Source: an uncultured candidatus Porisulfidus sp.
GTDB taxonomy: Bacteria > Pseudomonadota > Gammaproteobacteria > Poriferisulfidales > Poriferisulfidaceae
Direction: 5' to 3'
NCBI GenBank assembly: GCA_965116025.1
Contig: OZ220480.1
Coordinates: forward strand, 544,001-608,000
Length of the DNA: 64,000 bases
Shown piece after piece: positions 1-64,000 of the stretch. The notes beneath the pieces are model-generated. The model made no database searches, was not told the origin of the DNA, and saw only the letters and a list, made by a program, of their open reading frames with translations. Each line of letters opens with the position of its first letter. Position 1 is the stretch's first letter. The position numbers and the translations under genes are program-made.

Positions 1-1877
1 TGCCTTCAACTGTCTTGGGCATCGAGCCTTGGTGCACGGCGAGAATGCCAGCGGTTCGGGTCTTCAGGACATCCGCCAAGAACGTGCCGATGATGTTGGG
101 CTCATCTCCCGCGATGATCTCGCCCTTCAGATGCTCCACGATCACGTCGCCCCAACCGGAATGCTGAGCGCTGACGCCCGAGCTTTTCGCGTGGATGAGA
201 CCCTCGTTCTTGACCATGATCTTCGTCTCCTCATCAGCGGTGTTTAAGACGTTTAAGCCCTGAAGGAACAAGCCATGCTGGCCGACCGGCGTCTTCATGG
301 TCCCGATCATCGCGCCGGACTCGACGACCACGTGAATCGTCGCTCCATGGCTTTTGTTCTTAATGGACACGCCATCCCGACCCACGGTCGGCTCGTCCCC
401 GTCCATGCCGATCCGCGCCCCCGACTTCAGCGTCACCTTGATATCCCGGTTGTTGTCACCGATGTCGCGTTGAGCGTCGGGCGTCGCGCTCCGGTCAATG
501 TATATCCCGTCGCTCTTCGCCCCAGCGACCTTGCCCGCGAAGTCCACCTTGATCAGTCCGCCTTTGTGGGCAGTGGCAAGCGGACCGTAAAGAACGTTAA
601 TTGCATTCCGCGCTCCAGCCTCGCCCTCCGCGTTCCAGCCCGCCGTGATGACGCCCCCCGTCACGTCGATCGTCACCGGAGCCACGCTGGTCCCGGCGCT
701 TCCCCCCGACGTTACGACGGCGATGCCATGCTCATAAGCGGTGATGTCGCCACTCGAGGTGATCGTGATCTCGCTGCTGGCTTCCTCCGCGGTACCCACG
801 CCAAAGAGGTCAGTAACGCCAACGACTATGCCGTGGTGGTTGAATAAGGTAGCAGGCTGCCCTTCGTCGTCTTCCGAATATTCGTTATCAGCGTTATCCA
901 GCGTGGCATCTCCACTCTCGGGGAGCGTTTTCGCGTAGAGGGGCCGCTGCCTCTCATTGATGATCGTCCCGTGATTCGTGATGGTGACATCGCCCCCATT
1001 GACGAGAGCGACCGAAATGCCCTTGCTGGTCACGCTATCCTCCGCCGTCTCGACGGTAACGGTCCCAGACCCTTGATGCAACACTTTGATTCCCTCGTAA
1101 TACCCGTAGATCTCACCCCGATTCACGATTGAGACATCGCCCTGGGCAGTGGCTGATTTGGGATTCGTTGCGAACAATATAAGATTCTTTGTGAAAGAGC
1201 TACTGTATTCCGCCCGCACACCGGTGTGCCCCACCGGGACATCCTTGGTTCCGATCTTCGTATCGGCCCCAACCACGATCTCGATCTTGTCCTCTCTGTT
1301 GGTGTCGCCGACTTTTTCGTTCAGAACATAGATCCCGTAGTTTTGGCTACCCCGTTGATACTGCGGATCAATGAAGGTCGCGCTTACCTTCGTTCCATCG
1401 TTATCGAACGTGCCCTCGGTCGGCGAAGCCCAGCCACCCGCCTCGTTCACGATCCTCACTTTGCCTTCCAGCTTCACCACCAAAGCGGTATCACCGACCA
1501 CAGTGATACCGGAATACCGGGTGTCGTCGTCAGGGGGAAGGAACGACTTGATGGTCGTCATCTCCCCCGAAGGCTTCACGGTCAGCGTCAGCCCGCCCGT
1601 CTGATCCTTGTACTCGATCGGGTCGGGAGTCGCACTGGTACCGCCGTAGGCCGCGTCGCTACAAATGGCCGCGTTGGAGGCGGGCGGGCCGCACTCGTTC
1701 GCCGCTTGGGCGAAATGCGGTATCAGTGAAATCGAGAAAGCGGCCGTCAGCCCGGCCAGAACGGTCAGGAAGCGGGACATTGCCCCCCCCCCCCCCCCCC
1801 CCCCCTATGCGGGAAGACGACGAAGCGACGCCAAGCGCGGCGCGAGCGGCGTTGGAAATGATTGAAATCTTATTCAT
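1..1877 (-). CDS. Autotransporter passenger protein, copy A (5' part; runs off window start), with a poly-G tract frameshift in the signal-peptide region
   Basis: ATG at 1877 (MNKISIISNAARAALGVASSSSRI), then G23. Spot translation of the downstream frame from ATG 1780 (MSRFLTVLAGLTAAFSISLIPHFAQAANEC...IEYKDQTGGLTLTVKPSGEMTTIKSFLPP...RTAGILAVHQG) keeps homology and frame to position 1 and is colinear with the 13513-16812 autotransporter. Confidence 0.85.
1783..1805 (-). repeat. G23 homopolymer (C23 on + strand), putative slipped-strand phase-variation tract
   Basis: 23 consecutive C counted directly; lies between the ATG-led leader and the hydrophobic signal-peptide core of copy A. Confidence 0.9.
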
Positions 1878-2031
1878 TTTTGGTTCCTGTTTCAACGAAT
1901 ACGGATTTGGAAAACCGAGCGTGAAATTATACAGCGAATCGATCTCGCCCTCCGAGATCGAAGTCCAACCGCTCACTCGCGCTCATCTTCGAGGGAGACC
2001 AACCCAAAATCGGCTCCCCGGCCTTTGGAAT

Positions 2032-3069
2032 CTACCCCTCTGACATCAGGCAATCCTTGAACTCCGCCGCCATCTCGCGGATCATGCCGAAGTAGGCGTC
2101 GGGCCCACTCTCAATAGTGGAGCCGAGAGGGTCGAGCAAGCCCGCCCGCGCCCCCGTGCCCTCAATGATCGTGTCGACTAGGCGCGACTCGAACTGAACC
2201 TCAGCGAACACGCAGGTCGCGCCAAGCCCGCGGATCTTCTCGCGCAGTTCCATGACGCGCCGAACGCTCGGCGACTGGTCCACGCTCACCACTACCGATC
2301 CAACGGCGGTCAGGCCGAACCGATCCTCGAAATGTCGATAGGCATCATGGAAGATGATGAAAGGCTTGGCGCGAATCGGCGCGGTTTGGCGGGCGATTTC
2401 TTGGATCAGGCCGTCCACGCGACCCTGAAACGCGGCGGCGTTGGCCACGTAGGTCTCGGCGTTGGCCGGATCGACCTCGGACAGGACCTCCGCGACCTCG
2501 CGCGCCATCGCTCCCGCGTTCACCGGATCAAGCCAGATATGCATATCGAAAGCGCCGTGCTCGCCTTCCTCGTGGTGATCGTGGTCGTCATCATCATGGC
2601 GCTCGTGCCCATGGCCATGATCGTGGTCGCCGTCGTCATGGCACTCGTGCCCATGGCCGTGATCATGGTCGTGAGCCTCGAACGCGCCCCCCTCGCGGAG
2701 CGATCGATGAACGATTCCGTCCGCTTCCGACAACGTTATGACGCGGGCGTCGCGCGCGAGCGCGCCAACCGCTTTAAAAAGAGTGTTCTCGATCGTGTCG
2801 TCAACCAAGAAGACGACGCGCGCGTTTTGGAGGAGCGCGGAGTCGGAAGGACGCAGATTGAAAGTGTGCGGCGACACGGTTCCTCGCATGAGCAGGCGAG
2901 GCTCGCCAACCCCATCCATGACGGCACTCACCAGCGAGTGCACCGGCTGAATGGAGGCCACCACGCTGGGCGCGCTCTCGTCCGCTGCCGGGGCCGAAGA
3001 CGCGAAGCAGAAGAGAACGGCGGCGAGCGCCGCGCGAAGCGGCGAGTTCAAGGGTTTGGATCGAGTCAT
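2032..3069 (-). CDS. znuA: Zinc ABC transporter periplasmic binding protein with His-rich loop
   Basis: Signal peptide; VVASIQPVHSLV, SPHTF, DMHIWLDP, FHDAY motifs; His/Asp-rich loop; upstream Zur box. Start taken at ATG 3069. Confidence 0.92.
   Translation of the reverse strand: MTRSKPLNSPLRAALAAVLFCFASSAPAADESAPSVVASIQPVHSLVSAVMDGVGEPRLLMRGTVSPHTFNLRPSDSALLQNARVVFLVDDTIENTLFKAVGALARDARVITLSEADGIVHRSLREGGAFEAHDHDHGHGHECHDDGDHDHGHGHERHDDDDHDHHEEGEHGAFDMHIWLDPVNAGAMAREVAEVLSEVDPANAETYVANAAAFQGRVDGLIQEIARQTAPIRAKPFIIFHDAYRHFEDRFGLTAVGSVVVSVDQSPSVRRVMELREKIRGLGATCVFAEVQFESRLVDTIIEGTGARAGLLDPLGSTIESGPDAYFGMIREMAAEFKDCLMSEG
2576..2671. repeat. 42-bp tandem repeat (about 2.3 units) encoding the His-rich loop of ZnuA
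   Basis: Units begin tgatcgtggtcg / tgatcgtggtcg / tgatcatggtcg at 2576, 2618 and 2660. Confidence 0.85.
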
Positions 3070-3140
3070 GCGTTGTGTCTCCAGATTGATTGGGAAAATG
3101 TCCGCTCGGCCCGCGCGTCCCGTCCGCCCGGTCACCTGAC

Positions 3141-3163
3141 GAATTGTTATATTATAACATATT
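3141..3163. promoter_or_regulatory. Zur-binding box upstream of znuA
   Basis: GAATTGTTATATTATAACATATT with perfect TGTTATA-T-TATAACA palindrome, close to the gammaproteobacterial Zur consensus GAAATGTTATA-N-TATAACATTTC. Confidence 0.88.
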
Positions 3164-3277
3164 CATCGAGCGTGGCCCGCTCCTCAAATCGACGCGCGGG
3201 CGCGACCACTGACTCCACCCAGCGCGTCCAACTTCCGAGGTCGAGCGCGACGGCGGCTCCGATTCGCCCGCGCCCGG

Positions 3278-4225
3278 CTATCGGTCCACGACGGCGGGAT
3301 CGTCAGAGCATTCTTCCAGCTCGATCTGCACCGTGACGTGATTGATGCCAAAGCGCTCGTTCAGGCGAGCGCGAATGGCGGCGATGACCGGGTCCGGACG
3401 CGTCCCTTGAGCGACGCGCGCATGCAGGGTCAGCAACGAATACCCTTGCGACAGGGACCATGCGTGGACGTGATGCACGTCCTCGACTTCCGGGACGCGC
3501 GCGACCAGATCCGGCCCAATCTCCCGCACGTTCAGCCGTTCGGGCACGCCCTCGAGCAGCACGTGCGCCGATTCCTTCAGCAGGAACCATGCGGCGCGCG
3601 ACACCAGCGCGCAGACCAGAAGAGAGAGAATCGGGTCGATCGCCATCCAGCCGGTCGCCATGATGATCAGCGCGGCGCTGATCGCCGCGACCGAGCCGAG
3701 CATGTCGCTCGCCACGTGGAGCAGAGCGCCACGGACGTTCAGGTTGTCGCGGTTCGCCCCGTGAAGCAGGGCGAACGCGCCGATGTTGACGAGAAGGCCG
3801 AGCCCCGCCACCACGAGCATGGGACCGGCGAGCACCGCGGACGGATCGAGGATCCGCCCGATCGCCTCGGAGAGAATCCAGCCAACGAGAAACACCAAGC
3901 TGACTCCGTTGGCGAAGGCGGCGAGGACCGGAAAGCGATGGTAGCCATACGTCCGCATCCGGTCCTCCGGGCGGCGGCTCAGCCGGAAGGCGATCCAGGC
4001 GAACAGCAGGGCCACCGCGTCGACCAGCATGTGGGCGGCGTCCGCCAGCAACGCCAGCGAGCCCGAGACCACGCCGCCGATGACCTCGACGACCATGAAT
4101 CCGCTGATCAGGAGGAATGCCTGGAAGACGCGCCGCGCGTTCCGGTTCAGGTCATCGGGGACGGATTCGCGACGGCGCGCGTCGGGGTCGCGGGGCATCG
4201 TCGTCTCCTGCTCGCTCGTCCGCAT
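3278..4225 (-). CDS. Cation diffusion facilitator (CzcD/ZitB-like) metal exporter
   Basis: SLALLADAAHMLVD, TYGYHR, NVRGALLHVASD, VHHVHAW and HVTVQIE motifs; multiple TM helices. Confidence 0.92.
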   Translation of the reverse strand: MRTSEQETTMPRDPDARRRESVPDDLNRNARRVFQAFLLISGFMVVEVIGGVVSGSLALLADAAHMLVDAVALLFAWIAFRLSRRPEDRMRTYGYHRFPVLAAFANGVSLVFLVGWILSEAIGRILDPSAVLAGPMLVVAGLGLLVNIGAFALLHGANRDNLNVRGALLHVASDMLGSVAAISAALIIMATGWMAIDPILSLLVCALVSRAAWFLLKESAHVLLEGVPERLNVREIGPDLVARVPEVEDVHHVHAWSLSQGYSLLTLHARVAQGTRPDPVIAAIRARLNERFGINHVTVQIELEECSDDPAVVDR

Positions 4226-4343
4226 GGACGCGGCCTCCCGCCGCGGGCGCGACGGACCTCGTCACGGGCGCGGCCGGCGGGTACACTATAATACGCTTTC
4301 GCCCCGCGCCGATTCATCGAGACCCGCCCGAAACACAAACGCG

Positions 4344-5168
4344 ATGTTGGGAAAACCGCGCCGCATGGCGCCCAGAGCGATCTTGCCGAACGTCCGCCAG
4401 CTCGCGGCGGCCGCGGTCCTGTCGTCACTCGCCGGAACGGTGCGGGCGGGCTGGGACGCCCTCAACATGCCCGTCGGCGTCACCGAGATCAGCCGCGCCG
4501 TCTACGACCTGCATATGCTGATTTTCTGGATTTGCGTGGTCATCGGCGCGCTCGTGTTCGGCGCCATGTTCTACTCCATCCTGATGCACCGGAAATCCCG
4601 CGGCGCCACCGCCGCGACGTTCCACGAGAGCACGACCGTGGAGGTGATCTGGACGGTGATCCCCTTCGTCATCCTGGTCGCCATGGCGGTCCCCGCCACC
4701 GCCACGCTCATCAAGATGGAGGACTCCGGCGAATCCGAGATGACGATCAAGATCACCGGCTACCAGTGGCTTTGGCGCTACGACTACCTGGACCATGGCT
4801 TCGGCTTCCACTCGTTCCTGTCCACCCCCCGCGAGGCGATTCGCGACCGCGCCGAGAAAGGAGAGAACTATCTGCTGGAGGTCGACCGGCCTTTGGTCCT
4901 TCCCACCGACACGAAGGTCCGCATGCTGATCACCGCCAGCGACGTGATCCACGCCTGGTGGGTGCCGGACCTCGCCCTCAAGCGGGACGCCATCCCGGGC
5001 TTCATCAACGAGCTATGGACCCAGATCGAGGAGCCGGGAATCTACCGGGGCCAATGCGCCGAGCTATGCGGGCGCGACCACGGCTTCATGCCGATCGAGG
5101 TCCACGCCATGCCGCCGGACGAGTACCGCGCTTGGGTCGAGCGCCAGACCGCCAGCGCGGCCGAATAA
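4344..5168 (+). CDS. coxB: Cytochrome c oxidase subunit II
   Basis: EVIWTVIP, GYQWLWRY, DVIHAWW and CuA motif GQCAELCGRDHGFM. Start is 4344 or 4365. Confidence 0.95.
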   Translation: MLGKPRRMAPRAILPNVRQLAAAAVLSSLAGTVRAGWDALNMPVGVTEISRAVYDLHMLIFWICVVIGALVFGAMFYSILMHRKSRGATAATFHESTTVEVIWTVIPFVILVAMAVPATATLIKMEDSGESEMTIKITGYQWLWRYDYLDHGFGFHSFLSTPREAIRDRAEKGENYLLEVDRPLVLPTDTKVRMLITASDVIHAWWVPDLALKRDAIPGFINELWTQIEEPGIYRGQCAELCGRDHGFMPIEVHAMPPDEYRAWVERQTASAAE

Positions 5169-5183
5169 CCTAACGGAGCCAAC

Positions 5184-6761
5184 ATGAGCGAGACCGCCAT
5201 CCCCGCCCACGACGACCACGACCATCGACCCAGCGGCTTGTGGCGGTGGGTGACCACCACCAACCACAAGGACATCGGGACCTTGTACCTGTGGTTGGCC
5301 ATGATCATGTTCTTCGTCGGCGGAGCGATGGCGCTGGTCATCCGCACCGAGCTGTTCTCGCCCGGCCTGCAGTTCGTCGACCCACAGTTCTTCAACTCGA
5401 TGACCACGCTGCACGCGCTGGTGATGATCTTCGGCGTGGTGATGCCCGCCTTCACCGGGCTGGCCAACTGGCAGATTCCCCTGATGGTCGGCGCCACCGA
5501 CATGGCCTTGCCGCGCATGAACAACTGGAGTTTCTGGATCCTGCCGTTCGCGTTCGCCATGCTGCTGTCCACGCTCTTCCTGGATGGCGGCGGCCCGGCC
5601 GGCGGCTGGACCCTGTACCCCCCTCTCACCCTGCAGACCGGAGACGCCCTGCCTTTCGTGATCTTCTCGATCCACTTCATGGGCATGTCGTCCATCATGG
5701 GCGCGATCAACGTCATCGCCACCATCGTCAACATGCGCGCGCCGGGCATGCGCATGATGCAGATGCCCCTGTTCGTCTGGACCTGGCTGATCACCGCCTT
5801 CCTGCTGATCGCGGTGATGCCGGTGCTGGCCGGCGGCGTCACCATGCTGCTGACCGATAAATTCTTCGGCACCAGCTTCTTCAACGCGGCCGGCGGCGGC
5901 GACCCGGTGCTGTTCCAGCACATCTTCTGGTTCTTCGGCCACCCGGAGGTCTACATCCTGATCCTGCCCTCCTTCGGGGTCGTCTCCAGCATTCTTCCGA
6001 CCTTCTCGCGCAAGCCGCTGTTCGGCTACAGCTCGATGGTCTACGCCACCGCCTCGATCGCCTTCCTCTCGTTCGTCGTGTGGGCGCACCACATGTTCAC
6101 GGTGGGCATGCCGCTGGCGGGCGAGCTGTTCTTCATGTTCGCCACCATGCTGATCGCCGTGCCGACCGGCGTCAAGGTCTTCAACTGGGTCGCCACCATG
6201 TGGCGCGGCTCGATGACCTTCGAGACCCCGATGCTGTTCGCCATCGGCTTCATCGTCATGTTCACCATCGGCGGCTTCTCCGGGTTGATGCTGGCGATCG
6301 TGCCGGCCGACTTCCAGTATCACGATTCCTATTTCGTGGTCGCGCACTTCCACTACGTCCTGGTGCCCGGATCGATCTTCGCGATCATGGCGGCCGTCTA
6401 CTACTGGCTGCCGAAGTGGACCGGCAACCATTACCCCGAGCGCCTGGGCAAGTGGCACTTCTGGCTGTCCACCATCTTCGTCAACTTGACGTTCTTCCCG
6501 ATGCACTTCGTCGGGCTCGCCGGCATGCCGCGGCGCATCCCCGACTACGCCCTGCAGTTCGCCGACTACAACATGCTGGCCTCGATCGGGGCGTTCGGCT
6601 TCGGCTTCGCGCAGCTGCTGTTCCTGTATCTCGTGGTGGTGACCATCCGCGGCGGCGAGAAAGCCACGGACCGGGTCTGGGAAGGCGCCGAGGGGCTGGA
6701 GTGGACTCTTCCCTCGCCCCCGCCCTATCACAGCTTCACCACCCCGCCGGCGATCCGATGA
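5184..6761 (+). CDS. coxA: Cytochrome c oxidase subunit I
   Basis: TTNHKDIG, WFFGHPEVY, WAHHMF and VAHFHY heme/CuB motifs. Confidence 0.98.
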   Translation: MSETAIPAHDDHDHRPSGLWRWVTTTNHKDIGTLYLWLAMIMFFVGGAMALVIRTELFSPGLQFVDPQFFNSMTTLHALVMIFGVVMPAFTGLANWQIPLMVGATDMALPRMNNWSFWILPFAFAMLLSTLFLDGGGPAGGWTLYPPLTLQTGDALPFVIFSIHFMGMSSIMGAINVIATIVNMRAPGMRMMQMPLFVWTWLITAFLLIAVMPVLAGGVTMLLTDKFFGTSFFNAAGGGDPVLFQHIFWFFGHPEVYILILPSFGVVSSILPTFSRKPLFGYSSMVYATASIAFLSFVVWAHHMFTVGMPLAGELFFMFATMLIAVPTGVKVFNWVATMWRGSMTFETPMLFAIGFIVMFTIGGFSGLMLAIVPADFQYHDSYFVVAHFHYVLVPGSIFAIMAAVYYWLPKWTGNHYPERLGKWHFWLSTIFVNLTFFPMHFVGLAGMPRRIPDYALQFADYNMLASIGAFGFGFAQLLFLYLVVVTIRGGEKATDRVWEGAEGLEWTLPSPPPYHSFTTPPAIR

Positions 6762-6874
6762 CCCAACCCCGAACGCCCGCGCGCCGCGCCGCGATTCGCA
6801 CCGCTTGGATCATCGGAGCTGTCGCCATGGCGATCTACGTCGGCTTCTACATTCTGGTGGGGAACGCCGGATGA
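6758..6874 (+). CDS. Small single-TM protein in cox operon (38 aa)
   Basis: MTQPRTPARRAAIRTAWIIGAVAMAIYVGFYILVGNAG; ATGA overlaps with both coxA and ctaG. Confidence 0.7.
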   Translation: MTQPRTPARRAAIRTAWIIGAVAMAIYVGFYILVGNAG

Positions 6875-7422
6875 CCACCCATCCGCACCGCCGCACCGCC
6901 GCGCGCCTGGCGGCGTTCTGCGCCCTGATGCTGGGCTTCTCCTACGCGCTGGTGCCGCTGTACGACATCCTGTGCGACATCACCGGGTTGTCCGGGTCGA
7001 CCGACAACCTGACCCAAGCGGCCGTGGCCGCGACCGAGTCTCGCCTCGGCGCCGAACGGCAGATCACCCTGCAGTTCGTCGCCAACGTAGATCGCTCCAT
7101 GCCCTGGGACATCCGTCCCGATCAGTTCGAGATGAAGGTCCAAACTGGACGAACCTATCAGACCGTGTTCCACGCGCGCAACCGGACGGAGCGGCCCATG
7201 GTCGGGCAGGCCGTCCCCAGCGTCGCCCCGCAGAAGGCCGCGCCACACCTGATCAAGCAGGAATGCTTCTGCTTCACCAGCCAGCCGCTCGACGCCGGCG
7301 AGCGCGTCGAGATGCCACTGGTGTTCCGGGTAAGCGAGCGCTTGCCCGAGACCGTCGAGACCCTGACCCTGTCGTACACCTTCTTTGACGCGTCCCGTTC
7401 CTCCGGGGCCCGATCCGGGTGA
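6871..7422 (+). CDS. ctaG: Cytochrome c oxidase assembly copper chaperone CtaG/Cox11
   Basis: ALVPLYDILC, GQAVPSVAP, ECFCF and LSYTFF motifs. Confidence 0.95.
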   Translation: MTTHPHRRTAARLAAFCALMLGFSYALVPLYDILCDITGLSGSTDNLTQAAVAATESRLGAERQITLQFVANVDRSMPWDIRPDQFEMKVQTGRTYQTVFHARNRTERPMVGQAVPSVAPQKAAPHLIKQECFCFTSQPLDAGERVEMPLVFRVSERLPETVETLTLSYTFFDASRSSGARSG

Positions 7423-7427
7423 TCCCC

Positions 7428-8297
7428 ATGTCCGATTCCACGCTCTATTACATCCCCGAGCCGAGCTACTGGCCCATCGTCGGCTCCGTCGGCCTGGCCT
7501 CCGCCCTGGTCGGCGCCGCGATGATGATGCTGGGGTCGGCCCCCGGGCCTTGGTTGCTGGCCGCTGGCTCCCTGATCGTGCTGGTGATGCTGTTCGGCTG
7601 GTTCGGCACGGTCGTCGGCGAGAGCGAGAGCGGAACCTACAACGCGCAAGTTGACCTGTCGTTCCGCTGGGGAATGTTCTGGTTCATCTTCTCGGAAGTG
7701 ATGTTCTTCGCGGCCTTCTTCGGCGCTCTCTACTACGCCCGCCAGTACTCGCTGCCGTGGCTCGGGGGCGAAGGCCCCGGCATCCTGACCAATACCTACC
7801 TGTGGCAGGGCTACGAGGCGCTGTGGCCTTACACCGCGAACGGACCGGGCGAGATCGGGGGAGACTTCGCGCATATGCCGGCTTGGGGGCTTCCCGCGAT
7901 CAACACGCTGATCCTGCTCACCAGCGGCGGCACCGTCACCTGGGCGCACCACGCGCTGAAGGCCGGGCGCCGGGGACAACTGATCGCCGGGCTGACCCTG
8001 ACCGTGACGCTGGGCTTCCTCTTCGTCGCGCTGCAGGCCGGCGAGTACGCGCACGCCTTCGCGGACCTGAACCTGACCCTGGAGTCCGGGATCTACGGCT
8101 CGACCTTCTATATGCTCACCGGCTTCCACGGCCTGCACGTCACGATCGGGGCCCTGATCCTGACCGTCGTGCTGATCCGCTGCGTTCGCGGGCACTTCAC
8201 TTCGGACCGCCACTTCGCGTTCGAGGCGGCCGCTTGGTACTGGCACTTCGTCGACGTCGTCTGGCTCGGCCTGTTCGTCTTCGTCTACTGGCTGTGA
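7428..8297 (+). CDS. coxC: Cytochrome c oxidase subunit III
   Basis: FIFSEVMFF, GFHGLHV and WYWHFVDVVW motifs. Confidence 0.97.
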   Translation: MSDSTLYYIPEPSYWPIVGSVGLASALVGAAMMMLGSAPGPWLLAAGSLIVLVMLFGWFGTVVGESESGTYNAQVDLSFRWGMFWFIFSEVMFFAAFFGALYYARQYSLPWLGGEGPGILTNTYLWQGYEALWPYTANGPGEIGGDFAHMPAWGLPAINTLILLTSGGTVTWAHHALKAGRRGQLIAGLTLTVTLGFLFVALQAGEYAHAFADLNLTLESGIYGSTFYMLTGFHGLHVTIGALILTVVLIRCVRGHFTSDRHFAFEAAAWYWHFVDVVWLGLFVFVYWL

Positions 8298-8308
8298 CCG
8301 CGCCCGGG

Positions 8309-8518
8309 TCACGGCCCGGGGCGCAACCCATGCGGCTCGATCCATCCCATCCAGCCCGCCAGCAACAGTAGAAGAAAAAGGCTGATCGAAAGGCCCACCC
8401 GCCAGGTTAGCGCACGCGCGACGCGATTCGTCGAGCCTTGGTCCCGCACCAGAAACGTCAGCGCCGAGAACAGGCTCGCCAGAATTGCCAGCAATAGAAT
8501 GACGACCAGAGATTTCAT
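8309..8518 (-). CDS. Twin-transmembrane small protein (DUF2909-like)
   Basis: MKSLVVILLLAILASLFSALTFLVRD...ALTWRVGLS...IEPHG; typical antisense position between coxC and surf1. Confidence 0.85.
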   Translation of the reverse strand: MKSLVVILLLAILASLFSALTFLVRDQGSTNRVARALTWRVGLSISLFLLLLLAGWMGWIEPHGLRPGP

Positions 8519-8530
8519 CTTCGGCTCCGC

Positions 8531-9262
8531 ATGATGTCGACGCGCCCGCCTCGCCCAACGTTTTTGCTCGGCTTCGCGAGCGTCGCGCTGGCGGCCACGT
8601 TCCTCTCGCTCGGATTCTGGCAACTGGAACGCGCCGACCACCGTCGCGCGCAGGACGAGCTGAAGCGGGAGCGGGAGCGGCTGAGCCCCGTTTATATCAC
8701 ATCCTTCCCGGAAGACTCGCTCGGGGAGCTAGCCGGACGCCGGGTCCGCTTGCGCGGCCAGTACCTGCCCGATCAGTTCCTGCTCGACAACCAGGTCCAG
8801 GACCGGCGCCCGGGCTACCACGTGCTAAGCCCTTTCGCGCTCTCGACCTACGCGCAGGTGGTGCTGGTCAACCGGGGCTGGGTGCCCGCCCAGGCCGACC
8901 GCTCCCTCCTGCCCTCCGTTCCGGCCCCCTCCGGGACCAAGATCCAGATCGAGGGAATCGTCCATCTCCCTCAGGCGAACCCGCTCACCGACCCGGACCT
9001 CCTAATGGAGGGCCGTGGCTGGCCGCAAGTGATTCAGGACATCGACTACGCCCGCCTCGCCGAGCGGCTGTCCGAGCTCTCGCTCGTTCCCGCCACGATC
9101 CGGCTCGGCGCGGACCAGCCGGACGGCTACGCGCGCGCCTGGCCGGGCCCTCCGATGAGCGCGGAAAAACACTCCGCGTACGCCGTCCAATGGTTCGCCA
9201 TGGCCGCGGCGGTGACGATCCTGTTCCTGCTCTATCTCAAGCGACCGGCTCGGGAGAACTGA
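8531..9262 (+). CDS. SURF1 family cytochrome oxidase biogenesis protein
   Basis: LGFWQLER, LVNRGWVP and HSAYAVQWF motifs. Confidence 0.93.
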   Translation: MMSTRPPRPTFLLGFASVALAATFLSLGFWQLERADHRRAQDELKRERERLSPVYITSFPEDSLGELAGRRVRLRGQYLPDQFLLDNQVQDRRPGYHVLSPFALSTYAQVVLVNRGWVPAQADRSLLPSVPAPSGTKIQIEGIVHLPQANPLTDPDLLMEGRGWPQVIQDIDYARLAERLSELSLVPATIRLGADQPDGYARAWPGPPMSAEKHSAYAVQWFAMAAAVTILFLLYLKRPAREN

Positions 9263-9843
9263 TGTTTCATCTGGGCTCGCACCCGGACGCCCGGCGCCTG
9301 CTGCGCTCGCGCCTCTACCTGATCGGGCTGGCGCTGGCCTTCGCCGGCCCCCTGATCGCCTCGGTCGTTCTGTACCACAATCCGCAGCTTCGCGGGAACA
9401 CGGGCGACGACAGCCATGGCTCCCTGATCTTGCCGCCCCGACCGCTGGGCCGCGACCTGTTCCGCCCCCCCGGACAGCCCCCGCGCTGGACCCTGCTCTA
9501 CCGCGCGAGCGCGGAGACCTGCGATCTCCAATGCGAGGCCACCCTCTTCATGATGCGCCAAGTCCACGAATCTCTAGGCTCCAGGCGCGCCCGCGCGCGG
9601 ATCTTGATCTGGCTCGACCGTCCGGGCCTGCGCGCGCGCTACGCGTCGGCGCTCGCGCGCTTCCCCCCAGAGCGGGCACGAATCCTCCCCGATTCCGGAT
9701 CGCTCGCGGACGATCTCCCCGCCGACGCCTTGCTCATCGTCGACCCCCTGGGGAACCTTCTGATGCGCTACGACGACCGGTCCACCTCCAAGGGGATCCT
9801 CGCGGACCTGAAGCGCCTGCTCGCCGCCTCCCGGATCGGCTGA
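9262..9843 (+). CDS. Membrane-anchored thioredoxin-like (SCO-related) cox-operon protein
   Basis: N-terminal TM, CxxxC (CDLQC), IVDPLGNLLMRY, DLKRLL...SRIG end; position between surf1 and ctaA. Confidence 0.75.
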   Translation: MFHLGSHPDARRLLRSRLYLIGLALAFAGPLIASVVLYHNPQLRGNTGDDSHGSLILPPRPLGRDLFRPPGQPPRWTLLYRASAETCDLQCEATLFMMRQVHESLGSRRARARILIWLDRPGLRARYASALARFPPERARILPDSGSLADDLPADALLIVDPLGNLLMRYDDRSTSKGILADLKRLLAASRIG

Positions 9844-9848
9844 CTCCG

Positions 9849-10850
9849 ATGTGGTTCCGCCACCTTCTGCACCTGACCGCATGCCTGACGTTCCTCGTGG
9901 TGGTGGTCGGGGCCTTCGTGCGACTCACCGACGCCGGGCTCGGCTGCCCGGACTGGCCAGGATGTTACGGCCACCTCGCGTCGTTGCCGGAAACCGAGCG
10001 AGAGATCGCGGCCGCCCAGGCGCGGGACCCGCGCGGCGAGTATGACGCCGGAAAGGCGGCCCGCGAGATGCTGCACCGATATCTGGCTGGCGCGCTCGGT
10101 CTGCTGATCCTGGCGATGGCCGTCCTGTGCCGCTCCCGGCTCGGCGACGCTCGCCTCGCGCGCGGCGCGACGGCGCTGCTGGCCTTGGTCGTCCTGCAGG
10201 CCCTGCTCGGAATGTGGACCGTCACCCTGCAACTGAAGCCCTTGATCGTGACCCTGCACCTGCTGGGCGGCTTCGCGACCCTGGGTCTGGTCTGGTGGCT
10301 CGTCCTGCGCCATCATGACTGGCCGCGCCCAACCGTCCCGCCCGCGCCACGGGCGTTGCGGTATCTGCACGCCGCCGCGCTGATCGGACTCGTCGCGCAA
10401 ATCGCTCTAGGGGGCTGGACCAGCTCCAACTACGCCGCCCTCGCCTGCCCCGATTTTCCGACCTGCCGGGAACGATGGTGGCCCGACGACATCGACTTTT
10501 CCGAGGCTTTCGTGTTGTGGAGAGGACTCGGCGTCGACTACGAGCACGGGGTTCTGGACGGCCCGGCCCGTACCGCCATCCACGTCGCGCATCGGATCGG
10601 CGCGGTCGTGGCCGGCTCGCTGATCCTGGCCCTCGCGGTCGGGTCCCTCCGTAGCGGCCTCCGCGCTTGGCGCGCCAGCGGCTTGCTCCTCTTGGCGCTG
10701 CTGACCATTCAGATCTCGCTGGGCGTCGGCAACATCGTCCTGCATCTTCCGCTCGCCGTCGCCGTCGCGCACAACGCCTTCGCGGCGATTCTGCTGCTGG
10801 CGCTCCTCGCCCAGGGACGGCTTCAGCTCCGGCGCGGAGCCGGCCCGTGA
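9849..10850 (+). CDS. ctaA: Heme A synthase (COX15/CtaA)
   Basis: GLGCPDWPGC, EMLHR, LACPDFPTC and HVAHR motifs. Confidence 0.94.
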   Translation: MWFRHLLHLTACLTFLVVVVGAFVRLTDAGLGCPDWPGCYGHLASLPETEREIAAAQARDPRGEYDAGKAAREMLHRYLAGALGLLILAMAVLCRSRLGDARLARGATALLALVVLQALLGMWTVTLQLKPLIVTLHLLGGFATLGLVWWLVLRHHDWPRPTVPPAPRALRYLHAAALIGLVAQIALGGWTSSNYAALACPDFPTCRERWWPDDIDFSEAFVLWRGLGVDYEHGVLDGPARTAIHVAHRIGAVVAGSLILALAVGSLRSGLRAWRASGLLLLALLTIQISLGVGNIVLHLPLAVAVAHNAFAAILLLALLAQGRLQLRRGAGP

Positions 10851-11731
10851 TCCGCGCTTCCTCCTGGCGCGACTACTGGGAGATCACGAAACCGCGGGTC
10901 GTCGCGCTGATGACGTTCACCGCGCTGATCGGCATGGTGCTGGCCGACCCCCTGATGCGCGAGCCGCTGAAGATGCTGCACGGCGCGATCGGCATCACCC
11001 TGATGGCGGCCGCGGCCGCGGCGATCAACCAGATCGCCGACCAGCATGTCGACGCCCGTATGGACCGAACGCGATCCCGCCCCCTCCCGAGCGGCTCTCT
11101 GCGCGCGCCCCAAGCGCTTGGGTTCGCGGCCATCCTCGGAACGGGAGGCTTCGCGCTGCTCTTCGCCCAGGTCAACGGCCTGACGGCCTGGCTCACGCTG
11201 GGCTCCTTGATCGGATACGCGCTGATCTACACCCTCTACCTCAAGCGCGCCACGCCGCAGAACATCGTGATCGGGGGAGCCGCCGGAGCCACGCCCCCCC
11301 TGCTCGGCTGGGCCGCGGTCACCGGCGGTGTCGAGGCTGGCGCGCTGGCCCTGTTCCTGATCATTTTCGTGTGGACGCCGCCGCACTTCTGGGCTCTCGC
11401 CCTGCACCGCAAGGAAGATTACTCGAACGCCGATATCCCGATGCTTCCGGTCACGCACGGAGACCACCACACCCGGTTGCAGATCACGTTCTACACGCTG
11501 TTGCTGACCGCGACCAGCATGTTACCGTTCGTTATCCAACTGTCCGGCCGGGTGTATCTGGCCGGCGCGCTCGCGCTGAACGGCATCTTCCTGGCCTACG
11601 CGATCCGGATGCAGAAAGAGAGCAGCAACCGGCTCGCCATGCCAACCTTCACGTACTCGATCATCTACCTGATGGGGCTGTTCAGCCTGTTGCTCCTGGA
11701 CCGATATCTCGGCCTTTTCGGGATATCCTGA
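10847..11731 (+). CDS. ctaB: Protoheme IX farnesyltransferase (heme O synthase)
   Basis: TKPRVV, DARMDRTRSRPLP, LKRATPQNIVIGG and WTPPHFWAL motifs; GTGA overlap with ctaA. Confidence 0.96.
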   Translation: MIRASSWRDYWEITKPRVVALMTFTALIGMVLADPLMREPLKMLHGAIGITLMAAAAAAINQIADQHVDARMDRTRSRPLPSGSLRAPQALGFAAILGTGGFALLFAQVNGLTAWLTLGSLIGYALIYTLYLKRATPQNIVIGGAAGATPPLLGWAAVTGGVEAGALALFLIIFVWTPPHFWALALHRKEDYSNADIPMLPVTHGDHHTRLQITFYTLLLTATSMLPFVIQLSGRVYLAGALALNGIFLAYAIRMQKESSNRLAMPTFTYSIIYLMGLFSLLLLDRYLGLFGIS

Positions 11732-12037
11732 TCCCGAGGTCGCGCGGTGGCTCAGGATATCCTCGATCCTCCGGAATTCCCGTCCAGCTCCAAGACCCGA
11801 AAGGAAGATCGCCCGCGAGCCGATATCCCGACGCTTCCGGATCGCGCGCGGAAAACCGTCATGCCCGACGCTCCGTCACGCCGGGAATTCAGCGGAATCT
11901 ATGCGAGAATGCGGGAGTGGCGATAGGCGGGATCGTCGCGCTTGAAAATGGAATCACGTGATGATGGGAATGGGCGGCAAGAGGCGGGAACGCCTTGGAC
12001 TCATCGTTGAGAATAGCGATTCATCCGCGGGGGAGCC

Positions 12038-12937
12038 ATGAATCTGGAAATCCACCTTGGCGACTGCCTGGAAATCACGCCGAATTTCGAGTCCGGCTCT
12101 TTCGACCTGATCTACATCGATCCACCATTCAACACCGGGAAGACCCAATCCCGAAAACGTCTGAAGACGGTACGGGACAAGAATGGAGACCGCGCCGGAT
12201 TCCAGGGAAAGCGATATAAAACTCAAGTCGTGGGAGAGTCGTCTTTCGACGACGACTTCCATGACTTCGCGAAATTCCTTGAGCCGCGACTTAAGGAAGC
12301 GCGTCGACTCCTCTCGCCGCGGGGGTCGTTCTTTTTCCATATCGACTACCGCGAATCTCATTACTGCAAGGTGATGCTGGACAGAATTTTTGGCCGCGAG
12401 TCGTTCAAGAACGAGATCGTTTGGGCATACGATTACGGCGCGCGATCAAAAACGCGTTGGCCCTCCAAGCACGACAACATATTCTGGTACGCCAAGGATC
12501 CGGGCGGCTATACCTATCGCTACGACGACATTGACCGAATTCCCTACATGGCGCCCGGACTCGTGGGGCCGGAGAAGGCGGCGAAGGGAAAGACGCCGAC
12601 CGACGTATGGTGGCAGACGATCGTGAGTCCGAACGGAAAGGAAAAGACGGGATACCCCACGCAGAAGCCTATCGCTATTTTGAACCGTATAGTCCGCGTT
12701 CATTCGAACCCGGGCGACAGGATACTAGATTTTTTCGCCGGGAGCGGGACGACTGGCGAGGCGGCCATTCGGTCTGGACGGGCCGCCGTGCTGGTGGACA
12801 GCAATCCCGAAGCCATGCGAGTCATGAAGCATCGACTCGCGTTCGCTTCCCCGATCATCCACGGAGAAAAGCATGCCGTCGATCCAAGGCCCCGAGGTGG
12901 AGACGCTAGCGACCCGCTCGCGGACCCCGCGATCTGA
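12038..12937 (+). CDS. Orphan N6A/N4C DNA methyltransferase (beta-class motif order)
   Basis: YIDPPFN (motif IV) precedes YPTQKP and LDFFAGSGTT (motif I); no adjacent endonuclease. Confidence 0.92.
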   Translation: MNLEIHLGDCLEITPNFESGSFDLIYIDPPFNTGKTQSRKRLKTVRDKNGDRAGFQGKRYKTQVVGESSFDDDFHDFAKFLEPRLKEARRLLSPRGSFFFHIDYRESHYCKVMLDRIFGRESFKNEIVWAYDYGARSKTRWPSKHDNIFWYAKDPGGYTYRYDDIDRIPYMAPGLVGPEKAAKGKTPTDVWWQTIVSPNGKEKTGYPTQKPIAILNRIVRVHSNPGDRILDFFAGSGTTGEAAIRSGRAAVLVDSNPEAMRVMKHRLAFASPIIHGEKHAVDPRPRGGDASDPLADPAI

Positions 12938-13040
12938 TTATCCAAGTGAAGCGTGAAAGCGATCACCCCGTCTGACCTCGCCGCCGAGCGCGGCTAGCCA
13001 AGCCCTGGGCGGGGGTGAGTTTTTCGTCAAAAAACGCCCC

Positions 13041-13152
13041 GAAAGCGCTCGCGTCCGACCCGAAACCGGGCCGAATCCTCGCCGCCGAGCGCCCGCGAAA
13101 TCTCGGACCGGCCAAAATCTTCAGAATCGATTAGCTCGGAGACCGAGGTGGA
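13041..13152 (+). repeat. About 115-bp degenerate direct repeat, copy 1
   Basis: Shares exact cores cgaatcctcgccgccgagc (13072-13090) and tcagaatcgattagctcggaga (13121-13142) with 17019-17135. Confidence 0.85.
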
Positions 13153-13512
13153 ACCCAGATTTTGGGGAAATTTCTGAATGGTTTTACGCTTTCGCGGACG
13201 CGCCAATCGGATTTGAGGCGATGCCAAGGCCGGGTTCGGGTGAATTTTCGCGGTCAAAACTCGGATTCCGCCCGATTCTCGAGAGCGCGGGTTGGCTAGG
13301 CGCGAGGCTATACGGGCCACCGTCTTCCGAACGGCTTGTCTCTTTCCTGAAAGCACCAGCTTCGGACGTGAGAACGTGTTGTCCTAGGCCGAAAGGCCAG
13401 ACATTCGGCACGACGCGCTCCTGACATCCAGCGCGTGATCCGTCCAGAAGTCCACCTGCAACCTCCGGGCGCGCCGGATCAGTTTCGCGCTGAGGCCGTG
13501 ATCAGAAGCCGC

Positions 13513-16500
13513 TCAGAAGCGAACCCTCAGCAGGACGCTCGCGCCGTAATCATAATTGTCGCCATCCGACGCCGCGTAGTGAGCGTCCGCCGATAGCGTC
13601 GACTCCCCGCGCGCGTCCAGCGTCATCACGCCCCCGACGCCCAAACGCGCCCACGTGGACTCCGCCTCCGAGCGCAGGCGCGACCCCGACGCCATGACAT
13701 CCCGGCTCTCCGACAGCTCGCGCTCCATGTCCAAAGAGGCGTACGTCTGGCCGTTCTCCAGCAACATTCCGATCCGCGCTCTCACGCTGTCCTCCGAGCG
13801 AAACGACACCCGACCGCTTCCTGTAACGCCCGACACGTCGTCAAAGCCGTCGACGTCCACCCAAGTCCACGTCAATCCCCCGCGCGGAACCAGCGCGAAG
13901 CCATCCATCTCCATCCGCCTGCCGACCTCCACGCCGATCGCGTGACCCTCTCCGTCCAGACCGGACGCCACCATCCCCCGAGTCTCCGAGCTCAGGTCGA
14001 TGTCCTCGAAACGCGTGTACGAGAGCTCCCCATCCGCGTACCAGCCGTCCTCCCCCCGCCAGGTCGCCGAGGCCCCGACGCCCACGCCCGAGACCTTGAT
14101 CTTCCCGCCACGCGCGACGTCCGCCTCGCCGTCCCGGTAGCGCGCGCTCGCGCCCAGCGTCAACCCCGGCGTGTCCGTGGGAACGACGATGCCGGTCTCC
14201 ACGCCCCAGCGCTCGAAGTCCCAAGACAAATCATGCCCGGCCGTGTCCATCGCGGTCGTGGACATATCCGCCTCGCGCTCGCCGTCGCTCGCCATGACCC
14301 GCGCCCAAACGCCCCCGCCGTCCCGCGTCGCCGACAACCGCGCCTGACGACCGCCCGGCGCGCTCATCTCCAGCAGCACCGACGGCAGCGCCTCGTACAC
14401 TCGAGCCCGGGCGTGATACGCCCGGCCCGACTCCTCGAACTGGTGCCCGCCCTCGATCGTCTTCAGGGTGACCCTGGAGACGTCGTACACGCCGCGCGTC
14501 TCGAGGCCCGGGCTGAGCGCGTACTCCCCGTCCACCTTCACCCCGTCGAAGGTCGTCGTTCCACTGTTGAGCATCTTCCCCTTGACGTAGCCAATGCGTC
14601 CGACCGCGTCCTTCTTCATGGTGATGGTCAGCCCCCCGTCCGACTTCACCGCGGTTCCGGACGCCGCCTCGACCTTCGCCTTCGGCCCAACCACCAGCGT
14701 CCCGCCGTTCACCATCCGAACGCCAGCGTGGTCTCCATCGCCGCCCATTACCTTGCCGTTGATCGTGACCGTCTGGTCATATTGTCCCGCCCGGGCGTGG
14801 CTGGCGGCGAACGTCCGCTTGCCCTTGACATGCACCCCGTCCTTCTTGGCCTTCACCGTCGCCATCTCCCCCACCGTGACCTCGATCTTCCCGGCTTTCG
14901 TGGGATCGTCGTAAACGGTGGCGGTCTCCGCGTAGATCCCATACCCGTCGGCCATGATCGTTCCGCCCGACACGTCGACCGTGATCGGGATGATCATGAT
15001 GCCATCTCTCGAATTGTCCATATCTTTCACGTAGGCGAGAATGCCGTCGCCCTTCGACGTGATGGCCGCCTTTGACGTGATCTCGATCTCTCCGATCTCG
15101 GCGGTGTGCGTGGAAGGGTCGTTTCCGTCGAACGTCTTACCTTCAAGCGTCTGGAACTGCGAGCCTCCGTGGAAAGCGAAGACGCCGGCGGTCCGCGGCT
15201 TCAGGTCCGCCAGCTCCGTCTCGTGATCATCCGACAGATCGTCGAACGGGTTGGGCGCGTCGCCCGCGACGATCTCCCCCGCTAGGTGCTTCACCACCGC
15301 GTTTCCCCAGCCATAGTTCCAAGCGATCAGTCCGGAGCCGCTCGCGTGAACGAAGCCCTCGTTGGTGATCGTCATGTCGTTTCCGTCATCATCGTTGAGG
15401 GTCTGAGTGAATATGCCGTATCCGCCGACCGGAGTCTCCGCGGTACCGATCCGCGCCCCCGCGGAGATGTCTACCTTTATCGTCCCCCCGCTGGTGACCT
15501 GCTTAATCTCAACGCCGTGCCTGCCTATGGTCGGCTCATCCCCGTCCACGCCAATCCGCGCGCCGGGTTTCAGCGTCACCTCGACATCCCGATTGACCGG
15601 GTCATCGGGATCGACCGAATTGTACCGGTAGACGTAGATTCCCCTCCCGCCTCTGATCCCCCTCCCGCCGCTCCCCGTCCAGGCGATCTCGCCCGCGAGA
15701 TCCACCTTGATGAGTCCGCCTTTGTGGTAGGCGGAATAAACGTAAATTCCATCTCCCCCAAAATCAGTCTCCGTGTCACTCAGCCTGCCCGCCGTGATAA
15801 CGCCCCCCGTCACGTCGATCATCATCGGAACGATCGAATCTTCTTCGGAATTCTTGTCTCCTTCCGTCTCGACATGGATACCATGCGCGCGGGCCCAAAT
15901 ATCTCCGCTTGAGGTGATCGCGATCACGCTGCTGGAATCCTCGCCGGATGCCGGCGCGGTCGTGTCCACTTGTTTGACGTTTATGCCGTCGCGGCTGATT
16001 GTCGTATCATCCAGTGTAGCCACTCCGCCCGTGAGCGTTTCCGCGTAGAGGGGTCGTTGCCTCTTGCTTACGAGCGTTCCGTGGTTCGTGACCGTGACAT
16101 CGCCTCCCTTGAGGAGAGTGACATGAATTCCCTTACTGGTCACGCTGCCCTTCGCCGTCTCGACGGCGACATCTCCAGACCCCGCGTGGTACACCTGAAT
16201 TCCTCGGTAATACCCATAGATCTGGCCCCGGCTCATGATAGAGACGTCACCTTGGGCGGAAGAATTGCTGTAATACGCCAGAACGCCTTGACGCCCCACC
16301 GGAATCTCATCAGTTCCGATTCGCGCCTCGGTCCCGACCACAATCTCGATCTTGTCCGCTCTGCTAGGGTCGCCAGCTTTGTCGTTCTCGACGTGAATTC
16401 CGTGATTCCTTTGGCCCCGCAGATACTGGGGCTCGATGAAGGTCGCGCTGTACTGTTGACCGTTGAAAGTGTACGTGGCCGGGGTCGTCGTCCACCCCGC

Positions 16501-16936
16501 CTCGTTCACGACGCTCACTTTGCCTTCCAGCTTGACCGTCAGGGCGCTATCGCCGATCACGGTCACCCCGGAGCGCCGACTTCTGGTGTTAGGAGGAAGG
16601 AACGACCTGATGGTCGTCATCTCCCCGGAAGGCTTCACGGTCAGCGTCAGACCGCCCGTCTGACCCGTGTACTCGATGGGATTGGCATCGGCGTTATTAG
16701 TCCCGCCGTAGGTCGCGGCGGCGCAGGTGACCGTTTTGGCGGCGCTGACGGTGCCGCACTCGTCCGCCTCGGCGGAATGCGGAATCAGCGGAATGGAGAG
16801 AACGGCCGTCAATCCGGCCAGAACAGTCAGGAAACGAGGGCTATGCCCCCCCCCCCCCCCCCCCCCCTATGCGGGAAGACGACGAGGCGACGCGAAGCGC
16901 GGCGCGAATCTCGAAAACGGAAAGGTTCTTGGTCAT
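13513..16936 (-). CDS. Autotransporter (type Va), copy B, out of frame at a poly-G tract in the signal-peptide region
   Basis: ATG 16936 with SD-like gaagaggga (MTKNLSVFEIRAALRVASSSSRI), G22, then immediate GCA TAG. The downstream frame HSPRFLTVLAGLTAVLSIPLIPHSAEA continues 1099 aa with a Gly-rich beta-helix-like passenger, linker ARARVYEALPSVLL and a beta-barrel GGVWARV...GASVLLRVRF ending in Phe. Confidence 0.9.
16846..16867 (-). repeat. G22 homopolymer (C22 on + strand), putative phase-variation tract
   Basis: 22 consecutive C counted directly, in the same leader context as 1783-1805. Confidence 0.9.
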
Positions 16937-17018
16937 TATTCGTCCCTCTTCAAGGATCAGTCTCGCATGGCCGCGCATTATACGATGCCCCGGCACTAGC
17001 GCGCCTCCCTACTTGGTC

Positions 17019-17135
17019 GAAACCGCTCGCTTCCAAACCAAAAATCGGGTCGAATCCTCGCCGCCGAGCATGTGCGCGAAATTCTTTGACAGACGAGAAC
17101 CGTCAGAATCGATTAGCTCGGAGATCAAGGGTGGA
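17019..17135 (+). repeat. About 115-bp degenerate direct repeat, copy 2
   Basis: Exact cores at 17051-17069 and 17103-17124 match copy 1. Confidence 0.85.
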
Positions 17136-17253
17136 AAAAAACTCTTATTCGACCCAATGGACACGTGCTATAGTTGTAATGATTCACCCTCTGACGAGGC
17201 TTGATGGCTCGATCCTTGAGTGAATCACCAGTTCTATTTGCGAGGTTACTGAT

Positions 17254-17781
17254 ATGAAACGCGACTTGATCCTGCCAGCCGCCATAGGCGCGCTTGGAAT
17301 CGTTTTCGCTCCCTTGACCATGAACCAGGTCTCTTTTCCGGGAGCGACCCTGTCCACCGCTATCGCCAGCGGTCACGCGCATGTGGACCACCCGGACGCG
17401 GCGCGCGCCCAAGCGATGGTGAACCAAGCCCTGAAACATCTGGACGAGCGTGGGGCTTCTTCCCTGATCGAGAAAGTTAACGCGGCCGGTCCCGAGTTTC
17501 ACCAAGGCGAGATCTACGTGTTCGTCCTGAGCCGCGACGGAACCATCGTCGCGCACCCGATCGATCCGAGTCTGGTAGGAAAGGGTCCCCAAGAGCACAC
17601 CGATTCGGCCGGCAACGCGTTCCTTGTGGAAATGGCCGCGACGGCCGCCAGCCACCCGGACGGCACCTGGGTCGACTACCGATGGTGGAACCCGGTCACG
17701 GAGAAAGAGGAGCCCAAATCCAGTTGGGTCATGATGCGCGACGGCCATATCGTCGGCGCCGGCGTCTACCGAAAAGACTAA
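17254..17781 (+). CDS. Secreted stand-alone single Cache-domain protein
   Basis: Signal-like N-terminus; YVFVLSRDGTIVAHP, D..GNAF, GTWVDYRWWNP, EPKSSWV and VGAGVY pattern typical of single Cache domains. Confidence 0.85.
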   Translation: MKRDLILPAAIGALGIVFAPLTMNQVSFPGATLSTAIASGHAHVDHPDAARAQAMVNQALKHLDERGASSLIEKVNAAGPEFHQGEIYVFVLSRDGTIVAHPIDPSLVGKGPQEHTDSAGNAFLVEMAATAASHPDGTWVDYRWWNPVTEKEEPKSSWVMMRDGHIVGAGVYRKD

Positions 17782-17808
17782 TCGCGCGAGCGCCCGCGCG
17801 GGAGGCAC

Positions 17809-18870
17809 TCAGCCTTCCGCGGTTTGGCCTGAACCGGTTCGGAACCGATGCACCTCGTCGATCAGGCAGGCGAGGCGCTCGGGGTCGATATCTGGCGTGA
17901 TGCCGTGTCCAAGATTGAACACGTGCCCCGGATGAGGGCCGTAATCCTCTAGCAGGGCGCGCGCGGCGGCGCGCAGGTCTTTCTCGTCCGCGCGCAACAT
18001 GGCGGGATCCAGGTTGCCCTGCAGGGCGCAAGAATGTCCGACCTCCTCGCGCGCGGCGCGCAAGTCGACGGTCTCGTCCAAACCGATCGCCTCGCAACCG
18101 GTCGCGCTGACCTCGCTCAGTCTTCCTCCCCCGCCGCGCGCGAACACGACGCGTGGAACGGCCGACCCCAGCTTCTCCAGAACGCGTCCGACCGGGCGGA
18201 GCGAGAAGCGGACGTAATCCTCGCCCTCCAGAATGCCTCCCCAACTATCGAAAATCATCACCACGTCGGCGCCCGCCTCAACCTGCGCCTCCAGATACAG
18301 CGCCACGGAATCCGTCAGAATCGAAAGCAACCGGTCCAGCTGATCCGGCTCGGACTTCCGAAATTCGGTCACGCGCGCGAAGCCGTTGCGCCCTCTTCCC
18401 TCAATCATGTAGGTCGCCAGCGTCCAAGGACTGCCGGCGAAGCCGATCACCGGAATTCGCTCCCCAATCTCGCGGGAGAGCAAAGACACCGCGTCGCTGA
18501 CGTAGCGGAGCTCCTGACGCGGATCTGGAACCCCGAGCGCCCGGATATCGGCCGGGCCGCGGATCGGGCGCTCAAAATACGGCCCGGAACCGTCCGCGAA
18601 GCCGAGTCCTAGGCCCATCGCGTCCGGTATGGTCAGAATGTCGGAAAACACGATCGCCGCGTCCAGCGGATAGCGTCGCATCGGCTGCAGGGCCGCCTCG
18701 CAAGCGTATTCCGGCGTGCGGCACAAATTAAGGAAACTCCCAGCGCGCGCGCGCAACTCCCGATACTCCGGGAGATAGCGCCCGGCCTGGCGCATGATCC
18801 ATACGGGCGCGCGGTCGGTCGGCCGCCGTCGCAAAGCGCGAAGGAATCGGTCGTTCTCCGGGGTCGGCAT
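17809..18870 (-). CDS. hemE: Uroporphyrinogen decarboxylase
   Basis: PVWIMRQAGRYLPEY, DAAIVFSDIL, LQGNLDP and FNLGHGI motifs. Confidence 0.97.
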   Translation of the reverse strand: MPTPENDRFLRALRRRPTDRAPVWIMRQAGRYLPEYRELRARAGSFLNLCRTPEYACEAALQPMRRYPLDAAIVFSDILTIPDAMGLGLGFADGSGPYFERPIRGPADIRALGVPDPRQELRYVSDAVSLLSREIGERIPVIGFAGSPWTLATYMIEGRGRNGFARVTEFRKSEPDQLDRLLSILTDSVALYLEAQVEAGADVVMIFDSWGGILEGEDYVRFSLRPVGRVLEKLGSAVPRVVFARGGGGRLSEVSATGCEAIGLDETVDLRAAREEVGHSCALQGNLDPAMLRADEKDLRAAARALLEDYGPHPGHVFNLGHGITPDIDPERLACLIDEVHRFRTGSGQTAEG

Positions 18871-18878
18871 CGCGGAGG

Positions 18879-20339
<1,461 letters not shown>

Positions 20340-20549
20340 TCAGCGGTAGCGCGGTCGAAACTGTTTGGACAACCGCTTGGCGTTGCGCTTGACCGCGGCC
20401 GCGGCCTTGCGCTTGCGCACCTCGGTCGGTTTCTCGTAGCACTCGCGACGACGGGCTTCCGAAAGCACTCCCGATCGCTCGCAGGCGCGACGAAATCGAC
20501 GAATCGCAATGTCGAAAGGCTCGTCTTCCTTGACCCGAATTCCAGGCAT
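20340..20549 (-). CDS. rpsU: 30S ribosomal protein S21
   Basis: [21 protein letters not shown]...[11 protein letters not shown]. Confidence 0.96.
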
Positions 20550-20736
20550 GTAACTCTGTGACAGAAAAATGGAACGCGTATTGTACATGGTCAGCGCGTC
20601 AGACTCCGAACGTTCCAGAAACGCGATAATTACGTCGGCACCACATTCCTTCCAGATCGCGCCGCCTTGATCCAGGTGCCGACTAGCAACATTTCAACTG
20701 ACGTCCGATAGGATTTCGGACGCGCGCGCCTTGGAT

Positions 20737-20765
20737 TTCCAAGTTTTCGATTTTTGTGGTATAGT
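20737..20765 (+). promoter_or_regulatory. Putative sigma70 promoter for the hairpin RNA/NYN locus
   Basis: TTCCAA-17 bp-TATAGT with an extended -10 TG. Confidence 0.55.
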
Positions 20766-20781
20766 GCTTATCAATACCCCC

Positions 20782-20836
20782 CCTGTGGCATTAGACTGCA
20801 GGTCGCGAGGCCCCTTCGGGGGCCTCTGCTTTTTCT
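20782..20836 (+). ncRNA. Candidate structured RNA, copy 1 (two hairpins plus U-tract) upstream of NYN gene
   Basis: cctgtgg/ctgcagg stem, then gaggcccc-TTCG-ggggcctc (20807-20826), then tgctttttct. Confidence 0.5.
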
Positions 20837-20943
20837 CTTGGGCGCGCTCAAGTGCTTAATGTGTCGGCATTGTTGCCCTCAATCCCTATCGCATATCTCT
20901 AGCGAAGCAGCTAGAAACCATTTTCATGGTAGGGTAGATTTTC

Positions 20944-20997
20944 CTTGTGGCTTGGGTCACGGGTCTCGGGGCCTCTTCGGATGTCCTCTCTTTTCTT
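20944..20997 (+). ncRNA. Candidate structured RNA, copy 2 upstream of NYN gene
   Basis: cttgtggc/gtcacggg stem, then ggggcctc-TTCG-gatgtcct (20968-20987), then ctcttttctt; diverged paralog of copy 1. Confidence 0.45.
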
Positions 20998-21011
20998 GGG
21001 GGCATGGAACG

Positions 21012-21635
21012 ATGCGCACCTTCGTCTACATCGACGGCTTAAATCTCTACTACAGAGCATTGAAGGGCACCCCTTGGAAATGGCTGGATTTGTCCACCCT
21101 GCTCACGAGAATTCTCCAGCCCCATCACGATATCCTGCGGATCAAGTACTACACAGCTCGCGTGTCGGGCACATTTGGCGATCCAACTCAGCAACAGCGC
21201 CAAAGAAAATATATCAGTGCCCTCCGGAAAACCCAACCTAAGATTGAGATATCTTTTGGGCATTTTCTCTCGCACAAGGTAAGGATGCCGCTCGCGCGGC
21301 AGGATACAGTGCCGCGCATGGTGGAAGTCATTAAGACCGAGGAAAAAGCCTCGGACGTGAATCTTGCGGTCCACCTACTCAATGACAGTTGGCTTGATGT
21401 CTACGATTGCGCGGTCGTCATAAGCAACGACAGTGACCTCGCTGAAGCGATGCGCCTCGTCGGGCACCAAAACGGGAAGCGAATCGGACTTATCACGCCA
21501 GGAAAGCACCGGCCATCCCGAAAACTCATGGAGCATGCTGACTTTTCCAGACGCATTCGAGACAACGCGTTACGACAATCCCTGTTGCCGGATCAAATAC
21601 CCGGCACGAACATCAGGAAACCTTCTTGTTGGTAG
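21012..21635 (+). CDS. NYN (LabA/DUF88, PIN-like) domain putative ribonuclease
   Basis: [26 protein letters not shown] and VISNDSDL acidic motifs; lower GC than flanks. Confidence 0.9.
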
Positions 21636-21714
21636 GAACCCATTCGATGAAACGCCGCACTCAACTGGAAAACCAGAAATCTGGATCACTATAGGACGCA
21701 CGGAATCCACCGCC

Positions 21715-22755
21715 ATGGCTCATACCACTAGGGTGCTTGGAATCGAGACTTCCTGCGACGAGACCGGGATCGCGGTGTGGGACAGCGCGCGCGGACTGCT
21801 CGCCCACAAACTCTACAGCCAAGTCAAAACTCATCAACGGTACGGTGGGGTCGTGCCGGAACTGGCCTCGCGCGATCACGTGCGTCGCCTTCCTCAACTA
21901 ACCTTGGACGCGCTGGAGGAAGCGCGTTGCCTGCCCACGGAACTGAACGCCATCGCCTACACGGCCGGGCCGGGATTGATCGGCGCCCTAATGACCGGCT
22001 CCTCGTTCGCCTGTTCCATGGCCTACGCGCTGGACCGGCCAGCACTCGCCATACACCACATGGAGGCTCATCTGCTGGCGCCCCTGATGGACAATCCAGA
22101 CTTCTCTCCCCCTTTCGCGGCGCTGTTGGTCTCTGGAGGACATACCTTGCTGATGCGGGTCGACCAAATCGGGCGATACGCATGTCTCGGGCAAAGCATT
22201 GACGATGCCGTCGGCGAGGCGTTCGACAAGACCGCGCGCATTCTGAATCTCCCTTATCCTGGCGGTCCAGCCTTGGCCAAACTGGCGGAACGTGGCGACC
22301 CGGAACGCTTTCATTTCCCCCGCCCCATGCTAAATCGAGACGGTTGCGACCTGAGCTTCAGCGGCCTCAAGACTCATGCACGTCGATTGGTCGAGGCCCA
22401 CCCGGACGACGATCAGGCGGGAGCGGATATCGCGGCCGGATTTCAGGAAGCGGTGGTTGACGTTCTGATCGCCAAATCTCAACGCGCGCTGGAGGAAAGC
22501 GGTCTGGATCGTCTCGTGGTGGCTGGCGGCGTCGGCGCGAATCGAAGATTGCGAAGCCGACTGTCCCAGGCCCTCGAGAGCGACGGGCAACAAGCGCTTT
22601 GGCCGCCACCCGAATACTGCACGGACAACGGCGCCATGATCGCCTTCGCGGGCTCGTTGCGGCTACGCGACGCGGCGGCAATCAGTGGCCTAGAGATACT
22701 CAGCCGGGCGCGTTGGCCTTTGGAGGAGCTCGCGCCGCCATCCTGCCCTGCCTGA
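21715..22755 (+). CDS. tsaD: tRNA N6-threonylcarbamoyltransferase
   Basis: [36 protein letters not shown] and CTDNGAMIA motifs. Confidence 0.97.
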
Positions 22756-22916
22756 GATTCGAGCGAGGCCGGAGAGCGCCGATCCGATCTAGCCACCGGA
22801 AGGCGAAACGGAAGTAGCGGGAGAGGATTCGCCAGCGCGTTTCCACTCATGCCGTAGAACCACAGATCAGACTTCCAGTGAAGCCCGAAGCATGAAGCGC
22901 TGCCGTCTCTCGGAAA

Positions 22917-23477
22917 TCAACCTCCGCCCCCGCCCCACTTTATCGAGCACCCCATGCTCGGAGTCTGGTCTTCGGGACCTTCGCCGGTTTTCGCGATCTG
23001 GACCATCGCCTCGTGCAAATCCCGCCGCGCGGCCGGAACGGGATGCATGCCGCTCGCGTCCAGGCGCCCCCGGTACTGCAACTCGAGGTCCGCGTTGTAC
23101 CCGAAGAAGTCTGGCGTGCAGACCGCGCCGTAGGCTCGCGCCACCCGTTGCGATTCGTCCAGAAGATAGGGAAACGGAAAGTCGTGATCGCGCGCGATCA
23201 CGATCATGTTGTCGAACGAGTCTTCTGGATATTCGGTCGGATCGTTCGACATGATGGCCACCGAATGGACGCCATGCGAGCGCAGCTCGCCCGCGTCTCG
23301 CGCGATCCGGTCGCGCACCGCCTTGACGTAAGGGCAATGGTTGCAGATGAACATCACCAGGGTCCCAGCGTCGCCCCGGCAATCCTCCAGCGACCACTCG
23401 CGTCCGTCGACTCCGGGCAGGGCGAAATCGATCGCCGGGCGACCGAAATCGCAAACTGGAGTTCGCTTGAGACTCAC
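22917..23477 (-). CDS. Thioredoxin-family (AhpC/TSA-like) protein
   Basis: FICNHCPYV, YGAVCTPDFF and PSMGCSIKW motifs. Confidence 0.9.
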   Translation of the reverse strand: MSLKRTPVCDFGRPAIDFALPGVDGREWSLEDCRGDAGTLVMFICNHCPYVKAVRDRIARDAGELRSHGVHSVAIMSNDPTEYPEDSFDNMIVIARDHDFPFPYLLDESQRVARAYGAVCTPDFFGYNADLELQYRGRLDASGMHPVPAARRDLHEAMVQIAKTGEGPEDQTPSMGCSIKWGGGGG

Positions 23478-24244
23478 GCGCGGACGTCCTCAAGCGCCCG
23501 CGAGGCGGCCTGCGCCAAAAACAGGGCGTCGACGCCAACGCCCACCAAACTGAATCCCATCTCCACGTACCGGGACACCGTATCCGGCTTGAGCCCGAAA
23601 ATGCCCGGAACCTTTCCTGCCTCCCGGCAAGCCGCCAAGACTTCGGCGATCGCTTCCCGAATCGCCGGGGCCCCCACCTGACCCGGTATGCCCATGCTCG
23701 TGGACAGGTCGTAGGGTCCGATGAACAGCGCGTCGACCCCTTCCACGTCGGCCAGTTCCCGAACGTTCTCCACCGCGTCCTTGTGCTCGATCTGGATGAC
23801 CGTCAGCAGCGAATCGTTCGCTTGGGCCAGATACTCCTCGAATCTCGCCCCGTAGCGATGCGCGCGGGCGATGCCCACGCCTCGCTCTCCCCGCGGCGGG
23901 TACTTGGCGTACGTGACCACCTGCTCCGCCTGCGCCACCGTGTTGACTTGGGGCGCGATGATACCGCTCGCACCGACATCCAGCGCCTTCTCGATCCAGG
24001 TCTCTTCATGCACTGGAATCCGGACCAAGCACGGCGTTCTGTCTCCGGTTCCCTGGATGAGCGCTTCAATGGCGAGCGGATCGAACGCGCCGTGCTCGGC
24101 ATCGATGAACAGCCAGTCGAATCCGATATCGCCCATGATCTCGGCCACCTGCGGGCTGTTGATACTGATGATCGTGCCGACCAGCGTCTCGCCAGCGCGG
24201 ACCCGCCGGCGGAAATCGTTCTCGCAGACCAGAGGGCCGCTCAT
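23474..24244 (-). CDS. HpcH/HpaI-family class II aldolase
   Basis: [24 protein letters not shown] and LFIGPYDLS motifs; ATGA overlap with rpiA. Confidence 0.92.
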
Positions 24245-24894
24245 GGCAACGTCTCCACTCCCTGGTCGGTGCCGATCAGCAACACGTCGGCGCCGCGCCG
24301 GGCGAACAGCCCGACCGTGACCACGCCGGGAATCTGGTTCAGGGTCGATTCCATCTCGGGGGGATCCAGAATCTCCAGATTGTGGACGTCCAGGATGAGA
24401 TTGCCGTGGTCGGTCACGAAGCCCTCGCGCCATTCCGGCATGCCCCCGCGCCGAACCAGCTCGCGCGCCACCATCGAGCGCGCCATGGGAATGACCTCGA
24501 CCGGCAGGGGAAACGCGCCAAGACGATCCACCAGCTTGCTATCGTCGATGACGCACACGAAGGTCTCGCTGCATTCGGCAATGATCTTCTCGCCCGTCAG
24601 CGCGCCGCCGCCGCCCTTGATCAGGCCGCGATGCCGGGTCGCCTCGTCCGCTCCGTCCACGTACAGTCGCAACGGCCCGACCGCGTTCAGGTCCACGACC
24701 GGTATGCCGATTTCGCGCAACCGCTCGGCGCTCGCGCACGAGGACGGGACCGCGGCCTCGATCTTGTTCTTGACCGAGGCCAAGGCGTCAATGAAGAAGT
24801 TGGCGGTCGAGCCAGTTCCCACGCCCAGGACCTCGCCGGGCTGGATACGCTCCAAAGCGGCCTCCGCCGCTTTTCTCTTCTTGAGATCGACCAT
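24241..24894 (-). CDS. rpiA: Ribose-5-phosphate isomerase A
   Basis: [24 protein letters not shown] and PVEV motifs. Confidence 0.97.
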
Positions 24895-24941
24895 CTTTAG
24901 GAATCCCTATAATCGTCACGCAAGTTTAACACCCGCGAGCT

Positions 24942-25178
24942 ATGCCGTATTTCGTTTTCCAAATCGAGGGCGCCAACCCGGAAACCCGCGAGATTCATTT
25001 TCTGCGATCCTTCGAGGCCTACCGGGAAGCGCGCGCGAGCGCGCGAGAGGAGCGGGCCAAGCGTCCCGACGCGGAGCCGGAAGCCATTCGCGTGGTCTTC
25101 GCGGAATCCCGGGAATTGGCCGAGGGACTGCTACGGCAGCCCCGCGAGGCCCCGATCCTGCAGGAATGGGAAAAGTGA
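24942..25178 (+). CDS. Small hypothetical protein (78 aa)
   Basis: ATG-started ORF divergent from rpiA with protein-like composition; function not recognised. Confidence 0.65.
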   Translation: MPYFVFQIEGANPETREIHFLRSFEAYREARASAREERAKRPDAEPEAIRVVFAESRELAEGLLRQPREAPILQEWEK

Positions 25179-25402
25179 GATCCGTCCTCGCGCGCGTCTT
25201 CGCGCTAAGATCGATTTTTCCGCCATGCGGTGGAGCATCCTGTTGGTTCGGGGTGATCGCTGGCGTTATGCTGGAACGATCATGGAAATAGTCTTCCCGC
25301 TGACTGGCGAAAACGGGAGCGCGGCCAGACGCGGACCGCGCCAACGGCCGAGAACCGGAAACGGACCGTTCTCCTCACCCGGAGAAATCGCCCGCGAACC
25401 TG

Positions 25403-25843
25403 ATGAATGAAGTCGAGTATCGGAACGCCTACCATGCGATCAACGAGCGGCGGTGTCATTTCGAGAAAACCATAAACGCCCGTGTTTGCGCCTGCCGCCA
25501 TATGCGGAGATTCAACCTGGCGGACCGGGAAGGCGTCGGATGCGATGACTCCGAGGCGCGCGAGACTTGCGCCGAGTGGCTCCACGCGGTCCGCCAAGCG
25601 TCACGCTTCACCCTGTCTCGGCCTCGCTCCGTGGACGTTCTCCCGCACCGGTTGGAAGCGAAAGTCCAGGCGGGCGGCCTTCTGGGTCTCGCCGAACTGG
25701 TCCACGGCGGCGGCGCGGTCGACGATGTCGCGGGCCTGCTGGAACACGCGATCAATGACTATGGCGATATCGCCAGCGTTCCCATTCCCGATATCGTGAC
25801 CACCGTCGCGGGATACGAGCCACGCCCTCGCAAGCGACGGTAG
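25403..25843 (+). CDS. Hypothetical Cys-containing protein
   Basis: 146-aa ORF with CHFEK, CAC and ADREGVGC; function not recognised. Confidence 0.7.
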   Translation: MNEVEYRNAYHAINERRCHFEKTINARVCACRHMRRFNLADREGVGCDDSEARETCAEWLHAVRQASRFTLSRPRSVDVLPHRLEAKVQAGGLLGLAELVHGGGAVDDVAGLLEHAINDYGDIASVPIPDIVTTVAGYEPRPRKRR

Positions 25844-25977
25844 GAAACCACCCCGATCACCCTCGCGACGCTATCTGTCATTATCTATTAATATTTGACT
25901 ATTCATATCTATATTCGCCAAAATATTTGCTACAATTCCACAAGACGGAACTTGAATGGATCTAGACCTTCCCGAAC

Positions 25978-26466
25978 ATGAGCGACCCCATGCGCGCGAA
26001 CAATCCCGTCGCGATGAGGATCGTCGTGGAGGGGCTGCCCACGCTGTCCGCCAAGATCCGGGCGCTGGGCGAGGCGGGGTACGCATGCGCGGACATCGCC
26101 AGATTCTTGAACCGGCGCTACCAGCACGTGCGCAACGTCTTGGCGCGGAAGCCCCCGAAATCCAAATCTAACGAGACGTGCCCCGCGGAGCCCCGCGAGC
26201 CTGGAAATGTCGAGCCGAAGACGTTGCGGGTCGCCGAGAACGGCCGCGTCCTGATCCCCGCTGAGATGCGCGCGGCGATGCTGATCAACGCCGCCAGCCA
26301 TGTGACCGCGCGGGTCATTGAGGGCGAACTGAGAATCATCGCTCCGATGGCCGCGCTCCTGAAAACGCGGAAAGCTCTCCGGAAGAAAATCCCCGCCACC
26401 GTGTCGCTGGTCGACGAGTTCATCGCCGAAAGACGCGCGGAAGCGCGGCGCGAGGCCGATGAATGA
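25978..26466 (+). CDS. AbrB/MazE-family antitoxin with extra N-terminal HTH-like region
   Basis: RVAENGRVLIPAEMR AbrB motif and SLVDEFIAERRAE tail; coupled to downstream PIN gene. Confidence 0.85.
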   Translation: MSDPMRANNPVAMRIVVEGLPTLSAKIRALGEAGYACADIARFLNRRYQHVRNVLARKPPKSKSNETCPAEPREPGNVEPKTLRVAENGRVLIPAEMRAAMLINAASHVTARVIEGELRIIAPMAALLKTRKALRKKIPATVSLVDEFIAERRAEARREADE

Positions 26467-26843
26467 GCATGGTTCTCGACGCTTCGGTCGTGCTCGCGGT
26501 CTTCAGCGAAGAGCTTGACGAGAGAAGGACCGAGGAGATTCTGGCCGGGGGACTGATCAGCGCCACGAACTTCTCGGAGGTTCTGTCGAAACTGGTGGAT
26601 GTCGGTCTTGATGACGACGGCGCCGTCAGCGCGCTCGACGCGTTCCCGCTCACTATCGTGCCGGTCGACGCGAGGCAGGCGCGACTCGCGGGACTGCTGC
26701 GCCGCCAGACACGTCGATACGGGTTATCCTTGGGGGACCGCGCCTGCTTGGCCTTGGCGGCGTCAACGGGATTTCCCGCGATCACGGCGGACCGGGTCTG
26801 GGCGAAACTGGACCTCGGCATAGAAACCAAGGTGATCCGATAG
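26463..26843 (+). CDS. vapC: VapC-family PIN-domain toxin
   Basis: VLDASVVLA, NFSEV, LSLGDRACLA and ITADRVW motifs. Confidence 0.92.
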   Translation: MSMVLDASVVLAVFSEELDERRTEEILAGGLISATNFSEVLSKLVDVGLDDDGAVSALDAFPLTIVPVDARQARLAGLLRRQTRRYGLSLGDRACLALAASTGFPAITADRVWAKLDLGIETKVIR

Positions 26844-26983
26844 CGCGAGAGTCCATGGCCACCCGCGAGCGCTCGCCTTCCCATCGCGACCGCCGACCCA
26901 AAAATTCAGAATAGGGATCGGAGAGCCGCGAGCCGACGCGCTATGATGGCGAGAGATTGACTCCCTCGCCGAGGTGAATCCCC

Positions 26984-27601
26984 ATGTCTCCCATTCCAGA
27001 AGAGCTGAGGCTGGACCGACAGGCGCGCGAGCTCCACGTCCGCTTCGACGATGGCGCCCAGTTCGCGCTCCCTTGCGAGTACCTGCGCGTCTTCTCCCCT
27101 TCCGCCGAGGTGAAGGCCGCGCGTTCCCGGGGCGATCTGGTCACGGACAAGCAAGAGGTCCGCATCGAGCGCATCGAGCCGTACGGGGCCTATGCCGTTC
27201 GGCTTCACTTCAGCGACGGCCACGACACTGGGATCTATTCCTGGGATTCCCTTTATCAACTGGGCCGCAACCGCGAGAAGAACTGGAAGAGCTACTTGGC
27301 CGGGCTGGAGCGACTGGGCGAGCCTTCCACGGACGACGAGAGGCGGGAGGTCACCGTCCTGCTTTCCGGCTCCTTGGCCGAGGATCTGGACGCGAAACGG
27401 CTGGACGCGGTGTTGCCCAGCGAAACGGCGACCGTCGCGGAGCTTTTGTATTGGCTGCGTCAGCGCGGAGGCGGATGGCGCGAGGCCATCGACCCTGGAC
27501 GACTGAACGTCATGGTCAACCGGCAATCCGCCGACCCAGGCCTCCGCCTGCGCGACGGAGACGAGGTCTCGCTGACTCCGACTCGCAAGAACGTCTCCTG
27601 A
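26984..27601 (+). CDS. DUF971 (GBBH-like N-terminal) domain fused to MoaD/ThiS-like domain
   Basis: LPCEYLRVFSPSAEV and FSDGHDTGIYSW, then beta-grasp pattern TVAELL...NVMVNRQ...LRDGDEVSL with no terminal GG. Confidence 0.82.
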   Translation: MSPIPEELRLDRQARELHVRFDDGAQFALPCEYLRVFSPSAEVKAARSRGDLVTDKQEVRIERIEPYGAYAVRLHFSDGHDTGIYSWDSLYQLGRNREKNWKSYLAGLERLGEPSTDDERREVTVLLSGSLAEDLDAKRLDAVLPSETATVAELLYWLRQRGGGWREAIDPGRLNVMVNRQSADPGLRLRDGDEVSLTPTRKNVS

Positions 27602-27610
27602 GGCGAGCGT

Positions 27611-28939
27611 TCAAGCGACCGCGGAACCCAGCTCGGTCAGCAGGACCCCGGTCAGCGCGCATGTGACCAGCACCGGGACGACCGAAACCCGACCGGCGGT
27701 GAGCGCCAGCAACGCCAGTCCGGCCATCAGCGCCATGTTCCAGTCTGGCGGACCTCCCCAACCGCTCGACCAGACCACATGGCCCGCGAACGTCACTCCC
27801 AGATTCAGCATCACGCCGACTACCGCGGCCGTGATCGCGGTGAGAGGCGCGGTGAACGCGGGGCGCTCGCGCGTCCGCTCAATGTAGGGAGCGCCAATGA
27901 AAATGAACAGGAACGAGGGAAGGAACGTGTACCAGGCGGCCACCGCGGCGGCCAGAATTCCCGCCTCCACGACGCGGTCCGGGCCCAGCAGCTGACCTTC
28001 CCATCCGCCCACGAAACCGACGAACGAGGTGATCGCCACCAAGGGGCCAGGAATCAACTCGCGCAACGCGAGTCCGTCGATCATCTGGGCCGCGGTGATC
28101 CACTGGAAATGCTCGACCGCGCTCTGGTACACGTACGGAAGCACCGCGTAGGCGCCCCCGAACGACAATACCGCGGCCTTGCTGAAGAACACCGACATAT
28201 CGGCCAGCGCGCCACTGTCGTCGACCCAGCGCGCCGCCGCGTACACGCCAGCCCACAAAGCGGCTCCGGTCGCGCACAATCCCACAATTCCCCGTCGAGT
28301 GATCGAGAGAGCGGTCACGAAACCTTCTTCCCGCGTCGCGGCGGTCTCGGCCCCGGGCTCGGGCGGCGCGATCCAGGCGGGCCGAACGTGATGCGCCAAC
28401 CAGCCTAGAACGCCCGCCGAGATGATGATCAGAGGAAAAGGGAGGTGGAGCGCGTGCAGGCCCGCGAACGCCGCGAGCGCCACCGTCCACAGCAGGGCGT
28501 TGCGCAAGACTCGTCGGCCAATTCTCCAGATCGCGCACAGGATCAACGCCGTGACCGCCGGCTTGACTCCATACAGCGACGCGGCCACCCAGCCGACATC
28601 GCCGAACTCCAGATACAGCCAAGCCAGCGCCACGATCATGAGGAGCGAGGGCGCGACGAACAGCGCGCCGGCGACCAGCCCTCCGAGCTTTCCGTGCAGT
28701 AGCCAGCCAATGTAGGTCGCCAGCTGTTGCGCCTCCGGGCCTGGCAACGCCATCGTATAGTTGAGGGCGTGCAGAAACCGTCTCTCCGAGATCCATCGGA
28801 GCCGTTCCACCAGCTCCAGATGCATGATCCCAATGGCGCCGCCCGGACCGCCGAAGCTGACGAATCCCAGGCGCAACCAGTACCGCATGGCGCGCCACAG
28901 ACCGAGCGAGCGCGCCTCAGTCTTGCATGGTTCGGTCAT
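27611..28939 (-). CDS. chrA: Chromate ion transporter (CHR family)
   Basis: LGFVSFGGP, LPGPEAQQLATYIG, SFGGAYAVLP and TFLPSFLF motifs. Confidence 0.92.
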   Translation of the reverse strand: MTEPCKTEARSLGLWRAMRYWLRLGFVSFGGPGGAIGIMHLELVERLRWISERRFLHALNYTMALPGPEAQQLATYIGWLLHGKLGGLVAGALFVAPSLLMIVALAWLYLEFGDVGWVAASLYGVKPAVTALILCAIWRIGRRVLRNALLWTVALAAFAGLHALHLPFPLIIISAGVLGWLAHHVRPAWIAPPEPGAETAATREEGFVTALSITRRGIVGLCATGAALWAGVYAAARWVDDSGALADMSVFFSKAAVLSFGGAYAVLPYVYQSAVEHFQWITAAQMIDGLALRELIPGPLVAITSFVGFVGGWEGQLLGPDRVVEAGILAAAVAAWYTFLPSFLFIFIGAPYIERTRERPAFTAPLTAITAAVVGVMLNLGVTFAGHVVWSSGWGGPPDWNMALMAGLALLALTAGRVSVVPVLVTCALTGVLLTELGSAVA

Positions 28940-28983
28940 TTGATGCACACTACTACGCGCGGCAATCAATAAAGGAGGCTTTC

Positions 28984-29301
28984 ATGTCGAATGATATCGT
29001 TTCCCGCTCCGGCGCGGTCGTCGGTCAGTGGGACGGAAAGGACGTCGAGGACCTGCAACGGGAACTGGCGCGAATCAAGCGCGAGGTCACGGGCGACAAA
29101 GTCGAGCCGTCCGGGGTTCCGCATCAGGACCAGTTTCCTGATGACCTGAGGAATTTTACCGCCTATATCCTTTGGGGTTGCGATTCGAGCAACGTCTGCT
29201 TGGTCGGCTCTGGCGCCAACCGCACCGAATCGGTCGATTCGATCCGGGAGTTTTACGGCAACCAGATCGCCAAGGACGCGATGGCCCGGCACGATTCGTG
29301 A
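28984..29301 (+). CDS. Hypothetical protein (105 aa)
   Basis: Strong SD aaaggagg before ATG 28984; function not recognised. Confidence 0.75.
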   Translation: MSNDIVSRSGAVVGQWDGKDVEDLQRELARIKREVTGDKVEPSGVPHQDQFPDDLRNFTAYILWGCDSSNVCLVGSGANRTESVDSIREFYGNQIAKDAMARHDS

Positions 29302-29495
29302 CGTTCGGCGCGTAATTGGCTTGACGGGGACTAGGCGGAAGCCTGGTTGGCGGTTTCGCCTGCCGGCCCCGCTTCCGCTCGTCTCCTCTCAAGAAGGCGC
29401 CGTCCTTCCGTCGCGAGATATCTCGGGCTTTACCGAGAGGCGAGCCCTCTCGCGGGCGGGAAAGCCCGCTCGGCGAGGCGGTACACTGAACTCCC

Positions 29496-30599
29496 ATGCG
29501 AATCTATCTGGTGGGCGGCGCGGTCCGCGATCAACTGCTGGGGCTGCCCATCTCGGAACGCGATTGGGTCGTCGTCGGGTCGAGCCCGCGGCAACTTTTG
29601 GATCTTGGCTACCAAACGGTCGGCCGCGACTTTCCCGTGTTCCTGCATCCCGAGACCGGAGAAGAATACGCGCTAGCGCGCACCGAGCGCAAGACCGGCG
29701 TCGGCTACCACGGGTTCTCGTTTCACTACGACCCGAAAGTCACTCTGGAGGAGGATCTGCTCCGCCGGGATCTGACCATCAACGCGATGGCCCGGAGCGC
29801 GGAGGGAAAATTGATCGACCCCTATGGCGGGCGACGCGACCTGGAGAGGCGCGTTCTACGCCACGTGTCTCCCGCCTTCGACGAGGACCCCCTGCGCGCG
29901 CTTCGGGCCGCGCGCTTCGCGGCGCGTTTTCACGAGCTGGGCTTCCGGATCGCCAAGGAAACCTCCGAGCGAATGCGCGCGATCGCGGAAAGCGGGGAAC
30001 TGGACGCGCTGACCCCGGAACGCGTGTTTCAGGAGTTGCGCCGGGCTCTCATGGAGCCGAATCCGGAAACTTTCGTCTCCGCGCTCGCCAAATGCGGAGC
30101 CTGGCAAACGGTATTCCCGCTGCTGTCCGACCCGGTGACCGTCGCGCGGACCTTGCGCGCGGCGGCTCAGGCGAAGATCTCGCCAACCGCGCGCTTCGCC
30201 TGTCTCTCATGGCATAGTCGCGATGTCGAGGCCTGGTGCGACGCCATCCGCGCGCCCCGCGCACTGGCCAAAGCGGGCGCGTTGCTTCGTCGACTATTTC
30301 CCGTGTGGGCGGACCTGGACCCAGAGGATCCAGCGGCCGTGCTAGCTTTGCTCGAATCGCTTGACGCCACGCGAAGGCCCGAGCAATTCGAGGACTTCAG
30401 CGCGGCCGCCGCCACGCTCGGCCCCGTGTTCGGGCTGGACCGCGCGCGCGCTGACCACCGGCTGAGAATCGCCCGCGCCGCGTTGCTCGATTGCGACGAG
30501 AAGTCCGCCGCCCAGCGAATCGACCACCGGACGATCGGAGAGCGAGTTCGAGAAGCGCGCCTCGACGCCGTGCGCGCCGCCTTAATGGAAGACCAGTAG
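29496..30599 (+). CDS. cca: CCA tRNA nucleotidyltransferase (short form, no obvious HD domain)
   Basis: [27 protein letters not shown] and [12 protein letters not shown] motifs. Confidence 0.95.
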
Positions 30600-31373
30600 G
30601 AGTCCGCCAAGCGCCACCCGATACAGCGCGAACGGCATCATCCCGACGCGCTCGATCAAGCGCAGAAAGAAGTGAATGCACAGCCAAGCGGACCCGCCCG
30701 CGATGAGCGCGCCCAGAATCAACGCGCCCCAATCCGCCTCTTGGGGCGCATGCAAGGATTTTTGAAAGGACCAGACTCCAGCCGCGGCGATCGTCGGGAT
30801 CGCCAGCAGGAACGCCACCCGGGCGGCCGCGACTCGCCGCAATCCTAACGCCAGAGCCGCCGTCATCACGATGCCCGCGCGCGACACCCCCGGCACCAGC
30901 GCGAGGCATTGCGCGGACCCGATCCACACCGCGTCGCTCCAGCGCAACCGCTCCTCCGTCCGCGCCCGAGCGCCACGCGCGTCCGCGAGCCAGAGCAAGA
31001 CGCCAAATCCGAGAGTCGTCCAAGCGATCAGCCGCGCGTCGCGCAAGTCGGTCGACACCACGCCGAACATGACCGCGCCGACGATGACGATCGGGACCGT
31101 CGCCACCGCCAACCACGCCGCCAAATACCGCGCGGGACCAGCCGCGGACGCGTCGCCCGCTATCGCGGCGCGCGACATCGATACGAGCTCCCGGCGGAAA
31201 TAGCCGATCATCGCGAGCAGGGTTCCCACATGCACGGCCACGTCGAACGCGTGGCCCTGATCTTCCCAGCCAAGCAAAGCTGGCGCCAAGATCAAGTGCG
31301 CCGAGCTGGAGACTGGCAAAAATTCCGTCGCTCCCTGCAACAGAGCCAGAGCCAAAACCTCCACCCAGTTCAT
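30582..31373 (-). CDS. uppP: Undecaprenyl-diphosphate phosphatase
   Basis: [14 protein letters not shown] and LVPGVSRAG motifs. Confidence 0.95.
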
Positions 31374-32512
31374 CAGAGACGGTTCCGATGGTCCGGACAC
31401 ACCACATGTGGCAAATCCACCGGAAAATCGCGGCCCAGCGCCATCACCCGGAAGCGCTCTCCCATACAGTCGGGATGGATCAGGGTCTCGATCCGCCCGA
31501 TCCACGCGAGCCGCTCGGCCTCATCCGTCAGGGAGTCCGCCTCCTCCAGCAAGCCATACTCCAGAAGAAAGCCGGCCTGCGTGGTGAACATCAAAACGTC
31601 GAGCCCTCGCTCCACCGCCAACTCCGCCACGGCGGTGAAATCCACGTCCACGCTGATGTCTTCCTGTCCGGGCTGGCGGAAGGGATCCGAGCGCGCCCGA
31701 TGGCCCGCGTGGCAACGCAACGTTCCGGTGGAACGCTGGGGATGATAGTACTCCGCGCGCGGATAACCGTAGTCGATGACCAGCGCGACGCCGCGCTGAA
31801 GAGCGCCGTCCAGCTCATCCAACCACGCGCGCAGAGAGTCGTGGCGCCATTCCGAGCGATAACCCGGAGCGGGCGCATCGTCAAGTCCGGCGATCAGCTC
31901 GCGCAAGTCCGCGCCAGGATCGGCCATCTCGGGCGCCCAACGAAACTCGTCCTCGCCCAGGACGGCGACCATACGCTCGCGAGCGCCCTGATCGGTCATC
32001 TCGAAACAACGGGCCGGCAGAGCGTCCAAAAACTCGTTGGCCAGAACGACCCCCTCGAACGCTCGAGGCAAGGAGTCGGTCCAGCGGTACGGGCGGCCTT
32101 CCCCGCTCAGGGTTTCGACCTGTATCGCGCGCAATCGCGATGACCGCTCCAGCAACCAGTAGTCGTCCAGCGACGCTCGCGCCGCGGTCAGCAAACCGCT
32201 CGCCAGCCTGCCATCCCCAGGTCCGTATTCCGCGATCGCGCCGTCACCCAGCCTTTCCCGGCAAAAGTCGCAAAACCGCGCGACGCAACGAGCCAGCGAT
32301 CCCCCCAAAGCCGGCGCGGTGATGAAGTCCCCGTCCGCGCCAAAGATCGGCCGCGACCGTTCATAATACCCGCGTTCCGGCGCGTATAGCGCCTGGTCCA
32401 TATACTGATCGAAACGTAGCGAGCCCTCCCGCCGGACCCGTTTCGCCATGCGCGCGCGCGGAGAGTCCACAGCGTCTCCGGGGGCGCGAGCGGACGAAAC
32501 AGGAGCATCCAT
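31373..32512 (-). CDS. NDUFAF7/MidA-family SAM-dependent methyltransferase
   Basis: FDQYMDQALY, GDFITAP, EYGPGDG, ANEFLDALP, IDYG and VDFTA motifs. Confidence 0.9.
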   Translation of the reverse strand: MDAPVSSARAPGDAVDSPRARMAKRVRREGSLRFDQYMDQALYAPERGYYERSRPIFGADGDFITAPALGGSLARCVARFCDFCRERLGDGAIAEYGPGDGRLASGLLTAARASLDDYWLLERSSRLRAIQVETLSGEGRPYRWTDSLPRAFEGVVLANEFLDALPARCFEMTDQGARERMVAVLGEDEFRWAPEMADPGADLRELIAGLDDAPAPGYRSEWRHDSLRAWLDELDGALQRGVALVIDYGYPRAEYYHPQRSTGTLRCHAGHRARSDPFRQPGQEDISVDVDFTAVAELAVERGLDVLMFTTQAGFLLEYGLLEEADSLTDEAERLAWIGRIETLIHPDCMGERFRVMALGRDFPVDLPHVVCPDHRNRL

Positions 32513-32558
32513 CGCGCGATTACGCTACCATGAGCGAGAGCAAACATCCCACCGCGCG

Positions 32559-33311
32559 ATGACCTCTCCCACTCTAGACGGCCGAACCGTCCTGATCACC
32601 GGCTCCGCGCGGCGGCTGGGCGCGCGCATGGCGCGCCTCCTGCACCAGGATGGCGCCAACATCATGCTGCATTGCCTGCGCTCCGTCGCCGACGCCCAAC
32701 CCTTGGCGGAAGAGTTGCAGGAGCGGCGTGACGACTCGGTCGCCCTGGTCACCGCCGACCTGCGGGAAGAGCAAAGCGTGGTCTCGATCATCGCGGCGAC
32801 CATGCGGGCGTTCGGACGACTGGACGCCCTGGTCAACAACGCGTCTTTGTTCGAGCCAGGCGGGGCCGCCCCGGCGGATCCGAAGCGGTGGGAAGAGATC
32901 CAGGCGGTGAACGTGCGCGCCCCTTGGCTTCTGGCCGAGGCGGCGGCTCCGCATCTGCGCGAAACGCGAGGCTGCATCGTCAACATTCTGGATATCTACG
33001 CGGCGCGCCCGCTACCGGGATACCTGTCCTACAGCACCAGCCAAACCGCCCTGGCCGGGCTGACTCGCGGCCTCGCGCTGGAACTCGCGCCAGAGATTCG
33101 CGTCAACGGAATAGCGCCTGGGGCGATCCTGTGGCCGGAAGAAGAAGACGGCCGGGACCGGCAGGCCATCATCAACAGCACAGCTCTGAAAAGGCTGGGA
33201 CATCCGGACGACATCGCCCGCGCCGCGCTATTCCTGATCCGGGACGCCGGCTACCTGACCGGAGAGATCGTGACCGTCGACGGCGGGCGTAGCCTCACGC
33301 CATGGATCTGA
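32559..33311 (+). CDS. Pteridine/dihydromonapterin reductase (SDR, FolM-like)
   Basis: ITGSARRLG, LVNNAS and IRVNGIAPG motifs; next to folK/folB. Confidence 0.88.
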   Translation: MTSPTLDGRTVLITGSARRLGARMARLLHQDGANIMLHCLRSVADAQPLAEELQERRDDSVALVTADLREEQSVVSIIAATMRAFGRLDALVNNASLFEPGGAAPADPKRWEEIQAVNVRAPWLLAEAAAPHLRETRGCIVNILDIYAARPLPGYLSYSTSQTALAGLTRGLALELAPEIRVNGIAPGAILWPEEEDGRDRQAIINSTALKRLGHPDDIARAALFLIRDAGYLTGEIVTVDGGRSLTPWI

Positions 33312-33791
33312 CACGGCGCGCAAGGTGATGGGCCTTTCCTCTCGCCACCGCCTCCACAACCGCTCGATGGGCACGTCCAAAACCGGGTGCTTCAGGTCTC
33401 CGCAGATTTCCGCCAAGGGACCAAGCACGAATTCGTGATCCAATATCTCGTCGCGCGGAAGAGACAAAACCCCATCCCCCAGAACCCAGTCGCCATAGAG
33501 CAAAACATCCAGATCGATCGTGCGGGACGCGAAGCGGTCCTTGCCGCGCACCCGCTCCAGCTCAGTCTCGATCTTGGACAAGACCTCGTTGACGATATGA
33601 GGATGGTCCCGCGTCTCGAACGCCACCACCATATTATGGAAATCGTCCCCCTCGAACCCCAGCGCCGGAGACTCGTACAGAGTGGACCGGGTCAGGGGGC
33701 CGTAGTGATCCTCCAGCCGCTCCAGAGCTTGGGCGACCTTGCGCTCCCGGTCGATGTTGCTGCCGAGGCTGACGTACACCCGCTCCATCAA
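33228..33791 (-). CDS. folK: 6-hydroxymethyl-7,8-dihydropterin pyrophosphokinase
   Basis: VYVSLGSN, RTIDLDVLLY and FVLGPLAEI motifs. Confidence 0.94.
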   Translation of the reverse strand: MMERVYVSLGSNIDRERKVAQALERLEDHYGPLTRSTLYESPALGFEGDDFHNMVVAFETRDHPHIVNEVLSKIETELERVRGKDRFASRTIDLDVLLYGDWVLGDGVLSLPRDEILDHEFVLGPLAEICGDLKHPVLDVPIERLWRRWREERPITLRAVSDPWREATPAVDGHDLSGQVAGVPDQE

Positions 33792-34138
33792 TCTCCCCGT
33801 TCGATCACGACGCCAACCTCCTGCGCGGCGCGAACCGCGAACGGCTTGGCGATCCGCACTCGCACCCAGCGCACCTTGAACTCCTCTTGGATGATGGCGG
33901 CGACCGCCTCGGCCAACGTCTCGACCAGCTGAAACTGGCTAGCCTCCGCGAACTCCACCACGCGCTTGCTGATCGCCTTGTAATCGACGGCGTCCTCCAG
34001 CGCGTCGCTGGCCGCCGCACCCGCCACGTCCGCCCGAAGGTCGATGTCCAGAAGCAGGTTTTGGCGAATTCGCTTCTCCCAGTCGAACACGCCAATCACG
34101 GCTTTCGCCTTGAGTCCCTTGATGAAGACCGTGTCCAT
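33788..34138 (-). CDS. folB: Dihydroneopterin aldolase
   Basis: IGVFDWEK, VDYK, LVETLAE and VGVVIER motifs. Confidence 0.95.
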   Translation of the reverse strand: MDTVFIKGLKAKAVIGVFDWEKRIRQNLLLDIDLRADVAGAAASDALEDAVDYKAISKRVVEFAEASQFQLVETLAEAVAAIIQEEFKVRWVRVRIAKPFAVRAAQEVGVVIERGD

Positions 34139-34694
34139 GATCCTGAAGCTTGAGCGCGAGGAGGTCGTCGGAGCGATGGGGGAACGAAGCGACCTATTTG
34201 TTCGCCAAAGCGCCCGTCAAATCAATCTGGCCCAAAACGCCCGCTTCTCCCTCGTCGCCCAATAACCGGCATGGCTCTGGACGAAACCGAAACGGTGGAG
34301 GAATCTCGGGCATCCGAATCTTGACCATTTTAGAATGGCAAGTAGTCGCGCTCATGATCGTCGCTCGCTGACTCCGCGGGAACAACCTTATCTCTCGTCC
34401 GGGAACCGATACATCACTCAAGGCGTGGGCATCAAGGGCAACAGTGAAAACGAATCGCTAAAGTCGTATCGTTTGCAGCAACTCGATAACAGCATCCTCG
34501 CTGAGTGGAGACTACTATATCATCAGTACGTCATCATTGTCGCGCTAAGTCGACACGTTCGGTCTGTCCGAGAAGGCATCCACCTTCTGGCGAACACCCA
34601 AAAGCGAAAAATCGGCTTTGCTTTCCATTTACGAGAAATCGGAGTCGGAGTGGCATGCTAAAATAAGGTTCCATATTGACGCGGGAAACCAACC

Positions 34695-35045
34695 GTGCCA
34701 AAACAGCCAAAAGGCGTACTCATTGAGTATGCGAATCCCGATGATTCTACCAATCCTTCTTATGTGGAAGGGGCGCAAGGGTTGGTGACTCGAGGAAAAA
34801 TGCTTCACGTGAGTTTCTTTTCGGAATTCAGGAAAACGAAAAGCACATTACTGTGTGATGCCACAAAGACGGAAAACCCGAACATCCTCGCTGTGAAAAC
34901 TGAGGATATGGACCCACATTCGCCAAATGAAGACGGAAACCTCGTGGTAATTCGCCGGATTGAGGCCAGCATTCTCGTCGATGCGGCATCGTTGGAAAAC
35001 ATCGTCGCATGGTTGCAAGAGAAACTTCAAGACATGAAGTCCTGA
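34695..35045 (+). CDS. Hypothetical protein (possibly DUF3467-like), first gene of an AT-rich three-gene operon
   Basis: NPSYVEGAQG...LHVSFFSE...IRRIEASI...IVAWLQEKL; TG-n-TAAAAT at 34656-34664 upstream. Confidence 0.6.
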   Translation: MPKQPKGVLIEYANPDDSTNPSYVEGAQGLVTRGKMLHVSFFSEFRKTKSTLLCDATKTENPNILAVKTEDMDPHSPNEDGNLVVIRRIEASILVDAASLENIVAWLQEKLQDMKS

Positions 35046-35063
35046 CCAAGAAGGACGCGAAAG

Positions 35064-35492
35064 ATGTTTGAAGCGATTAGCGTCTCGACGGACTCGACCT
35101 ATATTTATCGTGTTGGGAATCCGGTTTCCGCCTCTCCTGATATCAGGATATCAGGGAGTTTGAATTTCGTCAGCGCACTCCATCTCTTTGCCGCAACATG
35201 GAGTGACATCCGATCATCAGAGAACTTATTTATCAAGGAGTTACCGGATAGCAGATACAAGCTCATTAAATTCATCCCCGTTTCCATTGAAGAAGACGAG
35301 ACCGGCGTGTTTATCGCTCGCTTCAGCGAGGCCAATATCAGCATAACTGGAGAAAACCGGGAAGCGGCGAAAGAGGATCTAAGCCACTACATACTAGATG
35401 TGTTCGAATTGTTTCTGGAAGAAGACAAGCTGGGGAAAGGCCCGAAAAAGGATCTGGCCATATTGCGGCAATACATACTGGCTGATGAATAA
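35064..35492 (+). CDS. HicB-like antitoxin
   Basis: IPVSIEEDETGVFIARFSEANISITGENREAAKEDL resembles the HicB partial RNase H fold. Confidence 0.6.
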   Translation: MFEAISVSTDSTYIYRVGNPVSASPDIRISGSLNFVSALHLFAATWSDIRSSENLFIKELPDSRYKLIKFIPVSIEEDETGVFIARFSEANISITGENREAAKEDLSHYILDVFELFLEEDKLGKGPKKDLAILRQYILADE

Positions 35493-35764
35493 TGCCGTTA
35501 TTATCTCAAAAGCACGCGAGAAAAATTGCGGCGAAGTTCGGTGTGAAACCAAAACGTGGTCGACGCCACGACATTGTGGTTCTATACAAAGAAGAAAGTC
35601 TAGAAATCCAATATGGAATCAGCCGTTCAAGCAAAGACGCCCCACACAACCACCTGCCGAAGCAGTTAAAAATCAACAAGGAGCAAGCACTGAAACTGGC
35701 GAACTGCACTCTGAGCGAGGATGGATATTTTGGAATCCTGAGAGACAAGAGGATTATCGAATAA
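35492..35764 (+). CDS. HicA-like small basic toxin candidate
   Basis: 90 aa, Lys/Arg-rich, GRRHD motif; TAATG overlap with the upstream HicB-like gene. Confidence 0.5.
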   Translation: MPLLSQKHARKIAAKFGVKPKRGRRHDIVVLYKEESLEIQYGISRSSKDAPHNHLPKQLKINKEQALKLANCTLSEDGYFGILRDKRIIE

Positions 35765-36160
35765 CGTGCGCGCCCCACCGCGGTGGCGGCGTCCCTTGGT
35801 GGTAAAGACATACGACTCACGGGCTACTGCACGCAGAAATTCATGGGGGTTTGACGCGTCGATACGCGAATTGGTAGCATCTCGTGGAGCGGTCACATTT
35901 CTCAGTAACGCCAGCACAACCCGTACGGAAACCCTCTTCGACCGTCAACTAGCCCTGACGGCCTTCGCCTCAACCGACATCGGAAAGGCTTCCATGAAAC
36001 CGTGGCGAGATGCCATCGCGCTCCCTGGAGGCCATGAAGGAATCAGGGCTGGACGAAACGCAGGCGATTTCTCCACGGAATGAGCGTCTATTTCGAAAAG
36101 TCCAGCGCGACCAAACGGCAGGGTACGGTAAAATTGCCCGCTAGGCGGATTGCCCGCCGT

Positions 36161-36248
<88 letters not shown>

Positions 36249-36356
36249 TCACCCCGAACAGCGAGAACAGACCGTGCGGTCTTGCGTAATCCCGCGCGTG
36301 GCCGCCCCCGCGACCTCTTGCCGCTCGCCGCGAACGTCCCCCGCTCCAGCGAGAGA

Positions 36357-36737
36357 TCAGTTGTGGCGAAGATAGGCGAACCGGGGATCGTCCGGAGTGC
36401 CTTCCAGCGCCGAACCCTCGGGGGGACGCCATGTCATGGCCTCCTCAATTCGGGCCGCCAGCTCGAAATCCCGGTTGGTCACTCCCTTCTTCGAATGGGT
36501 GGTCAGTTTGACGATCACGAACGCGTATGAGACGGTCAGATCCGGATGGTGCCAGGCCAGCTCCGCGAGGTGGCCGATGGTGGTCACGGCCATGAGCGTG
36601 CCTTTCCAGCTCGCCGTGCGATATTTCCGGCGAATCCAGCCAGATTCCAGATACCATTCGGGCAACTCCTCCTCGAGTCGCGCCTTGATCTCCTCGTCCG
36701 TGTAGACCGCGTCGTTGTCTTTCTTTTTCAAGCTCAT
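36357..36737 (-). CDS. Pterin-4-alpha-carbinolamine dehydratase
   Basis: AELAWHHPDL, LTTH and DFELAARIE motifs. Confidence 0.9.
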   Translation of the reverse strand: MSLKKKDNDAVYTDEEIKARLEEELPEWYLESGWIRRKYRTASWKGTLMAVTTIGHLAELAWHHPDLTVSYAFVIVKLTTHSKKGVTNRDFELAARIEEAMTWRPPEGSALEGTPDDPRFAYLRHN

Positions 36738-36876
36738 GGTTTTTTCCTCATGCCGCGTTCCCCATTCTACTCCGCTCGGTCATAAAATAAGATCCCGTGC
36801 CAGCCCTCGCTTCGCGCGAGCGCGGGGTCTCGCGCTCGCGTCAAGGAGGCCCTGGAAAACCTTCGCCCAGAAAACC

Positions 36877-37350
36877 ATGCGCCCGAAGCTTCATCCGGCA
36901 CGGCAGGGGGTCCCGCTTGCCGCCATTCTTGCGGTGGCCACGTCTCTCCCGCTATCCGCATGCAGCGGGGAAGGCACCGACCTGACGGGTTCTCGAGCCT
37001 GGGTTACCACGCCCTCCGCCGAAGGCGTCTCCACCTGCGGCGTGACCGTGCGCAACAGAACCGATGAAGCGCGAACGTTGCGGCATGTCATGGCGACGGA
37101 TTTTCTACGCGCGGAACTCCGCGCGAGCGTGGGCGAAGAATCCACCTCTCCTCCCCACATCATCGTCGAGGCCAACGCGTCCACCGAGTTGCCGCCGAAC
37201 GGCGCGACCTTCCTGCTGAAAGGGCCCAAGCGCTCCCTTCATGTCGGAGACGAAACCCTGCTCGCGCTGCACTTCGACGACGGTCAAGCGATTTTCATCA
37301 GCGCGAAAGTCGGAGTCGCGCCACCGTCCTCCCTCGTCCCGAGGCCATGA
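36877..37350 (+). CDS. PCu(A)C-fold lipoprotein lacking the usual His/Met copper ligands
   Basis: Lipobox LSAC; AWV...VRN...ELPPNG..FLL.GPKRSLHVGDETLLALHFDDG spacing matches PCuAC; ATGA overlap with tupB. Confidence 0.65.
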   Translation: MRPKLHPARQGVPLAAILAVATSLPLSACSGEGTDLTGSRAWVTTPSAEGVSTCGVTVRNRTDEARTLRHVMATDFLRAELRASVGEESTSPPHIIVEANASTELPPNGATFLLKGPKRSLHVGDETLLALHFDDGQAIFISAKVGVAPPSSLVPRP

Positions 37351-38048
37351 GCGATTTCAGCGACGCCCTGATCGCCGCGGCTGGCATGCTGACCGGGCTG
37401 GATCCCGACCTTCTGGAAATCATCCGGCTGTCGCTGTTCGTCACGCTGACCGCCGTTGGCTTGGCCACCGTGATCGGCGTTCCCTTGGGGGGATTGCTGG
37501 CCGTGAGGCGATTCCCGGGCCGCGCGTTCGTCGCGCTCGTCATCGACGCTTTCATGGGCCTTCCGCCCGTCGTGGTCGGGTTGATCGTCTATCTCTGGCT
37601 GTCGCGTTCCGGACCTCTCGGGGTGCTGGGGCTTCTATACACCCCGACCGCGATGATCATCGCGCAATGCCTGCTGGTCACGCCCATCATCGCCGCCCTG
37701 TCGCGCCAAGTCATCGCCGACGCGCATGGGCAATATGACGAGCAGCTTCGTTCCCTTGGCGCGGCGCGATGGCAACGCGTCGCGACCCTGCTCTGGGAAA
37801 CTCGGACCAGCCTTCTCGTGGCCGTGCTGGCCGGGTTCGGGCGCGCCAACGCGGAAGTTGGCGCCGTCATGATCGTGGGGGGAAACATCAACCATGTAAC
37901 CCGGGTGATGACCACCACGGTCGCCTACGAAACCAGTCGCGGCAACCTGACCGAAGCCTTGGCGCTCGGCATCGTTCTGATTCTGATCGCCATGCTGCTG
38001 ACCTTGTTGCTGCACCAGTTGCGCAGGCTTGACGTGGGACCCCGATGA
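37347..38048 (+). CDS. tupB: Tungstate ABC transporter permease
   Basis: MGLPPVVVGL and GFGRANAEVGAVMIVGGNI motifs. Confidence 0.92.
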   Translation: MSDFSDALIAAAGMLTGLDPDLLEIIRLSLFVTLTAVGLATVIGVPLGGLLAVRRFPGRAFVALVIDAFMGLPPVVVGLIVYLWLSRSGPLGVLGLLYTPTAMIIAQCLLVTPIIAALSRQVIADAHGQYDEQLRSLGAARWQRVATLLWETRTSLLVAVLAGFGRANAEVGAVMIVGGNINHVTRVMTTTVAYETSRGNLTEALALGIVLILIAMLLTLLLHQLRRLDVGPR

Positions 38049-38788
38049 TGCGGCGCCATCCGAAATCCCTGTTTCCCCTAACGGTCTCCGGCTTAGATTT
38101 CGTCGTTGACGGGGAGCTGCTGTTGTCGGGGCTTTCGCTCAAGCTGGAAGAGAAGGGATGCACCGCGATACTCGGCCCGAACGGCTCCGGCAAAACCCTT
38201 CTGCTACGCCTGCTCCACGGCATGCTGACTCCCGCGTCCGGCTTCGTTCGATGGGGCGGCCTCACGCCAGCCCAAGCCCTGCCTTCGCAAGCCATGGTCT
38301 TCCAGCTGCCCGCCATGCTCAACCGTAGCGCGCGGGCCAACATCGACTACGCTTTGCGGTTGCGACGAGTCCCGGGCGCCGAGCGCCGGCGACTCGTTCA
38401 GGAAGCCATCGAGCTCTGCGGGCTGACCGAAGTGGCCGGGCGCAACGCCCGCGTCCTGTCCGGGGGCGAGCGCCAGAAACTGGCGATCGCGCGAGCTTGG
38501 GTCACCCGGCCGAGAGCCCTGCTGATGGACGAGCCCACCTCGGAACTGGACCCCCTCGCCACCCGCGAAATCGAATCCATGATCCAGCGGGTCGTCGCCC
38601 AAGGCGTTCGAGTCCTCTTGGCTACCCACGACATGAATCAGGTCCGTCATCTGGCGAACGACGTTTTGTTCCTGGAATACGGTCGCCTAAGCGCCCATCT
38701 TTCGATTGAGGATTTCCTGAACTACCAGGGAGACGGCGCGCTGCGCGATTTCGTCGCCCACCCGACCCGCTCCGAAATCATCTCGTAA
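38045..38788 (+). CDS. tupC: Tungstate ABC transporter ATPase
   Basis: GPNGSGKT, LSGGERQ and MDEPT motifs; operon context. Confidence 0.88.
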   Translation: MMRRHPKSLFPLTVSGLDFVVDGELLLSGLSLKLEEKGCTAILGPNGSGKTLLLRLLHGMLTPASGFVRWGGLTPAQALPSQAMVFQLPAMLNRSARANIDYALRLRRVPGAERRRLVQEAIELCGLTEVAGRNARVLSGGERQKLAIARAWVTRPRALLMDEPTSELDPLATREIESMIQRVVAQGVRVLLATHDMNQVRHLANDVLFLEYGRLSAHLSIEDFLNYQGDGALRDFVAHPTRSEIIS

Positions 38789-38792
38789 ATTC

Positions 38793-39605
38793 ATGCGCTT
38801 CCTGTTTTCCCTTGCCGCCAGCTGCCTGGCCATCTCTCCCGCGATAGCGGAATCGGAGTTCCTGACCATCGCGTCCACCACCTCGACGGACCACTCGGGT
38901 CTCTACGACTATCTGCTACCGATCTACGAAGAAAAATCCGGAGTGCGCTTCCGGGTCGTGGCTGTCGGAACGGGACAGGCTATTCGCAACGCGATGCGTG
39001 GCGACGCCGACCTGCTGATCGTTCACCATCGCGAATCGGAGGACCGCTTCGTCGCCGAGGGCTACGGGCTGAGGCGGAACGACTTGATGTACAACGAGTT
39101 CATCCTGATCGGACCGCGCGAGGACCCCGCCCGGGTCTCGACCGCGGGCAACGTGGAGGAAGCCCTGCGCCGTATCGCGCGCTCAGGCGCCACGTTCGTC
39201 TCCCGCGGCGATGACAGCGGAACTCACAAGAGGGAGCTGGAACTGTGGGCCAGAGCGAAGATCCCGGTGCGTCCCGCCAGCGGAGACTGGTACTGGGAAG
39301 CCGGCGCCGGCATGGGGCCCACACTAAACACCGCGGCCGCGCGGCATGCCTACGTACTGAGCGACGGAGCCACCTGGGCCGCGTTCGGCAATCGGCAAGA
39401 CTTGGTCGCGCTGTATCGAAACGATCCGCTACTGCACAACCAGTACGGGGTCATCGTGGTCAGTCCCGACCGCCACCCCCATGTTAAATGGAGACTGGCC
39501 CAAGCGTTCTCGGAGTGGCTGCTATCAGAGGACGGACAGCGGGCGATCACGGATTTCCGGATTGGCGAAGAGCGGGTCTTCTTCCCGAACGTCCCGCCCC
39601 GCTGA
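38793..39605 (+). CDS. tupA: Tungstate ABC transporter binding protein
   Basis: STTSTDHSGL, VGTGQA and FVSRGDDSGTHKRE TupA motifs. Confidence 0.93.
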   Translation: MRFLFSLAASCLAISPAIAESEFLTIASTTSTDHSGLYDYLLPIYEEKSGVRFRVVAVGTGQAIRNAMRGDADLLIVHHRESEDRFVAEGYGLRRNDLMYNEFILIGPREDPARVSTAGNVEEALRRIARSGATFVSRGDDSGTHKRELELWARAKIPVRPASGDWYWEAGAGMGPTLNTAAARHAYVLSDGATWAAFGNRQDLVALYRNDPLLHNQYGVIVVSPDRHPHVKWRLAQAFSEWLLSEDGQRAITDFRIGEERVFFPNVPPR

Positions 39606-39622
39606 AAACCCGCGCGGTCGTC

Positions 39623-39934
39623 TCAAGCGGAATTCCCACAGTACGGAGCGACCTTGACCTCGGCTTCTCGCGCGCGAGCTCGGGCGATATCGTAGCTATT
39701 CTGCATTCTCATGAGCGTGTCCATGGGAACGCCGAACGCCTTTTCGATTCTGATCGCCATTTCCGGCGATAGGCGCGCGCGCTCGTTGAACAACGCGGAC
39801 AACGCGGGACGCGTGACCCCGAGCGTCCGCGCCGCGTCGGTGACCGACAGACCCAGCGGCTCCACAACCTCGCTCTTCACGAACCCTCCCGGATGAGCCG
39901 GCCTCTTCATTCGGATTCCCCGGGTCGCGCTCAT
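39623..39934 (-). CDS. higA: HigA-family antitoxin
   Basis: PAHPG...LSVTDAARTLGVTRPALS...SPEMAIRIEKAFG...MQNSYD. Confidence 0.92.
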   Translation of the reverse strand: MSATRGIRMKRPAHPGGFVKSEVVEPLGLSVTDAARTLGVTRPALSALFNERARLSPEMAIRIEKAFGVPMDTLMRMQNSYDIARARAREAEVKVAPYCGNSA

Positions 39935-39943
39935 GGCGTCTTC

Positions 39944-40234
39944 CTAGTGATAATCTTCAAAGTTCAAGTCCACGATCTCGCCCTCTTCCCGGTCCACCAA
40001 GAACGTGATCCGCCAGTTCCTCGTCACGGACAAGCTCCAAGCGTTTTTTCGATCACCGGTCAGTCTGCGCGCCCTCCAGCCCGCGACCGTCCGCAACTCG
40101 TCCTCCCGCTCCATGTCCTGGATGAAGGCCATGATCCGACGTAGCCTCGTCCTCACCTCCGAGGGGAGACCCGTCACGTCATCACGCTCCACAAATCGGC
40201 GAAGCCCTTTGTGGGAAACGTTCCTGATCTTCAT
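39944..40234 (-). CDS. higB: HigB/RelE-family toxin
   Basis: HKGLRRF...LTGDRKNAWSLSVTRNWRITF...FEDYH. Confidence 0.92.
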   Translation of the reverse strand: MKIRNVSHKGLRRFVERDDVTGLPSEVRTRLRRIMAFIQDMEREDELRTVAGWRARRLTGDRKNAWSLSVTRNWRITFLVDREEGEIVDLNFEDYH

Positions 40235-40358
40235 GCTCAGATCTACCACCACGACCCGTTTCGTGCCAGCCTTAAGTCTCAATGATGACATGATCAGTTC
40301 CTAAAGATGCACGGATGATATGGAAATCTGCAGACCCTTAATTCCTTATAGTTTCGTG

Positions 40359-41047
40359 GGGGAATTATGTAGTGCTTGGCAGAAAATCCCCGACCGGAGG
40401 ATTTTCGCATGATTTCGCGCCGTCCGTCACGCCAGCAGGCATTCTCGCGAGGAAGAACGGGCATCGGCTTCCTAGCCGGAAGCGGCGCGGGGAACTCGAG
40501 ATTCTGGACGCGGCGCTCAGACCGCCAGGCGAAGGCTCGCTCGCGCCGGCGGGATTCCCGTAACAGCCGCTCACGCGCCAGCAACAGCCACCCCAGTCGC
40601 TTGAGATTGGCCGTCATCACCGATGGCACCACACTCCGCGCGAAGCCCCCTTCCCGTGCATCCACGCCCGATCCAGGCCACAATGCCCCATCTGGTCAAC
40701 CAGCGTCTCGGCGAAGCCCAGAGAAAGCGCAGAATCGACCGGCGCCCCCGCCACACGCGCTCAGGCAAGCCCTCCAGCAACGCCTCCGCCTTCTCCCGCA
40801 GGACGTGGCAATGATCGTCGAATTGGACGTCCAGGATCTCGATCTGGCCGAACTGGAGTTGCGGGATATCGAACTTTCTCATTGGGAATCCTCGAAGATC
40901 AGGGCGAAATCACGGGAAAATGGGGAAAGCCGCCAAAACCCGCGCGGCCCGGGCGATTCCTCGCCCTGACGATATGGAGATTAACCCATAAGAATCAAGA
41001 GGATGAATAGGCGTTATAATTTTCTGCTAAGTACTACATCATTCCTC
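40359..41047 (-). mobile_element. Non-autonomous, internally deleted IS (689 bp) with ISNCY/IS5-like transposase remnants
   Basis: 29-bp imperfect TIRs (ggggaattatgtagtgcttggcagaaaat vs reverse complement gaggaatgatgtagtacttagcagaaaat); 6-bp flanking duplication TTCGTG at 40353-40358 and 41048-41053; N-terminal (MRKFDIPQLQFGQIEI) and C-terminal (GFARSV..VMTANLKRLG) transposase-like fragments. Confidence 0.85.
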
Positions 41048-41099
41048 TTCGTGGCGGGCACTAGGGCCGTGTGCTACACTCTTCCGTGCGTATAATGCT

Positions 41100-41130
41100 T
41101 TGACCATATGCGCTATAGCGCATAGGTCAA
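41100..41130. promoter_or_regulatory. Palindrome (operator or leader hairpin) immediately after TATAAT
   Basis: Perfect tatgcgcta/tagcgcata (41107-41124) inside ttgacc...ggtcaa; TATAAT at 41091-41096. Confidence 0.6.
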
Positions 41131-41174
41131 GCTAGTATTGAACTGGAGATAACGTTAGGAGACGTGGGAGAATC

Positions 41175-41384
41175 ATGGAGAATTGGACAGATCGGTTGAT
41201 TAGGATTCAGGAATCTGACTCGACAGTCAATGAGATCATGGAGGTTTACCGTGAGGCTGCGGAAGTTCACGAACAAGCTCTCATCTCAATGGGACAGCAA
41301 CCCACAGCCACGCGCTCTACTTTTTCGTCTACTAAGATTGTGAGTCTGATTCCTGGCCTCAACTCTAGAGGCGATCACCAGTAA
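41175..41384 (+). CDS. Small hypothetical protein (69 aa)
   Basis: SD gggag before the ATG; TAATG coupling to the downstream protease. Confidence 0.6.
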   Translation: MENWTDRLIRIQESDSTVNEIMEVYREAAEVHEQALISMGQQPTATRSTFSSTKIVSLIPGLNSRGDHQ

Positions 41385-42388
41385 TGGCGGAGGAAGCCGG
41401 TCCTACCCCGGAAGGACCGGGTATTGTTGTGGGCGATGAGTGCCCTGATCCACTTCCAAGATCATACGGAAAGCTTCAGGAGTTCCTGGAAAAGCAGGGA
41501 GCTGACCTTTTCCAAGTTCGCCTGACCGTCATCAAGCGAATTCAGTCTGAGACAAACAGGCCTTTACTTTGCTACGCGACCCAAACGTCGAATGTGGCTA
41601 CCGGAATCCCTGTCTCCATAGAGGACGGGGATTTGGTAGGCTTCAGCGATCTAATCGATTCCGTCGACGGGACCAAGGCTGATGTCTTTGTCACTTCCAA
41701 TGGTGGTTCCGCAGAAACTACCGAACGAATTGTTCGACGCTTGCGAGAACGGTTTGATGGACTTCGGTTCATAATCCCATCTAATGCCTACAGTGCCGCT
41801 ACTCTCATGTGCCTTGCCGGGGATGAAATACTCATGCTCCCGGAAGGCACTCTTGGACCGATTGATCCTCAGCTGGGTGGAGTCCCAGCTCGGGCAATTC
41901 TTCGGGGATTTGAAAGACTGGAGGAACGATTGGCGAGGGAGGGCGCAAAAGCGCTAACGGCATATGTTCCATTGTTGCAAAAGTATGACCTCCACCTGCT
42001 TGAGCAGTGCCGTAGCGCGAATGAGCTATCGAAAGAACTAGCGCAAGTTTGGCTGACACGGTATGCGATGCGCGAATCCAGTTCAGAAGAGATTAACGAA
42101 GCTGTCGAATTCTTCAGCAACTGGGATTTGCACAAGAGTCATGGGAGAAGCATTGATGCAGCCGCGGCAAGAAGAATCGGGATTCCGGTCACAGTTCTGG
42201 ATGGCCGCCTTGCCGATTTGATTCGAAGTTTGTATCATCAATACACGTTGTTCTTCGACAAGACCCTTTTTTGCAAGGTGTTCGAAAACTCAAGAGGGGT
42301 TGCGTGGGGGCGGCAACTCTCGCCGCAAGCACTGAATATCCCTATTCCTGTCCAGGGACAATCACCGTCTAACACCGAGGTGGCATGA
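41384..42388 (+). CDS. SDH/ClpP-like serine protease (S49-related)
   Basis: SNGGS, AYSAATLMCL, LGPIDPQ and SHGRSI motifs; lower GC. Confidence 0.85.
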   Translation: MAEEAGPTPEGPGIVVGDECPDPLPRSYGKLQEFLEKQGADLFQVRLTVIKRIQSETNRPLLCYATQTSNVATGIPVSIEDGDLVGFSDLIDSVDGTKADVFVTSNGGSAETTERIVRRLRERFDGLRFIIPSNAYSAATLMCLAGDEILMLPEGTLGPIDPQLGGVPARAILRGFERLEERLAREGAKALTAYVPLLQKYDLHLLEQCRSANELSKELAQVWLTRYAMRESSSEEINEAVEFFSNWDLHKSHGRSIDAAAARRIGIPVTVLDGRLADLIRSLYHQYTLFFDKTLFCKVFENSRGVAWGRQLSPQALNIPIPVQGQSPSNTEVA

Positions 42389-42473
42389 CCTTCATGACCG
42401 CGCGGGGCAATCGCGAAGGGACACCATCAAGCGTCACCCTATCGCTGCAATCAGGTCCCAGGCCCGAGATCAT

Positions 42474-43700
42474 CTAGTTCGCGGACAGGCCATGCAGCCG
42501 CTCGGCGCGGCGCCGCAAGAGAGTGACGGTCGTCAGCAGAAGAATCGAGATCAAGACGAAAATCGTCGCCACCGCCAGGATGGTCGGCGAGATCTGCTCC
42601 CGGAGCCCGGAGAACATCTGCCGCGGAATCGTCCGCTGGGCTACGTCGCCGAGCTGCAGAATCACCACCACCTCGTCGAACGAGGTAATGAAGGCGAACA
42701 GGGCGCCAGAGACCACGCCGGGCAGGATGAGCGGAGTCTGCACCTGGAAGAACGTCCGCGACGCGGAGGCGCCCAAGCTGGCCGCGGCGCGCGCCAGGGT
42801 ATGGTCGAACCCGGCCAGGGAAGCCGTGACCGTGATAACGACGAACGGGACCCCGAGCACCGCGTGCGCGAGGATCAGCCCGGTGTAGGTCTTGGCGAGG
42901 CCAACCTGGCTGAACGCGAAAAACAGACCGGAGGCGGTGATCACCAGGGGCACCACCATCGGCGAGATCAGCAACGCCATCACCACGCGCTTGAACGGCA
43001 TCTCCGAGCGGCTGAGGCCGACCGCCGCCATGGTCCCGAGCGCCGTGGCCAGCAGAGTCGCCGGCACGCCGATGAGAAAGCTGTTCTTGATGGAGCGCAC
43101 CCACTGCGCGTTGTTCCACATATCGGACCACCAGCCAACCTCCGCGTCCGGCGCCACCATGCCGTTGCGCGCGATGTCGGCGTACCAGCGCAGGCTGAAA
43201 GCGTCTGGATCCAGCGTCAGCATGCCTTCGGTGAAACTGAAATATGGCTCCTGGTTGAAGGACAGAGGAATCACGACGAAGATCGGCGCCACCAGAAACA
43301 GGAAGATCAACGCGCAGAGGCCCCGGAACGCGTAGAACAGGGAGACTTCGCGCGGCCCCGCGTGCTCCGGCAGGCTCTCTCGATAGCGTCCGGTCGCGAG
43401 CCAGACGGCGGCCGAGGCCAAAACCCAGCCCACCGCCAGCATCAGCAAGGCCAGGCCCACGCCATGCGTCGCGAATCCCGCCAGCGCGAGCGCGAGCATA
43501 CATAGCGCGCGCGCCGCTCGGGGCGACTCGGGATGAACCGCGGCCGGGACCGACAGCGCGGCGAACAGCGCCGCGCCCGCCAACGCGTACGGCAGCATTA
43601 GCGAGACGTCGCCGTAGGCCGTGAGCGCGCCGACCAAGGCGCCCGCCGCACCACACCAGACCGCGGCGAGCCGAACCGGAGGGCGGACGGCCTCGAGCAT
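42474..43700 (-). CDS. PotC-like ABC permease with extra N-terminal TM helices
   Basis: FSLRWY, SPMVVP, AAASLGAS and FITSFDEVV motifs. Confidence 0.9.
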   Translation of the reverse strand: MLEAVRPPVRLAAVWCGAAGALVGALTAYGDVSLMLPYALAGAALFAALSVPAAVHPESPRAARALCMLALALAGFATHGVGLALLMLAVGWVLASAAVWLATGRYRESLPEHAGPREVSLFYAFRGLCALIFLFLVAPIFVVIPLSFNQEPYFSFTEGMLTLDPDAFSLRWYADIARNGMVAPDAEVGWWSDMWNNAQWVRSIKNSFLIGVPATLLATALGTMAAVGLSRSEMPFKRVVMALLISPMVVPLVITASGLFFAFSQVGLAKTYTGLILAHAVLGVPFVVITVTASLAGFDHTLARAAASLGASASRTFFQVQTPLILPGVVSGALFAFITSFDEVVVILQLGDVAQRTIPRQMFSGLREQISPTILAVATIFVLISILLLTTVTLLRRRAERLHGLSAN

Positions 43701-43703
43701 CCG

Positions 43704-44960
43704 TCAGCCGAGTTTCATCCGGTCGATGCCAGCCACGCGGTCGTATAGCCAAAACAGAAACATCACCAGGACCAGCAGCACGAACCCCATGGCGGCCGCC
43801 AAGGGCCAGTTGAGAGAGCGCCGCATGTGGAAATCGATCAGGTTGGAGATCATCTGCCCGTCCTGGCCTCCCACCAGGGCCGGGGTGATGTAGTAGCCGG
43901 TAGCGAGGATGAACACCAGCACCACGCCCGCGCCGACCCCCGGCAAGGTTTGCGGAAGATACACTTTCCAGAACGCCACCCAACCGTTCGCGCCCAAGCT
44001 TCGGGCCGCCCGGACGTACGCCCGCGGGATGGTTCGCATGACCGCGTACAGAGGCAGAATCATGAAGGGCAGGAGGATGTGCGTCATGGCGACCAGGGTC
44101 CCGGTGCGGTTGTAGACCATGCTGTACCGGCCGTCCTCTCCGATCACCCCGAACGCCACGAGCAGGTCGTTCAGCACTCCGCTGCCCTGCAGGATCGCGA
44201 TCCAGGCGGTGGTGCGCACCAGAATCGAGGTCCAGAACGGCAACAGCACCAGGATCAGCAACAGGTTCGCGCGATACGGCGTGAGGCTGGACAGGAGATG
44301 CGCCACCGGGTAGCCCAGCAAAAGGCAAAAGAGCGTGACCAGAGCGGAGATCTCTATCGTGCGCCAAAGCAGCGCGAGGTGGATGCGCCGTCTCTCGTCC
44401 TGCCGGCGAACGGAGCCATCGCCACTGTACTTGAGATCCACCGAGGCCGCCAGATACGATGGCGTGTACCGCGCCGCGGCGACGCGAAGCGCCCGCCAGG
44501 TCTCGATCTGGCCCCACGCGGGCTTGAGGTCGACCAACGCCTCCTTGCAAGGAGCCTCGAGGCGCGCCGCCTTGCGCGCCGTGGAGGTGAGCAGCGACCT
44601 TCCCCCGGGCAACTCCCGGTTCACCCGGGTAGCGACCTTGCCAATGGTCTTGTCCTTTCGCGCCTGCGCCAAGTCCTCCACCAGCGCCCGGCACATCTCC
44701 TCGGTCGGTTCCGATTCGCCGTCCCACGCCACCAGCAGGGAAGCGCTGCTCGGCATGTGCCGCGCGTACGTGTCGTCATGAACCCCCTGCCACAGGAACA
44801 GCAGCACCGGGACGACGAAGGACGCGAGCAGGAAGGCCAGCAACGGCAGGGTCAGGCCCAGCGCCCGGATTCGGCGGGCCAGGAGCGCCCGCGCCAGTCG
44901 CGTCTTGAGCGGCGCGCCGTCCGCGGTGAGCACCGGTTCGGCAGAGGCGGGCGAGGCCAC
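43704..44960 (-). CDS. PotB-like ABC permease
   Basis: LPFWTSILVRT, LPFMILPLY, AARSLGA and YITPALVGG motifs. Confidence 0.9.
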   Translation of the reverse strand: MASPASAEPVLTADGAPLKTRLARALLARRIRALGLTLPLLAFLLASFVVPVLLFLWQGVHDDTYARHMPSSASLLVAWDGESEPTEEMCRALVEDLAQARKDKTIGKVATRVNRELPGGRSLLTSTARKAARLEAPCKEALVDLKPAWGQIETWRALRVAAARYTPSYLAASVDLKYSGDGSVRRQDERRRIHLALLWRTIEISALVTLFCLLLGYPVAHLLSSLTPYRANLLLILVLLPFWTSILVRTTAWIAILQGSGVLNDLLVAFGVIGEDGRYSMVYNRTGTLVAMTHILLPFMILPLYAVMRTIPRAYVRAARSLGANGWVAFWKVYLPQTLPGVGAGVVLVFILATGYYITPALVGGQDGQMISNLIDFHMRRSLNWPLAAAMGFVLLVLVMFLFWLYDRVAGIDRMKLG

Positions 44961-45001
44961 GGATCAGGCGCTTGAGCGGCGTTCCGAATCCCGGGCGCGC
45001 G

Positions 45002-46087
45002 TCACTCGATCAGCCAAGCGTTGAACCGCTCGCTCATCTCATCCAAGCGGTCCGCCCAGAACTCCGCGTCCTCCCAGATCGCCGTCTTCATGTTGCTCGG
45101 CCAAGTTGGCATATGCGGCCGCATGTCCAGGTCCGGCCGGGAGTGATAGGCTCCCACCATCTCGGAGACCGCGTGGCGCACCGGCGCGTAAGAAATCCAC
45201 GACGATTGAACGGCCATGTTCTCGGGCCTCGAGGCGAACGCGATGAAGTCGAGCGCCAGATCCAGGTTCGGAGCGCCCTTCACGATCGCCCAGTAGCCAA
45301 TCGCCATCACCTGCGCGTCCCACACGATGGACAGGGAGCGTCCCTCCAGCGCGAACGCGTTGAAAATCCGCCCGTTGTAGGCCGTGCTCATCACCACCTC
45401 TCCGTCCGCCAGCAACTGCGGCGGCTGGGAACCCGTCTCCCACCACACCACCTGGTCCTTGATGCGGTCCAGCTTGGCGAAGGCGCGGTCGACTCCCTGG
45501 AGGGTCGCCAGCGCCTCGTACACCTGATCTGGAGGCACTCCGTCGGCGACCAGCGCCATCTCGAGCGTGGCCTTGGGGCTTCTTCGCAGGCCCCGCCTTC
45601 CGGGAAATCTCTCCAGATCGAAGAAATCCCGGATGGAGGTCGGCCCCGGCGAAAACCGGCTCCGGTCGTAGGCGAACACCACCGACCCGATCACGCTCCC
45701 GATCATGCATGGACGGATCGCGCCCTCGAAAAAGTCTCGCTCGGCGGGGGTCCCGTCCGGAGCGGGCGGCAAGATAGCGGGATCGATCTCCTCGAGCAGC
45801 CCCTCGTCGCAACCCAGAATCCCCTCGGCGACCTCGATGTCCACGACGTCCCAGGTCACGTGACCGGCCAGCGCCTGCGCCTTGACCTCGGACATGCCGC
45901 CGCTGTAGTCCTCGGAGAGGATCCGGTGACCGGTGCTGGCCATCCACGGCTTGTAGTACGCCTCCAGCTGGCTCTTGCCGTAGGAGCCGCCCCAGGAGAC
46001 CACGGTCAGGTCGCCCGCCCGCGCGCCCGGCGCCGCGAGCCCGGCGGTGGCGAGGAGAAGCGCGAGCGCTCTCGCGAACCCGCTCAT
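45002..46087 (-). CDS. PotD/PotF-like ABC substrate-binding protein, copy 2
   Basis: LTVVSWGGSY, WDVVD, FPGRRG and AYNGR motifs; signal peptide. Confidence 0.9.
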   Translation of the reverse strand: MSGFARALALLLATAGLAAPGARAGDLTVVSWGGSYGKSQLEAYYKPWMASTGHRILSEDYSGGMSEVKAQALAGHVTWDVVDIEVAEGILGCDEGLLEEIDPAILPPAPDGTPAERDFFEGAIRPCMIGSVIGSVVFAYDRSRFSPGPTSIRDFFDLERFPGRRGLRRSPKATLEMALVADGVPPDQVYEALATLQGVDRAFAKLDRIKDQVVWWETGSQPPQLLADGEVVMSTAYNGRIFNAFALEGRSLSIVWDAQVMAIGYWAIVKGAPNLDLALDFIAFASRPENMAVQSSWISYAPVRHAVSEMVGAYHSRPDLDMRPHMPTWPSNMKTAIWEDAEFWADRLDEMSERFNAWLIE

Positions 46088-47196
46088 TCGATCAACCAAG
46101 CGTTGAAGCGCTCGTTCAGCTCGTCGACGCGGTCCGCCCAGAACTCATCGTCGTGCCAAATCGCCGTCTTCCTGTTGTCTGGCCAAGTGGGGAGGTGCGG
46201 CCCCACTTTCAAGTCGGGATCGGCGTGGTAGCCATCCACCATCCGGGCGGCGGACTCGCGCGCCGGCGCGTAGGAGATCCACGAGGCCTGCACCGCCATG
46301 TTCTCGGGCATGGAAGCGAACCGGATGAAGTCCAGCGCCAGCTCCATGTTCGGGGCGCCCTTCACGATCGCCCATTTGTCGATCGCCATCACCTGCGCGT
46401 CCCAGACCACGGCGAGCGGCTGGCCTTCCGCCGCGAAGGCGTTGAAGACGCGCCCGTTGTAGGCCGTGCTCATGACGACCTCGCCATCAACCAGCAGCTG
46501 CGGCGGCTGCGCGCCCACCTCCCACCACAGGACGTGCTCCTTGATGCTGTCCAGCTTGGCGAAAGCGCGGTCGATTCCCTCCGGGGTCGCCAGCTCGTCG
46601 TAGACCTTCTCCGGCGCGACGCCGTCGGCCACCAGCGCGATCTCCAGGTTGACCTTGGGAGTCTTGCGCATGCCGCGCCGGCCGGGAAACTTCTCCAGAT
46701 CGAAGAAGTCCTGGATCGTGGTCGGAGGAGGCGACAGCCGAGATTCGTCATAGGCGAAGATGGTGGACCACACCACGGTGCCAATGGCGCAGTCGCCAAT
46801 GGCGCCCTCGACGAAATCCTTCTCGGCGGGCGTTCCGTCGGGGGCCGGAGGCAGGATGGCGGGATCGATCTCCTCGAGCAGGCCCTCGTCGCAGCCCAAG
46901 ATCGCCTCGGCGGACTCGGCATCCAGAATGTCCCAGGTCACGTGACCGGCCTCGACCTGCGCCTTGACCTCGGACAGGCCACCGCTGTAGTCCTCGGAGA
47001 GGATCCTGTGGCCCGTGCGGGCCATCCACGGCTTGTGGTAGGCCTCGACCTGACTTTTTGTGTAGGCGCCGCCGAAGGAGACGATGGTCAGATCGCCCGC
47101 GGGCGCGACGCCGGTCGCGAGCGAAAGCCCCGCGGCGGAAAGGAAGGATAAATATCTCACGGAGCTCCTCGCGAACGTCCTTGAACTTCCCATCAT
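46084..47196 (-). CDS. PotD/PotF-like ABC substrate-binding protein, copy 1
   Basis: LTIVSFGGAY, FPGRRG and AYNGR motifs; highly similar to the adjacent copy. Confidence 0.9.
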   Translation of the reverse strand: MMGSSRTFARSSVRYLSFLSAAGLSLATGVAPAGDLTIVSFGGAYTKSQVEAYHKPWMARTGHRILSEDYSGGLSEVKAQVEAGHVTWDILDAESAEAILGCDEGLLEEIDPAILPPAPDGTPAEKDFVEGAIGDCAIGTVVWSTIFAYDESRLSPPPTTIQDFFDLEKFPGRRGMRKTPKVNLEIALVADGVAPEKVYDELATPEGIDRAFAKLDSIKEHVLWWEVGAQPPQLLVDGEVVMSTAYNGRVFNAFAAEGQPLAVVWDAQVMAIDKWAIVKGAPNMELALDFIRFASMPENMAVQASWISYAPARESAARMVDGYHADPDLKVGPHLPTWPDNRKTAIWHDDEFWADRVDELNERFNAWLIE

Positions 47197-48272
47197 GGTA
47201 ACGCATCCAGCGCGCGACAGTCCTCGGTGTTCCAGCTGACCCGCGTCTTCTGCCCGACCCGCAACCGCTCGTGGTCCGCCGCATTGGCCATCTTGACGAT
47301 GAAATCGTCGTGGCCCAGCACGCGCATGCGGCAGCGAATATGGTCGCCCAAATAGATCAGCTCCTCCACCTCCGCGTCGAAGCGATTCTCCCCTTTGTCT
47401 CCGATGAACACCCGCTCCGGGCGAATCGACAGCGTGGTCGGGGTTCCCATGCCGCTGCAGTTGATCGCCAGGGCCTGACCCCGAGCGGAATCCTCGATCT
47501 CGACCTCCGCCACATCGCCCCGGATTCTCTCCACGCGACCGTACAGGCGGTTATTCTCCCCGATGAAGCGGGCGACGAAAGCCGTCTCCGGACGCTCGTA
47601 GAGCGTCTCCGGGTCGGAGTCCTGCTGGATGGATCCGTCCTTGAACACCGCGATGCGCGTCGACATGGTCAGCGCCTCGGCTTGGTCGTGCGTCACGTAG
47701 ACCACGGTCACGCCCAGCCGATCATGCAAGCGCTTGATCTCGTACTGCATGTGCTCGCGTAATTGGCGGTCCAGCGCGCCCAGGGGCTCGTCCATCAGCA
47801 CCAGCTCCGGGCGAAACACCAAAGCGCGCGCCAGCGCGGCGCGTTGCTGCTGTCCCCCCGAAAGCTCGGACGGCCGACGACCCCCGAAGCGCTCCATCTC
47901 TACCATGCGCAGGGCCTCGCGCACGCGCTCCTCGATCTCGGAGCGCGCGACCCGGCGCACCCGGAGCGGAAACGCGAGGTTCTCGCGCACCGTCATGTGC
48001 GGGAACAGGGCGTAACTCTGGAACACGACCCCGATACCCAGCCGGTGGGGAGGCATGGAGTTCACCGGGCGCCCCGCGAGGCGAATCTCCCCGTTCGTCA
48101 CGGTCTCGAAGCCGGCCAGCATCATCAGGCTAGACGTCTTGCCCGAGCCGGAAGGTCCGAGCAAGGTCATGAACTCGCCACGGGGAATGCTCAGGTTGAG
48201 GTTCTCGACCGCCAGAGTCTCGCCGTCGTAGCTCTTCTGAACCTGGTCGAATTCCACGAGCGCGGCATTCAT
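47193..48272 (-). CDS. PotA-like ABC ATPase
   Basis: GPSGSGKT, LSGGQQQR and MDEPLGALD motifs; TOBE-like C-terminus. Confidence 0.93.
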   Translation of the reverse strand: MNAALVEFDQVQKSYDGETLAVENLNLSIPRGEFMTLLGPSGSGKTSSLMMLAGFETVTNGEIRLAGRPVNSMPPHRLGIGVVFQSYALFPHMTVRENLAFPLRVRRVARSEIEERVREALRMVEMERFGGRRPSELSGGQQQRAALARALVFRPELVLMDEPLGALDRQLREHMQYEIKRLHDRLGVTVVYVTHDQAEALTMSTRIAVFKDGSIQQDSDPETLYERPETAFVARFIGENNRLYGRVERIRGDVAEVEIEDSARGQALAINCSGMGTPTTLSIRPERVFIGDKGENRFDAEVEELIYLGDHIRCRMRVLGHDDFIVKMANAADHERLRVGQKTRVSWNTEDCRALDALP

Positions 48273-48392
48273 AACTCTCGGCGCTCCCGACGCCGCCGGC
48301 GGCTTCCTCCCGATTTCGTCCCGCGGGCGCCGGAGAGAACACTCCCCTGCATCAATCTCGCGGCGGCCCGCGGTCCGAGAAAACGGTGGCTT

Positions 48393-48959
48393 TCATTCTA
48401 CCCCAGCGTCGCCGGACGGCGCGGAAGCCCCGCGCCAGGAACGTTCCGGCTCTCCCTCTTCCCGAGCCAGGACCCGCGCCAGCACGAACAGCAGATCCGA
48501 TAACCGGTTCAGGTAGATCCGCGCCGTCGCCGGCAAGTCATCCAAGACCACCGCGCGGCGCTCGGCGCGCCGGCAAACCGCCCGCGCCACATGGCACAAC
48601 GCCGCCGCCTCGCCGCCGCCAGGCAGAAGGAACTCCTCGAGCGGCGCCAGCGTCGCGTTCATCTCCCGAACGCCACGGTCCAACCGAGCCAGCTTCTCCT
48701 CCCCATTCCACGCGATCTTCCCCCGCGCGAGAACGGCGCCCAGATCGAACAAGTCCTGCTGCGCCTCGTCCACCCATCGCCTCGCCTCCCTATCCCGGAC
48801 CCGCGCGAACAACGTCCCCAGATGGCAGTTGAGCTCATCGACCGCGCCCAAAGCCTCAATCCTCGGGTCCGCCTTCGACAGGCGCGCGCCTCCCGCGATG
48901 CCGGTCGTTCCATCGTCCCCGCTCCGGGTCGTCACGCGCGAGATGCGTCGAGCCACCAT
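48393..48959 (-). CDS. Cob(I)alamin adenosyltransferase (PduO type)
   Basis: TRSGDDGTT, GAVDELN, RAVCRRAER and YLNRLSDLLF motifs. Confidence 0.93.
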   Translation of the reverse strand: MVARRISRVTTRSGDDGTTGIAGGARLSKADPRIEALGAVDELNCHLGTLFARVRDREARRWVDEAQQDLFDLGAVLARGKIAWNGEEKLARLDRGVREMNATLAPLEEFLLPGGGEAAALCHVARAVCRRAERRAVVLDDLPATARIYLNRLSDLLFVLARVLAREEGEPERSWRGASAPSGDAGVE

Positions 48960-48966
48960 CCGCTCC

Positions 48967-49491
48967 CTATCGGAGGGCATCCAGAACGGCGAGAACGTCC
49001 TCGGCGTGCCCGCGTGGGGAAACCGTTCTCCACATGTGCCGGATGACGCCTTCCGGGTCGATCAGAAACGTCTGGCGCCTCGCGTAAACCTTCCCCAGCA
49101 ACCCGACGCGCGCTCCATACCGCCCGGCGACCCTTCCCCCCGGATCGGAAAGCAATGTGAACGGCAGATCGTGCCGGTCGATGAACTGCCGGTGCCGATC
49201 CGCGTCGTCGACGCTGATCCCGACGACGCGGACGTCCCGCTCGCGAAAGCGCTCGATCTCGTCGCGAAAGCCGCGGGCCTCCATAACGCATCCGATCGTG
49301 CCGTCTTTCGGGTAGAAGTACAGCGCCAGCCACCGCCCCGAATAATCTGAAAGATGGTGGGCCACCCGGTTCTCGTCGGTCAGGGTGAACGCCGGAGCCG
49401 GCATGCCGACATCCAGAAGGTCGGGGACCGGCGGCGAGCCCAAACCCAGAAACGTCAAGCTCCGGCGCAAGCCCAACAGGAATTCGTTCAT
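48967..49491 (-). CDS. bcp: Peroxiredoxin Bcp/PrxQ
   Basis: YFYPKDGTIGC, GISVD, LLSDP and RQTFLID motifs. Confidence 0.9.
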   Translation of the reverse strand: MNEFLLGLRRSLTFLGLGSPPVPDLLDVGMPAPAFTLTDENRVAHHLSDYSGRWLALYFYPKDGTIGCVMEARGFRDEIERFRERDVRVVGISVDDADRHRQFIDRHDLPFTLLSDPGGRVAGRYGARVGLLGKVYARRQTFLIDPEGVIRHMWRTVSPRGHAEDVLAVLDALR

Positions 49492-49567
49492 CAGGGCGCT
49501 TCCTCTCCGCCATCTTCCAGGTGAATTCCCGGATCGCCGCGCGAGTCTCCATATTCGGGCGCCGACG

Positions 49568-50968
49568 TCATGACGCCGCGACGTCCGATCCGGTCCGATA
49601 CCAGCGCAGCCGCTCGCGGAGGCGAACGACCTCGCCCACCACGATGAGGGTCGGCGGTTCCACGTTCCGCGAGCGCACCAGCCGGGGGAGGTCCGCCAGA
49701 GTGCCGGTCAGCACCCGCTGGTCCGGCATCGTGCCGCGCGTGATCAGCGCGGCCGGGGTGTCGGCGTCCAAACCATGCCGAAGCAGCTGCGCGCAGATTT
49801 CCGGACACCCGGCCAGGCCCATGTAGAACACCAGGGTCTGGCGCGGATGGGCCAGCGTCTCCCAATCCAGGTCGACGCTCCCGTCCTTCAGGTGTCCCGT
49901 CACGAAAACGCAGGCCTGCGCGTGGTCGCGATGGGTCAGGGGAATGCCCGCGTAGCTGGCGCAACCGTTCGCGGCGGTGATGCCGGGGACGATCTGGAAC
50001 GCCACGCCCTCCTGCATCAGGGTGGAGATCTCCTCCCCGCCCCGTCCGAACACCAGCGGGTCTCCACCCTTCAGGCGCAGCACCCGCTTGCCTTCCCGGG
50101 CCAGGCGGACCAGCAGGGCGTTGATCGATTCCTGCTCGATCACGTGACGAGCGCGCTCCTTCCCCGCGTAGATCTTCTCGATATCCTTCCGCAACAGCGC
50201 CATGATCGGATCCGACACCAGCCGATCATAGATCACCACGTCGGCCTGCTGAATGAGGCGCATGGCGCGGAAGGTCAGGAGGTCCGGGTCGCCCGGCCCG
50301 GCGCCGACCAGATAGACCTCCCCGGCCTCCGGCGCCCGCCCGCGCTCCAGGTCCCGCCGCAAGGCCTCGTCCGCCTCCTCCTCGCGGCCCTCCAGCACCC
50401 GCTCGGCGATCGGCCCGCTCAGGACCGCTTCCCAAAACCGTCGGCGCGAACGGCGATCGGGAAAGGCCGCCCGCGCCACGCCGCGGAATCTCTCGACCAT
50501 CCCCGCGAGCCTCCCGAACGCGCCCGGAATCCGGCTCTCCAGATGGTTGCGCAACAGTCGCCCGAGCACCGGCGAGGCCCCGTCGGTGCAGATCGCGACC
50601 TGGATCGGGTCCCGGTGAATCACCGAAGGCAGCAACACGTCGCCCGCGTCGGCTCTATGAGCGGCGTTCACCAGGGAGCCGCGCCCCCGCGCCTCCGCCG
50701 CGACCCGGTCGTTCAAGGCCGCGTCATCGCTGGCGGTCACCACGAGGAAGACGTCCTCCAGATCCTCGTCCTGAAACTCCCGCGTCCGGAGGTCGATCCG
50801 TCCCGCCTCGGCGTGCGCGCGCACCGATTCGACGGCCTCAGGGGCGACCACTAGAACCGGCGCGCCCGCCCGCGCCAGCGCGTCGATCTTCCGCGCCGCG
50901 ACCGGGCCCGCCCCTACCACCAGACAGCGGCGTCCCTCGACCTTGGCGAACAGCGCGAGCGAGCTCAT
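49568..50968 (-). CDS. cysG: Siroheme synthase
   Basis: N-terminal VVGAGPVAARK dehydrogenase domain; VGAGPGDPDLLT and RLKGGDP methylase motifs. Confidence 0.95.
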   Translation of the reverse strand: MSSLALFAKVEGRRCLVVGAGPVAARKIDALARAGAPVLVVAPEAVESVRAHAEAGRIDLRTREFQDEDLEDVFLVVTASDDAALNDRVAAEARGRGSLVNAAHRADAGDVLLPSVIHRDPIQVAICTDGASPVLGRLLRNHLESRIPGAFGRLAGMVERFRGVARAAFPDRRSRRRFWEAVLSGPIAERVLEGREEEADEALRRDLERGRAPEAGEVYLVGAGPGDPDLLTFRAMRLIQQADVVIYDRLVSDPIMALLRKDIEKIYAGKERARHVIEQESINALLVRLAREGKRVLRLKGGDPLVFGRGGEEISTLMQEGVAFQIVPGITAANGCASYAGIPLTHRDHAQACVFVTGHLKDGSVDLDWETLAHPRQTLVFYMGLAGCPEICAQLLRHGLDADTPAALITRGTMPDQRVLTGTLADLPRLVRSRNVEPPTLIVVGEVVRLRERLRWYRTGSDVAAS

Positions 50969-51032
50969 CTCTCCGGGATAAGGAAGTTGGAGTAAAATTA
51001 ACTCTATTATCAACCGAAAAGGTTAAGAAGCC

Positions 51033-51107
51033 ATGTTTCGAGCAATCGCGATCCTGGTCGGCCTCGCCATCCTCGCGTCAGCCATCTACTTCGGGCTGAC
51101 CGGATAG
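51033..51107 (+). CDS. Candidate 24-aa hydrophobic peptide
   Basis: MFRAIAILVGLAILASAIYFGLTG, a single TM-like ORF; weak SD. Confidence 0.35.
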   Translation: MFRAIAILVGLAILASAIYFGLTG

Positions 51108-51628
51108 CGGACCGGCTCCTCCCGCGGTCCGGCCCCCGCCTCGAACGCCCGAAACTCTGGGCGGATTCCTGCGGGCGGCCTGTCTGGAGCGATCTCGGGT
51201 GGACCTGCATCCCTTCCACGCTGATTGATCACGCCCCGGCGCGCGGTGCGGTTTGCGTTCGCGAACCGACTTTCTGGAGAAAGGGCGTGGCTTCCATAAC
51301 GCCAAACCCGCCGCCGAATCGAACTGGTCAGTACCGAGAACAAATGCCCGTGGCGGATACCGATCCATATCGAGCGGGAAGAGATCCGGCGGAAGAAGGG
51401 CATCGACCTCGAAAATCCTCGGCGGGACCGCGAGCGGAAGACGGCATCCCAGCCGAGCGTCGCGCTCGGCGGTCGAATCCGTATTTTCGACGCGACTCCA
51501 GATTCCTGGGCGGGGAGCGACGGAAGGGTGGCGTCTTGGATTCTGGCGCGAGTTCACAGCTCAGTGCCGCGCGCAAGTCCATGATTCCGCAAGCGATCAT
51601 TCGTCCTACAACAGGCGGGTCGGAAAGT

Positions 51629-51668
51629 CAAGCGTAAATGGTCACGAGAAAGTGACCATTTACGCTTG
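51629..51668. repeat. Perfect 17-bp inverted repeat with 6-nt spacer
   Basis: caagcgtaaatggtcac-gagaaa-gtgaccatttacgcttg. Confidence 0.9.
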
Positions 51669-51696
51669 CGTTTTCCCGCGCTTTGGGGCATGGTCG

Positions 51697-51743
51697 GAGA
51701 CTCGCCGGATGGAGGCCGAGACTCGCCGGATGGAGGCCGAGAC
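51697..51743 (+). repeat. 21-bp tandem repeat (2 full units plus 5 nt)
   Basis: gagactcgccggatggaggcc twice, then gagac. Confidence 0.9.
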
Positions 51744-51791
51744 CCGCGCGCTCCGTCCTCACCCCTTGACCCGGATCAGGAGATCTTTACT

Positions 51792-52235
51792 ATGGAACAT
51801 CATCAGCAAATTCCCACCCAAGAGGCTTCCGCTCATTCCGCCCCGCGACCGCCCGGGTTCGATACAATGAGAGCGCAGAAGAAACTGACGAACGGAGGCT
51901 TCCAGGAGCGACAAGCCATGGCTATCGTCGAGACCATTCGAGACTCCCAGGCGGAACTCGCCACGAGAGAGGATTTGCTCGCGACGAGAAGGGACCTGAG
52001 AAGAGAAATAGGGGAAGTTCGAAAGGACTTGAAAGCCGAGATCGTGAAGCAGGGGCTCGAGCTTCGCAACGAATTGCATAGCGAGATTGGTGGCCTGCGC
52101 AAAGAGATGCAGGATCAGTTTTCCGCTATGCAGGATCGTCTCTCTATCATGCTCTGGCGCATCTTGCTCGGCTTTGGAGTGATCGTTGGCATTTTCGGAA
52201 CCATCGTCGGAATCGTCTTCACGTTAACTGGCTGA
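51792..52235 (+). CDS. DUF1640/CCDC90-like coiled-coil membrane-anchored protein
   Basis: FDTMRAQKKLTNGGFQERQAMAIVE...LATREDL head, heptad stalk, C-terminal TM; SD aggaga. Confidence 0.82.
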   Translation: MEHHQQIPTQEASAHSAPRPPGFDTMRAQKKLTNGGFQERQAMAIVETIRDSQAELATREDLLATRRDLRREIGEVRKDLKAEIVKQGLELRNELHSEIGGLRKEMQDQFSAMQDRLSIMLWRILLGFGVIVGIFGTIVGIVFTLTG

Positions 52236-52332
52236 AAGTGAGCCCCGGAAGCCGGCTTCATCGGCCGGGTCACCATTGGCTAAACGGAGCGAGATGATGG
52301 GAGAACGCCCTTGGAACGGGGTCGGCGCCTTA

Positions 52333-52645
52333 TCAGGTCAGTACGCGAAGAGCGGTCTCCGGAGCCTTGTCGAGCACCCGCAACAGCGCGCGCGCCGCGC
52401 CAGTCGGCCCGCGCTTCCCCTGTTCCCAATCGCGGATCGTCTCGCACGGCACGTTGATGCGCCGCGTCCCGCATGGCCTCAATTTCATCTTCCTTCTGTT
52501 GCGCGGCGATTTCGGCTTCGGTAGTACCGTCAACCACCGCGAGGTCGACCCGCCCCTCGAGGAAAGTCGTCGGATCTTCCAGATCAACACTGATGCGCGT
52601 TATGCTCATAGCTCGCGGTCTCCTTTCCGTTGGCTTCGCGAATTG
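52333..52645 (-). pseudogene. Decayed toxin-antitoxin module: XRE-HTH antitoxin with internal deletion/frameshift, plus 3' remnant of a BrnT-like toxin
   Basis: MSITRISVDLEDP...EAMRDAA shifts frame into RRINVPCETIRDWEQGKRGPTGAARALLRVL; overlapping upstream fragment IREANGKETASYEHNAHQC*. Confidence 0.7.
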
Positions 52646-52676
52646 TACGACGCGAGAGAACCCGCCTCTCCCACCG

Positions 52677-53795
52677 TCACCTTGAGATTTGGATCAGCGC
52701 GCCGGATTCCGGGAGGCGCGAAGCCTCCTGAAGAAGCTCGCATAATTCCATGTTGACATAGTAGTCGCCACGACCCGCGCGGCGTTTCTCGACCAGACCA
52801 GCATTCGCGAGCTGACCCAGCCAGCGAATGGCGGTCGCCCGCGAAACCCCCAGCTCACGCTGGACATGCCGTGAACGCGTGTACGGATGCCGGAACAGGT
52901 TATTCAGAAGATCCTGAGAGTACAACTTGGGCAAGACCTCGCGCATCCGCGCCTTGCGTTTCTTCATGAGCTCGTGGATCCCGGAGACCAGGCGCATGCT
53001 CGCCTTGGACGTCTCCTCGACCACCGCGAGCATGTATAGCGTCCAATCCTCCCATGCGTCCTCTTCCCGAGCGGACTGGAGCAGTTGGTAGTATCTCGCC
53101 CTAGTCTGGAGAATCGTCCGGCTCATGTACAGGATCGGAGGATCCAGCAAGCCCGTCTTCGCGAGGTAGAGAGCGTTCAGGACTCGGCCCACGCGCCCGT
53201 TGCCGTCGGAGAAGGGGTGAACGCTCTCGAACTGCAGATGGATGAGCGCCATCCTGATCAACGGATCGAGTGGCCCCGGGGATACGTCATTGACATAGCG
53301 AAGAAGCGCGCGCATGAGGCTCTTGATCTCGGCGAGCTCTTTCGGCGGGACATACACGATTCTCCGCTCCGCTGGATCTCCCCCGTAGGCGGGCTTCTCC
53401 CGGAAGCCATCTTGACGACCCGTGATCTCTCGATAAACATCTATAATCACGCGCTCCGTGACCCGCCATCCTGATTCGATCAGGATTCGGTAGCCCTTCT
53501 TCAAGGCCCGCCGATACCGCATCACCTCTTTGGTGGCAGCGGACGCTCTCGACTCCCCCAGAACGCCATCTGCTCGGAAAAGCTCATCCTGCGTGGTCGC
53601 GATATTCTCGACCGCGGAACTCGCGTGCGCTTCCTGCAAAGTGAGCGTGTCGATCAATATTTCCTGATTCGGTATGGATGCCGCGCGGCCCGCGAGCTCG
53701 CCCAAGGCGCGATTCGCGCTGGCGAGAGCCTTCAAAATCCGTACCGTGTTGAGATCGACCCCATAGGGAGGCAACGGGCAAAGATATCGTTCCAT
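52677..53795 (-). CDS. Fic-family protein with C-terminal HTH
   Basis: Canonical HPFSDGNGRVGR motif, N-terminal SSAVEN inhibitory-helix motif, GVSRATAIRWL HTH. Confidence 0.92.
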   Translation of the reverse strand: MERYLCPLPPYGVDLNTVRILKALASANRALGELAGRAASIPNQEILIDTLTLQEAHASSAVENIATTQDELFRADGVLGESRASAATKEVMRYRRALKKGYRILIESGWRVTERVIIDVYREITGRQDGFREKPAYGGDPAERRIVYVPPKELAEIKSLMRALLRYVNDVSPGPLDPLIRMALIHLQFESVHPFSDGNGRVGRVLNALYLAKTGLLDPPILYMSRTILQTRARYYQLLQSAREEDAWEDWTLYMLAVVEETSKASMRLVSGIHELMKKRKARMREVLPKLYSQDLLNNLFRHPYTRSRHVQRELGVSRATAIRWLGQLANAGLVEKRRAGRGDYYVNMELCELLQEASRLPESGALIQISR

Positions 53796-54197
53796 TCTTG
53801 ACAAAAAACTTATCAAAATTTGCCGTTTATTATATCTTCAACAATTAATCATTTCAAATATAAATATTTTTGATATATAGCTGGAGCGATCTTCTCAAAA
53901 TTCTCGGTATTTGAACGAATGACTCAGATGAGACCGCAAGAATTTCGGAGCGCGTTTCCCGAAAATTTCCCACGTGGTGAAAGGCCGATACCCCACCCCC
54001 ATAATCATGGTGCCGGCCTCGCGATCTCAAGCGCGAGATAGGGGATGCGCCTATGGAGCGCGGAGGCCATCGCCCGCGACCTCTCCACGGCCGCGTCAAA
54101 TCGCGCGCGAATTTCCGCTTAAAGCAACAGTACGCGGAAAACTGTTGCAATTAGGCCGGATGCCGCCTTCCGCGGGCGGATTCCCTAGGGCTGAGGC

Positions 54198-55073
54198 TCA
54201 AAACGCGCGACTACGGAAAGGCTCGACCGCTCCCTGCATCGCCGCCGCCCGCGCCGTATTGAGCAACAGGCAAGCCACCGTCATCGGCCCGGTGCCCCCG
54301 GGCATCGGGGTCACGCGTCCCGCGACCTTCCGGACCTCCTCGAATCGAACGTCCCCCTGGATCTTCCCGCCCACGCGGTTCACCCCGACATCGAACACCG
54401 CCGCGCCGGGCTTGACGTGCTCCGCCGTGATCATTCCGGGACTGCCGGTCGCCGCCACCAGAATATCCGCCTCGCGCGCGATCCTTCGCAGACCCCGAGT
54501 GCGCGAGTGCGCCACGGTCACGGTGGCGTCCACCCCACGCTCGGCCAGCATCAGCGCCATCGGCACGCCTACCAGGCGCGAGCGCCCAACCACCAGGGCT
54601 CGCGCTCCAGAAGTCGGAATTCGGTAATGCCGGATCAGCTCCATCACGCCGAACGGCGTGCATGGACGCAACCCGGGAAGCCCCGCCGCGAGACGGCCCA
54701 AGTTGGTTTCCGTCAGGCCGTCCACATCCTTATCCGGAGGGATGGCGGCTAGCGCCTCCGCGGAGTCCAAGCCGCCCGGAAGCGGCATCTGCACCAGGAT
54801 CCCGTGCACGGATGGGTCGCCCGCCAAAATCCGGATCGCCTGGACCAGATCCTCCTGAGCGATGTCCGCGGGAAAGGCCTGATGCCGCGAGATGATCCCG
54901 GCCTCGTCGGCCTCCCTGATCTTCCGGGAGACGTACAACTGGCTGGCCGGGTCCTCGCCGACCAGCACGGTCGCCAAGGTCACCGGGGCCGCGGCATCCA
55001 GACGCTCGGCAAGCCGCGCGCGGATTCCGCGCGCGACCGCGTCGCCGTCGATCAGCCGCCCGGACTCACTCAA
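54198..55073 (-). CDS. folD: Methylenetetrahydrofolate dehydrogenase/cyclohydrolase
   Basis: ILVQMPLP, KDVDG, PCTP, GRSRLVG and PGGTGPMTVA motifs. Confidence 0.96.
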   Translation of the reverse strand: MSESGRLIDGDAVARGIRARLAERLDAAAPVTLATVLVGEDPASQLYVSRKIREADEAGIISRHQAFPADIAQEDLVQAIRILAGDPSVHGILVQMPLPGGLDSAEALAAIPPDKDVDGLTETNLGRLAAGLPGLRPCTPFGVMELIRHYRIPTSGARALVVGRSRLVGVPMALMLAERGVDATVTVAHSRTRGLRRIAREADILVAATGSPGMITAEHVKPGAAVFDVGVNRVGGKIQGDVRFEEVRKVAGRVTPMPGGTGPMTVACLLLNTARAAAMQGAVEPFRSRAF

Positions 55074-55992
55074 TGGGGGGTTGCTTGTCCGGGTCGAGAT
55101 AGATCAGGTTCTTTCCAAGGCGGCCGCCGTAGTTTCCGGCCGAGATCATGATCAGGCCCGCGGTGTCGCGAGACGCCTCGATGGCCGCGTGGGTGGCCTG
55201 GATGATCGTCTCCAGGTCGCGCCCGTTAATGATGATCTCCATGACCGAGCTCACGCCTTCCGGGAGGCCTCGCTCGACTTCCGGGTCATCCTGCAGCATG
55301 GGGCAGAATTTCTCGTAGGTGCTGGCGATCGAGAACTTGTACGCGCTGCCGGGTTTGGAGCCAGACCCCGCGACTCCGCCGGGGAAGCACATCACCACGC
55401 CCGGCGTCTTGGCGATCGCCTCGACTCCCTTCATGGCGGCGTTCAGCGCGGAATCGACATCGCCGCCGAAGAACCAGAGATTGCCGCCCATCAGGCCGTC
55501 GGCGTACCCTAGCCTGCGGTCCAGCACGAACTCGCCGCCCAGAATCGGCACCCACCACATCTTTCGCCCGAATCGCTCGACGCGGCGCTGCTTGCCATTC
55601 CCGAAATAGGCGACCTTCCGGCCCATCTGGAAGTGATCCTCGGTGTCCAAAAGATTGAAGCAGGAAGCCGTCGGGCAGGTCAGCACGTTCTGGCTGATCC
55701 GCACCAGCGCGGCCCGCTCCAGCTTCTCCACCCGGTCCTTCCAGAAACGCGGCACGTGCAATTGCACGATCGCGCCCGGGCGTCCGTCCGGGGTCTCGAA
55801 AGACTCGTCTCCCCCCGGTCCCACGAACCGGTCCAGGCCCGCCTCGCAATCACACAGAATCGTGCTGGCGGCGTTCCCGACCGCGGCGTCCACCGCGTGC
55901 CGGACCCAGGTCTGGTCCCGGGCCGTGATCAGAAACTCAGTGTAGAGGCTACGGAACGCCTCGGCGTAAGTGTCATCGATTCGCGCGGACAT
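55066..55992 (-). CDS. Formylmethanofuran-tetrahydromethanopterin N-formyltransferase family protein (Ftr/FhcD-like)
   Basis: IDDTYAEAF, CDCEAG, TPDGRPG, QNVLTCPT, GGNL, FPGGVAGSGSK, EIIING and ISAGNYGGRLG are Ftr signatures. Confidence 0.92.
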   Translation of the reverse strand: MSARIDDTYAEAFRSLYTEFLITARDQTWVRHAVDAAVGNAASTILCDCEAGLDRFVGPGGDESFETPDGRPGAIVQLHVPRFWKDRVEKLERAALVRISQNVLTCPTASCFNLLDTEDHFQMGRKVAYFGNGKQRRVERFGRKMWWVPILGGEFVLDRRLGYADGLMGGNLWFFGGDVDSALNAAMKGVEAIAKTPGVVMCFPGGVAGSGSKPGSAYKFSIASTYEKFCPMLQDDPEVERGLPEGVSSVMEIIINGRDLETIIQATHAAIEASRDTAGLIMISAGNYGGRLGKNLIYLDPDKQPPIE

Positions 55993-55995
55993 GGA

Positions 55996-56628
55996 TCAGT
56001 CTCGCCCGCGACCCCGATAGACCGCGTCCTCGGTCACCACGTAATCCATGTACACGTCGTGCGGAGCGACCAGAATCTCTTCGAACAGCTGCGATTCGTA
56101 GCACAGCGCCACCAGCGCGCAATCCGGACGGACCCGCTCGAGCAAGCGGTCGTAGTAGCCTTGGCCGTTGCCCATGCGGCCGCCGTCGCGGTCGAAGCCG
56201 ACGCCCGGGACCATCACCATGTCCAACTCCTCCGCCGCCGGCTCCTTGTCCGGGTTGCCCCACATCTCTTTCGGAGGCTCGAGGATGTTCCATTTGCCGA
56301 CCACCATCTCCTCCAGACTCTCCATGTGCCACAGGCCGAGCTTGTTCTCCCCCTTCTCGTCCACCGTGCAGTACGGCACGACGATCTTCTTCTCGCCCTT
56401 GGCCACCTCGTCGAGCAGTTGCGGCTTGGTGCGGGTCTCGGAGCGGCAGTCGATATACCACATGACGGAGCGGGCGTTCCCATACTCCTCCAAGGCCATC
56501 AGGCGCCCCACCGCCCGGGCGCTGATCTCGTCCTTGTTCTCCTGGGCGTTCCGGCGGTCATACGCCTCGCGGCGCATCTTGGCCTTCCGCTCCATGATCG
56601 CGTCAAGTTCTTCTTGTGACAAAGCCAT
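55996..56628 (-). CDS. 5-formyltetrahydrofolate cyclo-ligase
   Basis: VPGVGFDRDGGRMGNGQGYYDRLL, ILEP and PHDVYMD motifs; SD aggaga. Confidence 0.93.
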   Translation of the reverse strand: MALSQEELDAIMERKAKMRREAYDRRNAQENKDEISARAVGRLMALEEYGNARSVMWYIDCRSETRTKPQLLDEVAKGEKKIVVPYCTVDEKGENKLGLWHMESLEEMVVGKWNILEPPKEMWGNPDKEPAAEELDMVMVPGVGFDRDGGRMGNGQGYYDRLLERVRPDCALVALCYESQLFEEILVAPHDVYMDYVVTEDAVYRGRGRD

Positions 56629-57160
56629 CGGGTCTCTCCTATGCGCCTGCGGCGGGGAAAATCGGGTAACCGGAAAAGTGAGGTGCAGATTATAGGGGAT
56701 TTCGCTCCAGGCGCCTGAAAGCGGGGTGGAAGGCATCACTGGCGGCAATCATCGCCTCTCCGGGCTCGCTTCCACCCATCCGTCCCTAGCCTCGCGATCA
56801 AGCGGAGCGAGACCCTCTGACATGGTGGATGACGCCACGCGCCCAGTCGCGCCTTCACCAGCGTTTTCCTTACTTTTCTGGCTCCTTTGTAGCGAGTCGT
56901 CAAAACATAGCCAACTCTCCCCCGGATTGCCATCAGCAACCTGTTACTCCGCTTCTGGTCCAGTCGTCTCCTTCGTCGCCTCGCGCGCTGGTCAACCAGC
57001 GCGGTTTTCGGGCGTGTCACGCTTGAAAGTTGAAACCGGGGCTACCAAAAAATCCAGTATCCGACGAAACACCACAACAGGCCAGCCAATATAAAAGCCA
57101 CCCAGTTCGAGACTTGATCCGCGCCTCTTCGAACCAGCAGAAAGTCATTCCTATTAATCT

Positions 57161-60100
57161 TCATACGATGCGCGCCTCGCCCCCAACGATGGAGTACGTG
57201 GGCCGTTCGAGCCCGGACCAGGAGATGACGGATGACTGTCCTTTGTGAGTCAGAGTCACGGCCCCGGCCGAGAGCAACCGATCCCGCCACGACACGCTAT
57301 CGAACAACGAATCCCGGACGATCAGGACATCGGTGCCGCCCTCGCCGCCGTCCAGGTCGCCACTGAGCGCGGCGTTGGCCAGCAGAACGAATTGGTCTAC
57401 GTTATGGCCCCCCCGTAGCCTCTCCACCCCGGTGAAATCGACGGTCCACATCCTTCCGTCTTCGCCCGCCCCGAACCGGAGGTTTCCAGAATTGGAGCCG
57501 TCAAGGGTCCAGACGACGTTCACGCCGGGCCCCTGGATGGCGTCAATCGCGCCGCCGGCGCGAATACCTCTCATCCCGTACGCCTTGAAACCGTAGACTT
57601 CGAAGCTGCCGTCCGTAGAGAACGTCCAGGTCGTGTCCTCGTTCTTGCCCACGAACCAGTTCTTGCCAGAACCAGCCGCCAGCTTCTCGAACCCGTGGAG
57701 AGTCCAGGTGGCGGCGGTGGCGCGATCCTGCGCGTCGAGAGCTGGCCCCACGCGCGCCGCTCCCGCCTCCGTGACCGACCATGCTCGATCACCGGCGTCC
57801 CCCAGCGCCGTGTCCTCTCCACTTCCCCCTCCCAGCTCCTCGACCGAAGTGAATCGGGCCAGCAGCGCCTCGCTGTAGGAATCCAGCGTGGCCAGCATCC
57901 GACCTGATTCCCCGGAGTCCGGCAGAGTCCAGAGAGTCGCCTCGTCATTGAGGATCGCGATGCGGTCGTTTCCCTCTCCCCCGTCGAACTCGATGATCGG
58001 CAGGGGATTGACGGTCTCCGAGATGCTCAACGCGTCATCGAAGCCATCCGCGTCAATGGTGACGGTATCGTCGCCGGAGCCGGTCAGGATCACGAATCGG
58101 GTAACGGCCCCAAGTTCCACGTCCGCCAACTCGCGGTCCGACCCGTCCACGAGCTTGATACGGTGGGCGCCATCCGGATCCGTGGCCAACTTGAACCTGA
58201 GATCAAGATCGCCAGTCTCCGAACTTCGGTCAACGGTGTAAATGGACTCGACGAGCTCGAAGTCGGTATAGGAGACGGTGATGTCGTCGAGAGTCACGCT
58301 GCCCGACTCTGGAGAGCCGCTCATCTCGATCAACTCGTAATCGGTGTATTCGTAGGCCAGCGTGTCCTCGCCATTGCCTCCGTTCAGCCTCTCGATGCCA
58401 GTGAATCCGATCCGTAATCCCTCCTCCTTTCCGTCGAGCGCGCTCGATACATCGCCCGCGCCCGCGCCCGCGCCGGACAGGGTCCACCGCGAATTCTCGT
58501 CGGAAAGCACCGTGAGCACGTCGTTCGCGCCTTTCTCTCCCGTCACGATGAAAGACGGGGTCCGCGTGGCCGCGTTCTTTCCGAGCAAACTGGCGAAGGA
58601 CGTAGCGTCGATCACGACGCGGTTGTTCGCGCCTCCCCCAAGCGTCACGCGAAGAATGGAAATGTCCGAGAGATCCCAACTGTGAATTTCCTCCGGATCG
58701 GAGTCGAGCGTGGGAAAATCGTAAACCTTGACATAGTAAGCGGTCCGCGTCTCCTCGTTCACGGTCGTCTCCACGGCGACCAGCTTGACCTGAACGATCC
58801 GGTCCTCCTCGTCCTCATTCTCCTCGGCTCCGAGATTTATCTCCCGCTCCGTGGATTCGAAGTTAGCGCGAGCGATCACCGGGCCGATGGCCGGGCCCGC
58901 CACATGCTTGATGCGGAGAGAATCCGTCGGGCCGGCTCCGTCGAGACTCTCCACTCCGGTAAAGTCCACGGTCAGCGGTCCGGAATCCTCCGCGACCGTG
59001 GCCCACGCCACGCCATCGCCGTCCGGCTCCACGATCCAATCGGTTTTCGCGTCGTTGGTGATGACCAATTGGTCTTGACCTCGTCCGGCATCCACGATGA
59101 TCACGGGTGGCTGGGGACTGTCGGACTGCCGGGCACCGAACGAAGTCGCGTCGATGACGATCCGATCATCGCCATCCCCGGTGCGCAGAATGATCGATGT
59201 GGTGTCGGACGCGCTGGTCGCGGCCACGACTACGGCGGGATCATCGGCATCGACCGCGGCGAAGCGCGCGCTTCCGTTCTCACCATCCACGCGCTTGACA
59301 AGAAGCCGCTGGGCAGCCTCCTGATCGGAGCGGTCGATCACCCATGTGGATTCGACGCTGTCGAAGTCCGAATAAGACAACGACGCGCCGTTAAGCTGGA
59401 CCGTCTCGCGCGCTCCCGGCCCCTCGACCGCGGGGCGGTGACTGAACGCGACGCTCGTGAAATCCGATTTCACGACCGCCAGCTCGTCCTTCCCCACGCC
59501 GCCCACCAAATTCTCCGCGCCGGACCAAGAGACGTTCAGCCGAGTCTCTCCATCCGCGAGATTGCCGCTCACCGCGCCTGCATCCGCGTTTCTGACCGAC
59601 CACTTCAGGTCGCCTCCGTGGGTGATCTCCAGTCGATCTTGATCCCCCTCCCCAGTATCGACGAGAAACTCCGGAACCGCCTCGCCATCACTCAGGTCCT
59701 GGAAGGAATCCGCCTTGATCGTGACCCAATCGTCACCCCGCCCGGTGTTGACGGAAACTCGGGAGACATCGGCGAGCCGCTGCTTGGCGACGACATTCCC
59801 GGTGTTTCGGTCAACGATCTGGACGTAATTGACGTTCTTCATGTCGCCGTTGGCCCGTTCCCTCTGCTTGACCATCTTGACGATGAGCTGCTGCTCCCCC
59901 GCGCCGCCAGACAACCCGGTCACGTCGTGGACAGCTCGCCGTTGAGCAGCAGACGAGGCTCCATCGCCTCGAACAGAAACGGCTGCCTAGCGCGCGGGCG
60001 GCGCGCCTCCGGCCAAGTTGGGATGCGGGAGCGGACCCAATTCCGGACCACTCCAGAAAGCGGACTTCGGGACTCGGGTTCCAGGCAACTCTCGGACGAG

Positions 60101-60429
60101 ACGCCTTCGGAAGGCGCGGGAAGGATGGCGGGATCGGAAGAACGGCCGCCCGCGCGACGAAACATCCGCGCGAGGGAGGGTGGAATCAAGGCGGATTTTC
60201 CATTGGCCCGATCTCCCGCCCGCGTCCCCTTATCCGCGGCAGCATCACAGGCGATCACCCGCATCCGCGCCCACGCGCGGGCGGCCACGTCACGGCTTGA
60301 GGAATCCCTCGCCTCAGGCCGCCCTCTCGCTCTCCCCGCCATGACGGTCTCTCGCCTCCCAGAGCGCGCTGACATCATTTCCGTCGGGCGGCCCGCGTTC
60401 CTTGACGTAGAAAGATCGCTGGCAGCCAC
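57161..60429 (-). pseudogene. LEPR-XLL-motif, RTX-like repetitive secreted protein; frameshifted and apparently truncated
   Basis: FEAMEPRLLL in 59920-60429 is followed by a frame change (GAG CTG TCC vs GTC CAC GAC GTG) into a 920-aa acidic ORF with repeated TGxGDD/GGxGxD units; start uncertain. Confidence 0.75.
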
Positions 60430-61517
60430 CAGCCCGGCGCCTGGAATCGGTCGGTTTCCCGACCGTCGTCCCGCTCGTCAACCCGAGCGAAAAACGCGCG
60501 GAACCGGCTTGGCAAAGTTTAGGCGGGGGATGTTTCTTTTATGTGAACGCGCCTCCGCTCCGGTCGAGCGGAAAACGCCGCGCTGGACTGTGGGTCACGC
60601 GCCCGGAAGATCAAGGAGAACCGGGCTTGGCAAGGGGTGGATCGCCAAAGGTGAAAGGTGAAGAATCGCTATCGAATGAAAGTGCTTCTGGATGGCTTGG
60701 GTAAGCCCAAGGTCAAGCGAGGGGTGTCAGTCATACTTGGAACACCTTCATCACTTCGTCACCAAAATGATTGATGGCCTTGACCGCGATACGGCCGGAA
60801 GCGGGCTTGGGAAAAGGGCGGGAAGTGTCTCTTTTCAGGGTGGCCCACACCTCTTCATCAATCTCGGCCCTCAAGGTCGTTTTGAGGGACTTGTAGGGAT
60901 CCTGCGCCCCAAGGAAGTAAGCATGGCGCACGAAGAAACTCTCCTCGTTATAGTCGGTGTCCACAAACCAGCACGCGATGCCGTCAGCATTGTCGCTCCG
61001 CACCTCGCCGCTATTAGGATGGAAAACATCCACGCCTTTGATACGCACCCGGATGCTACCGTCATCATCCGGCAAGATATCAATGTCGGGCTCGCCAAAG
61101 ATCACGAAGAGATTTCCTTTCCCGGTATTCTTGAGGTCATCGGCCATGTGCAGATCAGCGTTCATGCGCGCCTTCAATATCGGAATTCGCCCGAGCTTAT
61201 TCAATTCGGTGGCATGAACATCGTAGTTGAAGGCGCAAGCGACCAACACATCGCAACCGGCATCGGCAGCTTCACGCGCGGCGGTTACCAAATCTGCCCG
61301 CATGACCGTTCCAAATTCCGGGCCAATAAAAATGCCAGCGCATCGTATGGTGCCTTTGTCACTATCGCCCTCCAAATAGTCCCCTCGGGCGCAGACGAGG
61401 TTCCCAGGCCAAGGAACCAATGAAATGAACTTGATGTGATCCCCTTTGCGCGCCTGCTGGACACCAGAGGTTGCCAGATTCTTCAAGATCATATCAGTGA
61501 AATTCGATGCCTCTTGC

Positions 61518-61540
61518 GGGGGGGGGGGGGGGGGGGGGGG
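61518..61540 (-). repeat. C23 homopolymer (G23 on + strand) inside the MTase, encoding Pro8 in frame
   Basis: 23 consecutive G counted directly; reads AAT (CCC)7 CCG CAA on the minus strand. Confidence 0.9.
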
Positions 61541-62289
61541 ATTATCGTTATCAGCGACCGTCAGCATCCTGTGCGGGGACAAGCTTTCGACCGTGAAAGG
61601 ACCAGCGACGCGAACGCGAGTCTCATCCTGGAATGGTTTGTCGTATAGGTATTCAGTATCCGCCATACCTGCGATAGAGTCATCAATCTTCTTTTGTCGG
61701 GCGATACGCGCCTCCCACCACTGCTCATGCGCGGACACCGCGTCATCCGGCCAATCCCTTTCAGCCTCTCGTGGAATTTCCCACTCTTCCCAAGCCTTTC
61801 TGAGACTGTTATTGAGTTGGGCGCGGAGAGGCTCCAAGGTATCTTGCCAGGTCCGCCAAATTACGTCTATTTCGGCATTGTTAGCAATCGAACCCAGCGT
61901 GATGTGGGGCACCTGTTTGTAGACGAAGCCATGACGGAGATCACCGCAAGTAGGGTCACCCGAAGGAGCCCGCCCAGAGATTTCAGATTCATTCTTTTGC
62001 CCCTCTGGGCTATCAGCCAAAATGTAGTAAGGGTAGCGCGCCGCCATGATTCGAGATCGTGCCAAAGCCAAGGCGACGCGCGAGGTGTCTATGGTGATCC
62101 AGCGCCGTCCCCACTCCTCGGCAACATAAGCGGTGGTGCCAGAACCACAAGTTGGATCCAGAACTAAATCACCGGGGTCTGTAGTCATCAGGATGCAGCG
62201 TGAAACTGGTTTTTTAGAAGTCTGCACAACGTAGGATTTAAAGATTTCGGGACCTGTGTCATTCCAAGAATTCGGAATCTCAAAAGCTA

Positions 62290-63454
62290 GTGTAGTGTAA
62301 TCTAATTATAGATATTTATACTTGCTTGGCGCGGAGGGGCGCCAGCTTGTCCAGGATCTGCTCGGGCGTCTTGCTCCACGAGAACGGCTTCGGGTCGGCG
62401 TTGTGATGATCCAGAAAATCGTGGATCGCCCGGGTCAGCTCCCGCACGCTTCGGAACACCCCCCGCCGCACGCGCCGCTCCGTCAGCTCCCGGAAGAACC
62501 GCTCCACCAGGTTCAGCCAGGACGCCGAGGTCGGCGTGAAGTGGACGTGGAAACGCGGCCGCCGCGCGAACCATTCCCTCACCTTGCGATGCTTGTGGGT
62601 GGCGTAGTTGTCCACGATCAGGTGGACCTCCAGCTCCTTCGGGACATGCCCGTCGATCTCCCGCAGGAAGCGCAGGAACTCGACATGCCGATGGCGCTGG
62701 TAGCAACGCCCGAACACCGTGCCGTCCACGGCGTTCAGGGCCGCGAACAAGGTGGTGGTCCCGTGCCGCTTGTAGTCGTGCGTCATGGTTCCGGCGCGCC
62801 CCTTCTTCATCGGCAATCCGGGCTGGGCGCGATCCAGCGCCTGGATCTGCGACTTCTCGTCGACGCACAGGACCAAGGCATGCTCAGGCGGGTCCAGATA
62901 CAGCCCGACGACGTCGCGCAGCTTCTCGACGAAGCGCTCGTCGGTGGACAGCTTGAACGTTTGGACCAGATGCGGCTTCAGCCCGTGCGCGCGCCAGATC
63001 TTGTGAACGGTGGCGTGGCTCACCCCGGCGTGCTGAGCCATGCCACGGGTCGACCAATGCGTGGCCTGTTCGGGAGCGTCATGCAGGGTGTCCTCGACGA
63101 TGCGCTTGACCACGTCGTCGCCGTAGGTCCGCTTGCGCCCTCGCCCAGGACGGTCGGACAGCCCGGCCAAGCGCCGCTCGGCGAAGCGGTTCCTCCACTT
63201 CGCCACCGTGCTGGCGCTCGCGTCCAGTTGATCGGCGATGTCGATGGTGCGCCGGCCCTCGGCGGCGAGCAGCACGACGCGAGCGCGAAACGCGTCGCGA
63301 ACGCTGGAGAGGCTCGAGCGAGCCGTCTCGCTCAGGGCGGCGAGCTCCTCGGCGCTGAGCTCGATGGGAATGGCGCGTCGCATGCGATTCTCCTCCTGAT
63401 CATGGCAATCCGGCGAAGTGTAGCATAAATATATATTATTGACGTACACTACAC
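62290..63454 (-). mobile_element. IS630-family insertion sequence (1165 bp)
   Basis: Imperfect TIRs starting gtgtagtgta; TA duplicated at 62288-62289 and 63455-63456 within a CTAG target; much higher GC than the host gene. Confidence 0.95.
62316..63383 (-). CDS. IS630-family DDE transposase
   Basis: LCVDEKSQIQ, YKRHGTTTLFAAL, IVDNYATH and SWLNLVERFF motifs; SD aggaggag before ATG 63383. Confidence 0.96.
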   Translation of the reverse strand: MRRAIPIELSAEELAALSETARSSLSSVRDAFRARVVLLAAEGRRTIDIADQLDASASTVAKWRNRFAERRLAGLSDRPGRGRKRTYGDDVVKRIVEDTLHDAPEQATHWSTRGMAQHAGVSHATVHKIWRAHGLKPHLVQTFKLSTDERFVEKLRDVVGLYLDPPEHALVLCVDEKSQIQALDRAQPGLPMKKGRAGTMTHDYKRHGTTTLFAALNAVDGTVFGRCYQRHRHVEFLRFLREIDGHVPKELEVHLIVDNYATHKHRKVREWFARRPRFHVHFTPTSASWLNLVERFFRELTERRVRRGVFRSVRELTRAIHDFLDHHNADPKPFSWSKTPEQILDKLAPLRAKQV

Positions 63455-64000
63455 TAGATAATCATCGTAATAGTGCCTTGCCCTAAGTGCAGTATCATCA
63501 ACATGAATCCTAGATGCTCTGCAGAGTCTTTCAAACCCGATTAGCGAATATCTCCAACTTCTCATTGAGGGTATTTGCCAATCGGACCCGAATGCCTTTC
63601 TAGGCTCATTGTCCCCGGAAGCCATTGAGTGCACAGGAAGTTTTTGGTAGGGCCTCGACCCATCTGGACATTTGGAAGAATCTGCGCGCTCTTCCAACGT
63701 CATAGGCCTATGGCGCTGCTGGCCCAAGTCCAACTGATTGTACGTAACCGTGTTAACTTGCTTACCCTTTTCCGCCAATAATTTGCGGAACTTAATCTCC
63801 TCTGAATTTTTGCAGTACCAAACAATAAAGTTCGAGATGCTCTTAACTGAATTTTTTCGGGTTGTGCCACTGCTCGTCCGATAGGTGATGAGATTGACAA
63901 AATTATCTGCCCCAAACACCTCATCCATTAATGCTCGAATACGATGCACATTCGCTTCCCCTATCTGCACAAAAATAGAGCCGCTTTCTGCCAACAAATC

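Follow-up and report, generated by a model that had tools for sequence, protein, structure and literature searches.

To our knowledge, textbook methylotrophy has just two connections between the oxidative H4MPT pool and the assimilatory THF pool: free formate together with formate-THF ligase (Fhs/FtfL), and the spontaneous condensation of formaldehyde with THF. 5-Formyl-THF has so far been seen as a side product, and 5-formyl-THF cyclo-ligase (MTHFS), whose reaction is ATP driven and effectively irreversible, as its salvage enzyme. The canonical formylmethanofuran:H4MPT formyltransferase (Ftr, or FhcD in the FhcABCD complex) takes a furan amine as one substrate and a single pterin as the other. 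A study of Fhc (Hemmann et al. 2019, PMC6926001) reports that methylofuran is a prosthetic group to which Fhc holds tightly, with about 97% of it protein bound, and that Fhc, given formate, charges this methylofuran with formyl until about 40% carries it at equilibrium. The same study gives Glu252 as the catalytic glutamate of FhcD.

Here we analyze a locus of a sponge-associated sulfur oxidizer at which a divergent Ftr paralog, Ftr2, is encoded between MTHFS and FolD genes. The window, that is, the whole 64,000-nucleotide stretch of DNA that was analyzed, corresponds to positions 544001 to 608000 of the 2.02-Mb genome; coordinates preceded by G000 are genome positions, and all others are window positions. 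This gene context points to an undescribed, putative route for C1 units into the folate pool. An earlier note on this DNA had proposed that Ftr2 makes 5-formyl-THF, which the ligase and FolD would then draw into folate metabolism, and the genomic context supports that reading: each genomic check suggested there gave the outcome expected under it. We found no description of the MTHFS-Ftr2 pair in the literature on these enzymes and the serine cycle, which was available mostly as abstracts.

Ftr2 is encoded in an operon with MTHFS and FolD genes

The three open reading frames (Table 1) are packed as tightly as previously described, with 3 nt between the MTHFS-like gene and ftr2 (55993 to 55995) and an 8-nt overlap between ftr2 and folD (55066 to 55073). 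By direct reading, a GGAGA Shine-Dalgarno motif and a TATAAT box lie upstream of the MTHFS start codon; the TATAAT site is absent from the output of a consensus promoter scan, and a longer TTG-start frame extends to 56748.

Table 1. Features of the MTHFS-Ftr2-FolD locus (window positions)
Feature	Position	Strand	Description
Operon		-	Three co-oriented ORFs: MTHFS family, then Ftr2, then FolD
MTHFS-like gene	55996..56628	-	210 aa from ATG at 56628
Ftr2 gene	55066..55992	-	308 aa; divergent formylmethanofuran:H4MPT formyltransferase (Ftr/FhcD) paralog
FolD gene	54198..55073	-	291 aa, TTG start; bifunctional methylene-THF dehydrogenase/methenyl-THF cyclohydrolase
Operon 5' leader	56629..56702	-	Promoter-like, conserved; from the blastn limit and motifs read by eye

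The MTHFS-like protein matches PF01812 (131.6 bits) and passes the equivalog model TIGR02727 (125.5 bits, cut-off 84.9; Pfam and NCBIfam), spanning profile positions 1 to 182 of 182, and its best solved relatives are the MTHFS structures 1sou, 1ydm, 2jcb, and 3hxt. As it passes the equivalog and is the only copy in the genome, it most likely still acts on 5-formyl-THF in an ATP-dependent cyclization. FolD, also single copy, has both the catalytic and the NAD(P)-binding domain (PF00763, 113 bits; PF02882, 197.9 bits) and scores under the cut-off of every lineage-specific NCBIfam FolD model. Both lobes of Ftr2 are full length (PF01913, residues 4 to 150, 136.6 bits; PF02741, residues 153 to 299, 156.6 bits). 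The protein passes the subfamily model NF002554 (306 bits, cut-off 297) and falls below the FhcD equivalog TIGR03119 (one_C_fhcD; 281.1 bits, cut-off 292.6).

Ftr2 forms a clade of its own

The earlier note had taken Ftr2 for a paralog, and phylogenetic analysis agrees: Ftr2 falls outside canonical FhcD in its own clade (SH-aLRT 100, stem 0.61), whose members are at least 64% identical to one another and at most 47% identical to every other Ftr representative. The same gap was found among 300 Gammaproteobacteria, in which Ftr matches are either at least 72% identical to Ftr2 (7 genomes) or at most 48%. Identity between Ftr2 and the canonical FhcD of the same genome is 39%. Carriers of the clade are marine Gammaproteobacteria and Planctomycetes. 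Its members are frequent in marine metagenomes: of 5403 family matches there, each of the best 120 shares 75% identity or more with Ftr2.

The catalytic apparatus of Ftr2 is retained while other conserved positions have been switched. Glu252 of Ftr2 aligns with the catalytic glutamate in all four solved sequences (Glu245 in Ftr of M. kandleri, counted on this alignment) and is invariant among 29 Ftr2 orthologs; glutamate occupies this position in 14/14 rows of the Ftr2 clade and in 39 of the 45 other rows. Elsewhere, Ftr2 has Glu19 where 41/45 other Ftrs have arginine, a reversal of charge, as well as Tyr226 in place of asparagine (36/45) and Leu151 in place of methionine (37/45). Insertions at residues 60 to 62 and 79 to 83 are specific to the clade.

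The canonical pathway is encoded elsewhere in the genome

The statement that mch, mtd, fae, and fhcABC are missing from the window holds. The genome does encode a canonical fhcBADC cluster, mch, fae, and an mtdB-like gene, all outside the window (G000 355228 to 359992 and 1653797 to 1660240). Canonical fhcD lies within fhcBADC (G000 356043 to 356936), 243 kb from ftr2, which is thus a second copy and not the sole FhcD serving Fhc. Two or more Ftr genes are present in 46 of 50 Ftr2 genomes, three of them in some, and Mch is found in 50/50; MfnB is present in all 5 Ftr2 genomes tested.

Genomes with a single Ftr gene proved uninformative. G013 had appeared to be a natural knockout with Ftr2 and no canonical FhcD or FhcA, a candidate that we rejected as an assembly-gap artifact because ahead of its fhcC there remain the final 26 codons of an fhcD that a 100-N scaffold gap has truncated. 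G039 and G048 are multicontig Planctomycete metagenome-assembled genomes in which FhcA is present, and G049 is a partial bin of 0.9 Mb.

Within the window, the pterin genes folB and folK (33228 to 34138) and a "tupBCA" transporter (37347 to 39605) had been cited as compatible with active C1 metabolism. They are present, TupA and TupB being best matches below cut-off (192 versus 400 and 175 versus 320 bits; NCBIfam), and add nothing specific to the C1 reading.

MTHFS and Ftr2 genes are linked across two phyla

We compared 80 related loci from Gammaproteobacteria and Planctomycetes (81 with the present one). The linkage to folate genes on which the proposal rests is conserved: an MTHFS gene lies directly upstream of ftr2 in 74/80 loci, with 8 nt or less between its stop and the ftr2 start in 63 of those 74, so the linkage is not due to chance. 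The full triplet also recurs, with folD downstream of ftr2 in 54/80 loci and the 8-nt overlap found again in 7 close relatives. Pairwise protein distances of MTHFS and Ftr2 are correlated (Mantel r 0.74; 0/2000 permutations as high), and fhcABC is not among the recurrent neighbors of ftr2 in any of the 81 loci. In Planctomycetes, the MTHFS-Ftr2 pair is kept outside a serine-cycle or ilvD context; five Planctomycete loci have ftr2 without partners, which counts against a route coupled to MTHFS and FolD.

The linked MTHFS is the sole copy in 49/50 Ftr2 genomes. Its sequences are 62 to 93% identical among Ftr2 carriers and 25 to 35% identical to most other gammaproteobacterial MTHFS. We considered whether this MTHFS is exclusive to Ftr2 carriers and rejected the idea, since five genomes that lack Ftr2 (G215, G149, G198, G132, and G324) have an MTHFS 39 to 57% identical to it. 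In three of them (G215, G198, and G132), the gene, 46 to 57% identical, lies behind ilvD, so Ftr2 may simply have landed beside a resident gene.

The operon occupies the place of Fhs in serine-cycle clusters

In relatives, the trio heads a serine-cycle cluster. Downstream of it (n = 81 loci) are an sga-like aminotransferase gene (53 loci), a malyl-CoA-lyase-like gene (46), mtkA (42), and mtkB (38), and mtkA at these loci scores 650.5 bits (cut-off 604). The cluster comprises mtkAB, malyl-CoA lyase, a serine-glyoxylate-type aminotransferase, and hydroxypyruvate reductase, the exact reactions of the aminotransferase and the lyase being presumed because they score under the specific equivalog cut-offs. 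In the present genome, a rearrangement has put the serine-cycle genes (G000 858618 to 863929; mtkA 646.1 bits, cut-off 604) 260 kb from the triplet, and blastn similarity to close relatives (L007 to L012) stops at G000 600702, window position 56702.

That the route would bypass Fhs, as the earlier note suggested, fits the gene inventory: no Fhs gene was found in this 2.02-Mb genome, and the gene is missing from 44 of the 50 Ftr2 genomes examined. A search of this genome for Fdh-alpha likewise gave no match above cut-off. Among 300 Gammaproteobacteria, 31 are positive for malate thiokinase (mtkA). Fhs is present in 24/24 of those without Ftr2, and in 7 of these it lies no more than 10 kb from mtkA; Ftr2 is present in 4/4 of those without Fhs. 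This two-by-two pattern overstates the support, because few Gammaproteobacteria have Fhs in general and related genomes do not count as independent observations. Nor is the exclusion strict, as Fhs occurs alongside Ftr2 in 3/7 genomes of the class sample and 6/50 of the locus set. In relatives, the trio sits in the cluster place where Ftr2-less genomes keep Fhs.

Discussion

The gene context suggests the following route. Ftr2 would take a formyl group from the H4MPT/methylofuran pathway of formaldehyde oxidation and place it on N5 of THF. Its donor would be formyl-methylofuran, which could have either of two sources, formyl-H4MPT or, with the FhcA hydrolase running backward, formate; the formylation of methylofuran from formate by Fhc makes a formate-derived donor plausible. 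The cotranslated MTHFS would then convert 5-formyl-THF to 5,10-methenyl-THF at the cost of one ATP, and FolD would either hydrolyze this product to 10-formyl-THF or reduce it to 5,10-methylene-THF, which would feed serine hydroxymethyltransferase and the serine cycle. Together, Ftr2 and MTHFS would replace Fhs/FtfL at equal ATP cost, and the ATP-driven, effectively irreversible MTHFS step would set the flux toward folate. That Ftr2 uses these two substrates is inferred, as is the flux direction, and we give this Fhs-bypassing shunt about an even chance of being correct (probability roughly 0.5). A more specific proposal, which we make tentatively, is that Ftr2 may be the first enzyme whose specific task is to make 5-formyl-THF for use along a pathway; it would then be a methanogen-type Ftr that acts on THF, takes its formyl groups from the methylofuran arm of Fhc, and, with MTHFS, forms a two-enzyme replacement for Fhs.

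Several observations weigh against the shunt. The operon in this genome no longer adjoins serine-cycle genes, and MTHFS and FolD, being single copy, could be housekeeping genes merely beside Ftr2. A predicted complex of an Ftr2 dimer with MTHFS scored 0.02 against a mark of 0.32, to which we give no weight either way. In addition, methylofuran is bound to Fhc, and a free-standing Ftr2 would need some means of reaching it. This access problem would be avoided if Ftr2 were a direct pterin-to-pterin transformylase that passed the formyl of N5-formyl-H4MPT straight to THF, with no part for methylofuran, ahead of MTHFS and FolD; methylofuran is, in the study cited above, almost wholly Fhc bound (PMC6926001). 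Mch, the maker of formyl-H4MPT, accompanies Ftr2 in every one of the 50 genomes, and Ftr2 differs from all other Ftrs in its switched positions and insertions. However, since a canonical Ftr pairs a furan amine with a single pterin, two pterin sites would require a larger remodeling than about 40% identity and retained core motifs suggest. MfnB is present wherever it was sought, and the only apparent genome with Ftr2 and no Fhc was the artifact G013. We therefore regard such a direct transfer as unlikely.

Ftr2 might also be an ordinary formyl-methylofuran:H4MPT isoenzyme, a free-standing or differently regulated FhcD, next to housekeeping MTHFS and FolD genes; their adjacency would come from a shared C1 regulon or from synteny by descent, and no metabolite would be handed over. 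Its retained catalytic glutamate and its score over the NF002554 cut-off are consistent with this explanation, as are the single-copy MTHFS and FolD genes, the ilvD-MTHFS synteny known without Ftr2, and the common paralogy seen in genomes with three Ftr genes. We consider it improbable, as it leaves unaccounted for the overlaps or junctions of 8 nt or less in 63/74 loci of two phyla, the persistence of the pair in Planctomycetes outside the serine-cycle or ilvD context, the complementarity with Fhs, and the reversed charge at the site where 41/45 other Ftrs have arginine. The module could, alternatively, be confined to H4MPT, with Ftr2 forming N5-formyl-H4MPT and the MTHFS homolog acting as an ATP-dependent 5-formyl-H4MPT cyclo-ligase that yields methenyl-H4MPT and so bypasses Mch reductively or irreversibly. 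Ftr2 is seen only together with the H4MPT pathway, and Kaster et al. (2011, PMC3087415) mention MTHFS homologs in folate-less methanogens, with a suggested role on 5-formyl-H4MPT. This variant is very unlikely: the ligase scores over the bacterial MTHFS equivalog cut-off and is the only MTHFS in 49/50 genomes, in which salvage of 5-formyl-THF would be lost; a futile cycle with Mch would result; and there would be no accounting for the downstream genes (folD and those of the THF-dependent serine cycle) or for the replacement of Fhs.

If the Ftr2-MTHFS-FolD shunt operates as predicted, it would join the H4MPT and folate C1 cofactor systems by a new and direct enzymatic connection, in Planctomycetes and in Gammaproteobacteria that are abundant in the sea and in sponges. 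It would explain how C1 units are loaded onto folate in serine-cycle genomes that lack Fhs, including that of this sponge-associated sulfur oxidizer, and 5-formyl-THF would gain an assimilatory role, with MTHFS recast from repair to assimilation. Public databases label members of the Ftr2 clade as ordinary Ftr, and pathway reconstructions of the carriers may therefore be wrong at this step.

Compared with FhcD of the FhcABCD complex of Methylorubrum extorquens (PDB 6s6y), Ftr2 has the common two-lobe fold family (PF01913 and PF02741) and the catalytic glutamate, and both are restricted to organisms with the H4MPT/methylofuran pathway. In contrast to FhcD, Ftr2 scores only 156.5 bits against 6s6y_D, lies under the fhcD equivalog cut-off, carries the substitutions R to E19, N to Y226, and M to L151, and adjoins MTHFS, never fhcABC, in the loci examined. 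Its best solved matches are the archaeal stand-alone Ftr enzymes (EC 2.3.1.101; PDB 1m5h, 1m5s, and 1ftr/2fhj/2fhk; 218, 213, and 203 bits), which, like Ftr2, are encoded away from hydrolase/dehydrogenase subunits; Ftr2 is bacterial, belongs to a separate clade, and has a folate/serine-cycle context, whereas theirs is methanogenesis. With Fhs/FtfL, Fch, and MtdA of serine-cycle methylotrophs, Ftr2 and MTHFS would share a job, the ATP-dependent entry of formyl groups to THF ahead of methylene-THF, as well as a like cluster position (Fhs is within 10 kb of mtkA in 7/24 Ftr2-less genomes). The proteins are unrelated, and the proposed intermediate is 5-formyl-THF, not 10-formyl-THF, so that the cyclohydrolase step would be dispensable and free formate may be bypassed. 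Finally, the linked MTHFS resembles the salvage enzyme (EC 6.3.3.2) in its PGVGFD...GxGxGYYDR stretch, which aligns with solved MTHFS structures and which we take to be the family signature, but its role would be anabolic and on-pathway, with a formyltransferase of its own supplying the substrate, rather than one of repair.

A divergent Ftr paralog lies in a folate gene trio

Searches with Pfam and NCBIfam upheld the assignments of an earlier note for three genes in the window: a 5-formyl-THF cyclo-ligase (MTHFS) family gene, an Ftr-family gene (Ftr2), and folD. As that note had described, they are co-oriented, all on the minus strand; 3 nt separate MTHFS from Ftr2, and Ftr2 and folD overlap by 8 nt. 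Upstream of the ATG at 56628, direct reading of the sequence showed a ribosome-binding site (GGAGA) and a TATAAT box. Ftr2 scored above the cut-off of NF002554, a broad subfamily model (306 bits versus 297), and missed TIGR03119, the FhcD equivalog (281.1 bits versus a cut-off of 292.6; NCBIfam). The tupBCA and pterin genes that the note had also mentioned are present, with TupA/TupB matches below the cut-offs, but have no bearing on Ftr2.

Features of the window
Feature	Position	Strand	Remarks
MTHFS-family gene	55996-56628	minus	210 aa counted from ATG; Pfam and NCBIfam
Ftr2, Ftr-family gene	55066-55992	minus	308 aa; Pfam and NCBIfam
FolD	54198-55073	minus	291 aa; Pfam and NCBIfam
Fic-family gene	52677-53816		307 bits, under cut-off of 550
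920-aa ORF	57161-59923	minus	directly upstream of the trio, within the ~28.6 kb that relatives lack there
1099-aa ORF	13513-16812	minus	very large
ABC transporter, best match tungstate TupB/TupA	37347-39605	plus	175 versus 320 and 192 versus 400 bits, well under cut-offs
FolK and FolB, adjoining	33228-34138	minus	the pterin genes of the earlier note

The genome (G000), in which the window spans C1:544001-608000, is a single contig of 2,018,984 bp with a completeness of 99.39%, and Ftr2 is not its sole copy: a canonical fhcD (356043-356936) sits elsewhere in an fhcB-fhcA-fhcD-fhcC row. The canonical protein scored higher against PF01913 (196 versus 138.5 bits) and is 39% identical to Ftr2. A cluster at 1653797-1660240 holds Mch, Fae, an MtdB-like gene, and H4MPT-biosynthesis-like genes. 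The genome also has MfnB (PF04476), the enzyme that forms the furan in methanofuran synthesis. There is one copy each of MTHFS and FolD, and a search of the genome with the Fhs profile (PF01268) did not find Fhs. Searches for PQQ alcohol dehydrogenase and Fdh-alpha gave no match reaching the cut-offs, the best Fdh-alpha candidates being NuoG and a 763-aa molybdopterin oxidoreductase (G000:C1:36036-38327; L130 1037-3328, minus strand). The latter, the sole candidate from the Fdh-alpha probe other than NuoG and FhcB, has no NCBIfam model above cut-off and scored 273 bits for the DmsA/YnfE subfamily and 251 bits for Fdh-alpha.

Ftr2 forms a clade separate from canonical FhcD

A sequence search returned 5403 family matches, the best 120 of which are all at least 75% identical to Ftr2; the named ones among these 120 carry the annotation of an ordinary formylmethanofuran-H4MPT formyltransferase. 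In a 50%-clustered library, the best full-length representative (P0121, from Planctomycetota MAGs) is 64% identical, and the other full-length representatives are at most 47% identical. We built a tree from 145 sequences, comprising 74 Ftr2 proteins from loci, 30 canonical copies, and 41 representatives (those of 280-335 aa among 150 listed), reduced to 63 rows without near-duplicates at identity thresholds of 82% for Ftr2 and 80% for the other sequences. In this tree, 13 locus rows and four representatives make up the Ftr2 clade, which has a stem of 0.61 with an SH-aLRT of 100, and all nine canonical copies from the same genomes lie across that stem, so the phylogeny called for in the earlier note separates Ftr2 from FhcD. 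Midpoint rooting, in which the root itself is not inferred, puts Planctomycete sequences basal in the clade.

Hemmann et al. 2019 (PMC6926001) name Glu252 of FhcD as oxyanion stabilising. With four odd or fragmentary rows left out, its equivalent is kept in 14/14 Ftr2-clade rows and 39/45 others. At other conserved positions, Ftr2 has E19, Y226, L151, and N102, where the others have Arg (41/45), Asn (36/45), Met (37/45), and Cys (30/45), respectively; insertions at 60-62 and 79-83 are clade specific. By fold and catalytic residue, Ftr2 is a member of the Ftr family.

Some genomes contain three Ftr-family genes (G006, G007, G015, G026, G029, G034, and G047; G200, G065, G282, G191, and G346). 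Those with Ftr2 have two canonical-type copies besides it, often ~14-15 kb apart (652748 and 667624 in G200), and there may therefore be a further FhcD paralog in the H4MPT cluster.

MTHFS and Ftr2 are linked across genomes

A scan of genome contigs gave 550 confirmed stretches, the best 80 of which served as loci. Their Ftr2 orthologs, from Gammaproteobacteria and Planctomycetes, are 70-93% identical. To test the conservation of the triplet, we ran tblastn, which placed MTHFS directly upstream of Ftr2 in 74/80 loci (the six exceptions being five Planctomycete loci and one truncated contig) and FolD downstream in 54/80. The MTHFS stop is at most 8 nt from the Ftr2 start in 63/74 loci, and the genes overlap in 19. 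MTHFS proteins of these loci are 62-93% identical, and pairwise MTHFS and Ftr2 distances correlate (Mantel r, 0.74), as expected of co-inherited neighbours.

We also sampled the class, scoring 300 Gammaproteobacteria (one further genome was unscored). An Ftr-family match occurred in 36, seven of which have Ftr2 (at least 72% identical). An MTHFS at least 67% identical was found only in six of these seven, adjoining Ftr2 every time; the seventh is a MAG of 62% completeness. Intermediate MTHFS proteins (39-57% identical) occur in five genomes lacking Ftr2, and the remaining MTHFS matches listed are ~25-49% identical, many in partial alignments. The intermediate forms indicate that the ligase belongs to a subfamily older or wider than Ftr2, which weakens the case for a co-transferred pair while leaving it standing. 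The three inspected genomes with an intermediate MTHFS (G215, G198, and G132; L126, L127, and L128), from other gammaproteobacterial lineages, have an ilvD-MTHFS pair without Ftr2 (MTHFS, 46-57% identical). Since ilvD also precedes MTHFS-Ftr2 in 42/81 loci (the best 80 of 550 and our own), Ftr2 and the serine-cycle genes may be later additions behind a resident ilvD-MTHFS pair. In Planctomycetes, the MTHFS-Ftr2 pair recurs without ilvD and without serine-cycle neighbours. Literature searches, with subscription journals and closed supplements outside their coverage, found no publication on this pair.

Serine-cycle genes follow the trio in relatives

We clustered the ORFs of the same 81 loci and ran NCBIfam on representatives. 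The commonest order is [ABC-ATPase, ilvD,] MTHFS, Ftr2, folD, a serine/aspartate-glyoxylate-type aminotransferase, a malyl-CoA-lyase-like HpcH protein, mtkA (representative, 650.5 bits versus a cut-off of 604), and mtkB, with a hydroxypyruvate/glyoxylate reductase sometimes ending the row. At least the aminotransferase is downstream in 53 or more of the 81 loci, and folD is absent before it in a dozen or so; such counts are lower bounds because several loci end at contig ends. As annotated, the downstream genes are a serine-cycle set.

The trio passes directly into these genes in the close relatives L008 and L012 and is ~3.3 kb from them in L009-L011; what lies between folD and sga differs from one close relative to another. 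In G000, sga-mcl-mtkA-mtkB-hpr lies on the opposite strand at 858618-863929, 260 kb away, and the serine-cycle argument therefore stands on the relatives, not on the window. The block upstream of the trio in relatives corresponds to G000 ~629-638 kb, here ~28.6 kb off the trio. Relatives cease to be similar 74 nt 5' of the MTHFS start (window 56702) and, on the other side, just beyond the folD stop. The trio is flanked by rearrangement breakpoints and has thus come through the rearrangements as an intact unit, which fits an autonomous operon. Breakpoint-related positions are window 52000-54200 and 56700-57200 and G000 598207, 600702, 627651-638731, and 858470. Downstream of the trio, GC is lower (0.572 for window 52001-54000), and a separate, strong promoter-like site (11/12 matches at 53857-53829) belongs to the Fic-family gene. 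The 920-aa and 1099-aa ORFs are repetitive, acidic, and Gly/Asp rich, with high GC3.

Ftr2 and Fhs in serine-cycle genomes

In 50 of the 80 loci's genomes (those with long contigs and all Planctomycetes), Mch was present in 50, at least two Ftr genes in 46, exactly one MTHFS in 49, and a true Fhs in six. One chromosome-level MAG, G013, seemed to have Ftr2 without canonical FhcD or FhcA, in which case Ftr2 would have had to serve as the sole outlet for formyl-H4MPT. We rejected this case as a gap artefact: fhcC is present, and in front of it fhcD is cut down to its final 26 codons by a 100-N gap (L123 7131-7230; G013:C1 ~1003130-1003230), with a truncated glnK-like gene on the other side of the gap. 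The gap hides fhcD and probably also fhcA and fhcB. In G021, the first 43 positions of the Mch profile match three times over short stretches ~254 nt apart (G021:C1:2055735-2056371), just upstream of a full mch; these matches resemble a tandem repeat of its 5' end.

Among the 300 sampled Gammaproteobacteria, 31 have mtkA over the cut-off. All 24 without Ftr2 (the unpublished genomes G191 and G089 among them) have Fhs, one match being a fragment at a contig end; in seven, Fhs and mtkA are no more than 10 kb apart. With Ftr2, Fhs is present in three (G304, G346, which is likewise unpublished, and G169) and was not found in four (G000, G102, G200, and G181, the last only 62% complete). No mtkA-positive genome in this small sample therefore lacks both Fhs and Ftr2, although relatives in it are not independent (G000 and G102 belong to one genus).

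A proposed route from H4MPT to folate

The most economical reading is a four-step route to methylene-THF. Fae, MtdB, and Mch would yield N5-formyl-H4MPT, which FhcD and FhcA would interconvert with formyl-methylofuran and formate; Ftr2 would move the formyl group onto THF at N5; and MTHFS would close the ring at the expense of ATP, with FolD then giving methylene-THF. The ATP-driven MTHFS step would set the direction, and the ATP spent would equal that of Fhs. According to PMC6926001, the Fhc reaction is reversible, ~40% of bound methylofuran being formylated with excess formate, and ~97% of methylofuran is protein bound on Fhc. Access to methylofuran is the weak point of a route through Ftr2, which might dock on Fhc to reach it. 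Given this binding, Ftr2 may alternatively use formyl-H4MPT directly as the donor to THF. That MTHFS instead acts on 5-formyl-H4MPT, taking up a suggestion for methanogens by Kaster et al. 2011 (PMC3087415), fits poorly with the FolD and serine-cycle context and with the single-copy MTHFS.

Among solved structures, archaeal Ftrs are the better matches to Ftr2 (218, 213, and 203 bits, versus 156.5 bits for FhcD of M. extorquens). The M. extorquens serine-cycle cluster contains mtdA and fch. Ftr2 differs from FhcD in two FhcD-specific respects, falling below the equivalog cut-off and lying outside an fhcABC context.
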